Below, piece after piece: positions 1 to 64,000 of a stretch of DNA of 64,000 nt (position 1 is the first letter of the stretch; each line of letters opens with the position of its first letter). Position numbers and translations under genes: made by a program. The notes under the pieces were generated by a model that was not told where the DNA came from, made no database searches, and saw only the letters and a list, made by a program, of their open reading frames with translations. This DNA comes from Octopus vulgaris (Eukaryota): positions 87,358,001 through 87,422,000 of the forward strand of contig OX597824.1 in NCBI GenBank assembly GCA_951406725.2, given 5' to 3'.

Positions 1-407
1 ATAATAATCCTTTCTACTAAAAGTACAAGGCCTGAAATCTTGGGGGAGGTGATAAGTCAATGACATTGACCCCAGTGCGTAACTGGTACTTAATTTATCA
101 ACCCCAAAAGGATGAAAGGCAAAGTCAACCTCAGCAGAATTTGAACTCAGAACGTAATGGCAGACGAAATACCTATTTTTTTACTACCCACAAGGGGCTA
201 AACACAGAGAGGACAAACAAGGAGAGACAAATGAATTAAGTCGATTATATCGACCCCAGTGCGAAACTGGTACTTAATTTATCAACCCTTGAAAGTATAA
301 AAGGCCAAGTTGACCTCGGCAGAATTTGAACTCAGAACATAAAGACAGACGAAATACTGCTAAGCATTTCACCCTGCATGCTAACATTTCCACCAGTTCC
401 CCGCCTT
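1..407 (-). mobile_element. tRNA-derived SINE family A, dimeric copy (full monomer with Tx1-like tail, then a 5'-truncated monomer)
   Basis: The minus strand has a tRNA-like head with a B-box-like GAGTTCAAATTC and a central GTCRACTTTGCCTTTCATCC...TAAGTACCAG block present twice. The same structure occurs at 22372-22748 and 33570-33970. Confidence 0.8.
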
Positions 408-707
408 GAGGACCTGTGCATCATTATTCTATAAATAAGTTGTAACTTCCACTGCAGTTTCCTTAGTGTTATGTTGTTCACACTGCCAATGCTATAAATA
501 TAGATTTTCTTCGCCCCCTGCACTGCCCCTGTCTTTAAACATTACTGGAGCTTACTCTGTTCTGTCGAGTGATTTTCTATTGGTCTTACATTGATATCAG
601 CAAGTCGTGATCAGTTTTATAGTCATTGATTTCTTTGATTTCGGAGACTTCTGCGCAGTTTCCTTACAGTTATTGATTCCTTGACCTTTTTTCCTTCTAA
701 TAATCGC

Positions 708-950
708 ACCATCGTCATTGGCAGCAGCGGCGTCATCATCATCATCATCATCCTCATCATCGTTGTCATCGTCAATGTTATTGTCTTCATCATTATCATC
801 ATCAGCATCATCATCGTTGTCATCATCATCAACATCATCATTATCATCATCATCACCATCATTGTCACATCATCATCGTCATCATTATCATCATCATCTT
901 CATCATCATTATCATCATCGTCATCATCATCATCATCATCATCATCATCG

Positions 951-982
<32 letters not shown>

Positions 983-1253
983 GTCATCATCATCACATTC
1001 ATCATCACTGTCGTCATCTTCATCATTATCATCATCGGCATCATCAGCGTTGTCATCATCGTCAACATCAACCAAGCCATCGTCATCATCATCACCATCA
1101 TCGTCATCATCATCATTGTCATCGTCATCATCATCATCATCATCATCATCATCGCCATCATTATCAATGTCACTGACTTCATTATCATCGTTGTCATCAT
1201 CATCCTTGCCATTATCATCGTTGTCGTCATCGTCATAATCATCATCATTATCG
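708..1253. repeat. Degenerate (CAT)n microsatellite
   Basis: Directly visible triplet repeat. It produces the spurious poly-D/S/H/M ORFs. Confidence 0.95.
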
Positions 1254-1367
1254 TTTTAATGTCCACTTTTCTATGCTTGTATGCTTTGAAAGGAACGAAT
1301 GGCACTGCTTGTATAACAGTGACACTCGTTTACAACTATGTCAAGACAGGGAGATACACACACACAT

Positions 1368-2081
1368 TCTCTTTTTCTTGTTTCAGTTGTTTGACTGCAA
1401 CCATGCTGGAGCACCACCTTCAAGGCTTTCAGCCAAATGATCGACCCCAGGACTTTTTTTTTTAAGCCTAGTACTTATTCTATCGTTCTCTTTTGCTGAA
1501 CTGCTCAGTTACGGAGACGTAAACACACCAGCACAAGTTGTCAAGTGGTGATGTGGGAAACAAAGACACACACAGACACACACACACACACAGACAGACA
1601 CACATACACACACACAGTCACACACACACGCATATACACATGTATAAATACATATATATATATAAATCAAAATGCAAATCAATATCAAATCAAATCAAAT
1701 TAAATCACAGTCAAATGGAAATTGTAGTTGTGGCTGATGCCAGTGCCGCCTGACTGGCACCCGTGCTGGTGGCACACATTAAGCACCATTCATGCATGGG
1801 TCATTGCCAGTGGCATGTAAAAAGCACAAATCTGATCATGATCAATTCCATCCCACCCCAGCCCCGACTGGCTCCCGTGCCAGCAGCACATAAAAAGCCC
1901 CCACTATATTCTTGGAGTGTCTGGCATTAGGAAGGGAATCCAGCTGTAGAAACATTGTCAGATCAGACTGGAGCCTGGAGCAGCCTTCTGGCTTGCCAGT
2001 CCCCAGTCAAACCGTCCAACCCATGCCAGCATGGAAAGCGGATGTTAAACAATAATGACAATAATATGATGATGATGATGA

Positions 2082-2115
<34 letters not shown>

Positions 2116-2330
2116 TATATATATATATATATATATAGATACATACATACATACATACATACATACATACATACATACATAGAAATATTATGACAGGCTT
2201 CTTTCAGTTTCCGTTTACCAAGTCCACTCACAAGGCTTTGATTGGCCCACTTGTCCAAGGTCCCACACCGTGGGACTGAACCTGCAACCATGAGGTTTGT
2301 AAGCAAGCTACTTACAATGCAGCCACTCAT
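1368..2330 (-). mobile_element. SINE family B copy interrupted by an RTE 3' fragment (about 1730-2085, +) in its internal microsatellite
   Basis: The 3' half (1368-1600) and 5' half (2190-2330) match intact B copies such as 14378-14827. The middle matches family C and ends in (GAT)n. Confidence 0.75.
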
Positions 2331-2435
2331 ACGCCACTCCTGTTCAAAGACAGCTGATAACTCATAGATTTAATCGTATATGAAGAACCATGCTGACTAT
2401 ACTTTCCTTCCACAAAACATAGGTAATATGTGTGT

Positions 2436-3318
2436 GGAGGCACATGACCTAGTGGGTAGAGCAGCGGACTCGCGGTCGGGGGATCGTAGGTTCGAATCTC
2501 AGACCGGGCGATGTGTGTGTTTGTGAGCGAAACACCTAAGCTCCATGTGGCTCTGGCAGAAGGTAATGGCGAACTTCTGCTGACTCTTTCACCACAACTT
2601 TCTCTCACTCTTTCCTCCTGCATCTTGCAGCTCACCTGCGATGGACCAGCGTCCCATCCAGGTGGGGAACCTATATGCCAAGGAAACCGGGAAACCAGCC
2701 CTTAAGAGCCAGACATGACTTGAGAAGGAACAACATGGCCTAGTGGTTAGAGCAGCAGACTCGTGGTTGAGGGATTGTAGGTTCGAATCTCAGACCAGGC
2801 GATGTGTGTGTTTGTGAGCGAAACACCTAAGCTCCATGAGGCTCTGGCAGAAGGTAATGGCGAATCTCTGCTGACTCTTTCGCCATAGCTTTCTCTCACT
2901 CTTTCCTCCTGCATCTTGCAGCTCACCTGCGACGAACCGGCGTCCCGTCCAGGTGGGGAACCTATATGCCAAGGAAACCGGAAAACCGGCCCTTATGAGC
3001 CAGACATGACTTGAGAAGGAACAACATGGCCTAGTGGTTAGAGCAGCAGACTCGTGGTTGAGGGATTGTAGGTTCGAATCTCAGACCAGGCGATGTGTGT
3101 GTTTGTGAGCGAAACACCTAAGCTCCATGTGGCTCCGGCAGAAGGTAATGGCGAATCTCTGCTGACTCTTTCGCCATAGCTTTCTCTCACTCTTTCCTCC
3201 TGCATCTTGCAGCTCACCTGCGACGGACCGGCGTCCCGTCCAGGTGGGGAACCTATATGCCAAGGAAACCGGAAAACCGGCCCTTATGAGCCAGGCATGG
3301 CTCGAGAAGGAACAAACA
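2436..3318 (+). mobile_element. Head-to-tail trimer of tRNA-derived SINE family E (period about 291 bp)
   Basis: A-box-like TGGCCTAGTGG and B-box GGTTCGAATC. Three near-identical units are joined at GAAGGAACAAC|ATGGCCTAG. Confidence 0.9.
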
Positions 3319-3848
3319 AAGGTAAAAAGTGTAGTGACAGAGAGAGAGAAAAAGAAAGAATTTTGATGGCTGAAGCTCAACACGGATGAGATGGAACTCC
3401 ACTGGAGTTACCTGTTCTAGGTATATTAATTAATGATGAAATACTCAATGATATCCCAATGGCCAAATTAGTTATAGTATATAACTAATCTAGTTAATTA
3501 CTGCAACCTCTTTTTATTACATCATCAATATCACAGTAATATTTCTTTTTTTCCATATAAATCTCTTTTGCCAATACAGTCAATAAATTGTCTCTTCCCC
3601 TCTTCCCTATACCCAACCCCCCTCCCTTTATCTCTTTCTCTATATTCTCTCTCCCACCTCTCTCTCTCTCTCTCAAATGCTCTTTTCTTTTTTTTAATAT
3701 CACAATTATTGAAAAATTAATGGAACTTGTTAAGGATTTCTAGATTTTGGTGTTTGATAAAATATTTCCAATGTTTACACTAATATAATGATATAATGAT
3801 AATCATTTTTTTAATTGTTTACACTAATTTATTAAAAATATACTACTG

Positions 3849-3903
<55 letters not shown>

Positions 3904-3964
3904 TTAATCTGAATCTTTGTTACAGTCACTTGCCGAGACACATCATCATTATCATTATCATCAC

Positions 3965-4005
<41 letters not shown>

Positions 4006-4641
4006 GTATTATTATTGTTATTGTTATTATTATTATTATTTATATATTTATTCGTTTTTCTTTTAAGATTTACTGAGCCACTTTATCAATTCTTAATTAC
4101 TCTAATTATTTACATTATATCATCATGATTGTCATCACTGTAATCACCCTTGTTACCATCATCATCACCACCACCACCACCACCACCACCATCACCTCAA
4201 CCACCACCGTCCTCCTCCTTATCCTCCCCCCTTCATCCCCATTATGATATCGTTTTCATTGTTATTGCATTTTCATCGTCGCTGCCATCATCATCACCAT
4301 CACCACTACTACTATCACCACCACCATCACCTTCTCCTCTTCCTCCTTCTCATCCTCATCCTGGTCCTCCTCCTCATCCATATCATTATCATCATCATCA
4401 TCATCATCATCATAATTATTACTATCATCATCATCATCATCATCATCATAGTCATTGCTGCCCCTCCCTAAGTCTTGTCATCATCGTTTCTCGTGTGTTT
4501 TTTCCAGTTTGGCATATGTTGGACACCAGCCATTATTACAGAACATTAAAAAATGACTACACCTTCATTATAAACACTCTCCATCCTAATTAATTATTTC
4601 TTGGCTTTTATGCAGCCACTAGCCACGCTCATTATCATTTC

Positions 4642-4642
4642 T

Positions 4643-4710
<68 letters not shown>

Positions 4711-4742
4711 TAGTAGTAGTAGTAGCAGCAGCAGCAGTGCTG

Positions 4743-4795
<53 letters not shown>

Positions 4796-4805
4796 TGTTG
4801 TTGTT

Positions 4806-4860
<55 letters not shown>
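4642..4860. repeat. (TAG)n/(CAG)n/(TTG)n compound microsatellite
   Basis: Direct reading. Confidence 0.95.
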
Positions 4861-4861
<1 letters not shown>

Positions 4862-6100
4862 TTAGCCCCCATAGTGGTGGAGCTTGAATGTGTGTTGCCT
4901 GGGGCAGCCCTTCACTTTTCTGAGCCCCTCTATCTCCCCCATCATCCCTCACCCCTACCCCCACCCCCACTAGTAGAGGTGGTGGAAACAGAGCCTGTAC
5001 AGGTTTAAGCAGGAGACACACAAACCCAAAAGTGTTGCCCCATAAAGCATTGCCTGGGATAGACCAAACCCCACCATACACACATCACCCCTATCCCTAC
5101 ACACTCCTAGCTAGACTTCTGTAGCAGACCCTAATCAAACGTTCCTAATCAGGCAGAAATATACGATAAAAGGTATCCCAACTAAACACATCTGGTCGGT
5201 TTCCTTTTCCTCTTTGTTTTTGTTTATGTGTACCAAGGAATCCATTATCTAGTTGTGCACTTCTCTTTTTCGAGATGCTAGGATGTAATTTGAGGACGGT
5301 TGTGCGCCTATTTCTAAAAGGTCAAATAACTACGGACACACACTCTCCTCTAAGCAGGCTTGTACCACCCATACTTAACTGACATCTTTTCTTGACTATG
5401 ACCTCTATTTTGAGATTAGCTTTAAAAGTCCATCCAATAAATAAACTCGTTTTCTTTTTTTTAATTAAAATTATCTCAAATAATCAACTGAAAACTCTTA
5501 TATCAGTAAATAAACATCAAATTATTTTAACTTCCCAATCTTATCTATTGAACTGCTAAAAAATTTTCTTTGAAAATATTAGACTCGAGGCATTGCTTAT
5601 CTTCGTTTCTTGGTTCAAATTCATTTATCCGTAAGAACTAGACTCACATGGTTAATATGAATTAGATAATATTCAAAAACTATTCAATTCTCTTGTCTTC
5701 CATGAAATTAAACAACAATCTTGTAATGATTTGATATGCATTTTTATATGAGAATTTCTTTTTATTTATAAAAATTATTTTTTTATTTTAGCCAATGCTG
5801 AGAAAATGTATCTTCAGAAAATACAACTGATGTTTAGCTGTTTATATGCAAACTCTTTTTGATGGTGATACTAAATTATTTTAATCGTCTTCTTTTGCTC
5901 GGAGCAATTTCATCTGATAGAAATCAAACAATTTAAATATCTAATGCTGCTGTAATTTGGATTCCATCTTTAGCTGTGTGGTTAAGAAGCTTGCTTTTGC
6001 AACTAAATGGTTTTGGTTTCAATTCCACTGCATGGCTCCTTGGGCAATTGTTGTTTGTTATAGCTCCAGGTTACCCAATGCCCTATGAGTGAATTTGTTA

Positions 6101-6401
6101 TTAGGGTGGGTGCATAATTATTGTGACATTTTTTCAACAAATTTTATTCAATGAACGGCAGTGCATCAGCATGGCCACAGCTATGAGCTGAGACTACAGA
6201 AAAAAACCAATAACAATATTTAACAAAAACATCTTTAATTGACGATCTGACCGTCTGCTAAGCAAATGGGCAGCAGTAATTGAAGTAGATGGTGAATATG
6301 CTCCAGAATAATCATTTAAAGATGTTTTTGTTACATGTTGTTATTGTTTTTGTTGAATAAAATTTGTTGAAAAAAAGCCGCAATAATTATACACCAGCCA
6401 A
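6101..6401 (+). mobile_element. Internally deleted mariner element (MITE-like) inserted into a decayed B SINE
   Basis: About 50-bp imperfect TIRs (TTAGGGTGGGTGCATAATTATTG... / ...CAATAATTATACACCAGCCAA) with TA flanks at 6099-6100 and 6402-6403. The interior translates to DRLLSKWAAVIEVDGEYAPE*, a mariner transposase C-terminus. Confidence 0.85.
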
Positions 6402-6439
6402 TAGATAAAAACTGTGTGAAAGCACATCATGTTTATATC

Positions 6440-6720
6440 AACATCATCATCATCATCATGGTTTAACGTCCACTTCCCATACTGGCATGGGTTGGATGGT
6501 TTTACTGAGGTCTGGAGTGCCAGTGGCTGCACCAGGCTCCAATCTGATCGGGCAATGTTTCTACAGCTGGGGATGCCCTTCCTAATGCTAACCACCCCAC
6601 AGGAGTTAATCAGGCAGGCCTGGCATAGACTACATTTGGATGATGCTTTTTACGTGCTACCAGCACGGGAGCCAGTCCGGGGGCACTGGCCACCGCTACC
6701 ATATTGGTTTTACTTGACTG
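6440..6720 (-). mobile_element. RTE LINE 3' fragment (family C)
   Basis: Starts (CAT)n-GTTTAACGTCC...GGATGCCCTTCCTAA and matches the 3' UTR of the copy at 62166-62852. Confidence 0.8.
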
Positions 6721-6752
6721 ACCACAGCTACAATATATATATATCTTTCTTT

Positions 6753-7186
6753 TTTTCAGGACATTTATAAGGAAAGAGATATAGTTACAGCTATATATAT
6801 ATATATACATGATGATGATGATATATATATATATATATAGCTGTAAGACTATATCTCTTTCCTTATAAATGTCCTGAAAACTGAAGGACGTTTATAAGGA
6901 AAGAGATAGTCTTACAGCTATATATATATATATATATATATGATGATGATAATGATGATGATGATGATATATGTAGCTGTAAGACTATATCTCCTTATAT
7001 ATGTCCTTGAAAACTCCTCACAGCCTTGGCTTTGTTATCTGTTCCTGTCTAATATATATACGCAGGCTAATACATGACCCACATTAAACTCTTCACTCGT
7101 ATCATGATCGAACCAGGAATTTAACTATGGTCTGTCATTAGCACTTGCTTAGCATTACCTGCCACTGTTTGGGTCTTCTAGATACC

Positions 7187-7195
<9 letters not shown>
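6753..7195. mobile_element. Rearranged Penelope-like terminal-repeat remnant with four alternating-orientation units of about 45 bp
   Basis: The unit AGCTGTAAGACTATATCTC...GTCCTGAAAAC appears in -,+,-,+ order between (TA)n/(GAT)n. 7117-7195 is the reverse complement of about 30960-31060, next to a hammerhead-like motif. Confidence 0.55.
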
Positions 7196-7219
<24 letters not shown>

Positions 7220-7479
7220 CCAAATATATACGTTTTTATTATTATTTTACAATTTACTTAATCATTGGTATATTATTGTTATTTTATTTTTTATATTTTT
7301 ATTATATTTAATTTTCTAGATGGTGTAATTTAATTGTTTATTTTGAATTGATAAAATGTGGTTTTTTCTAATTTTTATATATATATATTATATTTTATGA
7401 AATTTTATTTAATATTTCTAAATTGAATTTTTCCCTGTAAGTTAGGAATAATATTCCCTCAAATAATTATTATCATCAC

Positions 7480-8090
7480 CATCATCATCATCATCGTTTA
7501 ACGTCCGCTTTCCATGCTAGCATGGGTTGGACGGTTCAACTGGGGTCTGGGGAGCCCGACGGCTGCACCAGGCCAGTCAGATCTGGCAGTGTTTCTACAG
7601 CTGGATGCCCTTCCTAACGCCAACCACTCCGAGAGTGTAGTGGGTGATTTTATGTGCCACCGACACAGGTGCCAGACGAGGCTGGCGAACGGCCACGCTC
7701 GGATGGTGTTTTTATGTGCCACCGACACAGGTGCCAGACGAGGCTGGCAGACAGCCATGATCGGTTGGTGCTTTTTATGTGCCACCGACACAGGTGCCAG
7801 ACGAGGCTGGCAGACGGCCACGCTCGGATGGTGTTTTTATGTGCCACCGACACAGGTGCCAGACGAGGCTGGCAGACGGCCACGCTCGGATGGTGTTTTT
7901 ATGTGCCACCGACACAGGTGCTAGACGAGGCTGGCAGACGGCCACGCTCGGATGGTGTTTTTATGTGCCACCGACACAGGTGCTAGACGAGGCTGGCAGA
8001 CGGCCACGCTCGGACGGTGTTTGTTACGTGCCCACAGCACGGAGGCCAGTCGATGCGGTACTGGCTACGGTCCCGTTCGGATGGTTTTCT
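7480..8090 (-). mobile_element. RTE LINE 3' fragment with an expanded 62-bp VNTR
   Basis: Family C terminus. Six near-identical 62-63-bp units start at 7651, 7713, 7776, 7838, 7900 and 7962, followed by a diverged seventh. Confidence 0.85.
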
Positions 8091-8552
8091 TATATATATA
8101 TATATATATATATACCATTTTTTAGAAAAACATAAATCCTGAGAAGCACATTCTAAGAAGTAGGACAGCCTATATTAATTACCGGTTTATAGGGTTACCC
8201 TGGGTTTCTCGCCATAAAGGATACCTTTTTGGCATATCTTCTGACCCTAAGACCTGATGGCCTATGGCCTGTTTAAAATATGGAGGGGGAAATGATGCAG
8301 ATATGAACAATGGGGATTATCTCCCTTTGGTGTTGGTCATCAGTTTCTAACTGTGTTGTCCTCCTTCAGTCACACCACCTGTTGGCTATGAGGGATGGTT
8401 AGCTTTTTTAGGAAGGGCATCCAGCTATAAAATCCCTTCCAAAACAGACACAGAAATCAGGTGCAGGCTTCTGTCTGATCAGCTCCTTGTCAAACTATCC
8501 AACCCATGCCAGCATGGAAAGAAGATGTTAAGTGATGATGATGATGATGATG

Positions 8553-8600
<48 letters not shown>

Positions 8601-8626
8601 TATGCATGTATGTTTGTATGTATGTA

Positions 8627-8697
<71 letters not shown>

Positions 8698-8699
8698 GC

Positions 8700-8947
8700 A
8701 GTTTCCTTCTGAAGTCATGCTGACTCATAAGGGCCAATTTCCTGGTTTCCAGGCCGTATGTATTCCCCCCACTTGTATGGGACGCCGGTCTGTCACAGGA
8801 ATGACACATTTTTGCCAGCTGTGGACTGGAGCAATGTAAAATGAAGTTTTTTGCTCAAGAACACAATGTGTCGCCTGGTCCAAGGATTGAAACCACAACC
8901 TTGCAGTCATGAGTCCAACACCCTAACCACTAAGCCATGCACCTCCA
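8700..8947 (-). mobile_element. tRNA-derived SINE related to family E
   Basis: Head GGAGGTGCATGGCTTAGTGGTTAG. The 3' part GACCGGCGTCCC...GGCCCTTATGAG...GAAGGAA is shared with 2436-3318. Confidence 0.7.
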
Positions 8948-9138
8948 CATGTATGTATGTCATTATTCAGTTTATTTCAAGATTTCTTGCCAATAGAGAA
9001 AGAACTGGTTTCTAACCTAGATCCAAGGCACCTTTATTGGAATTTCAACATCAACAACAGGGTATTTTTGTTTATTTGTATGTATGTATGTAAACTTACT
9101 TGGAAATGGATGCATCGTATTCAATTAAATAATAAATA

Positions 9139-9183
<45 letters not shown>

Positions 9184-9227
9184 CAATAATAAATCTCTGA
9201 ACGAGGTATAAACAGTAACTGCACGAC

Positions 9228-9520
9228 AATGTGAGGTATACTTGCCATCTCAATATGGCTAACCACTAAGGGTGGGTGTTACTGTAGCTTGTAGCCCCAG
9301 GAGAACATCGTCTCCAGCTGGCTTTAGGCACACTTTCTGTGCCCTTATGGTATTTGCAAAGGGAGGATGACCTCCCTTTGCAATCCCTTTGCAAATACCA
9401 TAAGGGCACAGAAAGTGTGCCTAAAGCCAGCTGGAGACGATGATCTCCTGGGGCTACAAGCTACAGTAACACCCACCCTTAGTGGTTAGCCATATTGAGA
9501 TGGCTAGTATACCTTACATT
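9228..9520. repeat. Near-perfect fold-back inverted repeat (137-bp arms, 19-bp spacer)
   Basis: 9228-9364 is the reverse complement of 9384-9520 with 3 mismatches by eye. It lies between (TA)n tracts. Confidence 0.95.
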
Positions 9521-10193
9521 ATATATATATATATATATACATACACATGCATATATGGGTACAGGGTGTCATCAATGGTGCAAATAACATTAAATATGTA
9601 AACAACAAGAAAAACTGGAGAACAGGATAGGTAAACACAGAGAAAGCATCCTTCATCAGTTGTCGGCTGTCTATCTACTCCTCATTTTGAACATCCAATG
9701 ACAATATAAGTCTTCAAAGACAGCTGCTCTCATAAATTCTAAAATAAAATTTAGGATTTATGGAGGGTCAAAGCTGAGAACAAAAAAACCACAGTGGAGA
9801 CATAGGAGGAAACCGAACGAAAACAAACCTGGAGGGTCGTTAGACTAGAATGAGAGGAAAATAGTGAACGCTGTGAGAAACGTTCATTTTGAAAAGAGAA
9901 AAGATAAAAGAGAGAGAGAGAAAAACATGTCCAGTCTTTTAAATGTCTTTGCAGGAAAAGAAAGACAGTCACATGAGGAAAAGAAAGATGGACGATGGTC
10001 ACATGTGAGCAACAAGAGAGAGAGAGAAAGAGACACACAACTTTTTGTTCACCACTTTCTCTCACAAAGCATTGATCAATTTGGGACTATAACAGAAGGC
10101 ACTTGCTCAAAGGGCCGTACAATAGGATTGAACCCAAAACTATGTGATTGCAAAGCATGCTTCTTAATCACATAGCCATGCCTGAAAAAACAT

Positions 10194-11337
10194 TTAACCC
10201 TTTCCTTACTGAATTTCTGTTGAGATGCTCTGTGTTTCTTTGAATTACTTTAAATATAACAAAGAATTTTGTAAAATAACTTAGTTATCATTCAGCTACT
10301 GTTGGGAACATAAACTGTGACTAAGGTTTGGTGGAAGATTTTAATTCAAAACTTATGAAAACAAGACATTTGTACTACAGAACCAGAGCCGGTTTCAGCC
10401 ATTTGAGATGCTCTGTGTTTCTTTGAATTACTTTAAATATAACAAAGAATTTAGTAAAATAACATAGTTATCATTCAGCTAGTGTTAGGAACATAAATTG
10501 TGATTAAGGTTTGGTGGAAGATTTTAATTCAAAACTTATGAAAGCAAGACATTTGTACTACAAAGCCAGAGCCAGTTTCAGCCATTTGAGATGCTCTGTG
10601 TTTCTTTGAATTACTTTAAATATAACAAAGAATTTTGTAAAATAACTTAGTAATCATTCAGCTAGTGTTAGGAACATAAATTGTGACTAAGGTTTAGTGG
10701 AAGATTTTAATTCAAAACTTATGAAAGCAAGACATTTGTACTACAAAGCCAGAGCCAGTTTCAGCCATTTGAGATGCTCTGTGTTTCTTTGAATTACTTT
10801 AAATATAACAAAGAATTTTGTAAAATAACTTAGTTATCATTAAGCTAATGTCAGGAACATAAATTGTGACTAAGGTTTGGTGGAAGATTTTAATTCAAAA
10901 CTTATGAAAACAAGACATTTGTACTACAGAACCAGAGCCGGTTTCAGCCATTTGAGATGCTCTGTGTTTCTTTCAATTACTTTAAATATAACAAAGAATT
11001 TAGTAAAATAACTTAGTAATCATTCAGCTAGTGTTAGGAACATAAATTGTGACTAAGGTTTAGTGGAAGATTTTAATTCAAAACTTATGAAAACAAGACA
11101 TTTGTACTACAGAACCAGAGCCAGTTTCAGCCATTTGAGATGCTCTGTGTTTCTTTGAATTACTTTAAATATAACAAAGAATTTAGTAAAATAACTTAGT
11201 AATCATTCAGCTAGTGTTAGGAACATAAATTGTGACTAAGGTTTGGTGGAAGATTTTAATTCAAAACTTATGAAAACAAGACATTTGTACAACAGAGCCA
11301 GAAGCAATTTCAGTTGGGTTGGTATCAAAAGGGTTAA
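10194..11337 (-). mobile_element. piggyBac-like MITE (family D) containing six tandem 183-bp units
   Basis: TTAA-CCC at the left end and GGG-TTAA at the right. The marker TTGAGATGCTCTG recurs at 10220, 10403, 10586, 10769, 10952 and 11135. Monomeric copies lie at 34380 and 34685. Confidence 0.9.
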
Positions 11338-12608
11338 ATAGTTTTAGTACTTCAGACATTCTGATAGTATTTTAATAATATTTCAACATTCACCATTCCA
11401 CCACCACCACCACCACCACCTTCAAAATTCTAGGTTTGGTGCCTATGTAAGAAAAAAAAAAACGTTCAGATTTTCTTAAATCTTCATGAGGAAAAAAAAA
11501 AGAAAAACAACGATTAAAAGACTATCCGTCTCTTCTGTCATAGGTATGTTAAAGATTAATGATGTATGTGAATGAAAATATTCTAAAAATAGAGAAAATG
11601 CCTCTAACACCCCACCACCCCACCACCGCCACCCCGTCTTTAGACTCAGTTTCAAAATACCACAGCCTTTATTTATTTATTTATTTATTTTTTAACTGTA
11701 GCTCCCTTTACAAGACTTGTGAGTAACAGAGAAAAAGAGCCAGTTAAAGGTACCTTAAGGAATTTAGCTCCTGTTTCTTAGTGTTCTTTACATTGAATTT
11801 TCAGGCTCCACCCTTTGCTTAAAAAAGCAGAAAATGGAAACTGTAAGCCAAATACTTAACCATTTCCTTCTTCTTTTTTTCCTTTCCTTTCCTTTTCTTT
11901 CTTTTTTTTTTTTTTGTTTTTCAAAATTTTTCTCTCCGAGGATTGGTTTTTAGTAAGCAGATAAAATTGCCTCTTAGGGTGTGTCTTTCATTTCGTTTCA
12001 TACCCCCACCTACACCCCCACCCCCACCTACACCCCACCCCACCTACACCCCCACCCCCCACCTACACCCCACCCCACCTACACCCCCACCCCTACCTTC
12101 ATCACTAGGCATCCTACTTAGCCATGGAGGAAACTTCTAAACCCAACTAAAATTCTATTTTCATTTCATATTGAAATCTACAGGATTGGCCTAAAGCCTC
12201 TCCGGTCGTTTTTCCTGTATGGATAGGGTTTCATTCATGCATGCGTGTAATATACATAATTACACACATAGACATATGAATCACACACACGTGCACATAC
12301 ACACATACACACACCTACATATGTATTATGTGACTCGTGTGTGTGTGTGTGTGTATGAATATATGCATGTATGTATATGTAGATGTAATATTATATGTAT
12401 AATTAAATATATATGTATGTATACGTATGTGTGTGTGTGTATGTGTGTGCGTATGTGAGTATGTATGTATGTATGTATACAGTCCAACCTGTGCCATCAT
12501 GGAAACTAGACATTACATGAAAGTGATGAAGTTATGCATGTACACACGTGTTTGTATGAGTTTATGATGCCAACTATATGTGTGTGTGTGTGTGTACACA
12601 CACACACG

Positions 12609-12649
<41 letters not shown>

Positions 12650-12834
12650 GCACACACACACACACACACATATGGTCGTTTGTAGAAATACAAGTATTTC
12701 CGTTTTTTATTTTTCCTTCATGTGTGTGTATGTGTGTGTTTGTGTGTGTTTGTGTGTGTGTGTTTATGATTATAAATTAAAAGAATAAAGGGCATAAGAA
12801 ACATGTAGAGTAGTTAATATTATAGTGGGGGATG

Positions 12835-13060
12835 CCGGTTTACGGGGTTACCTTGGGTTTCTCACTCATAAGGGGTTTAGCCTTACAGCGTAACTTCAGA
12901 CCCCAAACACGCTGGCCAGCAATATTTTACCCTTAAAAACAAGGGTTTTTTCTCTCCATGTTTTAAAGAGGTCTCAAGCCAGCAATGCTTGGGCCCTAGA
13001 GATATGCCATAAGGTTAAACCCCTTATGAGCAAGAAGCTCAAGGTAACCCCATAAACTGA
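12835..13060. mobile_element. MITE-like element with long imperfect terminal inverted repeats
   Basis: CGGTTTACGGGGTTACCTTGGGTTTCT...CTCATAAGGGGTTTAGCCTTA pairs with TAAGGTTAAACCCCTTATGAG...CAAGGTAACCCCATAAACTG. A related end lies at about 8181-8260. Confidence 0.65.
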
Positions 13061-13064
13061 CCAG

Positions 13065-13405
13065 ATCTGCCCGACTGGCACCCATGCTGGTGGCATGTAA
13101 AAAGCACCGTCTGAATGTGGTTGATGCCAGCGCCCCCTGGCTGGCTCCCATGCTGGTGGCAAGTAAAAAGCACTATCTGAACGTGATTGATGCTAAGGGC
13201 CCTCTGACTGGCTCCTGTGCCAGTGGCACGTAAAAAAGTCCCACTATACTCTCTCAGAGTGGTTGGTGTTAGGATGGACATTCAGCTGTTGAAACATTGC
13301 CTGATCAGATTGGAGCCTGGAGCAGCTAGTGGCTTTCCAGACCTCAGTCAAACCGTCCAACCCATGCTAGCATGGAAAACGGACGTTAAACGATGATGAT
13401 GATGA
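13065..13405 (+). mobile_element. RTE LINE 3' fragment (family C)
   Basis: About three diverged 60-bp units, then GGACGTTAAAC(GAT)n. Confidence 0.8.
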
Positions 13406-13509
13406 TATACATATCATCATCATCGTCCTATCATTTAACGTCTGTCTTCCATGCAGGCATGAGTTGAACAGATTGACAAGAGCCAGCCAAGCAGAACACT
13501 ACCCCAGAC

Positions 13510-13598
<89 letters not shown>

Positions 13599-13599
13599 T

Positions 13600-13680
13600 G
13601 GTAAGTTTCTTTATTAGCAACACAGGGCTGAACACAGAGGATACAAAATACAATGTAGAGCCTTTCAAAAATAGGAAAAA
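13600..13680 (-). mobile_element. 3' terminus of a Tx1/L1-like element abutting (GATA)n
   Basis: TTTCTTTATTAGCAACACAGGGCTGAACACAGAGGATACAAAATACAATGTAGAGC matches the terminus at 23652-23715. A (GATA)n tract lies at 13510-13598. Confidence 0.65.
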
Positions 13681-13919
13681 AAAGGGGAGAAATAAATTCT
13701 GATTAATAAATAAAATGACCAACATGAAGTACAACAATATCTTTTTCAACGCATGACTTCACATCAGAAATCTTGCAAAACAAATTGATAACCATAAAGA
13801 TCCAAACAACAGTTATCTACAAAGTCAGTCAAGCATGACCGCAAAGGAAAGTAAGGTTGCTTTATCATAATTCCAGAAACTTAAATTACCTAAGAATTAA
13901 ATATATATATATACATATG

Positions 13920-13962
<43 letters not shown>

Positions 13963-13964
<2 letters not shown>

Positions 13965-14297
13965 AGGCGCATGGCTCAGTCGTTAGAGTGTCGAGCTTAC
14001 AATCATGAGGTTGTGTGCTCAAATCCCAGACTGGGCTGCGTGTTGTGTTCTTGAGCAAGACACTTTATTTCATGTTGCTCCAGTTCACTCAGCTGTAGAA
14101 ATGAGTTGCTACGTCACAAGTGCCAAGCTGTATCGGCCCCTTTGCCTTTCCCTTGGATAACATCAGTGGCATGGAGAGGAGAGGCTGGTATGCATGGGCA
14201 ACTGCTGGTCTTCCGTAAACAACCTTGCCCAGACTTGTGCTGGGAGGGTAACTTTCTAGGTGCAATCACACGGTCAGTCATGACCAAAGGGGGTCTC

Positions 14298-14298
<1 letters not shown>
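13963..14298 (+). mobile_element. tRNA-derived CORE-like SINE family F
   Basis: tRNA-like head, then TTGTGTTCTTGAGCAAGACACTT...CAGCTGTAGAAATGAG, which resembles the CORE domain. Other copies: 25375-25620(-), 27760-28095(+), 38862-39265(-), 52777-53110(+). Confidence 0.8.
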
Positions 14299-14377
<79 letters not shown>

Positions 14378-14381
<4 letters not shown>

Positions 14382-14539
14382 GAGTGGCTGTGTGGTAAGT
14401 AGCTTGCCAACCGACCACATGGTTCTGGATTCAGTCCCACTGCGTGGCACCTTGGGCAAGTGTCTTCTGCTATAGCCCCAGGTCGACCAATGCCTTGTGA
14501 GTGGATTTGGTAGACGGAAACTGAAAAAAGCCCGTCGTA

Positions 14540-14622
<83 letters not shown>

Positions 14623-14827
14623 TTGTGTGTCTGTGTTTGTCCCCCTAGCATTGCTTGACAACCGATGCTGGTGTGTTTATGTCCCCTTCACTTAACGGTT
14701 CGGCAAAAGAGACCGATAGAATAAGTACTGGGCTTACAAAAGAATAAGGGTCGATTTGCTCGACTAAAGGCGGTGATCCAGCATGGCCGCAGTCAAATGA
14801 ATGAAACAAGTAAAAGAGTAAAGAGTA
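14378..14827 (+). mobile_element. Full-length tRNA-derived SINE family B with internal (TA)n
   Basis: CAGGAGTGGCTGTGTGGTAAG head, B-box-like GGATTCAGTCCC and an AAAGAGT-repeat tail. More than 20 copies or fragments occur in the window. Confidence 0.85.
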
Positions 14828-15184
14828 TATATATATCACCGTGATCACCGTGACTGACCGGGTTATCAGATGTTGCTACACATCGCTGGTCACAATGCGC
14901 TTCGCATTGTTTTATCCTTTAAATGACGCCACATTGCTGGCTAAGCAAGCAGAAAAATATGTGTGTGTGTGTGTGTATGTATATTTGCTTTCAGCTCTTC
15001 ATCGTAAGTGGCTTGACGTAGTATCTTTTGAACTTGTCACAATGACACACGTGCGTATAGATGTGTGTGTGTGTATGTATATGTATGTATGAGTATGTGT
15101 GTATATATATATATATATATTCATATCTATATATATATATATATTTATAAATGCATACATACATGTATATACACATGCATACAG

Positions 15185-15232
<48 letters not shown>

Positions 15233-15724
15233 TTGTGTATATATGCATGTGTATATACATGTGTGTGTGCATTCTTTAAACTATGACACTCTTGTAATGT
15301 CAGCTCTGCATATCAGCCTAATCAACATCATATCTCATTTATAAGTCCTTTGGGAATTCGCATGAAGCAGACTAATAAATATATAAATAAATAATGTTCT
15401 TGTGGGTTTAACTTGACCGGGTTGGTGGTCCCCTTCTGCAGCAAGAGTTGAAACAGTAGCTCAGCGCCAATCAGGTTATGTCGCCCCACCCTCAAAATAT
15501 ATCTACAAGCATTTCCGGTTTTTATCTTTGTTTTTCCTTCATGCGTGTATGTGTGTGTGTATGTGTGTATGTTTGCATGTGTGTGTGTTTGTGTGAGTAT
15601 GTGTGTATGTTTGCATGTGTGTGTGTGTGTTTGTGTGTGTGTGTTTGCGTGTGTGTGTTTGTGTTTGTGTGTGTGTGTGTGTGTTTTTTTTTTGTGTGTG
15701 TGTGTGTTTGTGTGTGTGCGTTTG

Positions 15725-15757
<33 letters not shown>

Positions 15758-15821
15758 TTGTGTGTGTGTGTTTCTGTGCGTTTGTGTGTGTGCGTTTGTG
15801 TGTGTGTGTTTGTGTGTGTGT

Positions 15822-15853
<32 letters not shown>

Positions 15854-16056
15854 TTATGATTATAAATTGAAAGAGTAAAGGTCATAAGAAACATTGTTTA
15901 AATATCTTTATCGGTGAAGGGAGTTTCTAATCTTTTTCTCAGCTGAACCCCCCCCCCCGCCGCCCACACGTGACAAATTTCTAAAATATGTAACTGTTGG
16001 AAATTGAATTATAAAATAACAAAATTTTTTTTTTTATTTTTAAGTTTTAAATTCCC

Positions 16057-16640
16057 AGGCGCTGGAGTGGGTATGTGGTAAGTAGCTAGCTTACCAACCA
16101 CATGGGTCTGGGTTCAGTCCCACTGCATGGCACCTTGGGCAAGTGTCTTCTACTATAGCCTCGGGCTGACCAAAGCCTTGTGAGTGGATTTGCTAGACGG
16201 AAACTGAAAGAAGCCTGTCGTGTATATGTAGGTATTCCCGACTGAAGATTAGAGGCTTTGAATGACCCGTCTGTTTTTTTGTGTCGTCTCTTTGTGTGGT
16301 TTGCGTTCTTGTCCCCTTTTGTAATTTTTATATATAATTTTTATACACACACATATATATACATATATATATTTATATATATGTATATATATATTTATAT
16401 ATATGTATATATATATGTGTGTGTGTGTATATGTTTGTGTGTCTGTATTTGTCCTCTCAACATCGCTTGATAACCAATGCTGGTGTGTTTACGTCCCTGT
16501 AACTTAGCGGTTTGGCAAAAGAGACCGACAGAATAAGTACTAGGCTTACAAAGAATAAGTCCCGGGGTCGATTTGCTCGACTAAAAGGCGGTGCTCCTGC
16601 ATGGCCGCAGTCAAATGACTGAAACAAATAAAGAGTATAA
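16057..16640 (+). mobile_element. SINE family B with an unrelated insert of about 100 bp in its internal microsatellite
   Basis: Colinear with 14378-14827 except for about 16228-16330. Confidence 0.8.
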
Positions 16641-16799
16641 TAAAACTGCTTTAAAAAAATTAAAAAAAAACAACAAGAAAACCCAGCCAAATGTTTTTCC
16701 TCTGCTGTCTTCACATGTCAAATTTGTTGTTGATGTCTCTGTTGCAGTCACTGTTGGTGTATGCAGTCTTCTGGAATGTACATATCGCCTAATCTACCA

Positions 16800-17845
16800 G
16801 GGTGTGTATGTATATGTGTGTGTGTGTGTGTATATATGTGTGTGTGTGTGTATACATGTATTTGTTTTTATACATATGCATATGTGTATGTGTGTGTTTA
16901 TAGATGTGTGTGTATACATGTTTTTCTTTTTGTACATATGCATGTATGTATGTGAGTGTATACATGTGTTTGTTTTTATACATATGCGTGTGTGTATACA
17001 TATGTGTGTGATTATACATATGTGCGGGTGTGTGATTATACATATGCATGTGTGTATCTGTTTATAGATATGTGCATGTGTGTGTGTGTGTGTATACGTT
17101 TATACATTCACGCATATCTATGTGAGTGTGTGTGTATACACATGTGTGTATTTATACTGTGTATACATGCGGGTGTGTTTCTACATATGCGTGTGTGCAT
17201 GTGTGTGTGTATGTATACATGTGTGTATGTATGGCTGTGTCTATTTATGTATATGTGTTCATACATGTGCATGCGTGTGTATCATGTGTGTACATGTGTA
17301 TGTGTGTGTGTGCTTACAAATATGCATGTGTGTCTATATATGCATGTGTGTGTGTGTCTGTATATGCACGTGTGTGTGTCTATATGTATGTGTATGTGTC
17401 TGTATATGTATGTGTGTGTGTCTGTATATGCATGTGTGTGTGTCTGTATATGTATGTGTGTGTGTCTGTATATGTATGTGTGTGTGTCTGTATAGGTATG
17501 TGTGTGTGTCTGTATATGCATGTGTGTGTGTTTGTATATGTATGTGTGTGTCTGTATATGTATGTGTGTGTGTCTGTATATGTATGTGTGTGTGTCTGTA
17601 TATGTATGTGTGTGTGTCTATATGTATGTGTGTGTGTCTGTATATGTGTGTGTGTGTGTCTATATGTGTGTGTGTGTCTATATATGCATGTGTGTGTGTG
17701 TCTGTATATGCATGTGTGTGTGTCTGTATATGCATGTGTGTGTGTCTGTATATGTATGTGTATGTGTCTGTATATGTATGTGTGTGTGTGTGTGTATGCA
17801 TGTGTGTGTGTCTGTATATGTATGTGTGCATGTGTGTGTGCATGT
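16800..17845. repeat. Degenerate (TG)/(TA) tract grading into a minisatellite of about 22 bp (TGTGTGTGTCTGTATATGTATG)
   Basis: The unit is directly visible from about 17340 to 17830. Confidence 0.9.
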
Positions 17846-18752
17846 AGAGGGTCTTAGCTCTTATTTCAAGGCCTAAAGAAGCTGAGAGAAATATCCCCTT
17901 CCTCGGATAAAGCCCCAGCCCATTGCAGGTAGCATCCCCAGGAAGATCTGGTAATTTATTTTCCAAAAGCCAGGTGCGCCGATGCAGCATAGGAAGGACA
18001 GACTGTCCTGCTGCAGAACGCTTGCAGTCGATGCAAATGTGCACATTCGTTGCCGGCTGCTCATTATTGCTTGCTTGTTTTGTTTTTTTTTTTCTTCTTC
18101 TTCTACCAATGTTACCAGTGTTGCATAACGACTGTCTTCAGTGTTTATAGTGAAAGTACTATTAGGCCAGGCCAGGCCAGGCCAGGCCAGACATCTTCTG
18201 GCATAACAACAGCAGACTAGGAATTTCTGCTGCTGCTGCTGTTGCTGCTGTTGCTGTTGCTGTTGGTTGGTGTTGCTGCTGCTGTTGGTGTAGGTGTTGG
18301 TGCTGCTGCTAATGTTATTGTGGTTAATGTTATCCCTGTTGCAGTCTCTGCTGCTGATGCCACAAGCGTCACCACCACCACCACCAACAGCATCACCACC
18401 ACCAGGATCATCACCATCAACACCACCACCACCATTACCACCACCATCACCACCACCACCACCAGGATCACCACCACCAGCATCACCACAACCACCATCA
18501 CCACCACCATCATCACCACTTCCACCACCACCATTATCACTGTTATTGCCCCCCACCACCACTGCGGCCACCATCACCACCACCACCACCATCACCATCA
18601 TCACCATCACCACTATCACCACCACCGCCGCTGCGACCACCGGCGTTGCCACCACCACCAACAACAACAACACGCCACCGCCGCTGCCACCACCACCACC
18701 ATCTCCACCATCAACGCCACTGCTGCTGCTCCTGCTGCTGCTGCTGCTGCTG

Positions 18753-18786
<34 letters not shown>

Positions 18787-19246
18787 AAATAAACTATAAT
18801 GGTTCTGAAGTTTGGCACAAAGCCAGCAATTTCGGGAGAAGGGGATGGTCAATTACATTGACCCCCTAGTGTTCAACTGGTAACTTATTTTATCAACCCC
18901 CAAGGCAAAAAGTTGAGCCTGGTAAAATTTGAACTCAGAAGAGGAAGTCGGAGGAGATGCCCCTAAGCATTTCTTCCGGTGTTTAGCAATTCTGCCAGTT
19001 CACCTCATTAATTACAAATAAATAAATGGATAAATAAATAATCTTCATCATCATCATCATCATCATCAACATCATCATTTAACATCCTGCTTCCATGTTA
19101 GCATGAGTTGGACAGTTTGACAGAAACTGGCAAGTGAGAAGACTGTGCGAAGCCCTGCCATCTGCTTCAGTACAGTTTCTAGTTGGATGTCCTTTCTAAG
19201 GTCAACCCTTTTGCATTTAAACTAGCCACATACAGCCCAAGCATTC

Positions 19247-19697
19247 TTATTTCTTTATTGCCACCCCCCACCCTCACAAGGGGCTAAACATAGAGGGAAC
19301 AAACAAGGACAGACAAACGGATTAAGTCGATTATATCGACTCCAGTGCATAACTAGTACTTAATTTATCGACCCCAAAAGGATGAAAGGCAAAGTCGACC
19401 TCGGCGAAATTTGAACTCAGAACATAACGGCAGATGAAATACCGCCAAGCATTTCGCCCAACTTGCTAACGTTTCTTATTTCTTTATTGCCCACAAGGGG
19501 CTAAACACAGAGAGGACAAACAAGGACAAACAGATTAAATCAATTACATCGATGCCAGTGCATAACTGGTACTTAATTTATCAACCCCAAAAGGATGAAA
19601 GGCAAAGTCGACCTCAGTGGAATCTGAACTCAGAACGTAACGGCAAATGAAATACTGCTAAGCATTTCGCCCAGGGTGCTAACGTTTCTGCCAGCTC
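19247..19697 (-). mobile_element. SINE family A dimer with 15-bp TSD, inserted in a piggyBac-like MITE (family H)
   Basis: ACAGCCCAAGCATTC (19232-19246) and ACAGCCCAAGTATTC (19698-19712) flank it. The joined flanks match the MITE at 54819-55045. Confidence 0.85.
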
Positions 19698-20059
19698 ACA
19701 GCCCAAGTATTCTACCTGTTTTATGTTCAAACTAACCAGGTATGACATCTCACACCTGCCCTACAATGTTATTCTAATAATAAACAATCATCATCATCGT
19801 CATCATTTAACATCCATTGTTAAATGATGACAATGGTTCCAGGTTCAGTCCCACTGCGTGGCACCTTTGGCAAGTATCTTCTATTATAGCTTCGGGCCGA
19901 CCAAAGACCTGTAAGTGGATTTGGTAGACAGAAACTGAAAGAAGCTCATCGTATATATATATATATGTATGTATGTATGTGTGTGTTTTTGTGTGTCTGT
20001 GTTTGTCCCTCCAACATCACTTAACAAACGATGCTGGTGTGCTTACATCCATAACTTGA

Positions 20060-20270
20060 TAATCCTCTCAACAATTATCAACAGAATCCTTGTCCGGTAC
20101 TGGATCAATCCCAAAATCTAATCAGTTCATGCCAGTCACAAGGCCAAACATCCCTGAAAGTTTCATCCAAATCCATCCAGCGGTTCTTGAGATATCTTGT
20201 CCATGGACAGACAAACAAACAAACACAACTGAAAACAATACCTCCGCCTTCACTAAGACAGAGGTAATAA
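20060..20270 (-). mobile_element. Helentron/HINE (DINE-1-like) non-autonomous element fragment
   Basis: Subterminal hairpin TACCTCCGCC...GAGGTA, (GTTT/GTCT) microsatellite and ATCTCAAGAACCGCTGGATGGATTTGGATGAAACTT. A second copy lies at 22085-22372. Confidence 0.6.
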
Positions 20271-20491
20271 TAATAATCTTTTCTACTATGTACACAAGGC
20301 CTGACATTTTGTGGAGTGGTGTCACCGACTACATCGACCCCAGTGCTTGACTGGCACTTATTTTATCAACCTTGAGAGGATGGAAGGCAAAGGTGACCTC
20401 AGTCAAATTTGAACTCAGAACATAAACGGCCAGAATCATTGACCCTATACATTTTGTGTGGCATGCTAGCAGTTCTGAAAGCTTGCCACCT

Positions 20492-20847
<356 letters not shown>

Positions 20848-20964
20848 GTGCTACTGCTACCACCACCACCACCACCACCACCACCATCACCCCCACATCC
20901 ATCACCACTATCACCACTGTCGACGCTGTCGCCACCACCACCATCAAAGCCACTGCCACTGCAG

Positions 20965-20998
<34 letters not shown>

Positions 20999-21377
20999 CA
21001 CTATTACTAATGATGATGATGATGATAATAATAATAATAATGATAATAATAATAATATTAATTATAATAATAACGGTTTCAAAATTTGGTACAAAGCCAG
21101 CAATTTTAGTGGATGGGGTTTAGTCAATTACACTGACCCCTCTACTAGATTGGGTTAATGTAATTCTAACACAAAGATTAGAGAGGAGGAAGTTGGTTCA
21201 CTGTACTATCGGCTTTAGTACTTGACTGGTACTTATTTTATTGACCCCAGGAAGATAAAAGACAAAGCTGACTGCAGTGGGGATTGAACTCAGAATATAA
21301 AGGTCACTAACTAAATAACATAAGGAATTTTGTTTTGTAACTCTGGTAAATTGGCCAGTGGATTGTCCTTCTCCTCC

Positions 21378-21830
21378 TCATCATCATCGTTTAACATCCG
21401 CTTTCCATGCTAGCATGGGTTGGACGATTTGACTGAGGACTGGCGAACCAGATGGCTGCACCAAGCTCCAATCAGATCTGGCAGAGTTTCTACAGCTGGA
21501 TGCCCTTCCTAACTCCAACCACTCCAAGAGTGTAGTGGGTGCTTTTATATGCCACCGGCACGAGGGCCAGTCTGGCAGTACTGGCAATGGCCACGCTCGA
21601 AATGGTGCTTTTTACGTGCCACCTGCACAGGAGCCAGTCTAGTGGCACTGGCAACGACCTTGCTCGAATGATTTGTTCACCTGCCACTGGCACAAGCGCC
21701 AGTCAGGCGACGTTGGTAACGATCATGCTCAAATGGTGCTTTTTACGTGCCCACTGGTACGGAAGCCAGACAGCTGCTCTGGCAGTGATCCCGCTTGGAT
21801 GGAGCTGTTAGCACTCCACTGGCATGGGTA
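21378..21830 (-). mobile_element. RTE LINE 3' fragment (family C) with 4-5 diverged VNTR units
   Basis: Family C terminus and repeated GGTGCTTTTTACGTGCC units. Confidence 0.8.
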
Positions 21831-22084
21831 AATAGTAATAGAAATAATTGGTTCTAATTTTGGCATAGGGCCAGCAGCCCCATGGAACAAACAATGTCAT
21901 TCAACTGCCCACCACTCCCCTGTTCAAAGAGGCTCTGGACAACTGTGGTGACTGTATAAAACTGTATGTAACAATAACTGTTTTTTGGGGGTTTTTTACA
22001 TTGTGCTCATCTCCGCTTTTTTACTCTTTTACTTGTTTCAGTCATTTGACTGCAGCCATGCTGGATCAGCCTAGTACTTATTCT

Positions 22085-22372
22085 AAAATAAGAATGGCTG
22101 AAATAAACTCGACTGCTCTCACCAATGAGAATACTAAAAATGAACCTAACTGCTCTCAAAAACTGAGTAAAAAAACAGGAAAAATAATCCAGAATTCTTG
22201 TCCGGTATCAAATTGATCCCGAAATCTAATCAATTTGTGCCAGTCATGAGGACAAACATCCTTGAAAGTCTCATCCGAATCCATCCAGCAGTTCTTGAGA
22301 TATCTTGTCCACGGACAAACAAACAAATGTAACTGAAAATAATACCTCCACCTTCGCTAAGGTGGAGGCAAT
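22085..22372 (-). mobile_element. Helentron/HINE-like element fragment, second copy
   Basis: Aligns with 20060-20270. Hairpin CCTCCACCTT-CGCT-AAGGTGGAGG. Confidence 0.6.
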
Positions 22373-22748
22373 AATCTTTTCTACTATAGGTGCAAGGCTT
22401 GAAATTTGTGGGGAGGGGACTAGTCAATAACCTCAACCACACTGTTTTACAGGTACTTAATTTATCAACTCCTGAAGGATAAAAGACAAAGTCGACCATG
22501 GTGGAATTTGAACTCAGAACATAATGACAGACAAAATACCTATTTCTTTACTACCCACAAGGGGCTAAACACAGAAAGGATAAACAAGGACAGACAAACG
22601 GATTAAGTCAATTATATTGACCCCAGTGCGTAACTGGTACTTATTTAATCGACCCCGAAAGGATATAAAGGCAAAGTCGACCTTGGCGGAATTTGAACTC
22701 AGAACGTAGCGGCAGATGAAATACCGCTAAGCATTTTGCCCAGCGTGC
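22372..22748 (-). mobile_element. SINE family A dimer
   Basis: Same internal junction (AAATAC|CTATTTCTTTACTACCCACAAGGGG) as 1-407. Confidence 0.8.
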
Positions 22749-23303
22749 GAATAATAATAATAATAATGATCATGATGATCATGATGATCATGATGATCAT
22801 GATGATCATGATGATCATGATGATCATGATGATCATGATGATCATGATGATCATGATGATCATGATGATGGTGATCCTGTGATTGCGTCTCCTGTTATTG
22901 CTTCTATTGTTTTTGTAGACGCAAAAGCAGTGACTAAAACCACCACCACCACTACCAGCACCACTATTACAACTACTACTACCACCACTACCAGCACCAC
23001 CATCGCCACAACTGCTGCTGCTGCTACTGCTGCTGCCATCTGTGCAGCTGCATCAACAGCCATGGCTGCTGCTATCAGTTCAGCTGGAATGTCGTGACTC
23101 AAGTTACGAAGAAGAAGCGTGAGCCGTGCTTGAGAAGATGTCAAATGACATGTCTGGAGAATAACAGATTCTACGATTCTACGAGTGTTTATTCAGAATA
23201 TATATAAATAATAATAATGATAATAATAATAATGAAAATAATATTAATAATAATAATATTAATATTGATAACAAAAATGATGATGATAATAATAATAATA
23301 ATG

Positions 23304-23370
<67 letters not shown>

Positions 23371-23598
23371 TAATAATAATAATAATTATAAAGATGATGA
23401 TGATGATGATGATAATTAAAAAAGCAAAACTCGGGGAGCACATGAGCACATATGCAGAAAAATCAAACAATAAAAAGGAAAGGCTTATCGTAAGAGATAG
23501 ATAGATAGACAGACAGATAGACAGACAGACAGATAGACAGACAGTCAGACAGACAGACAGATAGATAGAAAGACAGGTAGATAGATAGACAGACAGAC

Positions 23599-23633
<35 letters not shown>

Positions 23634-23651
23634 TAGATAGATAGATAGATA

Positions 23652-24630
23652 ACTTTCTTTTATTAGCCACACAGGGCTGAATACAGAGGGGACAAATACA
23701 AATGTAGAGCTTTTCTTTTCGAGGGTGGAAAATAAGGAAAATAAATGTAAGATTTCGATCAAAAGGGATCGAGAGGAGGAAAAAAAAAAAAAAAATCGGG
23801 TATCACAGAAACCACGGGAACCTCAGTCAGGGAGGAAATAACCACATGAGAGCAAAATGCTCTCTCTCTTTTTTTACGATTTACAGGATCATGCTCAAAA
23901 TGGTTTTGTCACTCGCACACACCATCTTTGCAACATTCACCCATCTTTTTTTTAATCTTTCGCGAGACAAAACTTCCCTCTCCATTCTCACCTTCCTTTT
24001 TAAGTGGTACTTGAAAAAGTTGATGAGCGATTGGCCAGAGAGGTATGTGTTTGTCTCTAATCCTTTCACTCGGGTCCACCACACACATTCTTTCACCATG
24101 GCCACCAGTACGATGAAAACTGCCTTGCCTTCCCGGATGAGGGAAGGGGGTGGAGCAATAGTCACGATAGACTCGGCCGATAGGCAGACTTGTCCCACAC
24201 GCGACAGCAGCCATTTGGCATAAGCCCACAGGTTTGAAGTGATTGGACATTGCATAAGTGCATGCAGAACGGTTTCGTTGCTCTGACCGCATCTCGGGCA
24301 TGTCGGTCCAGTGTGTCTGGAACCGTGTCTGTAGAGCTTATCCTGAACAGGTAATGCTTCTTGATAGCACTGCCAGGCCAGGGATCTTTGGTGATTGTTC
24401 ATAGGTCCCGACCCGAAAGTTGTCCTGAACAGGCGGGTCAGGTGTTCCTCGTCGACGCCCAGACTCTGCCCGAGTTCGTCATCGCACCTCCCCTCCACTA
24501 ATCCTCTATAGAATGCCTTTGTTGTGATGGAGTCGCACAAGTTTGATCCCGGACGGCAGAGTTGCTTGAGAGCAACGTGACACTCGCAGTGCCATTCGCC
24601 TAGCCTCAATCTCTGCTTCATCCATGACTG
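23652..24630 (-). mobile_element. 5'-truncated Tx1/L1-clade non-LTR retrotransposon between (GATA/GACA)n tracts
   Basis: Contains the ORF2 C-terminus and a 3' UTR with AATAAA near the end. GATA repeats lie on both sides. Confidence 0.85.
23881..24621 (-). pseudogene. C-terminal 246 aa of a Tx1/L1-like ORF2 (zf-RVT zinc-binding region); open but 5'-truncated
   Basis: WQCYQEALPVQDKL...CPRCGQSNETVLHALMQCP...LW fits the CX2C...ETxxHx4C knuckle downstream of RT in L1/Tx1 elements. Confidence 0.85.
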
Positions 24631-24669
24631 TAGATAGATAGATAGATAGAAAGACAGACAGATAGATAT

Positions 24670-24786
24670 GTTTATTTATTGACTACACAGGGCTGAACAC
24701 AGAGGGGACAAAATACAAAGTAGAGCTTTTCTTTTTGGGAAGAAGAAAAAAAAAGAATGGGGTAGAATTTCGATCAAAAGGGATCT
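24670..24786 (-). mobile_element. Further Tx1-like 3' terminus abutting (GATA)n
   Basis: Matches 23652-23770, including TTTCGATCAAAAGGGATC. Confidence 0.75.
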
Positions 24787-25129
24787 CTCTTTTATTTTTA
24801 CTCTCTTTTACTAGTTTCAGTCATTTGACTGCAGCCATGCTGGAGCACCACCTTTAGTCGAGCAAATCGACCCCCAGGACTTATTCTTTGTAAGACCTAG
24901 TACTTGTTCTATCGGGGTCTTTTACCGAACCACTAAGTTACAGGGACGTAAACACAGCAGCATCGGTTGTCAAGCAACGTTGGGCACACACACACACACA
25001 CACATTTTGGTTGGTCCTGCAACACTGAAAACAAATCATCTATGTGTATAATCTAAAAGCTAATTTTATAACTGTTAGACCCTTATACATCAAAGCTGAC
25101 TGCAGAATCCAACAAGGGTAATAGGGTAA

Positions 25130-25620
25130 AGACCCCTTCAGTCATAAATGACCAAAGGGATTGCACCTAGAAAGTTTCCCAGTGAGGCACAACTCCAGGC
25201 AAAGTTGTTTATGAAAGACTAGCAGTCGCCCATGCATACCGACCTCCCCTCTCCATGCCACCAGTGTTATCCAAGGGAAAGGCTAAAACAATACAAAGCG
25301 CATTGTGACTAGCGATGTGTAGCAACATCTGATAGCCTGGTCGGTCATAGTGATCACGGTGATATATATATATCTGAGCCCCCTTTGGTCATAAATGACC
25401 ATGGGATTGCACCTAGAAAGTTCCCCTCCAAGGCACAAGTCTGGGCAAGGTTGTTTATGGAAGACCAGCAGTCACCTATGCATACCAGCCTCACCTCTCC
25501 CTGCCAATAATGTTTTCCAAGGGAAAGGCAAAGGCTGATACAGCTTGGCACCAATGATGTCACAACTCATTTCTACAGCTGAGTGAATTGGAGCAATGTG
25601 AAATAAAGTGTCTTGCTTGA
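25130..25620 (-). mobile_element. Composite SINE F-(TA)n-G module-F'
   Basis: Same order and junctions as 27760-28360, in the opposite orientation. Confidence 0.75.
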
Positions 25621-25644
25621 AATATACCATTTATCAAGGAAAAC

Positions 25645-25732
25645 TACTCAGAGTTTCACATGAATATTCGTCGGACAGTTGTGATAATACCATTGCAACT
25701 GTCAGACAAACAGTCATGTGAAACTCTGAGTA
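25645..25732. repeat. Fold-back hairpin containing a hammerhead-like motif (Penelope-like remnant)
   Basis: TACTCAGAGTTTCACATGA...TCATGTGAAACTCTGAGTA. The minus strand reads CTGT-CCGACGA...GAAA-CTCTGAG-TA. Confidence 0.6.
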
Positions 25733-25977
25733 AATAAACTGGGAAGATTATTTTTGGAGATTCAACAATTATCACATTACTCTACCTTTGCTATTGAGTA
25801 CTATCTTTTCCATCTTCTTTTGCAATTGTGTTTACTTATGTGCGTATACACACACACACACACATACACACACACACATATATATATAATAATAATATGA
25901 GGGAATATTATTCCAAACTTACAGGGAAAAATTCAATTTAGAAATACTAAATCAAATTTCCCAAAATATAATATATA

Positions 25978-26280
25978 TATATATAAATTAGAAAAAAACC
26001 CACCTTTTATTAATTCAATAATGAAAAATTAAATTATGCCATTTAGAAAAATTACCTGTTATAGAAAGATAAAACATATAACGATGATTAAGTAATGTGC
26101 AAAATAATAAATAAAATGTATATCTACCAAAGATATACATTTTATTTATTATTTTGCTCATCGTTATATGTTTTATCTTATATTTAATCTTTCTATAATA
26201 TGTAATTTTTCTAAATGGTATAATTTAATTTTTCATTATTGAATTGATAAAAGGTGGTTTTTTTCTAACTTGTATATATA
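25978..26280. repeat. AT-rich fold-back inverted repeat of about 300 bp
   Basis: Centre GCAAAATAATAAATAAAATGTATATCT-ACCAA-AGATATACATTTTATTTATTATTTTGC, with outer arms pairing with indels. Related sequence lies at 7230-7460. Confidence 0.85.
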
Positions 26281-26539
26281 CATATATATCATCATCATCA
26301 TTATCATCGTTTAACGTCCGTTTTCCATGCTAGCATGGGTTGGACGGTTTTGACTGAGCGATGGCAACCAGATGGCTACACCAGGCTCCAATCTTGATCT
26401 GGCAGAGTTTCTACAGCTGGATGCCCTTCCTAACGCCAACCTCTCTGAGAGTGTAGTGGGTGCTTTTTACGTGCCACCTGCACGGTAGGCATGCCACCTG
26501 CACGGTAAGCGTGCCACCTGCACGGACGTGCCACATATA

Positions 26540-26575
<36 letters not shown>

Positions 26576-26611
26576 TGTATGTATATATATGTATGTACGT
26601 ATATATATATA

Positions 26612-26678
<67 letters not shown>

Positions 26679-27521
26679 ACTATGCTACCCTAACAAGGCC
26701 TAATAAAAGTGAAACATGCCCAGAGTTATCACTGTACTGCCAGCAGTCAACTGAATCTACTGTTGGTTTCACATTCTATTTTCAATTGATTACATTTGCT
26801 TATAGTTTTGGAGGTTGTCTCTCTTCTCTGTCTTGATTCTTTCTCCTTACCCACACAAGTGCAAATTTAAATAATTAGAATTTCTTTGCTTAATATACAT
26901 ATACTGAACGTCCAGTGAAGCATGCCATATTGCCAGCCACCCATACAATTGCACCCGTTCGTCTAATTCTTTGCATTTATGTAACACATCCCAGAGTGTG
27001 TATTATTAAACATGTACAAGTTTGCCACAGCATATATATATATATGTTTTTATGAATCATATCTATGACACAGCATAAAAATCTCACAAAAGACACTTAA
27101 TTGTCCAAATGTGTACCGACCTCTTAAGTGAATGGCTGGAGGTCAGCAGTCGGCACCAATGAATCACTAGCCGGGTGACAGACTTTAACTCTTGTTCCAC
27201 TTCAATTAATATGACTAAACAGATCAGCTGTAAACGAGTTCTTACGTTAACGACTTGTTTTCCTCTTCCTTTTTCTTCATTGTTCTTCACTGCTTATTAT
27301 CATTATCATTATTGTTGTTGTTGTTGTTGTTGTAGTCGTCATCGTTGTCGTAATCGTCATCATCATCATCATCATCATCATCATTATTATTAGTAGTAGT
27401 AAAGAGAGTAGCACACGTCATCAAAGTGATGCTAGGTTACAAATATACAAAGCCCAATACACCTGTTATTGTTGTTGCTATTGTTGTTATTGTTTTATTA
27501 TTATTATTATTATTACTATTA

Positions 27522-27556
<35 letters not shown>

Positions 27557-27759
27557 GGCACTATTGACATCACAACTCGTTTCTACAGTTGAATGAACTG
27601 GAGCAATATGAAATAAAGTGTCTTGCTCAAGAACACAACACACTGTCCGATCCAGGAATCGAACTCACTGCTTCATGAGCCTGACACTCTAACCACTGAG
27701 CCATGTGCCCTTGCTATGACAAGCACAACTTATTTGTTGCTATATATGTTTTTTTTTGT

Positions 27760-28360
27760 GAAGGTGCATGGCTCAGTGGTTAGAGCATCCAGCTTACAAT
27801 TGTGAGGTTGTGAGTTGGAATCTTGGACCAGGCTGTGTGTTGTGTTCTTGAGCAAGACACTTTATTTCACATTGCTCCAGTTAACCCAGCTGTAAAAATG
27901 AGTTGTGACGTCACTGGTGCCAAGTTGTATCAACTTTTGCCTTTCTCTTGGATAACATTATTGGCAGGGAGAGGGGAGGCCAGTATGCATGGGTGACTGC
28001 TGGTCTTCCATAAACAACTTTGCCCGGATTTGTGCCTGGGAGGGTAACTTTCTAGGTGTAATCCCATGGTCATTCATGACCAAAGGGGATCTCAGATATA
28101 TATATATATATGTATGTATATATATATCACCGTGATCACCATGACCGACCAGGCTATCAGATGTTGCTACACATCGCTGGCCACAATGCGCTTCGAATTG
28201 TTTTAGCCCTTCCCTTGGATAACACTGGTGGCATGGAGAGGGGAGGCCGGTATGCATGGGCGACTGCTGGTCTTTCATAAACAACCTTGCCCAGACTTGT
28301 GCCTGGGAGGGTAACTTTTTAGGTGCAATCCCATGGTCAGTCATGACCGAAGGGGGTCTC
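27760..28360 (+). mobile_element. Composite SINE F-(TA)n-G module-F'
   Basis: Full F at 27760-28095, G module at 28125-28208, and the F 3' part repeated at 28209-28360. Confidence 0.8.
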
Positions 28361-28659
28361 AGCATATATGGTTTACCATAATTGTTGCTTGGAAACCTGC
28401 AGGATGTCTACCAAGTGTATATAGATGTTTAACCAGAACAGATCATCAAGGAACAATTTTTTTTTTTTTTGCATTTAGTTACATGTAACTTATGTCCATT
28501 GGTTCTTTGTGACTTGACGCAATAAAGTATTCTCTGATTATAAATTCTGGTTAAGTATTCAAATGCACTTGGTAGACCCAACGCAGGTTTGCAAGCAGCA
28601 ATTATGATGAAACATACTTAAGAACTAGTAATATAAACTTGTTATCCCAATTTCTCTTC

Positions 28660-28769
<110 letters not shown>

Positions 28770-29117
28770 TAACAGAAGATTGCCAAATTGGTTTGAAATT
28801 ATGGGATAAAGTGTGGTGACTAATTAAAGTCGAAAGCAAACTGGAATTGAAATTTCTCTTGAATAATTTATGAGAAGAGAGGTTTATTTTATTTTATATT
28901 ACTTTAATTTGTGTAACGTCTCTTTGTTTGCGTCTAGCATAACACTTCACATTGATAAAACTAATTCTATTTTAAATTAAATCATAAGAGCATTTGAACA
29001 CAGGGTCATTAATTTTTTTTTACACAAAGGCTTTCTATAGCATTATACTTAAAATAGTTAAGTTGTATAATACTAGGAACTGTTTTCTACATTTTATTTT
29101 TCCTACAAAAAAATAAA

Positions 29118-29163
<46 letters not shown>

Positions 29164-29639
29164 TAGTAAAAGGATTGGTCTTGATAATAAAAAAGAAGTA
29201 TTTTTATGTTAAGTTTGAAAACAGAATAAATTTCATCATTAATTTTTTAATAACTTTTACATGATTTTTTTTAATCAACTTTTACTAGAATAGAGAAATT
29301 TTATAATAAAACGTTAAAGAGTAATAAATAATTAAATAAAAAATAAAAATAGACGAATAAATAAATTAATAAGTAAATAACAGAAATAAAATTTTAAAAG
29401 TGGGGGAAAATATCTGGTTAATTTATCTCATCCATTTTGATAGTAAAATTATGAAGCTGAATGCTTCCATAGCAAGATTTTGCAATTTTAGGTAAAAAAA
29501 GGAAAAAAGGAAAAAAGGAGAGGAAAAAAATTAATTATAATGAATGACATTATTCAATTTAATTTTCAATTCAATATGTTTGCATGCAGACAAAATAGTT
29601 AAGTATCAAGTCTCTTCTAAGTTGTTTTTGTTTTTATTA

Positions 29640-29986
29640 ACGATTGTTGTTGTTGTCAACATCATCGCCATTGTCATTGACACCGTCGTCGTCATCATCA
29701 TCACCATTGTCATCATCATCATCATCATTATTGTCACTGTCATCGTTGTTGTCATCACTGTCACCATCATCATCATCATCACCGTCATCATCATCCTCAT
29801 CTTCATAACCATCACCAACACCTCCATCATCATCATCACCCCCACCATCATTATTATCATTATCATCACCATCATCATCATCCCCCACACTCATCATTAT
29901 CATCATCATCATTATCATCACCCCACCAGCACCAGAACCAGCACCAGCACCATCATCATCATCATCATCACCCCACCACCACCAGC

Positions 29987-30035
<49 letters not shown>

Positions 30036-30046
30036 TCAGCATCACC

Positions 30047-30093
<47 letters not shown>

Positions 30094-30205
30094 TGCCATC
30101 CTCCTCCTCCTTATCATCATCATCACTACCATCATTGTCATCATCATCATCTTATCACCATCATCACCATTGCCATCATCACTGTTGCTATTATCATCAC
30201 CATTG

Positions 30206-30242
<37 letters not shown>

Positions 30243-30300
30243 TGTTGTTGCCGCTATCGTCGTTCTAAACATCATCAATCATCACCATCACCATCATCAT
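29640..30300. repeat. Degenerate (CAT)/(CAC)n tract
   Basis: Direct reading. Confidence 0.95.
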
Positions 30301-30511
30301 TGTGCTTGTGTTCCCTTTTTCCCTATGCCGGCACACCTGACAAGTGGAGGTAGTTTAATTATTGACACTGTTGAACTGCTCAGCTGCAAATTAATATTGT
30401 TTACGGGGAACAGAAGAAAATGTTGCCATCACCCAAACGGGGCCAAGCAAAGACACACAGACACAAGCATATGAAAATACATGCATACATACACATACAT
30501 TCACAATCCCC

Positions 30512-30542
<31 letters not shown>

Positions 30543-30630
30543 TCTCTCTCTCTCACACACACATTCAGAAACTCTCTCACTTTCTCTCTCTAGCTCACTT
30601 TCTCACTTTCTGTCTCTGTCTCTCTTTCGA

Positions 30631-30673
<43 letters not shown>

Positions 30674-30917
30674 TTCTCCTACTCTGTCTCTCTCTCTCAC
30701 ACACACACGTACACACACACACACACATACACATTCACAAATTCTCTCTCTCTTTCTCTCTCTCTCTCCCACATACACACACACACACAAGACAACTTCA
30801 CTTGTACTGGTGTCATGAAATAGCACCCAGTACACTCTGTGACATGGTCGGTGAATTGAGAAGACCACAAAACAATATTGAAAGGACTCTTTAATCACTT
30901 TAGGGGCAGGCTTGAAA

Positions 30918-30952
<35 letters not shown>

Positions 30953-31128
30953 GAGGTTATAAGAGGTAAATGGTGTCATTGAGACCCAAAGGTGTCAGGT
31001 AATGCTGAATAAGTGCTATAGACAGACCATAGTTAAGTTCCGGGTTTGGTAATTTTGCGATTATGAGGTTCAACGTTGACCTCACTCACTAAGTCATCTA
31101 AACTATGACTTAACCATCCTCTCACACC

Positions 31129-31180
31129 GTCTCCGATGAAGGGATATAATTAATAAATATCCTGGAAATAGCTGTAAGAC
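31129..31180 (+). ncRNA. Putative minimal type I hammerhead ribozyme (U4C core variant) in a Penelope-like remnant at about 30950-31235
   Basis: Stem I GTCT/AGAC, core CCGATGA, stem II GGATAT/ATATCC, GAAA, near-palindromic stem III ATAGCTGT and cleavage triplet GTA. Confidence 0.55.
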
Positions 31181-31293
31181 CTCCTATCTATAAATGTTCT
31201 AATATCTACACAGCCTTGGTTTTTTTTATCTCATGACGCAAAACATTCTTTTATATATATATACATGTATATATATATATGTGTGTGTATGTA

Positions 31294-31403
<110 letters not shown>

Positions 31404-31841
31404 TTAAATTGTATTAGTATATAAGCAATATATATTATTTAAATATGTAACAATTATTAAAAAATATAATTAATTATAATTAATTATAATTAATTATAAT
31501 TAGTATGTATGTCGTGGAACCTCATGCTTTGCTAAACTCAAGAAGACTCGTCCTTCACAGCAGAAGTGTTAAGGCCACTCCCCCTGGTCAAGAGGACTGG
31601 CCTACAAGAGTCACGTGGCAGTGCTATGTAAAGAGCACCTGTGCTGGTGTCACATAAGAAGGCTTCTGCTGGTGCCACATAAGGAGCAACCAGCACAAAC
31701 ACTGTAAAGTGGTTGGTATTAGGAAGATCATTGAGCCTTAGAAACCAAGCCAAATCAGACTGGAACCTGATGCAGCTCTCCAGCCTTGCCAGCTCTGGTT
31801 AACCTGTCCAACCCATACAAGCATGGACAACAGATGTTAAA

Positions 31842-32242
31842 GGATGATGATGATGATGCTGACAATGACAGCTATGACAATGATGATGAAGATGACGACG
31901 ATGACGACGATGACAATGACAATGATGATGATGATGATGATGATGAGGATGATGACGACAATGACTGCAATGTCAATGATGATAATGATGATGACGATGA
32001 CGACGGTGACAATGACAATGATGATGATGATGATGAGGATGATGACGACAATGACTGCAATGTCAATGATGATGATGATGATGATGATGACAACAACAAT
32101 GATGACAACGATGATGATGATGATGACAATGATGCTGATGACAATTACAATGATGACAATGATGACGATGATGACAATGACAATGATCACAATGATGATG
32201 ATGATGATGAGGATGACGACGATGACGATGACAATGATGATG
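31842..32242. repeat. (GAT/GAC/AAT)n tract extending from an RTE 3' tail (family C copy at about 31610-31855, +)
   Basis: GATGTTAAAG(GAT)n terminus. There is an internal duplication of about 90 bp (GAGGATGATGACGACAATGACTGCAATGTC twice). Confidence 0.85.
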
Positions 32243-33569
32243 GTATATATACATAGGCTCAGTCCCACTGTATAGCATTTTGGCCAAATGTCTTCTACTA
32301 TAGAACACAGCTGACCAAAGCCTAGTGAGTGAATTTGATTTTTGGAAACTGTGTGGAAGCCCTTGAATGTGTGTGTGTGTGTGGGAGTGTCTTCATGTTT
32401 GTGTTTGTCCTCCAACACCACCACCACCACCACCACCATCACCACCATCATAACTTGACAACAAGTGTTGGTTTGTTTACATCCCCACAATTTCTGAGCT
32501 TGAGGAAAAGGACTGAGTCATCCAATATATTCTTCAATTTTTATTACTGTAGGGCGGGGTTTGAGTAAGATGTGGCAACTATTTCTAGCAGGCTGAGACC
32601 CTGTTTAGAGGCTTCTTCATTGGTTTCATGTATGATGATGTTAGTGGTGGGTATTGATGGTGGTGGTAGTGGCAGTGGCGGTGGTGGTAGTGGCGGTGGT
32701 GGCGGTGGTGGTGATAATGGTGGTTGCGGTGGTGGTGGCGGCGGCGGCGGTGGTGGTGGTGGTGGCGGCGGTGGTGGTAGCAGCAGCAGCGGCAGCAGCA
32801 GCAGTGGTGATGATGATGATGAGGAGGAGGAGGAGGAGGGGGAGGTTTACGAAAGCAATGATGATGACGACGATGATGATGATGATGACGACGATGATGA
32901 TGATGATGATGACGATGATAATGATGATGATGATGATGATGACGACGACGACGATGATGATGATGATGATGATGCTAAAAGAAAAAGAAAAGGGAAAAAG
33001 GTAGACTGATCTACTACAACAGAAACCATATCATTATTATTATTATCATCATCATCATCATCATTATTATTATTACTATTATTATTATTATTATTATTAT
33101 TATTGATACCGACTGAACAAGTCAATATCAATTGATAGTTTATTCCAGACAAATTGGAACAATAGTTGAATAGAGGTTTTAGAACTGCAAAATGAAAAAA
33201 TAAATGAAAAAAAAAGAAAAACAAATAGTTCTTTCATGAAGTTCTTTTATGAAAATATCAGATTTTGCTATCAATAAAAACAAATTACATCACAGTTAAA
33301 TTATTTCAAAATCTCGGGTTTTTTGGAATTTTTTTCTCATTTGCTTTCATGTTCATGTTTGCAAAGCAAAAACAACCAAATCTCCCTTAAATCATTCTCT
33401 GTTGGCCCCTTTTGCCTTGTTGGTCGATGGTAATACAAAGACAGTAATTTAACCATCTCTGGTGTGCCTGGGCTGTTTCCAGCAGCAAGTGCCTAGCCCC
33501 ATCTCTCTTGCCATATTTTCATTCCTGGATATGCCAAGAAGGAAAGACAAGTCAATATTTTCACAGCAT

Positions 33570-33972
33570 AGGGCAGTGAGCTGGCAGAATTCCTAGCATG
33601 CCAGGTGAAATGCTTAGCGGTATTCTGTCTGCCGTTATGTTCTGAGTTCAAATTCCACCAAGGTCGACCCTGCCTTTCATCCTTTCGGGGTCGATTAAAT
33701 AAGTACCAGTTACGCACTGGGGTCAATAAAATCGACTTAATCCATTTGTCTGTCCTTGTTTGTCCCTTCTGTGTTTAGCCCCTTGTGGGTAGTAAAGAAA
33801 TAGGTATTTCGTCTGCAGTTATGTTCTGAGTTCAAATTCCACCGAGGTCGACTTCGCCTTTCATCCTTTCAGAGTTGATAAATTAAGTACCAGTTGCGTA
33901 CTGGGGTCGATCTAATCAACTGGCCCCCTCCCTCCTCCAAGTTTTCGGGTCTTGCACCTAGAACAGAAAAGA
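33570..33972 (+). mobile_element. SINE family A dimer
   Basis: GGCAGTGAGCTGGCAGAA head and junction AAGAAATAG|GTATTTCGTCTG. Confidence 0.85.
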
Positions 33973-34379
33973 ATATTTCCCTCTTCAAGGGTGGTGAGGT
34001 GGCAGAATCATTGGTATGCTGGGCAAAATGCTTAGCAGTGTTTCATCTTCCGTTACGTTCTGAGTTCAAATTTTGCCAAGGTCAGTGCTACACAAGGGTA
34101 CCAGACTGGTGCCACCTCAAAAGCATCCAGTATACTCTGTAAAGTGGTTGGCATTAGGAAAGGCATCCAGCAGTAGAAACCATGCCAAAACAGACAACTG
34201 GAGCCTGGTGCAGCTCTCCAGCCATGCCAGCTCCTGTCAAACTGTCAGCATGAGAAATAGATGTTAAATGATGATAAAGAAAGTAGGATTTTTTTAATAT
34301 ATGAATTAAAGGGCCACATCAGTCCTGGGTCCTTTAGGGTGTCTGTGAGTGACATTCTTCCAGACCTTTCTATAATGTT

Positions 34380-34636
34380 TTAACCCTTTTGTTACCAATG
34401 TGGCTGAAACCAGCTCTGGCTCTGAGTACAAATGTCTTGTTTTCAAAAGTCCTGAACTAAAATCTTCCATCAAGCCTTAATTAATATTTTTGTTCCTAAC
34501 ACTAGCTTAATGATAATTAGGTTATTTTACTAAATTTTACTAAATTAAGTTATTTTACTAAATTCTTTATTATATTTAAAATTAATTCAAAGAAACACAG
34601 AGCATCTCAACAGAAACATGGGAACAAAAAGGTTAA
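34380..34636 (+). mobile_element. piggyBac-like MITE family D monomer
   Basis: TTAA-CCCTTTTGTTACC...GGAACAAAAAGG-TTAA. Confidence 0.85.
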
Positions 34637-34684
34637 AAGCACTCATGCTGGTGCCATGTAGAAAGCACTAGTGATGGTTCCACC

Positions 34685-34915
34685 TTAACCCTTTTGATAC
34701 CAACCCACCTGAAACCACTTCTGGCTCTGTAATACAAATGTCTTGTTTTCATAAGTTTTGAATTAAAATCTTCCACTAAACCTTAGTCACAATTTATGTT
34801 CCAAACACTAGCTGAATGATAACTAAGTTATTTTACTAAATTCTTTGTTATATTTAAAAATTAATTGAAAGAAACACAGAGCATCTCAAAATAAATACAG
34901 TAACGCAAAGGTTAT
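34685..34915 (+). mobile_element. piggyBac-like MITE family D monomer
   Basis: TTAA-CCCTTTTGATAC at the left end. The interior matches the 183-bp unit. Confidence 0.85.
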
Positions 34916-35164
34916 ATAAAAAAAATTACATTGAATAATGTAGTTCCTGATATGCAATTAAAACAGGATGGGCATGGATGGAATATCTTTGATCATATGT
35001 CTACTTGAACAAAGCTGACCTGGAGTTAAACAACAACAACACATGGGGGAGGGAAAGTAATTAGAATGAAAGAATAACAGAATGATAAGCAATACCTGAT
35101 TTTGTTTTTTAATTAATAATGATAAAATAAATAAATGTAATCAGTTAACCGACTTTTTTTCTTT

Positions 35165-35372
35165 TTTTTACTTTTTTGCTTGTTTCAGCCATTTGACTGT
35201 CGCCATGCTGGAGCACCGCATTTAGTCGAGCAAATCGACCCCAGGACTTATTCTTTGGAAGCCTAGTACTTATTCTATTGGTCTCTTCTGCCGAACCGCT
35301 AAGTTTACGGGGACGTAAACACACCAGCATCGGTTGTCAAGCGATGTTGGGGGTGACAAACACAGACACACA

Positions 35373-35429
<57 letters not shown>

Positions 35430-35605
35430 TCATATATATATATGTATGACTGGCTTCTTTTAGTTTCTGTCTACCAAATCCACTCACATGGTTTTGGTCG
35501 GCCCAAGGCTATAGTAGAAGACACTTGGCCAAGGTGCCACGCAGTGGGACTGAACCCGGAACCTTGTGGTTGGCAAGCAAGCTACTTACCACACAGCCGC
35601 TCATA
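35165..35605 (-). mobile_element. SINE family B
   Basis: Reverse complement of the 14378-14827 type. Confidence 0.85.
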
Positions 35606-36148
35606 TGCAACAGGTCAACAAACTACCTTAATAAACTCCTGAATATTGATATTTTCTATTCCTTCCCTTTTTTTCTGGCTTCAGTTTTTTGGATCATCAT
35701 CATCTTCGTAGCCATGATCGTCCCCACCATCACCACCATCACCACCATCACCACCACCACCACACAAAGTCTAGCAATAAAGATGCACAAATAATACCAC
35801 CAACCTCACCGCTGCTGCTGCTACTACTTGCTCCCTCTTGGTAATGACAAATTTGTTTTACTAAATCCTTCGTTATTTTCAAAATTAATTAAAACGAAAG
35901 CAGAGTGTACGTCATTAAAACTATGGTAACAGAAGGGTGAAGAATTAAACCCCAGGATGACACGTTCACGCAAGGTGTTTCTTGCTAAATTCAATCATTC
36001 TTTTTTTGTCCCCTTATTTCAGGAACAGCTTGAGACAAGAAATTTTTTTCCACAGCGGTCTTCAAGAGAATAAAGATTAAAGTTGTAGTTCAGAAACAGT
36101 TAGCTGACATGGAGGACTGGAAGCTATTTGAATATTGGAAGAGAATTA

Positions 36149-36791
36149 CTGTATTTTAACATGTATAAGGAACCCTCATGTATAAACCCCCACCTAATTT
36201 TGGGGGCTGAAGATTTGGAAAAAAGGTTTTATTCTTTTATTCGTTTATTTGTTTCAGTCATTTGACTGTGGCCATGCTGGAGCACCACCTTTAGTCAAAC
36301 AAATCGACCCCAGGACTTATTCTTTGTAAGCCTGGTACTTATTCTATCAGGCTCTTTTTGCCGAACCACTAAGTTACGGGGATGTAAACACACCAACATC
36401 GGTTGTCAAGTGATGGTGGTGGGACAAACACAGGCACACAAACACACTCACACAGACACACACAGACACACACAGACACACACAAACAAACATATACATA
36501 TATACAACAGGCTTCTTTCAGTTTCCGTCTACCAAATCCACTCACAAGTCTGTGGTCAGCTCAAGGCTATAGTTGAAGACACTTGCCCAAGATGCCACGC
36601 AGTGGGACTGAACCCGGAACCATGTGGTTGGTAAGCAAGCTACTTACCACACAACCACTCCTGCACCTATAAGCGTTTTTTTATATATAAGGTTTTGTAA
36701 GAGATTATAATATTGTCCATGTATAAGAAACTCCCATATTTCTTAACCCAATTTTTGACAAAAACGGTTCCTTATAGATGTTAAAATACAG
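36149..36791. mobile_element. pogo/Tigger-like MITE interrupted by SINE B (36232-36670, -)
   Basis: 26-bp TIRs CTGTATTTTAACATGTATAAGGAACC / GGTTCCTTATAGATGTTAAAATACAG (1 mismatch) with TA flanks. Confidence 0.8.
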
Positions 36792-36875
36792 TACTTGTAT
36801 CTTGACAATTCACATGCTGACATCATGACTGCTGTTCAATGCTTTGTGTACATTATAAAGGGTTTAAGACATGAC

Positions 36876-37294
36876 ATGGACATCATGGAAACCAAGTTCC
36901 TTCAAGCTGTGATGGTCTTTGGGTGTGTTTCCAGTGAGGGTGATGTCATGCCAGCCCACTTCTTTGAACAGAACCTTAGGCTTAATTCAGATGGCTAAGT
37001 GAAGTTACTGAAGACTGCAGGTAATCCGTGGCCAGAGATGGTTGCCACTGGAAGGCCATACACGTGGCACCAAGATTCAGCTCCTTGCCATCCTTCCAGA
37101 AAAAGTCAAAACTGGTTGCTGGTGCAGTTGAGAAACACACCAACCGCTCTACTTGCAACACCAGGGCTGAACTGGTGGCCAAGATCAAGGAAGTGTTCAA
37201 AGATCTTCCCAGAGACATAGTGAGGAATGCATATACCAGGTTCCAGACCCAATTTGAGGCCGTGGTGGAAGCTAAGGGTGGTTACTTTGAGTAA
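36876..37294 (+). pseudogene. Tc1/mariner-superfamily transposase remnant (resembles maT/DD37D) with a stop and an internal deletion
   Basis: VMVFGCVSSEGDVMPAHFF...GRPYTWHQDSAPCH...QNWL, then in another frame ...FEAVVEAKGGYFE*. The SPDLNP-type segment is missing. Confidence 0.8.
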
Positions 37295-37362
37295 ACTGTC
37301 ATCTCTCAACCATCGTCATCGTCATCATCATCGTCATTTAACGTCCATTTTCCATGCTGGTG

Positions 37363-37620
37363 TTTCGCCTGGCATGCTAACGATTCTTATTTCTTTATTG
37401 CCCACAAGGGGCTAAACACAGAGGGGACAAACAAGGACAGACGAAGGGATTAAGTCAATTACATCAACCCCAGTGCGTAACTGGTACTCAATTTATCTAC
37501 CCCAAAGGATGAAAGGCAAAGGTGACCTTGGCAGAATTTGAACACAGAACATAACTGCAGACGAAATACCACTAAACATTTCACCTGGCGTGTTAACGAT
37601 TCTGCTGCCTCATCACCTTT
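37363..37620 (-). mobile_element. SINE family A with Tx1-like tail, abutting a duplicated head segment
   Basis: Junction GCTAACGATTC|TTATTTCTTTATTGCCCACAAGGGG. Confidence 0.75.
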
Positions 37621-38015
37621 GAAGAGGGAAATATAATCAGAGAAAACTAGAAGGGAAAATAAAGGGATGAAGATGGTAGAGAAGACGAGATAAGTAGGGA
37701 GAGAGAGAGTGAAGAAAACAAAAGAGAGAGAATAGGAACAAAAGAGAGAATTAGAGAGCGTCAAAGATGAGAGGAAATAAAATAGAGAGAGATAAATAAG
37801 GAGGAAGAAAACGAAAAAGAAATGATAGAAACAGCAGGAGAAGAGAGAGAGAGAGAGAGAGAGAGAAGGAGTGAGTGTGTGAAGTGTGTGTTTGGTGGCT
37901 TACTGGATCTATGTCTGAGAGTGTGAAGTGTGAGTTTGCATGTATGTGTGTGAGTGTGTTTGCATGTGTGTGTGTGTGTGTGTGTGTATGCCTGTGTGTG
38001 AAGTATATGCTTGCA

Positions 38016-38046
<31 letters not shown>

Positions 38047-38861
38047 GCACGTGTGAGCATGTATGTGCATGTGTGTGTTTGCGTGTGTGTGTGTTCATTG
38101 GGAGGTTCACTGGTTCTATGTCTGTGTATGTGTTCTATGCCTGTGTATGTGTGTGTATGCCTGTGTGTGTGAAGTGTGTGCTTGCATGCGTGTGTGCATG
38201 TGTGTATGTGTGTGTGTGTGTGCATGTGTGTGCGTGTGTGTGTGTATGCGTGTGTGCAGGAAACAGGACACAACAATCATTAATAGGTTTAATTAGATTA
38301 TGATATTTGAGTAATATACAAATATCTGAGCCTAAATCAATAACGGAAAGTTAAACTCTTTTTCCTTCTCCGCCGACACCACCACCACCACCACCACCAC
38401 CTCCTTCCTCCTCCTCCTTACCCCACCTCCTTTCTCCTCCTCCAACCTCCTCCTCCCCTCCCTCCTTCCCCCCTTCCTTCTTGTTCTATCTCTTTAATCC
38501 TAATTTTTCAATTTATTTTTTTCTATCTTTCTCCTTTCATCTTTTACTTATTTCAGTCATTGGACTGTGGCCATGCTAGGGCATCACTTTGAAGGGTTTT
38601 AGTTAAACAAATTGACCCCCAGGACTTGTTGCTTTTTTTTTATTAAAAAAAAAAGTTCTGTTCTTGTTCTTCCGATGAACTACCAAGTTGCAGGGTCATA
38701 AACAAACCAACACCAGTTGCCAAATGGAGGTGGTGGTGGTGGTGGTGGGAGCCTACACACACATACAGATATGAGGTTCATTCCAGAAGTTTTGAGATTT
38801 TGTTTAGGAGAGGCAGTTATAACTGTCCTACATTATTGCCGATTCAGTATATCATTGAGGA

Positions 38862-39265
38862 GACCCCCTTTGGTCATAAATGACCCCCTTCGGTCATGAA
38901 TGACCCCCTTTGGTCATGAATGACCCCCTTCGGTCATGAATGACCCCCTTTGGTCATGAATGACCATGATGTTGCACCTAGAAATTTACCCTCCGAGGCA
39001 AAGTTGTTTATGGAAGGCCAGCAGTCGCCCATGCATACCAGCCTCCCTTCTTCACGTCGCCGATGTTATCCAGGGGAAAGGCAAAGGGGCCGACACAGCT
39101 TGGCACCAGTGACATCACAACCCTTTTCTACAGCTGAGTGAACTGGAGCAACATGAAATAAAGTGTCTTGCTCAAGAACACAACACGCAGCCTGGTCCAG
39201 GAATCGAACTCACAACCTCACGATCGTAAGCTCAACGCTCTAATCACTGAGCCATGTGCCTTCAC
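38862..39265 (-). mobile_element. SINE family F with tandemly amplified 20-21-bp 3' end
   Basis: GACCCCCTT(T/C)GGTCATGAAT repeated about five times at 38862-38964. Confidence 0.85.
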
Positions 39266-39473
39266 AGTATATTATTACAATACATCTAATAAGCTGACCT
39301 GCCAAAACCTGAAAGAGACAGCTGTAACAATGCTTTGAACACACCCTACTAAACACAGCTTGCCACAACTGATTAGTGTGCAGAATGCAAGACACCTTGG
39401 AAGATTGCTATGCAATGAAGTTTTGTGATAAACTGGACAAAAACACTCTCATCCTTTAAACCTGTATATATAT

Positions 39474-39691
39474 ATACACAAAATTTAGAGGACTGATCAC
39501 TAAAAATGGACAGCCTATATGCTAGATATAGATGTCAAAATTGCCATTTTCCACGAAGAATGTGTTCTCAAGAAAAATCTCAGCTGAGTTTTTGCTGACT
39601 TTTTTCGTTTTTTCTTGAGAACACATTCTTCATGGTAAATGGCGATTTTGATGTCCATTTTTAGTGGTCAGTCCTCTAAATTTTGTATGTA
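39474..39691. repeat. Fold-back inverted repeat next to (TA)n
   Basis: CAAAATTTAGAGGACTGATCACTAAAAATGGACA pairs with TGTCCATTTTTAGTGGTCAGTCCTCTAAATTTTG. GAAGAATGTGTTCTCAAGAAAAA pairs with TTTTTCTTGAGAACACATTCTTC. Confidence 0.85.
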
Positions 39692-40344
39692 AAATAATTT
39701 TTAATCTTCGGATTTTTAAATATGCTAGGCCACTGGTTTTAATTGATTAATATCAATTTCTATCCTTATTTTATTATATATATATATATATATATATATA
39801 AATATATAAATGGCGGTGCCCCAGCATGGCCACAGCTCATGAGCTGAAACTAGAGTCAATCAATCAATCATATATATCAAAATAAGCAACAAGGATGATA
39901 TCCTTGTTGCTTATTTTAATTTTAATCATCTTACTTTGAAATTGTATGGATAATACCATATTAAATTCTGGTGCCTCAACTTAAGTACCATATTCATCTG
40001 AATCTAAATTTCTTGCTGAACTCATCTACCATAGCCAAAATATATATATAATATAATATATATATATATATATACACACACATGTACATGCATAGGCCAA
40101 GGAAGTTATTTCAAAAAGCTTTTAAATTTCTCTATATAAATGCCATTAACTTTAAAAGGTTCCATGCTAATTTATGTTCCAAACACTGAGTAAGATTTAA
40201 TAGACCAATTTAGATGGTGAAACTTTACATTAAAGACTGGACCATACAATTTTCTGTAAAATTTCTCCATCTGTTTTGATAATAAACTATTATAATAAAG
40301 AAATTAGTGTAAAAATATCAGATGTGACATAAAAAAAAAAAAGA

Positions 40345-42260
40345 CTATTGTGTCTGAAATAATTGGAAAGTGGAAAATATTGCATCTTAAATAATAATAG
40401 AATAAAGACATATTCTATCTGGAATGGTTACTCTTTTACTCTTTTACTTGTTTCAGTCATTTCACTGTGGCCATGCTGGAGCACCGCCTTTAGTCGAGCA
40501 AATCGACCCCAGGACTTATTCTTTGTAAGCCCAGTACTTATTCTATCGGTCTCTTTTGCCGAACTGCTAAGTGACGGGGATGTACACACACCAGCATCGG
40601 TTGTCAAGCAATGCTAGGGGTACAAACACAGACACACAAACACACACACACACACATATATATATACATATATACGACAGGCTTCTTTCAGTTTCCGTCT
40701 ACCAAATCCACTCACAAGGCTTTGGTCGGCCCGGGGCTATAGTAGAAGACACTTGCCCAAGATGCCACGCAGTGGGACTGAACCCGGAACCATGTGGTTG
40801 GTAAACAAGCTACTTACCACACAGCCACTCCTGTTGAGGAGTAAATAAATATTATGTGCAGAAGACTTGGAAGGTGTGTCTGGAACAATTGCAGAGTAAA
40901 AGAATTAGACTGAAATAAACCAGATGCCACATAAAAACAAAGGAGAATCGTCTGGAATAATTGAAGAGCAAAGAGATATTGTCTCTGGAATGCTTAGAAA
41001 ATAAAGAAATGTCAACTAAGCCAGATGCTACATAAAAGATTTTGTATTGTGTCTGCAAGACTCTGAGAGTAAAGAGATATTGTGTGTAGGAGACTTGGAG
41101 GATGTGTGTGGCACAATTGTGGAATAAAAGATATTGTGTTTTAAATGATGTAAAGTGAAAGATATTTTCTGAAACAATTTGTAGAGTAATTGTCTGGAAA
41201 AGACAGAGGTAAAAGTTGTTGTGTTGGAAGAATTGGAAACTAAAGAAACAATGTGTCTGGAATAATTGGAGAGCAAAGATGTAATGTGTGAAGAAGGGTT
41301 GGAGAGTAAAGATATATTGTGTGAAGGAGGTTTGGAGAGTATATCTGGAACAGTTGGCTAGCAAAGAAAAAATTGTGTCTGGAACACTTAGAGGATGTGT
41401 CTATGAGAATTGAAGAGTGAAAATGTTGTGCCTGGAACAGCTGAAGGGAAAACACATGTATCTGAAACAGACGGACAACAAAAAAAAAAGTCTACACTAA
41501 TTGGAGAGAAAAAAATTAAGAGAGGTTTAAAGCAGCTGAAGCATAAAAAATGAAAATTGTCTGTGGAATGCTTTTTTACTCTTTTACTTGTTTCAGTCAT
41601 GTGACTGTGGCCATGCTGGAGCACTGCCTTTAGTCAAGCAAATCGACCCCGGAGCTTATTCTTTGGACGTTTAGTACTTATTTTATCAGTCACTTTTGCC
41701 GAGCTGCTAAGTTACAGAGACGTAAATACACCAGCATCGGTTGTCAAGCAATGTTGGGGGAACAAATACAGACACACACATATATATACGACAGGCTTCT
41801 TTCAGTTTCAGTCTACCAAATCCACTCACAAGGCTTTGATCGGCCTGAGGCTATAGTAGAAGACACTTGCCCAAGGTGCCATGCAGTGGGACTGAACCCG
41901 AAACCATGTGGTTGGTAAGCAAGCTACTTACCACACAGCCACTCCTACGCCTATAATTAAAAAGTTGTTGTGTCTAGAAGACTTGGAGAGCAAAGACATT
42001 GTGTGAAGATTTCGATGGTATGTTTGAAGCAGTGAAAAGTGAAAAGTGATAAATGTCTGAGACGTTTGAAGAGTTATTGTATCTGGAAAAGTTAGAGAAT
42101 AAAGAAATGAATGGGAAATAAACAGATGCTACATGAAAAAAATGAAAATTGCGTGTGGAATAATTGAAGAGAAAAGAGATAATTGTGTCTGGAAGACTTG
42201 TAGAATGAACAATTGAAGAATGAAAAAAAATATTCTATCTAAAACAATTAATTCCATTAA
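40345..42260. repeat. Old degenerate minisatellite (ATTGTGTCTGGAA motif) interrupted by two B SINEs (40428-40833, 41572-41953, both -)
   Basis: Many variants of GATATTGTGTCTGGAA(T/C)AATTG(G/A)AGAG recur at roughly 20-35-bp spacing. Confidence 0.65.
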
Positions 42261-45063
42261 TTATAGAATAAACAAATAATGTGTTATCTTTTGTCTATCG
42301 TTTGTTTTAGGCATTGGACTGTGGCCATGCTGGGGCACTACCTTGAAGGAGTTGGTCAAACAAACTGACTTCAGTGCTTATCGTTTTAAAGTCTGGTACT
42401 TATTCTGTCGGACTCTTTTGTCAAGCCGCTAAGTTACAGGAATGTAAACAAACCAACACTGGTTGTCAAGTGGTGTGGGGACAAACTCAAAGAAACACAC
42501 GCATACATACATGCATGCATACATACAGGCATAGACACATGCACGCGCACATATATATATGTATATATATGCATGTATGTATGTATATATGTATATATGT
42601 TTTTATGTGTGTATGTATATATATACATAAAAACATGTAACTTATATATATCTTGGTTTATAAATATTCATATTAAAATTCAGAAAATAGAGAACTAGCA
42701 TTAATATAGTTTATTAACTGCAAAAATTCAACATATTCCCTTACAGCTGTTTCGATTTATATAATATTTATATTATATATATCCAAGAACTTTGGGACAA
42801 ATTGGCCAACAGTTGAAATTCAACTTGTGACTGGAACAATAGAATGATTGCATTACAGAATTAATTCTCATCCGTCCTGAACCTCTGCTCAAACACCACC
42901 AGGGCATATAGTCATTAAAGACCTTGTTATAATCAAGCTATTTAGCTCTCTTTAGTTTTGGGCTGCAAATCTAATCAGCCCACTGCAGGATCTAGCTTAA
43001 AAGTCTGCAAAGAGCACGGCTTTTAAGCTAGTGCTTAATAATAATGTAAATAAATAAGCTTTACATTTGACAGAAAAATTTGAATATTAAAGGGTTGAGA
43101 TTTCCAAGGAAGGCCATATGTGAGTGAACTATGAAAACAGCCAGAAATCAACGACATTAATTAGCCTTATGTGAAATTTTGAAATGCAGCTCTGCTGATT
43201 TCCTGATATAACGAGAAGGATTTTGAATAGCTGTATGAGTAAAAAGTTTGATTGCACAGTTGATGTGTTGGATAAATCTTGGAAGAAATTGATTCTGACA
43301 GGTCGGAGGATGATGTGCCTCGAAGAGACGAGATTGAAGTACGCTGACATCTATTGGTATTGTTGGTTTGTATGAGTTTGTGTTGGTGCGGAAAAATTAT
43401 CACTGAAATGATAGGGACGTCGTTGATGGTGTTGGGGTGGGGGGTGGGGGGAATAACAGCGGAACTGGTAATGATGGCAAAGGTGATTATGATGACGATA
43501 GAGACGATAATAAGGAGGAGGAGGAGGAGGAGGAAGAGGAAGTAAAGGAGAAGCAGGGAGAGGTAAGAAGAAGAGGAGGAGAGGCACAACAACAGCAAAA
43601 GCAGTGGTGGTGGTGGTGGTGGTGGTGGCAGTAGTAGTAGTGGTAGTAGTAGCAGCAGCAGTAGCAGCAACAACAGAAGCAGCAGCAGTGGGGGTAGCAG
43701 GGATAGCAGTGGTGGTGATGATGGTGATGATGGTGGAGGAGGAGGATGAGAACAACAGCAGCAGTAGCAGTAGCGGTAGTAGTAGTAGTAGTTGTTGTTG
43801 TTGTAGTAGTAGTAGTTATTGTAGTAGTAGTGGAAAAGGTGATGACTTGTGAGAAGGAGGTAGAAGATGGATTGAGAGGGAGACGAAGAGAAGGGTGATT
43901 ATTTTTAGTGACAACGTCAAAGATGGCAGCCACAATGCGATGGGCAATTATGATGATGACGATGACAATGGCAATGGCGACGATGACGATGATGATGGTT
44001 GTGACGGTGGGAGTGATTTAGGTGATGGCAGTGGTGTTGTGGCGGTGGGTGTGACGATGGTGTTGATGGTGGTTATGATGATGGTGATGATGATGATCGT
44101 GATGGTGGCGGTGGTGTTGGCAGAAGTGGTGGTGATGGTGGTGGTGGTAGTGGTGTTGTTGTTGTTGGTGGTGGTGGTGATGATGATGGTGGTGGTGGTG
44201 GTGATGATGATGGTGGTGGTGATGATGATGGTGGTGGTGATGATGGTGGTGGTGGTGGTGGTGATGGTGGTGGTGGTGGTGGTGGTGGTGGTGGTGATGA
44301 TGGTGGTGGTGGTGATGGTGGTGATGGTGGTGGTGGTTTTGGTGATGGTGGCGGTGGCGGTGGTGGTGATGCTGGTGATAATGATGAAGACTGATGAGAT
44401 TGATTACGATAGTGATGACGATGGTGGTGGTGGTGGTAGTGGTGATGGTAGTGGTGGTGGTGGTGGGGGCGGTAGTGGGGGGCGGGGTTACGATTTGTCC
44501 ACTGTACATTTACGGACCGACCGGACCTGCTCCTGCTCCCTGCTCGGCTGTTTCAAATAATCACCTTCCAAAACAAGATCAACACCAATAAAGCAGCAGC
44601 AGCAGCAGCCGTAGCAGCAGCAGCAGCAGTTATATGTTTTTTTTTTGTTTGTTTCCTCTTTTATTTCTTTTATGATGTTTTTTCTTGTAATTAGACATTT
44701 GAAGAGGTGCTGATAAGTTTTTGTTCAATTCTCTTCTCCTCCGCCAACCATTCTTAGTCTAAGACGCAGGAAGGAAGGAAGGAAGGAAGAGAGGAAGGAA
44801 GGAAGGTGCCATTAAAAACGTCTCAGGAATAAACTGCTTCGGTGACAGCTGATAGGACTTAGCACAGTTTATTGACTTCTTGTTTGTTCTTCATAAGACA
44901 TGTCTTTGGTAGCAGGCAATTTCTCTCAAACAGCAAAGCCTGTCAGTCTGCCTGTCAGTCAGCCACTCAGGAAATATTAACAACAACAACAACAACAATA
45001 ATAATGATAATAATAATGATGATGATAATAATAATGATGATGATAATAATAATAATAATAATA

Positions 45064-45095
<32 letters not shown>

Positions 45096-45354
45096 AATAA
45101 TGATAATAATAATAATGATAATGATAATAATAATAATAATGATAATAAAATAATAATAATTATAATAATAATAATAATAATAATGATGATGATGATGATG
45201 ATGATGATAATGATGATGATGATGATGATGATAATGATAATAATGATAATAATAATAATAATAATGATGATGATGATGATGATGATGATAATAATGATAA
45301 TAATAATAATGATAATGATAATAATAATAATAATGATAATAAAATAATAATAAT

Positions 45355-45392
<38 letters not shown>

Positions 45393-45454
45393 TGATGATG
45401 ATGATGATAATGATGATGATGATGATGATGATGATAATGATAATAATAATAATG

Positions 45455-46060
<606 letters not shown>

Positions 46061-46203
46061 TGATAAACAAAACTGTACTTAGAGACTGCAAGAGGAAGAA
46101 AAGTAACTTAGCCATGCCATGGATCGACTATCGTAAGGCATACGATATGATCCCACATTCTTGGATTATGGAGTGTATGAACCTATTTGGTATTGCATCG
46201 AAT
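46061..46203 (+). pseudogene. Reverse-transcriptase fragment of a Dong/R4-clade element
   Basis: INKTVLRDCKRKKSNLAMPWIDYRKAYDMIPHSWIMECM contains the RT motif WIDY.KAYD..PHSW. It starts directly after (AAT)n. Confidence 0.85.
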
Positions 46204-46228
46204 TCAATACCAAATACCAAACATATAC

Positions 46229-46281
<53 letters not shown>

Positions 46282-46657
46282 CATATATATGACAGGCTTC
46301 TTTCAGTTTCCGTCTACCAAATCCACTCACAAGGCATTGGTCAGCCCAAGGCTATAGTAGAAGACACTTGCCCAAGGTGCCACACAGTGGGATTGAACCC
46401 GGAACCATGTGGTTGGTAAGCAAGATACTTACCGCACAGCCACACCTGCGCCTATTTCTGTGTAATTATCCTTCTGATGGTGCCACTAACTTCTTTTACC
46501 GGTGACACCAAGTCTGGGGCACCAAGTCACACAGCGACACCCTAAAATTTTTCTCTGGTCTTATTTTTGCCTTCAAGCAAACATTCGCTCCTTGCGTCTG
46601 CTGCAATGAGAAATGAGGGAAAAAATTCTTTGCCATTACAGCTAATGATGTCGTTGC

Positions 46658-46691
<34 letters not shown>

Positions 46692-46799
46692 CATTGTTAT
46701 TGGTATTGCTGGTGTTGTTGCCGTTTCTCATGATGCAGCTTCCTTAGTCACCTTGGGGAGTCTCAGAAGGATTGGCATCTGAATTTCTGCCCTCCCGTT

Positions 46800-46865
46800 G
46801 AAGGAGAAGAAGAAGAAGACGATGACGAAGAAGAAGAAGAAGAAGAAGAAGAAGAAGAAGAATGA

Positions 46866-46897
<32 letters not shown>

Positions 46898-47200
46898 AGG
46901 AGGAAGAGGAGGGGGAGGAGATGAATGAGGAGGAGGAGGAGGAGGAGGAGAAGAAGAAGAAGAAGAAGAAGAAGAAGAAGAAGAAGAAGAAGAAGAAGAA
47001 GAAGAAGAAGAAGGAGGAGGAGGAGGAGGAGGAGGAGAAGAAGAAGAAGAAGAAGAAGACGAAGAAGACAGTGTCGTTTGTGAGTGTGATGGTGATGACA
47101 ATTTTACTTTCTTCTTCTTCTTCTTCTTCTTCTTCTTCTTCTTCACCTTCTTCTTCTTCTTCTTCTTCTTCTTCTTCTTCTTCTTCTTCTTCTGCTTCTT
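46800..47200. repeat. (GAA/GGA)n tract followed by an inverted (TTC)n tract
   Basis: 46800-47068 is a purine tract and 47108-47200 is its complement. Confidence 0.95.
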
Positions 47201-47329
47201 CAGAAAGAACATGGTTGCTGCATAAGTTTGTAAAAGCAGTGTCCCTCATGAGGTAGGTGGGGAAGGTGCTGTGAGAACTCAAAAGGTGGTGGTGTGGGGT
47301 GAGTCGAGGGAGCAGACAATTTGCTATGT

Positions 47330-47394
<65 letters not shown>

Positions 47395-47544
47395 AAATGA
47401 TGGTGCTAAATTTTTATTAATTCGTCCAAAACTGTAACAAAAGAAGAAAAATTATTACAGATGCAAAACCTTTTGTCTTCTCAGTAATAAAGAAGGAAAG
47501 TTGGCATAAAATTTCACCATTATTTAATAAGGAAGACTAGAATT

Positions 47545-48008
47545 TATCAATTTAAAACAACCATATTCAGCCAAAATATTCAACCTGTTTTATATTCAAA
47601 CCTACCAGATCATATTCTACAATTTCATTCTCAATAATGAAGAATTACATCATTGGAATCTCAGAGCTATGAGATAAGGCATGATTATTTCAAAATTATG
47701 TGAATAAATAATCATTACATTTGACAGAGTAGTCTGAATGCTAAAGGGTTAACCTTTTCGTTACCAACCCAGCTAAAACTGGCTCTGGCTTTGTAGTACA
47801 AATGTCTTGTTTTCAAAAGTTTTGAATTAAAATCTCTTACCAAACCTTAGTCACAATTTATGTTCCTAACACTAGCTGAATGATAACTAAGTTATTTTAC
47901 TAAATTCTTTGTTATATTTAAAGTAATTGAAAGAAACACCGAGCATCTCAAATGGCTGAAACCGACTCTGGCTCTGTAGTACAAATGTCTTGTTTTCAAA
48001 AGTTCTGT
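47545..48008 (+). mobile_element. Abutting piggyBac-like MITEs H and D sharing one TTAA (47749-47752)
   Basis: ...GAATGCTAAAGGG-TTAA-CCTTTTCGTTACC. The D copy begins a second tandem unit at about 47950. Confidence 0.8.
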
Positions 48009-48014
48009 AGCATT

Positions 48015-48350
48015 CAGGTGAGTCTGGAGGCAAATGGCTTAGTGGTTAAGGTGTCGGATCCCTCGGTGTGACACTCAGGTGAGTGTGGAGGCACATGGCT
48101 TAGTAGTTAAGGTATCGGACTCGTGATCGTAAGATTGAGGTTTCGATTCCTGGACTGGGCAGTGCCTTGTGCTTTTCAGCAAAACACTTCACTTCACGTT
48201 GCTTCAGTCCACTCACCAGGTAAAGGTGAGTAATCGTGTGATGGACTGGCTTCCCATCCAGGTGAAGAATTTATAAACTACACAAACCAAGAAACCAGCC
48301 CTGCTGTACTCTTTCACCACAACTTTCTCTCACTCTTTCTTCCTACTTCT
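48015..48350 (+). mobile_element. Decayed family E-related SINE with duplicated head
   Basis: CAGGTGAGT.TGGAGGCA.ATGGCTTAGT occurs twice, with GATGGACTGGCTTCCCATCCAGG downstream. Confidence 0.65.
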
Positions 48351-49479
48351 GCCAGAAAGCAGAGGAACCATGGTGTAACCCACTATGGTGTGGTAAACTT
48401 TCAGACCCTAGTCTAGATTGCGAATCCTCTGTACAACATGATGGTTCAGCTCTCCACCCGTTAAAAGCCACCGTTTACGGAATGAGGATAACAACGTAGC
48501 TTTCGCGCCCGTGCAACCGCCAGTCTTTCGCGTGTGGTGGGTGGACGCATTCTTAGTACCTTAGAGTAGGCTCGAATTAGAGATTATTCTTTGTGGCTAA
48601 TGGCGTGAGTCCTGATTGGAAGAAGAAGAAGAAGAAGAAGAAGAAGAAGAAGAAGAAGAAGAAGAAGAAGAAGAAGAGGAGGAGGAGGAGGAAGGTGGAG
48701 AAGGAGGAGGAGGAGGCGAAGAAGAAGAAGAAGAAGAAGAGGAGGAGGAGAAGGAGGAAGATGGAGGAGGAGGAGGAGGAAGATGGAGGAGGAAGAGAAG
48801 AAGGAGAAGAAGGAGAAGAAGAAGATGAAGAAGACAACAACGATGGTGATGGTGACGATTAATTCTATAGAGTGAGGCAATGTCTGTCATATACTTTCAC
48901 TTAGTGTCTCTCGTCAGTGGTGGTGGTGGTGCTGGGGAGGGTAGAGCGAAGTGACAGAATCACCAAAGCTCAAATCTCACGAGAGTCACATTCGTCTTTC
49001 AATTCTTTCAGGGGTCAATGAAAAATGAAAATATCAATAAACCACCAGAATCGATATATTTGACTCCAAACCCCCTCAAAAAAAAAAAAAAAAAAATGGA
49101 AAGTCTATGGCCTTGCGCCAACATTAGAAGCGAATATTAGATAAAAACAGCTATTATTTCCATGCCTAGATGGTCAGTGAGTTTTTCCGTTTAACCTTCA
49201 TTGCTAATTTAATAGAAAATCAAATATTGGTTTCTATCTCCTACCTATTTTTGTTAGTTGTTTGTTTATTTAAAACTTCATTTTATTCTGTTTTATTTAT
49301 ACTTTATTTTATTTGTTACATCTTGCTTGTGTTATTTAATTAGAAATAAATGGAAGTTTGTCAATTCGGTTTTTGAAATATAATCTATTCCGGTGTATAT
49401 TCGTTACAAGTGAAATATAGAATGGAGAGGAGGAGGAGAAAGACAGCAAAAAAACACTTTGATGTTCTCTCTCCCCACC

Positions 49480-49645
49480 TGTCTCTGTTTGTCTGTCTGT
49501 CTCTCTCTCTCCCCCTGTCTCTGTCTCTCTCTCCCTCTGCCTCTCTATATGTCTGTCTCTGTGTCTCTCTCTCACTTTATCTATCTATCTATCTATCTCT
49601 ATCTATCTATCTATCTATCTATCTGTCTATCTGTCTATCTGTCTG

Positions 49646-49679
<34 letters not shown>

Positions 49680-49970
49680 AATCTATCTATCTATCTATCA
49701 TCTATCTATCATCTATCTATCTATCTATCTATCTATCTACCTATCTATCTATCTATCTACCTATCTACCTATCTATATATCTATATATCTATCTATCTAT
49801 CTATGCATGTATGTATGTATGTATGTATGCATGTATGTATGTATGTATGTATGTATGTATGTATGTATCTATCTATCTATCTATTCATCATCTATCTATG
49901 CATCTATCTATCTATCTATCTATCTCTCTATGCATGTATGTATGTATGTATGTATGTATGTATCTATCTA

Positions 49971-50002
<32 letters not shown>

Positions 50003-50037
50003 TCTATCTAACTATCTATCTATCTATCTATCTGTCA

Positions 50038-50100
<63 letters not shown>

Positions 50101-50125
50101 CATCCATCCATCCATCTATCTATCT
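49480..50125. repeat. (TC)n/(TATC)n/(TATG)n compound microsatellite
   Basis: Direct reading. Confidence 0.95.
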
Positions 50126-50694
50126 ATTTATTTCTTGCAAACACTACCTAGACAGACATTAGATTACCGTAACTCAATCTTAGCAACTACTGTAAACAGA
50201 TACATCAATATTGGTGACTAGATAACTCTACTGTTCTTTCTTCTATTTAATATTCTTATTGGAAAGATTGGAAAATTTATGCCAACATGCAGAAGGTTAC
50301 AAGAAACTTTAGTAATATGAACCAATGGAAAAAAAATAACAGCAGAGAACAGAAGAGAACATCGTCCTGTCTCTTGATACTCCAAGGAAACCGTATTTCT
50401 ACATTTCGTTCTAGATCATGCTGACAACATTTGATTTGATGTCTATTTATATATTTGATTTGCTACATGTACAGACATTCTAAAACATGTATGGTCTCCT
50501 ACATACATGTCATACACTAACATGTACACATAATACACTCACATACACCATTATGTGCTTGCATATATGCCTCACACACTAACACATGCACATAGGCAAC
50601 GCACACTCATACACTGGTGTCATACGCTAACACATCCACTTGCACGCATGCATAGATATGCATATATACACATGCACAGAGATTGGTGTCTGGT

Positions 50695-51280
50695 GCAGCC
50701 ATGCTGGAGCACCACCTTTTAGTCAAACAAAATCGACCCCAGGACTTATTCTTTGTAAGCTTAGTACTTATTCTATCCGTCTCTTTTTGCCAAACCGCTA
50801 AGTTACAGGGACGTAAACAGAACAACACCGGTTGTCAAACAATGGTGGGGAGACAAACACAGACACACAAACATATACATATACATATACATACACATAC
50901 ATATATGTGTATATATATATATATATACGTGCCGGTGGCACGTAAAAGCACCGACTACACTCATGGAGTGGTTGGCGTTAGGAAGGGCATCCAGCTGTAG
51001 AAATTCTGTCAGATCAGACTGGAGCCTGGTGCAGCCATCTGGTTCGCCAGACGTCAGTCAAATCGTCCAACCCATGCTAGCATGGAAAGCGGACGTTAAA
51101 CGACGACGATGATGATGATGATGATACACATTACGTGGTAAGTAGCTTGCTTACCAACCACATGGTTCCGGGTTCAGTCCCACTGTGTGGCACCTTGGGC
51201 AAGTGTCTTCTACTATAGCTTCGGGTTGACCAAAACCTTGTGAGTGGATTTGGTAGACGGAAACTGAAAGAAACCCCATG

Positions 51281-51320
<40 letters not shown>

Positions 51321-51574
51321 TGTGCTTGTGTTTGTCCCTCCCCCCCAATCAACATCACTTGACATGCGATGCTGGTGTGTTTTCGTCCCCTGTAACCTAG
51401 CGGTTCGGCAAAAAGAGTCAAATAGAATAAGTACTAGGTTTACAAAGAATAAGTCCTGGGGTCGATTTGCTCGACCAAAAGGTGGTGCTCCAGCATGGCT
51501 GCAGTCAAATGACTAAAACATGTAAAAGAATAAAAGAATACACACACACACACAAACACATACCCACACATACA

Positions 51575-51633
<59 letters not shown>

Positions 51634-52406
51634 ATGAATGAATTTATTTACTTATATATATATATATATGTATGTATGTATATACAACGGACTTCTTTCC
51701 GCTTCCATCTACTAAATCCACTCGCAAAGCTTTGGTCAGCTCAAAGCTATAGCAGAAGACACTTGCCCAAGGTCCCACACAGTGGGGCTGAACCTGAAAC
51801 CATGTGCTTGGGAAGCAAGCTTCTAACCACACACCCACACCTGTGCCTATAATAACAGTAATATTGTTATTTGTTTCAAATTGGTTCATTTTGAAATATT
51901 TCCAATTTATAAAAAATATTTTTTTAAATTCCATTTTCATTTTTTTGTGCTTTTAGTCTCTCAATGAAATCGAAATTTTAATAATTTAATATTTTTTTCT
52001 AAAAAAAAAATTGCTATATTTTTAAAAAGCCAAAAAGGTTTTACTCCTCACATTCATATTTTTTCTTTTGCTTATTTTATTTTTTTGTTTGATCTTGTAT
52101 CTAGTTTCAGTCATTGGACTGCAGCCATCCTGGAGCATGACCTTCCAATGGTTTAGTTGTACAAATTGACCCCCACCCCCCCACCACTCTTTTACTCATT
52201 TACTTGTTTCAGTCATTTGACGGCGGCCATGCTGGAGCACCGCCTTTAGTTAAGCAAAATCGACCCCAGGACTTATTCTTTGTAAGCCTAGTACTTATTC
52301 TATCGGTCTCTTTTGCCAAACCACTAAGTTACGGGGACATAAACACACCAGCATCGGTTGTCAAGCAATGTTGGAGGGATAAACACAGACACACAAACAC
52401 ATACAC

Positions 52407-52440
<34 letters not shown>

Positions 52441-53141
52441 CACACATATGTACGATGGGCTTCTTTCAATTTCCATCTACCAAATCCACTCACAAGGCCT
52501 TGGTCAGCCCGAGGCTATAGTAGGAGACACTTGCCCAAGGTGCCATGCAGTGGGACTGAACCCGGAACCATGTGGTTGATAAGCAAGCTACTTACCACAC
52601 AGCCACTCCTGCACCTGTTTATTCTATATTTTTTTCCTTAAGTTTGGTGCTATTCTATTGGTCTCTTTTGCCAAATCACTAAGTTACAGGGACATAAACA
52701 AACCAACACCAGTTGTCAAATTGTGTAGGCACAAACACACACACATACATACATACATCTGCATGTGTGTGTGTGTGAAGGTTTATGGCTCAGTGGTTAG
52801 AGCATTGGTCTTACAATCATGAGGATGTGAGTTCAACTCTCAGGCTGGGCTGTGTGTTGTGTTCTTGAGCAAGACACTCTATTTCATGTTTCAGTTCCCT
52901 CAGCTGTAGAAATAAATGATCTGAGACATTACTGGTGCCAAGCTGTATCGACCCCTTTGCCTTTCCCTTGGACAACATCAGTGGTGTGGAGAGGGGCGGC
53001 TGGTAGGCGTGAATGACTGCTGGTCTTCCATAAACAGACATTCCCAGACTTGTGCCTCAGAGGGGAACTTTCTAGGTGCAATCCCATGGTCATTCGTGAC
53101 TGAAGGGGGCCTTTCCCCTATGTGGTTTGTGTGTGTGTGTG

Positions 53142-53181
<40 letters not shown>

Positions 53182-53355
53182 TCCCCAACCATCACTTGAT
53201 GACCAGTGTTGGGGATTTTACATACCTGTAATTAAGCAGTTCAGCAAAAGGGGTCAGATAGAATCATTTACCAGTACTGGGTCAAATCATTCGGATAAAA
53301 TTCTACAAGGTAGTGCTCCAGCATGGCCACAGTCCAAAAACTGAAACAAGTAAAA
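50695..53355. mobile_element. Dense cluster of B SINE copies and fragments in both orientations, one RTE 3' fragment (50928-51125, +) and one F SINE (52777-53110, +)
   Basis: B copies at about 50695(-), 51135-51540(+), 51680-51850(-), 52187-52615(-), 52640(-) and 53130-53355(+). Confidence 0.8.
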
Positions 53356-54818
53356 AGATAAAGATATATGTGTGTGTGCATACATGCACATGCGCAACTG
53401 CATATGTGCACAGATGTCGGTACATGCATGTGTGTGTTCAGGCATGCGTTATGCATCATCATCATCATCCTCATCATCATTTTAACATCCGCTTTTCCAT
53501 GTTTACGTTAGTCTTGCAAATTCCATTTAGGCAGACTTCCTGGGCCCCAATGCCCCACCTGTCTCTAACCCTCACCTGTTTACAGGTAAATTGATATATT
53601 GTTTTTTTGTCTCGTCCTTCAAACATGAACCGATATAATTTCACAGAAGATTGCAAATTAATGACTCTGATTGTATGACAGTAACCTTCGTTAGTAACGA
53701 ACATGTTGATATCAAGACGAAGAGACACGAAACCATACGCGTATTGGATACATAGATACACACATACATACATATGCTTACACAAACACACATACACGTA
53801 CATACATATATACAGACACACATACATACATATACATATATATTTATGCACAAACTTACATAGACATGCTTACACATACATACATATGCTTACACAAACA
53901 CACATACACAAACATACATATATACAGACACACATACATACACATACATACATATACATGCATATATATTCATGCACAAACTTACATAGATATGAATACA
54001 CATACATACATATGCTTACACAAACATACATACATACACATACATATACATGCATTTACATGAATATATATACATGCACAAACTTACATACATATGCATA
54101 CACATACATGCATATGCGTACATACACTTATAGATGCGAGCGAGCAAACATACACTCATACATACATACATATTTCATCATCATCATCATAATCATCATC
54201 GTCGTTGTCGTCATCATCAACATCAACATTATGCCCACCATCCTCATCATCATCATCATCATCATCATGATAAAACTCATCATCATCATCATAATCATCA
54301 TCATCGTCATCATCAACATTACGCCCACCATCCTCATCATCATCATCATAATCATCATCATCATCATGATAAAACTCATCATCATCATCATAATCATCAT
54401 CATCGTCATCATCAACATTACGCCCACCATCCTCATCATCATCATCATAATCATCATCATCGTCGTCATCATCAACATCAACATTACGCCCACCATCCTC
54501 ATCATCATCATCATCATCATCATGATAAAACTCATCATCATCATCATTGTCATCATTGACATCATTGTTGTCGTCATTATCCTCATAGTCGTCATTGGCT
54601 CTTCCCTTCGATTAATATTTTAATTTAAAGGATGAGAGCTGCACCCATCCAGTGTTACAGACCTTTCCATCCTGTTACAGGGTACACAAAGAAATTCTGA
54701 GTACAAATCTTGGTTGCAGATTCAGTGTGTATCATCCCCAGTCTTTTGAATATGATTTTTGTGTTTGAGACTGAAAAATATTTGAAGAAGATTTGATAGT
54801 TCACATCGAGCCACACCA

Positions 54819-55045
54819 TTAACCCTTTAGCATTCAAACAGGCCATATCCGGCCAAATATTTGATCTATTTTATGTTCAAGCAGGCCAGATCCCACCTCT
54901 CACACTTACCCTACAGTGTCATTCTAAACATAGACAATCACATCATCAAAATCACGAAGCTATGAGATGATGCAGAATTAATTTGAAATAATGTGGATAA
55001 ATAAGCATTACATTTGATGAATTAATATGAATGCTAAAGGGTTAA
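54819..55045. mobile_element. piggyBac-like MITE family H, complete
   Basis: TTAA-CCCTTTAGCATTCA...TGAATGCTAAAGGG-TTAA, with perfect 14-bp TIRs. Confidence 0.9.
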
Positions 55046-55102
55046 ACACACATCATATGAAATGTTAAAGAAATATGGGATCGATATTTTGAAGATAAAC
55101 AG

Positions 55103-55657
55103 ACGTAGGAGTGGCTGTGTGGTAAGTAGCTTGCTTACCAACCACATGGTTCCGGGTTCAGTCCCACTGCGTGGCAAATTGGGCAAGTGTCTTCTACTAT
55201 AGCCTCGGGCCGACCAACACTTTGTGAGTGGATCTGGTAGACGGAAACTGAAAGAAGCCCGTCATATATATGTATATATGTACATATGTGTGTGTGTTTG
55301 TGTGTCTATGTTTGTCCCCCCAACATCGTTTGACAACCGATGCTGGTGTGTTTACGTCCCCGTAACTTAGCAGTTCGGCAAAAGAGATCGATAGAATAAG
55401 TAGTAGGCTTACAAAGAATAAGTCCTGGGGTTGATTTGCTTTTTACGTAGATATGTTTGTGTGTCTGTGCTTGTTCCCCCACCATTGCTTGAGAACCAAT
55501 GTTGGTGTGTTTACGTTCTCTTAACTTAGCGGTTCGGCAAAGGAGAATGATAGAATAAGTACTAGGCATACAAAGAATAAGTCCTGGAGTCGATCTGCTC
55601 AACTAAAGGCAGTGCTCCAGCATGGCCACAGTCAAATGACTGAAACAAGTAAAAGAG
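55103..55657 (+). mobile_element. SINE family B with an internal duplication of its 3' half
   Basis: The segment TGTTTGTCCCCC...GTCCTGG occurs twice (about 55300-55440 and 55455-55600). Confidence 0.8.
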
Positions 55658-56068
55658 GAAACAGAGCCAAAAAGAGATGCATGTTGACAAGCTGTGCTGA
55701 GAAGTAGATAGAAACATTTCCATCAAGTCTCTTTCTAAGATATTTCCAACCAAAATCATGCCAACACGGGCCATTGTGAGCCTATTAGTTTTTACTGACT
55801 GGATGAAAAGTGTTTGTGAAAGGCTGGTTAATATTCACAGTAATCGTTGCTGGAAGTGATTAACTGTCACTTCAAAACATTGAAAGGCCAACTGAGTTTC
55901 CACAGCATGGGTGGATCAAGTCATTAAACTCTGAAGCATCGTTAACATCATAACTTAGGAAAAAGTTATGATGTCAGTGGAGCTACAATATCTTGCAAAA
56001 AGTGAACAAATGGCTCTGGGTTTTTTTAAAAAGATGTTGACAACCAGTTCGCCCAAAACGGTCACCAC

Positions 56069-56139
<71 letters not shown>

Positions 56140-56819
56140 ACACACACACTCACACACACATATACACACATACAGACACAAATACACACACACGTGCCCA
56201 CACACACACAAATGCACACACATGCACATATGCACACACACACATGCACACACATACATGGAAACATGCACACATACACACACACAGACACAGACACACA
56301 CACAGGCACACACACACACACAAACACACACAAATGCACACACATGCATATATGCACACACACATGCACACATGCACACACATGCATGCAAACATGCACA
56401 CATACACACACACACTCACACACACACAGGCACAGACACACACACACACAGACACATACACAACCACACACAAATGCACACACATGCACATATTCACACA
56501 CACACACATACACACATGCACACATGCACACATGCACACACACACTCACACACACACACACAGGCAGATAAGCACACACTCACCATTCCATTCTTTCCAG
56601 AATATTCACTAAAAGACATCTTTGTAGAATGAGGCATACAATCCTAGCATTAATTATTGAAGGTGGATTTCTTTCATTATCTTATCACAGTCATAATCTC
56701 TCTCTCTCTCTCTCTTTCTCTAAAAAGAACTCACGGGTGGTCCATCCTCTACGTGGTCATTTAGTATGCTAGAAATAGCAGGGATCACATGGGTTTCAAA
56801 AGTAATTTTAGTTTTTCGA

Positions 56820-57163
56820 CATGTAGGAGTGGCTGTGTGGTAAGTAGCTTGCTTACCAACCACATGGTTCCGGGTTCAGTCCCACTGCATGGCACCTTGG
56901 GCATGTGTCTTCTACTATAGCCTCGGGCTGACCAAAGCCTTGTGAGTGGATTTGGTAGACGGAAACTGAAAGAAGCCAGTCATATATATGTATGTGTGTG
57001 TGTTTGTCCCCGCCAACATTGCTTGACAACCGATGCTGATGTGTTTGTGTCTCCCATAACTTAGCAGTTTGGCAAAAGCGACCGATAAAATAAGTACTAG
57101 GCTTACAAAGAATAAGTCCGGGGGTCGATTTGCTCGACTAAAGGCAGTGCTCCAGCCTGGCCA
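56820..57163 (+). mobile_element. SINE family B
   Basis: Colinear with the other B copies. Confidence 0.85.
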
Positions 57164-57180
57164 ATATATATACATACATC

Positions 57181-57212
<32 letters not shown>

Positions 57213-57251
57213 GTATATATATGTGTGTGTGTGTATATATACACATATATA

Positions 57252-57287
<36 letters not shown>

Positions 57288-57288
<1 letters not shown>

Positions 57289-57372
57289 TTTATTTAAAGC
57301 AGCAGAAAATTCTACAAAACCTGTTACTCAGAGTAACAGGTTTTGTAGAATTTTCTGCTGCTTTAAATAAAG
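57288..57372. repeat. Perfect palindrome (42-bp arms, 1-nt centre at 57330) at the end of a Penelope-like remnant
   Basis: The arms are exact reverse complements. Downstream 57375-57440 resembles 25775-25840. Confidence 0.95.
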
Positions 57373-58066
57373 CATATTACTCTACCACTGGTATTTGAGT
57401 ACTCTTTTTTTCCACCTTGTTTCACATTTATGTGTTTACTCCGATATATATATATATATATATGCACACATACACACATACACACACACACACACACACG
57501 TACATATATATACACATATATAATAAGTGAAGAAATGAGTTTCAAAAGTATTACATTTATTCCATGGTATACAATTGTATCAACATTGTGTGGGTGACAA
57601 ACCAAATATCACGTATGAAGACATGGATGCGAATAACGATATGGTCACATCCATTACATAACGCATAGCACTTAATGACCTCCACAATCATTTAATCATA
57701 ACCAAAAGAATGATTATCTATGTTCCTACCGGAGAAATTCTCCATTATACAAATTCAATTAATTGCTGCTTGGGCGAGTGCTGGCCGAGGTAAATGCCTA
57801 GGCTGTCTGTTCCCCCTTCTTACTCGCTGGATATCCCTCCATCCGTCCATCTATGCATCCATATGTATGTACAAATATGCATACATACATACATGTGTGT
57901 ATGTATGTGTGTACGTGTGTCAATTAGATTCAGTCAGCAATCATGGAATCATGGTATCAACCAGTACTCATTCATTGTCCATCCATACTTGAAATGTTTT
58001 CCTCACCAGGTTAAGCAGTCCAAGGAATTACATGAAATGAATGAGTAAATATATATATGCATGTAC

Positions 58067-58520
<454 letters not shown>

Positions 58521-59316
58521 ATATGCATGTTTATATATATATACATATATATACATACATAAATATGTATATATATATACACATATATATACATATATAT
58601 ATACATATATATACACATATATACATAAATATATATATACACATACACCCATATACACACACGCATATATATACACACAAAAATATATACACACAAACAC
58701 ATATATAAGCATATATGCATACACACGTGTGTGTGCGCACATGCACATATGTGCATGTATGTGCGTGTGTGTGTGTTTGTGTGTGTGCGTGTGTTTGTGT
58801 TTTTGTGTGTGTGCATGTGTGTGTGCATGTGTGTGTGTGTGTGAAACTCTAATTAATTCATTTATTTATTCATTTTGGCCTCCCATTCTGCTTTCTAAGT
58901 TTGCGAGTGTAGGGCGAAAAATGTTTATCAAAACTCAAAATCTCCAAATGGGATCTGCTGTCAACTAAGTGTGTATGTGCACGTGTGTGTGTGTGCATGT
59001 GTGTGTGGATACGTGTGTATATGTGTATATGCGCATGTGTGTGTCTGTGTCTGTGTAGGTTGGTGGGGTGTGTGACTGTGGCGTTGATACATAAATCTGC
59101 TTTTAGATTTATCTTTCAAGAAATCTCACCCATTTGCTTTCTCTCCTAAAATGTCTTCAACTAAGACTAGCAACGTACTAATTTTTTTCACTACGGAACT
59201 ACTACAGAATGCTATCACCAAGTTTTAACCATAAAACATCAGCAGTAGTAAATAATTAAATAAATAAATAAATAAATAGATAAATAGATAAATAAATAAA
59301 CGAATGGATAAATAAA

Positions 59317-59663
59317 TATTGGGTTCTCTGGAAAGTTTGTGCCGATTTTTAAAGGAAAGAAAAAGGTCAATAAATACTTGCCATTACATTTTTTAATCAA
59401 CCAAATATGAACCATTTTGTTGCACAATGCGTCTCCATCTTTCCTTTAACTTGAAAATACCCTCTTCCAAGAATTGAGCTGGTTTCATGGCAAAGAATTC
59501 ATCAAGGTATCTTTTTATGTCATCTAAGGAATTGAAATTTTTACCATTAAGACTATTCAGCAGAGACCTGAATTAGTGGAAATCTGAAGGAGCAATATCT
59601 GGTGAATACAGAAGGTGGGGTAAAACATCCCAGCTGAGCTGCAGCAATTTTTGTCTGGTTCCC
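59317..59663 (-). pseudogene. mariner (DD34D) transposase 3' remnant with likely TIR
   Basis: The minus strand translates TRQKLLQLSWDVLPHLLYSPDIAPSDFH*FRSL...EGIFKLKERWRRIVQQNGSYLVD*, with a YSPDLAP-type motif and one internal stop. A TA-TTGGGTT terminus lies at 59317. Confidence 0.9.
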
Positions 59664-60027
59664 AAAATCTATTTATAAGGGCTGGGTCCTACCACTTTTT
59701 ACCTGGAAGGGTATACAGATTCACTATACAAAAATATGTATAGATTTGTGTGTGTATGACTGTGTTTGTCTCCCACCATTGCTCAACAACTGATGCTGGT
59801 GTGTTTATGTCACCGTAACTTAGCAGTTCAGCAAAAGAGACCAATAGAATAAGTTCTAGGCTTAAAAAAAAAATAAGTCCTGTGGTCGATTTCTTCAACT
59901 AACACCATTTAAGGCAGTGCTCTATATAAAATAGTAAATAATTTTTAACAAAATATTCTGACTTCAAGTATTTTTCACAAAAACTTTTAAATATGTATAA
60001 ATGAATGTGTGCATATATGTATGTATG

Positions 60028-60061
<34 letters not shown>

Positions 60062-60704
60062 TGTATGTATGTATGTATGTATGTATGTATGTATGTATGT
60101 ATGTATGTATGTATGTGTGCATGTATGTATGTATGTGCTCATGTATGTATGTATTCGTGTATGCATGTATGTATGTATGTTTATGTGTGTGTGTACGTAC
60201 AGAACACTTTTAATGAAAGAATTTATAACAATGTTTTTTAATACACAAACAAATTTCCATAATTTAGCAACTCAATGTAAAAAAAGATGTGATTTATGAA
60301 AAATCTCTCTACTTAATTAATCAATATACATTGAAAAGAAAATCCATTGAATAATGTAATACTGAAAAGGACTTATTCTTGTTCACATATTTCCATAATG
60401 CTGAAAAACTGATGGCCATTATTGTATGATAATGTGTCCATTATTGAAACACGTGTACAACAGAAATTTAAATAAATCTTTTTCAATATTGTGTGTGTGT
60501 GTGTGTGTATATATATATAGGGAGAATTCACAAAAAAAATCGAAAGACAATGACAGGTGGTGTAGACAACAAATAGATGTATTAGTATAACGCTCAGGAA
60601 GTGAAAAAGTCTTTAACGTTTCGAGCCTATGCTCTTTCACAGAAAGGAACACAGAAAGAAACAAGGAGAGAAAATAAAGAATGTGTAGTGGCTAGCAATC
60701 TCTC

Positions 60705-60756
<52 letters not shown>

Positions 60757-60922
60757 AGTAATAAAGGGTCAAATTAATTAATTAATTAATAATCAATAAT
60801 TTTACCAAGTAGTTCAGTATGTTAAAAGAACCATTATCGGTAAACTTATACATAAAATTTTAATAATTATGAGTATAATTATAATTAGGGTTCAGCAAAA
60901 ACTTGCCTAATTATAATTATAT

Positions 60923-61105
60923 AATTATTCAGTAGCCATGATAAAACTGCGAGTTTCGGATGTCGAGGTGGAAATCCACGTTCCCTTTATTTAACAGTCA
61001 TTTTCATAGCATTTTTTTCAATGGCCGGATAACTGAAGAGATGGCAGCTTGGATTTCCACTCCGACATCTGAGACTCGGAGTTTTATCATGGCTACCGAA
61101 TAATT
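60923..61105. repeat. Fold-back inverted repeat (arms of about 55 bp) of a Penelope-like terminal repeat
   Basis: AATTATTCAGTAGCCATGATAAAACTGCGAGTTTCGGATGTCG...GTGGAAATCCA pairs with TGGATTTCCAC...CGACATCTGAGACTCGGAGTTTTATCATGGCTACCGAATAATT. Confidence 0.85.
61028..61088 (+). ncRNA. Putative type I hammerhead ribozyme, probably inactivated (GAAA to GAGA)
   Basis: Stem I GATAA/TTATC, core CTGAAGA, stem II GATG/CATC, GAGA, stem III ACTC-G-GAGT and triplet GTT. The opposite arm retains CCGAAACTC. Confidence 0.6.
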
Positions 61106-61199
61106 GTCACATATTATATTTACAGATAAATTCCTCTATTTACATAATATCGTGGTCTCTTTCATTCTTTTGATGTCTTACCATTTCTATCAATATATA

Positions 61200-61592
61200 T
61201 CTCTATATATATAAATCTGAAGTTATCTGTGTATGGCAGGTTTGGTAGCCTTCAACTAACACTATCTCCTCCGAGACCCTGCGGCGCAAGTTGACCAAAA
61301 TTGAGAGTATGATAGAAGAAGGCTTGCTCTTCATTCCGTAGCAGAAAAAATTCAAATTGGACCATGTTAACACCAAAAATTATTTACATCAAAAAGGTGC
61401 TTTTTTTCTATGAAAATCCCTATTTTTTACGATTTTTTTGACAGCTGTGTCGTCATTTTTCGGTGTATTTCAACCAGAAAAATGTTCACTTAAAGAGAAT
61501 AACAAGCTACATAATGCAAAATTTTTACTTTTCAAAAATTCCAATTCTAAAGGGTCGAAACAAACCCGAGCAACGCCGGGCAATACTGCTAG
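61200..61592 (+). mobile_element. Non-autonomous Helitron
   Basis: A|TC...TATATATATAAA 5' end, subterminal GC hairpin CCCGAGCAACGCCGGG, CTAG|T 3' end, and no TSD. Confidence 0.8.
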
Positions 61593-61624
<32 letters not shown>

Positions 61625-61643
61625 TGCACACATATATATGCAT

Positions 61644-61678
<35 letters not shown>

Positions 61679-62165
61679 GTGTATATTTATACGAATGCAG
61701 CCAGCCAAGCTGACACGGTACTGCCAGCTTATTGATTTCTTTGTGTTCCATTATTGGCACTGCAATATGTCAAAAATTAAATTTACTTTAACTCAACACC
61801 CGAATTCACTGCAAAGTAATTATCAACGGGGGTGGGGGTGTCTATGTTTTTTTAATATAATAAAAGCTAAAAGATTTTAAAATGTATGTATTTTTTTTTA
61901 AAGAATTTTTTTTTGTAATAGGGGCAGGCATGGCTATGTCATTAAGAAACTCACCATGGGACTTCAAGTTCAGGCCCACTGTATGGCACCTTAGGCTTTT
62001 GTCTTGTACTATAGCCCTGGGCCACTAATAAATTGTGTATGGAGCTGTTAGAATGAAAATGTTGTGTGTGTGTGTGTGAGAGAAAGCACATGGTCCAGTA
62101 GTTCAAATGTTACATTCACAGTCACAAGCTCATGGTTTCAATTCCTAGACTGGCAATGTGTTGTG

Positions 62166-62852
62166 ATCATCATCATCACCGTTTAACGCCTGTTTTCCAT
62201 GCTAGCATGGGTTGGACGGTTCGACTGGGGTCTGGGAAGCCAGAAGGCTGCACTAGGCTCAAGTCTGATCTGGCAGTGTTTCTACAGCTGGATGCCCTTC
62301 TTAATGCCAACCACTCCTTGAATGTAGTGGGTGCTTTTTACGTGCCACTGGCACAGGGGCCAGAGGAGGCTAGCAATGGCCACGATCAGTTGGTACTTTT
62401 TACATACCACCAGCATGGAAGCCAGTCAAAGTGGCACTGGCATCAGCCATACTCGGATGGTGCTTTTCACATGCCACCAGCACGGGTATCACAACTACAA
62501 TTTTCATTTGATTTTTGTTTTGATGTTGATGTACTTGACTCAGTCGGTCTCCTCTAGCACAGCAGGTCACCCCATGATCCAAAGTAAGCACAGCAGGCCG
62601 TTCTGCGATCCAAGGTACTTTGGATGGGCTGGGGCTTCTATGGGACGCTGGTGTAGGATACAGCCATGAACTCACTTTATTTGTCAGGTCTTCGTAGTCA
62701 CAGCATATGCCCAGAGGTCTCGGTCTTTCATCATTGCCTCTGTGAGGCCCATTGTCCAAAGGTCATGTTTGACCACCTCATCCAATGTCTTCCTGGGTCT
62801 ACCTCTACCATGGATTCTTTCATCTGTTTCGGAGTGGCACTTCTTCACACAT
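62166..62852 (-). mobile_element. 5'-truncated RTE-clade LINE (longest family C copy) with ORF C-terminus at 62684-62852
   Basis: The minus strand translates CVKKCHSETDERIHGRGRPRKTLDEVVKHDLWTMGLTEAMMKDRDLWAYAVTTKT*, the RTE-type GRP..W...D...DR..W ending. A 3' UTR and (GAT)n tail follow. Confidence 0.85.
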
Positions 62853-63025
62853 CTCTTCTCATGTGTGTGTGTGTGTGAGAAAGCACATGGCCCAGTAGTA
62901 AGACTGTTGCACTCACAGACACAAGATTAGGGTTGGTTTCAGTTCCTTGACTGGCAATGTGTTGTGATCTTGAGCAAAATACATCATTTCACGTTGCTGC
63001 ATATATATGTGTATGTGTGTGTGTG

Positions 63026-63058
<33 letters not shown>

Positions 63059-63196
63059 ATAAATAGATAGATAGATATATATATAGAGAGAGAGGTGGGG
63101 AAACAGAGAAAGATCGATAGAGAGAGAGAGAGTGAGAGATGGATGGAGGGATAGATAGATAGTTAGATAGATAGATTGAGAGAGAGAGAGAAAGAG

Positions 63197-63235
<39 letters not shown>

Positions 63236-63362
63236 TGAGAGAGAGAGAGAGAAAGAGGATGATAGATAGATAGATAGATAGATAGATGTGTATGTATATG
63301 TATGTTACATAAGCTTAGAAGAAAAACACCCTGAAGCCAGTGTTATTCCTAATGTATATAAC

Positions 63363-63437
<75 letters not shown>

Positions 63438-64000
63438 TTAACATCCGTTTTCTATGCTGGCATAATAAATAAAAATAATAATAACTAGAAAATGGTTCTA
63501 TCCAACCATCATTGTTGAAATTATTGTGATTGGTGGCTGAAAGTCTTCTTGTTTGTTAGTTTGTTTGTTGTTTTTTTTTTTGTCCTTTTTTTTTTTACAT
63601 GTGAAAAGTTTACTGAATGTTAAAACCTCTTTACTTTCCATTATTTATATTTTATATTATCATATTTTTCTCTTTCTACTTTTTTTTTCTTGTTTTTTTT
63701 TGCTTGTAGAAAGAGCCAGAATGGCGAGTAAATACGAGATTGGGTCTTTATCATTTTGCGTGTTTTTTTTTTCCCCAACATTTGTCTCAATATATTGAAT
63801 CAATGCTATCAGAGACTATTTATAGAAAAGTTATCTCCAGACCATAAGTTCCATGCTTGAAAGAATAAGATGTGTCTGTAGATTAATGTAGATATCCTCG
63901 GAATATAGATGAGAAGATAATGTCCAGATGATTAACTTGCGGTCTTTTTTTACTCAGTTGGAAATCAAATATCATTATCCGAATTTATGGCTTATATGGA

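What the first reader, a model, noticed from the sequence alone, without database searches (positions are those of the whole stretch)
57288..57445. Perfect palindrome centred exactly on hammerhead stem III
Seen: 42-bp perfect arms have the centre ACTC-A-GAGT, the same near-palindrome that forms stem III (GAAA-CTCTGAG-TA) in the related copy at 25645-25732. The catalytic 5' half is replaced by an inverted copy of the downstream sequence, and the element sits in (TA)n. Inference: the self-complementary ribozyme helix acts as a snap-back or template-switch point, linking ribozyme structure to palindrome formation. This is the best candidate for an undescribed mechanism in the window.
Basis: partly seen in the sequence, partly recalled or inferred. 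Interest (0 to 1): 0.72.

Follow-up and report, generated by a model that had tools for sequence, protein, structure and literature searches.

The report
Head-to-head Penelope stub, minor join site
This mirror-image DNA is one of over two thousand head-to-head stubs of a Penelope-like jumping gene; only about 2 in 100 are mirrored at the ribozyme's helix III, likely because that short palindrome lets two new DNA ends pair during insertion, not because the ribozyme drives it.

Summary
The palindrome is real: 42-bp perfect arms, one-base centre on hammerhead helix III, a 71-nt tail on one side, in (TA)n. It is a stub of a young Hydra-clade Penelope-like element (PLE); 61 of 63 scored parent ORFs are unbroken. 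Head-to-head PLE ends with one tail are published, and this scan has noted them repeatedly in this genome. Helix III is the centre in 26 of 1,441 stubs (1.8%) and in 77 of 1,827 (4.2%) in a second hammerhead family. It is a true local hot spot (25-fold), but other short microhomologies are too (10- to 13-fold). The dominant centre lies about 36 nt upstream, at a sharp wall at the 5' base of helix I (1,144 loci against 42). Few arms end at the cleavage site. Best reading: two cDNAs, primed from both cut DNA ends, run to the RNA's probable start or stop early, and are joined by microhomology. Helix III is simply the longest internal micro-palindrome. Unexplained: none of 42 ORF-complete copies that reach the wall stops there, hinting at two template pools.

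The parts
57250..57287 (.). (TA)n target, left side (start approximate)
   Evidence: nearly all copies printed have (TA)n at this end
57288..57329 (-). Inverted, 5'-truncated, tail-less pLTR arm; its outer end is the element's fixed short 3' end (AAATAAAG)
57326..57334 (.). Junction: the 4+1+4 palindrome of hammerhead helix III, the microhomology shared by both arms
57330..57372 (+). Direct, 5'-truncated pLTR arm: 3' half of the hammerhead (helix III 3' strand; predicted cut after GUA at 57335; helix I 3' strand 57336-57350). Core, helix II and GAA are missing, so it is predicted inactive
57373..57443 (+). 71-nt tail, ending at the element's fixed long 3' end; in intact elements it runs on into a 66-nt leader and the ORF start
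57444..57465 (.). (TA)n target, right side

Best explanation
The element is a short head-to-head insertion of a Hydra-clade Penelope-like retrotransposon end in a TA repeat, likely made when both cut DNA ends primed reverse transcription at the element's two fixed start points and the two truncated cDNA ends were joined through the short helix III palindrome. Shown: the parent, the two fixed outer ends, the scatter of centres, excess microhomology at junctions, and a wall at the 5' base of helix I. Inferred: twin priming, joining at insertion time, and that the wall is the 5' end of a capped RNA. The ribozyme matters only indirectly: helix III is palindromic (in PLE hammerheads thought to allow dimer folding) and so offers the longest internal microhomology. 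Cleavage is not needed.
For: Parent: 61 of 63 scored matches are unbroken ORFs; one checked is 710 aa with RWK, DKT, YRDDG, CxCx5C and a GIY-YIG-like motif; 19 ORFs differ by 0.5% on average. The 3' ends seen fall at two points, after AAATAAAG or after TACTCCGG, as for the two RT start sites and two-strand extension shown in vitro for a lizard PLE (PMC11167929). The same layout occurs at kilobase scale (L176: 1,085-bp inverted arm). Microhomology of 4 nt or more at 11 of 54 junctions, against 3.9% in blunt-join simulations (highest 16.7% in 500 runs). Enrichment rises with microhomology length: 25-fold for helix III, 13-fold for a 4-nt and 10-fold for a 3-nt overlap. Of 46 wall-zone junctions, the tail-less arm reaches the wall in 12, the tailed arm in 10, both in 7; 6 are symmetric and 11 other. 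Fold-back of one tailed cDNA cannot give the first or third class. The centre base at helix III is A in 18 and T in 8, as a T-T mismatch between two annealed ends allows; fold-back of the tailed strand predicts A only. HHR mutants still insert in vitro (PMC11167929).
Against: 0 of 42 ORF-complete copies that reach the wall stop at it (55 of 60 loci scored), which a single RNA starting there does not explain. The arms share subfamily alleles (113 of 115 at one site, 61 of 65 at another; background mismatch 2.3%), which fits fold-back as well as twin priming on one RNA. Short stubs are commoner in the older subfamily (26 of 53 under 125 nt against 17 of 96 in the youngest, p=1e-4; helix III centres 2 of 53 and 0 of 96), which later central deletion would also give. 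The A:T split leans to A (p=0.08). No RNA start was measured; contigs cannot show one.
Confidence: 0.6

Rival explanations
1. Later collapse: stubs insert as longer palindromes centred at the wall and afterwards lose their centres by deletion between short repeats. The two helix III copies are near-direct 9-nt repeats, so deletion between them leaves this structure.
For: The short-stub share and helix III centres rise from the youngest to the oldest subfamily (37 exact loci in the older type, 5 in the younger types). It predicts both A and T centres. Instability of long palindromes is recalled knowledge, not from a call.
Against: Within each subfamily, length does not correlate with tail divergence (rho 0.12-0.13, n.s.). 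9 of 13 helix III-centred copies have identical arms over the 22 nt compared. The youngest subfamily already has scattered, short junctions.
Confidence: 0.2
2. Snap-back or self-priming: one cDNA (or an antisense template) folds back at a self-complementary stretch such as helix III or helix I and is extended on itself, then cut at the short end.
For: Arms are allele-identical. Some junctions use helix I complementarity (L057, L079) or carry short templated inserts (L083, L096). Self-priming was proposed for PLE junction palindromes (PMC3846280). cDNA snap-back is documented for R2 (PMC11371274).
Against: Zero- and one-base loops cannot fold back directly. It does not give junctions where the tail-less arm is the longer one or both arms reach the wall (19 of 46), nor T centres (8 of 26).
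Confidence: 0.15
3. Ribozyme-specific mechanism: folding, dimer formation or cleavage of the hammerhead sets the centre at helix III.
For: Helix III is a hot spot in two families. Its 9-mer forms a predicted homoduplex (-7.4 kcal/mol), so two RNAs paired there could bring two cDNA ends together.
Against: Only 1.8-4.2% of centres. The share is higher in the family with the longer palindrome (6+1+6 against 4+1+4), as plain microhomology predicts. No peak at the cleavage site, and both arms here extend past it.
Confidence: 0.05

Closest known systems
Hydra clade of C-terminal EN+ Penelope-like elements (Craig et al. 2021, PMC8557442), including Hydra-1_Obim of Octopus bimaculoides
   Same: RWK, DKT and CxCx5C motifs, no cysteines inside the GIY-YIG-like motif, hammerhead at the 3' end, (TA)n target. 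The nucleotide record listed just before Hydra-1_Obim in the supplement ends in nearly the same hammerhead core and helix III (seen by eye).
   Different: A different family from Hydra-1_Obim: its hammerhead sequence differs, and its consensus is 2,507 bp with 'no pLTR' noted, against a 3,357-nt unit with pLTR and tail here. No tree was built.
PLE insertions with an inverted 5'-truncated pLTR, one tail and junction palindromes (Arkhipova et al. 2013, PMC3846280; Craig et al. 2021)
   Same: Head-to-head layout, tail on one side, overlap or palindrome at the inverted junction, microhomology-mediated joins.
   Different: The passages read give single examples and propose self-priming. Here the centres are counted over thousands of copies, show a wall, and favour two cDNAs. 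The tail is 71 nt rather than 30-40.
PAc (Poseidon, Anolis) in vitro mechanism (Frangieh et al. 2024, PMC11167929)
   Same: Two internal RT start sites define the tail; both strands are cut and extended; AT-rich target; ribozyme cleavage dispensable.
   Different: Different clade. There the ORF starts inside the hammerhead; here it starts 66 nt after the tail. The parts read do not treat the 5' junction.
L1 twin priming (as described in PMC2912911)
   Same: Two target ends prime on the RNA and the two cDNAs anneal by microhomology at the inversion junction.
   Different: In L1 the second priming is at a variable internal site and the segments do not overlap. Here both start points are fixed 71 nt apart and copy the same stretch, which gives a palindrome.

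Membership tests
EN+ Penelope-like element | Single ORF with RT and C-terminal GIY-YIG endonuclease linked to this pLTR | tested here: met
   710-aa ORF flanked by this sequence, with YRDDG and GVVY...YTG motifs. Motif-level only: no informative Pfam hit for two ORF pieces or five homologues, no PDB sequence hit, fold not collected.
EN+ Penelope-like element | Partial tandems forming pLTRs | tested here: met
   49 of 55 scored ORF copies have a direct upstream partial copy, 35-3,356 nt long.
EN+ Penelope-like element | Optional tail, two 3' end points | tested here: met
   143 of 147 units have the tail on one side, 2 on both, 2 on neither (most were selected for having a tail).
EN+ Penelope-like element | Adjacent inverted 5'-truncated copy | tested here: met
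   1,441 plus 791 pattern matches (two-tailed loci count twice); kilobase example L176.
EN+ Penelope-like element | Target-site duplication | tested here: inconclusive
   Hidden in (TA)n.
Hydra clade | RWK, DKT, CxCx5C linker, no CCHH cysteines in the GIY-YIG core, later CxxC | tested here: met
   against the definition read.
Hydra clade | (TA)n insertion and hammerhead present | tested here: met
Hydra clade | Generally under 3 kb | tested here: not met
   Unit is 3,357 nt with a long 3' UTR; the paper gives this as a tendency, not a rule.
Hydra clade | Placement in the RT phylogeny | not tested
   No tree with reference Hydra proteins was built.
Type I hammerhead (family sequence) | CUGANGA and GAAA core, three helices, NUH site, palindromic helix III | tested here: met
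   Motif and constrained fold; extended helix I in the free fold (z = -0.61, not significant). U4 is C in some subfamilies, and the first helix II pair is mismatched in others. No Rfam hit.
Type I hammerhead (this copy) | Catalytic core present | tested here: not met
   Core and helix II are absent on both strands.
Type I hammerhead (family sequence) | Self-cleavage | not testable with these tools
   Needs an assay.

The most novel reading that the evidence does not exclude
The junction census records two RNA templates of one PLE. A capped linear RNA starting at an initiator-like CC|ATT at the base of helix I gives strong-stop-like cDNAs from both cut ends, joined into short palindromes. A second template without that end (tandem read-through RNA, or a circle made by dimeric hammerhead cleavage through the helix III palindrome) gives the ORF-complete partial tandems. 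The ribozyme would then switch the element from making stubs to making live copies.
Probability: 0.25. Interest if true: 0.62.

Novelty: new member of a known kind. Interest (0 to 1): 0.3.

Why it matters
As given, little: it is one stub among thousands in a published architecture, and the proposed ribozyme-driven mechanism explains at most a few percent of centres. The by-product matters more. How PLEs make inverted ends, and what their hammerheads do, are named open questions (PMC8557442, PMC11167929). This young family, with dozens of intact ORFs and thousands of near-identical stubs, gives a junction spectrum that separates twin priming from self-priming and predicts an RNA start site to the base.

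Tried and rejected
Rfam scans gave no hammerhead hit. Pfam and PDB sequence searches did not name the ORF. A structure prediction of the parent ORF was still unfinished after six polls, so no fold evidence is used. Read support for this locus: no RNA holder listed on record and only contigs available; none spans the palindrome. Presumed-RNA contigs laid on an intact element show a depth step near the wall, but genomic copy number steps there too, so it was not used as evidence for a start site; one run holds three opposite-strand joints, none at helix III. Cleavage-site run-off rejected as a main route: 2 of 150 arm ends, 1 of 55 ORF copies near it. Spread from one palindromic master rejected: helix III centres occur in three subfamilies and with both centre bases. 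Two different RNAs from a mixed pool rejected: arms agree at diagnostic sites. A spliced template (lead from e1-10340866) was not seen here: stubs match the intact element without a gap and keep the bases 5' of the possible acceptor. A cap-derived extra base was only weakly testable: 7 of 11 arms ending at ATTCTAG are preceded by G, but that G can come from the other arm. A plain structural stop of RT at the wall is disfavoured by 0 of 42 stops in ORF-complete copies. The ACAGCTGT family was not tested; its three window sites share no obvious flanks. Assembly artefact is unlikely given many loci with independent flanks and fixed ends.

Full report
Observation. The window has a perfect 42-bp inverted repeat, 57288-57329 and 57331-57372, around one A. 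A 71-nt unpaired segment follows (57373-57443) and (TA)n lies on both sides. The window is C11:87358001-87422000 of a 2.8-Gb genome.

What it is. The 30 best genomic matches to the right arm and tail (40 of 372 candidates scored) show what is missing here: helix I 5' strand, CYGATGA, a short helix II and GAAA, ahead of CTC-A-GAG-TA and the helix I 3' strand. By eye 21 of the 30 carry an inverted copy upstream. Its outer end is nearly always the same point and lacks the tail, while the centre varies; only the window's own copy is centred on helix III. Walking upstream led to L176, which holds RT and GIY-YIG-like frames and a 1,085-bp inverted arm in the same layout. A homologue (P0001) found 63 genomic matches, 61 without a stop. 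The intact unit is 3,357 nt: tail, 66-nt leader, 710-aa ORF, long 3' UTR, hammerhead, and an end at one of two fixed points. Its motifs match the Hydra clade as defined in PMC8557442.

Outer-anchor patterns gave 1,441 matches for the older subfamilies and 791 for the youngest, with gaps up to 200 nt; longer insertions are not counted and two-tailed loci count twice. All 77 matches of 92-104 nt were listed; 26 are centred on helix III by eye, two of them a tandem pair. That is 1.8% of 1,441. In the youngest subfamily 0 of 96 listed loci have that length (4 of 100 rows dropped as duplicates or a spurious match). Exact inner patterns give 37 plus 5 helix III-centred loci, 254 with up to 40 nt between two helix III copies, and 1,144 centred just 5' of helix I. 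These patterns differ somewhat in stringency. The ACTCGGAGT family is a second hammerhead family with 1,827 head-to-head loci, 77 of them (4.2%) centred on helix III, none among the first 50 listed. Helix III is still a real hot spot: 10 of 728 possible end pairs in that length bin give this product, so 1.1 of 77 are expected and 26 seen. A 4-nt overlap gives 7 against 0.5 and a 3-nt overlap 4 against 0.4. Across 88 unselected loci (90 of the 100 listed were fetched, 2 dropped as duplicates; 13 more dropped for indels or complex joins), 11 of 54 junctions without inserts have 4 nt or more of overlap against 3.9% simulated.

The wall. Of 150 arm ends, 57 fall 75-84 nt from the outer end, 19 at 83-84, none at 85-94 and 7 beyond; 2 fall at the predicted cleavage site. 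Positions 83-84 are the start of (A)TTCTAG, the 5' base of the extended helix I, inside CCATTCT, which fits the initiator consensus YYANWYY (recalled). CCATT stands at the like place in the 25690 relative and in one Hydra record of the 2021 supplement. In D. virilis Penelope the pLTR holds the start site (PMC8557442 section 10), and its intron ends at the 5' end of helix I (PMC4209133). One junction class, with two CTAG and a central A or T (5 of 50 rows, none of the perfect AATT form), fits two ends each carrying one extra C, as a cap would give; this is weak. Against a single RNA starting there: of 55 ORF-linked copies scored, 13 end before the wall, 42 pass it and none stops at it; 5 end at the tail start.

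Mechanism. In vitro, a PLE protein cuts and extends both strands, starts at two internal sites that bound the tail, and does not need ribozyme cleavage (PMC11167929). Two cDNAs from the two target ends would copy the same stretch and meet head to head; any self-complementary stretch can then pair the ends. The junction classes fit this: tail-less arm to the wall 12, tailed arm 10, both 7, symmetric 6, other 11, and both A (18) and T (8) at the helix III centre. Fold-back of one tailed cDNA cannot give all of these, although some junctions show short fold-back inserts. Arms agree at subfamily sites, so both come from one source. Later collapse remains open, because short stubs are commoner in the older subfamily, though not in the more diverged copies within a subfamily.

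What is known. Inverted truncated pLTRs with one tail and junction palindromes are described (PMC3846280, PMC8557442), as is palindromic helix III in PLE hammerheads (PMC4209133). Six paper searches listed no paper counting junction centres or reporting such a wall; the library lacks most subscription papers, among them the 2006 and 2008 PLE papers. Seen: PMC11167929 parts 1-2 of 4; PMC4209133 parts 1-2 of 4; PMC3846280, PMC11371274 and PMC2912911 passages; PMC8557442 passages, section 10 and two supplement look-ups; 10.64898/2026.07.22.740005 abstract and two passages (its supplements are closed and were not seen). Earlier notes of this scan reach the same reading for other families in this genome; they are unchecked and are not counted as support.

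Verdict. Observation confirmed; interpretation partly supported; new member of a known kind; interest 0.30.

Noticed in passing
window 60931-61180: Head-to-head insertion of a second hammerhead family (long helix II, GAAA mutated in the right arm), centred 5' of the core; 1,827 such loci in the genome.
   Followed up: partly
window 25645-25840: Old diverged head-to-head relative with two helix III copies, a degenerate core in the right arm and a recognisable tail.
   Followed up: partly
L196-L255 (e.g. G000:C1:194227291-194229417): At least 61 unbroken Hydra-type ORFs; 19 compared differ by 0.5% on average, so the family is very young and probably active.
   Followed up: partly
L196-L255, upstream partial copies: 5' ends cluster at the tail start (5 of 55) and at a T-run 205-215 nt from the tail end (6 of 55); none at the wall seen in short stubs.
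   Followed up: partly
window 9250-9500: Long inverted repeat (59-bp perfect core, extending to about 115 bp) with a nested small hairpin at its centre; no similarity to this family found.
   Followed up: no
window 6835-7020, 26099-26157, 39555-39631: Further inverted repeats with 18-27-bp perfect arms; the first is TA-flanked and partly repeated downstream.
   Followed up: no
G000:C5:123934359-123934632 (L043, L044): Two helix III-centred stubs in direct tandem 176 bp apart, separated by a short TA run.
   Followed up: no
L124, L162/L163, L256/L257: A few stubs carry the tail on both arms, i.e. both ends at the long 3' point.
   Followed up: no
window 56824-56980: A SINE copy (recalled as an octopus SINE) 300 bp upstream; the same SINE often lies beside these TA targets in other loci.
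   Followed up: no
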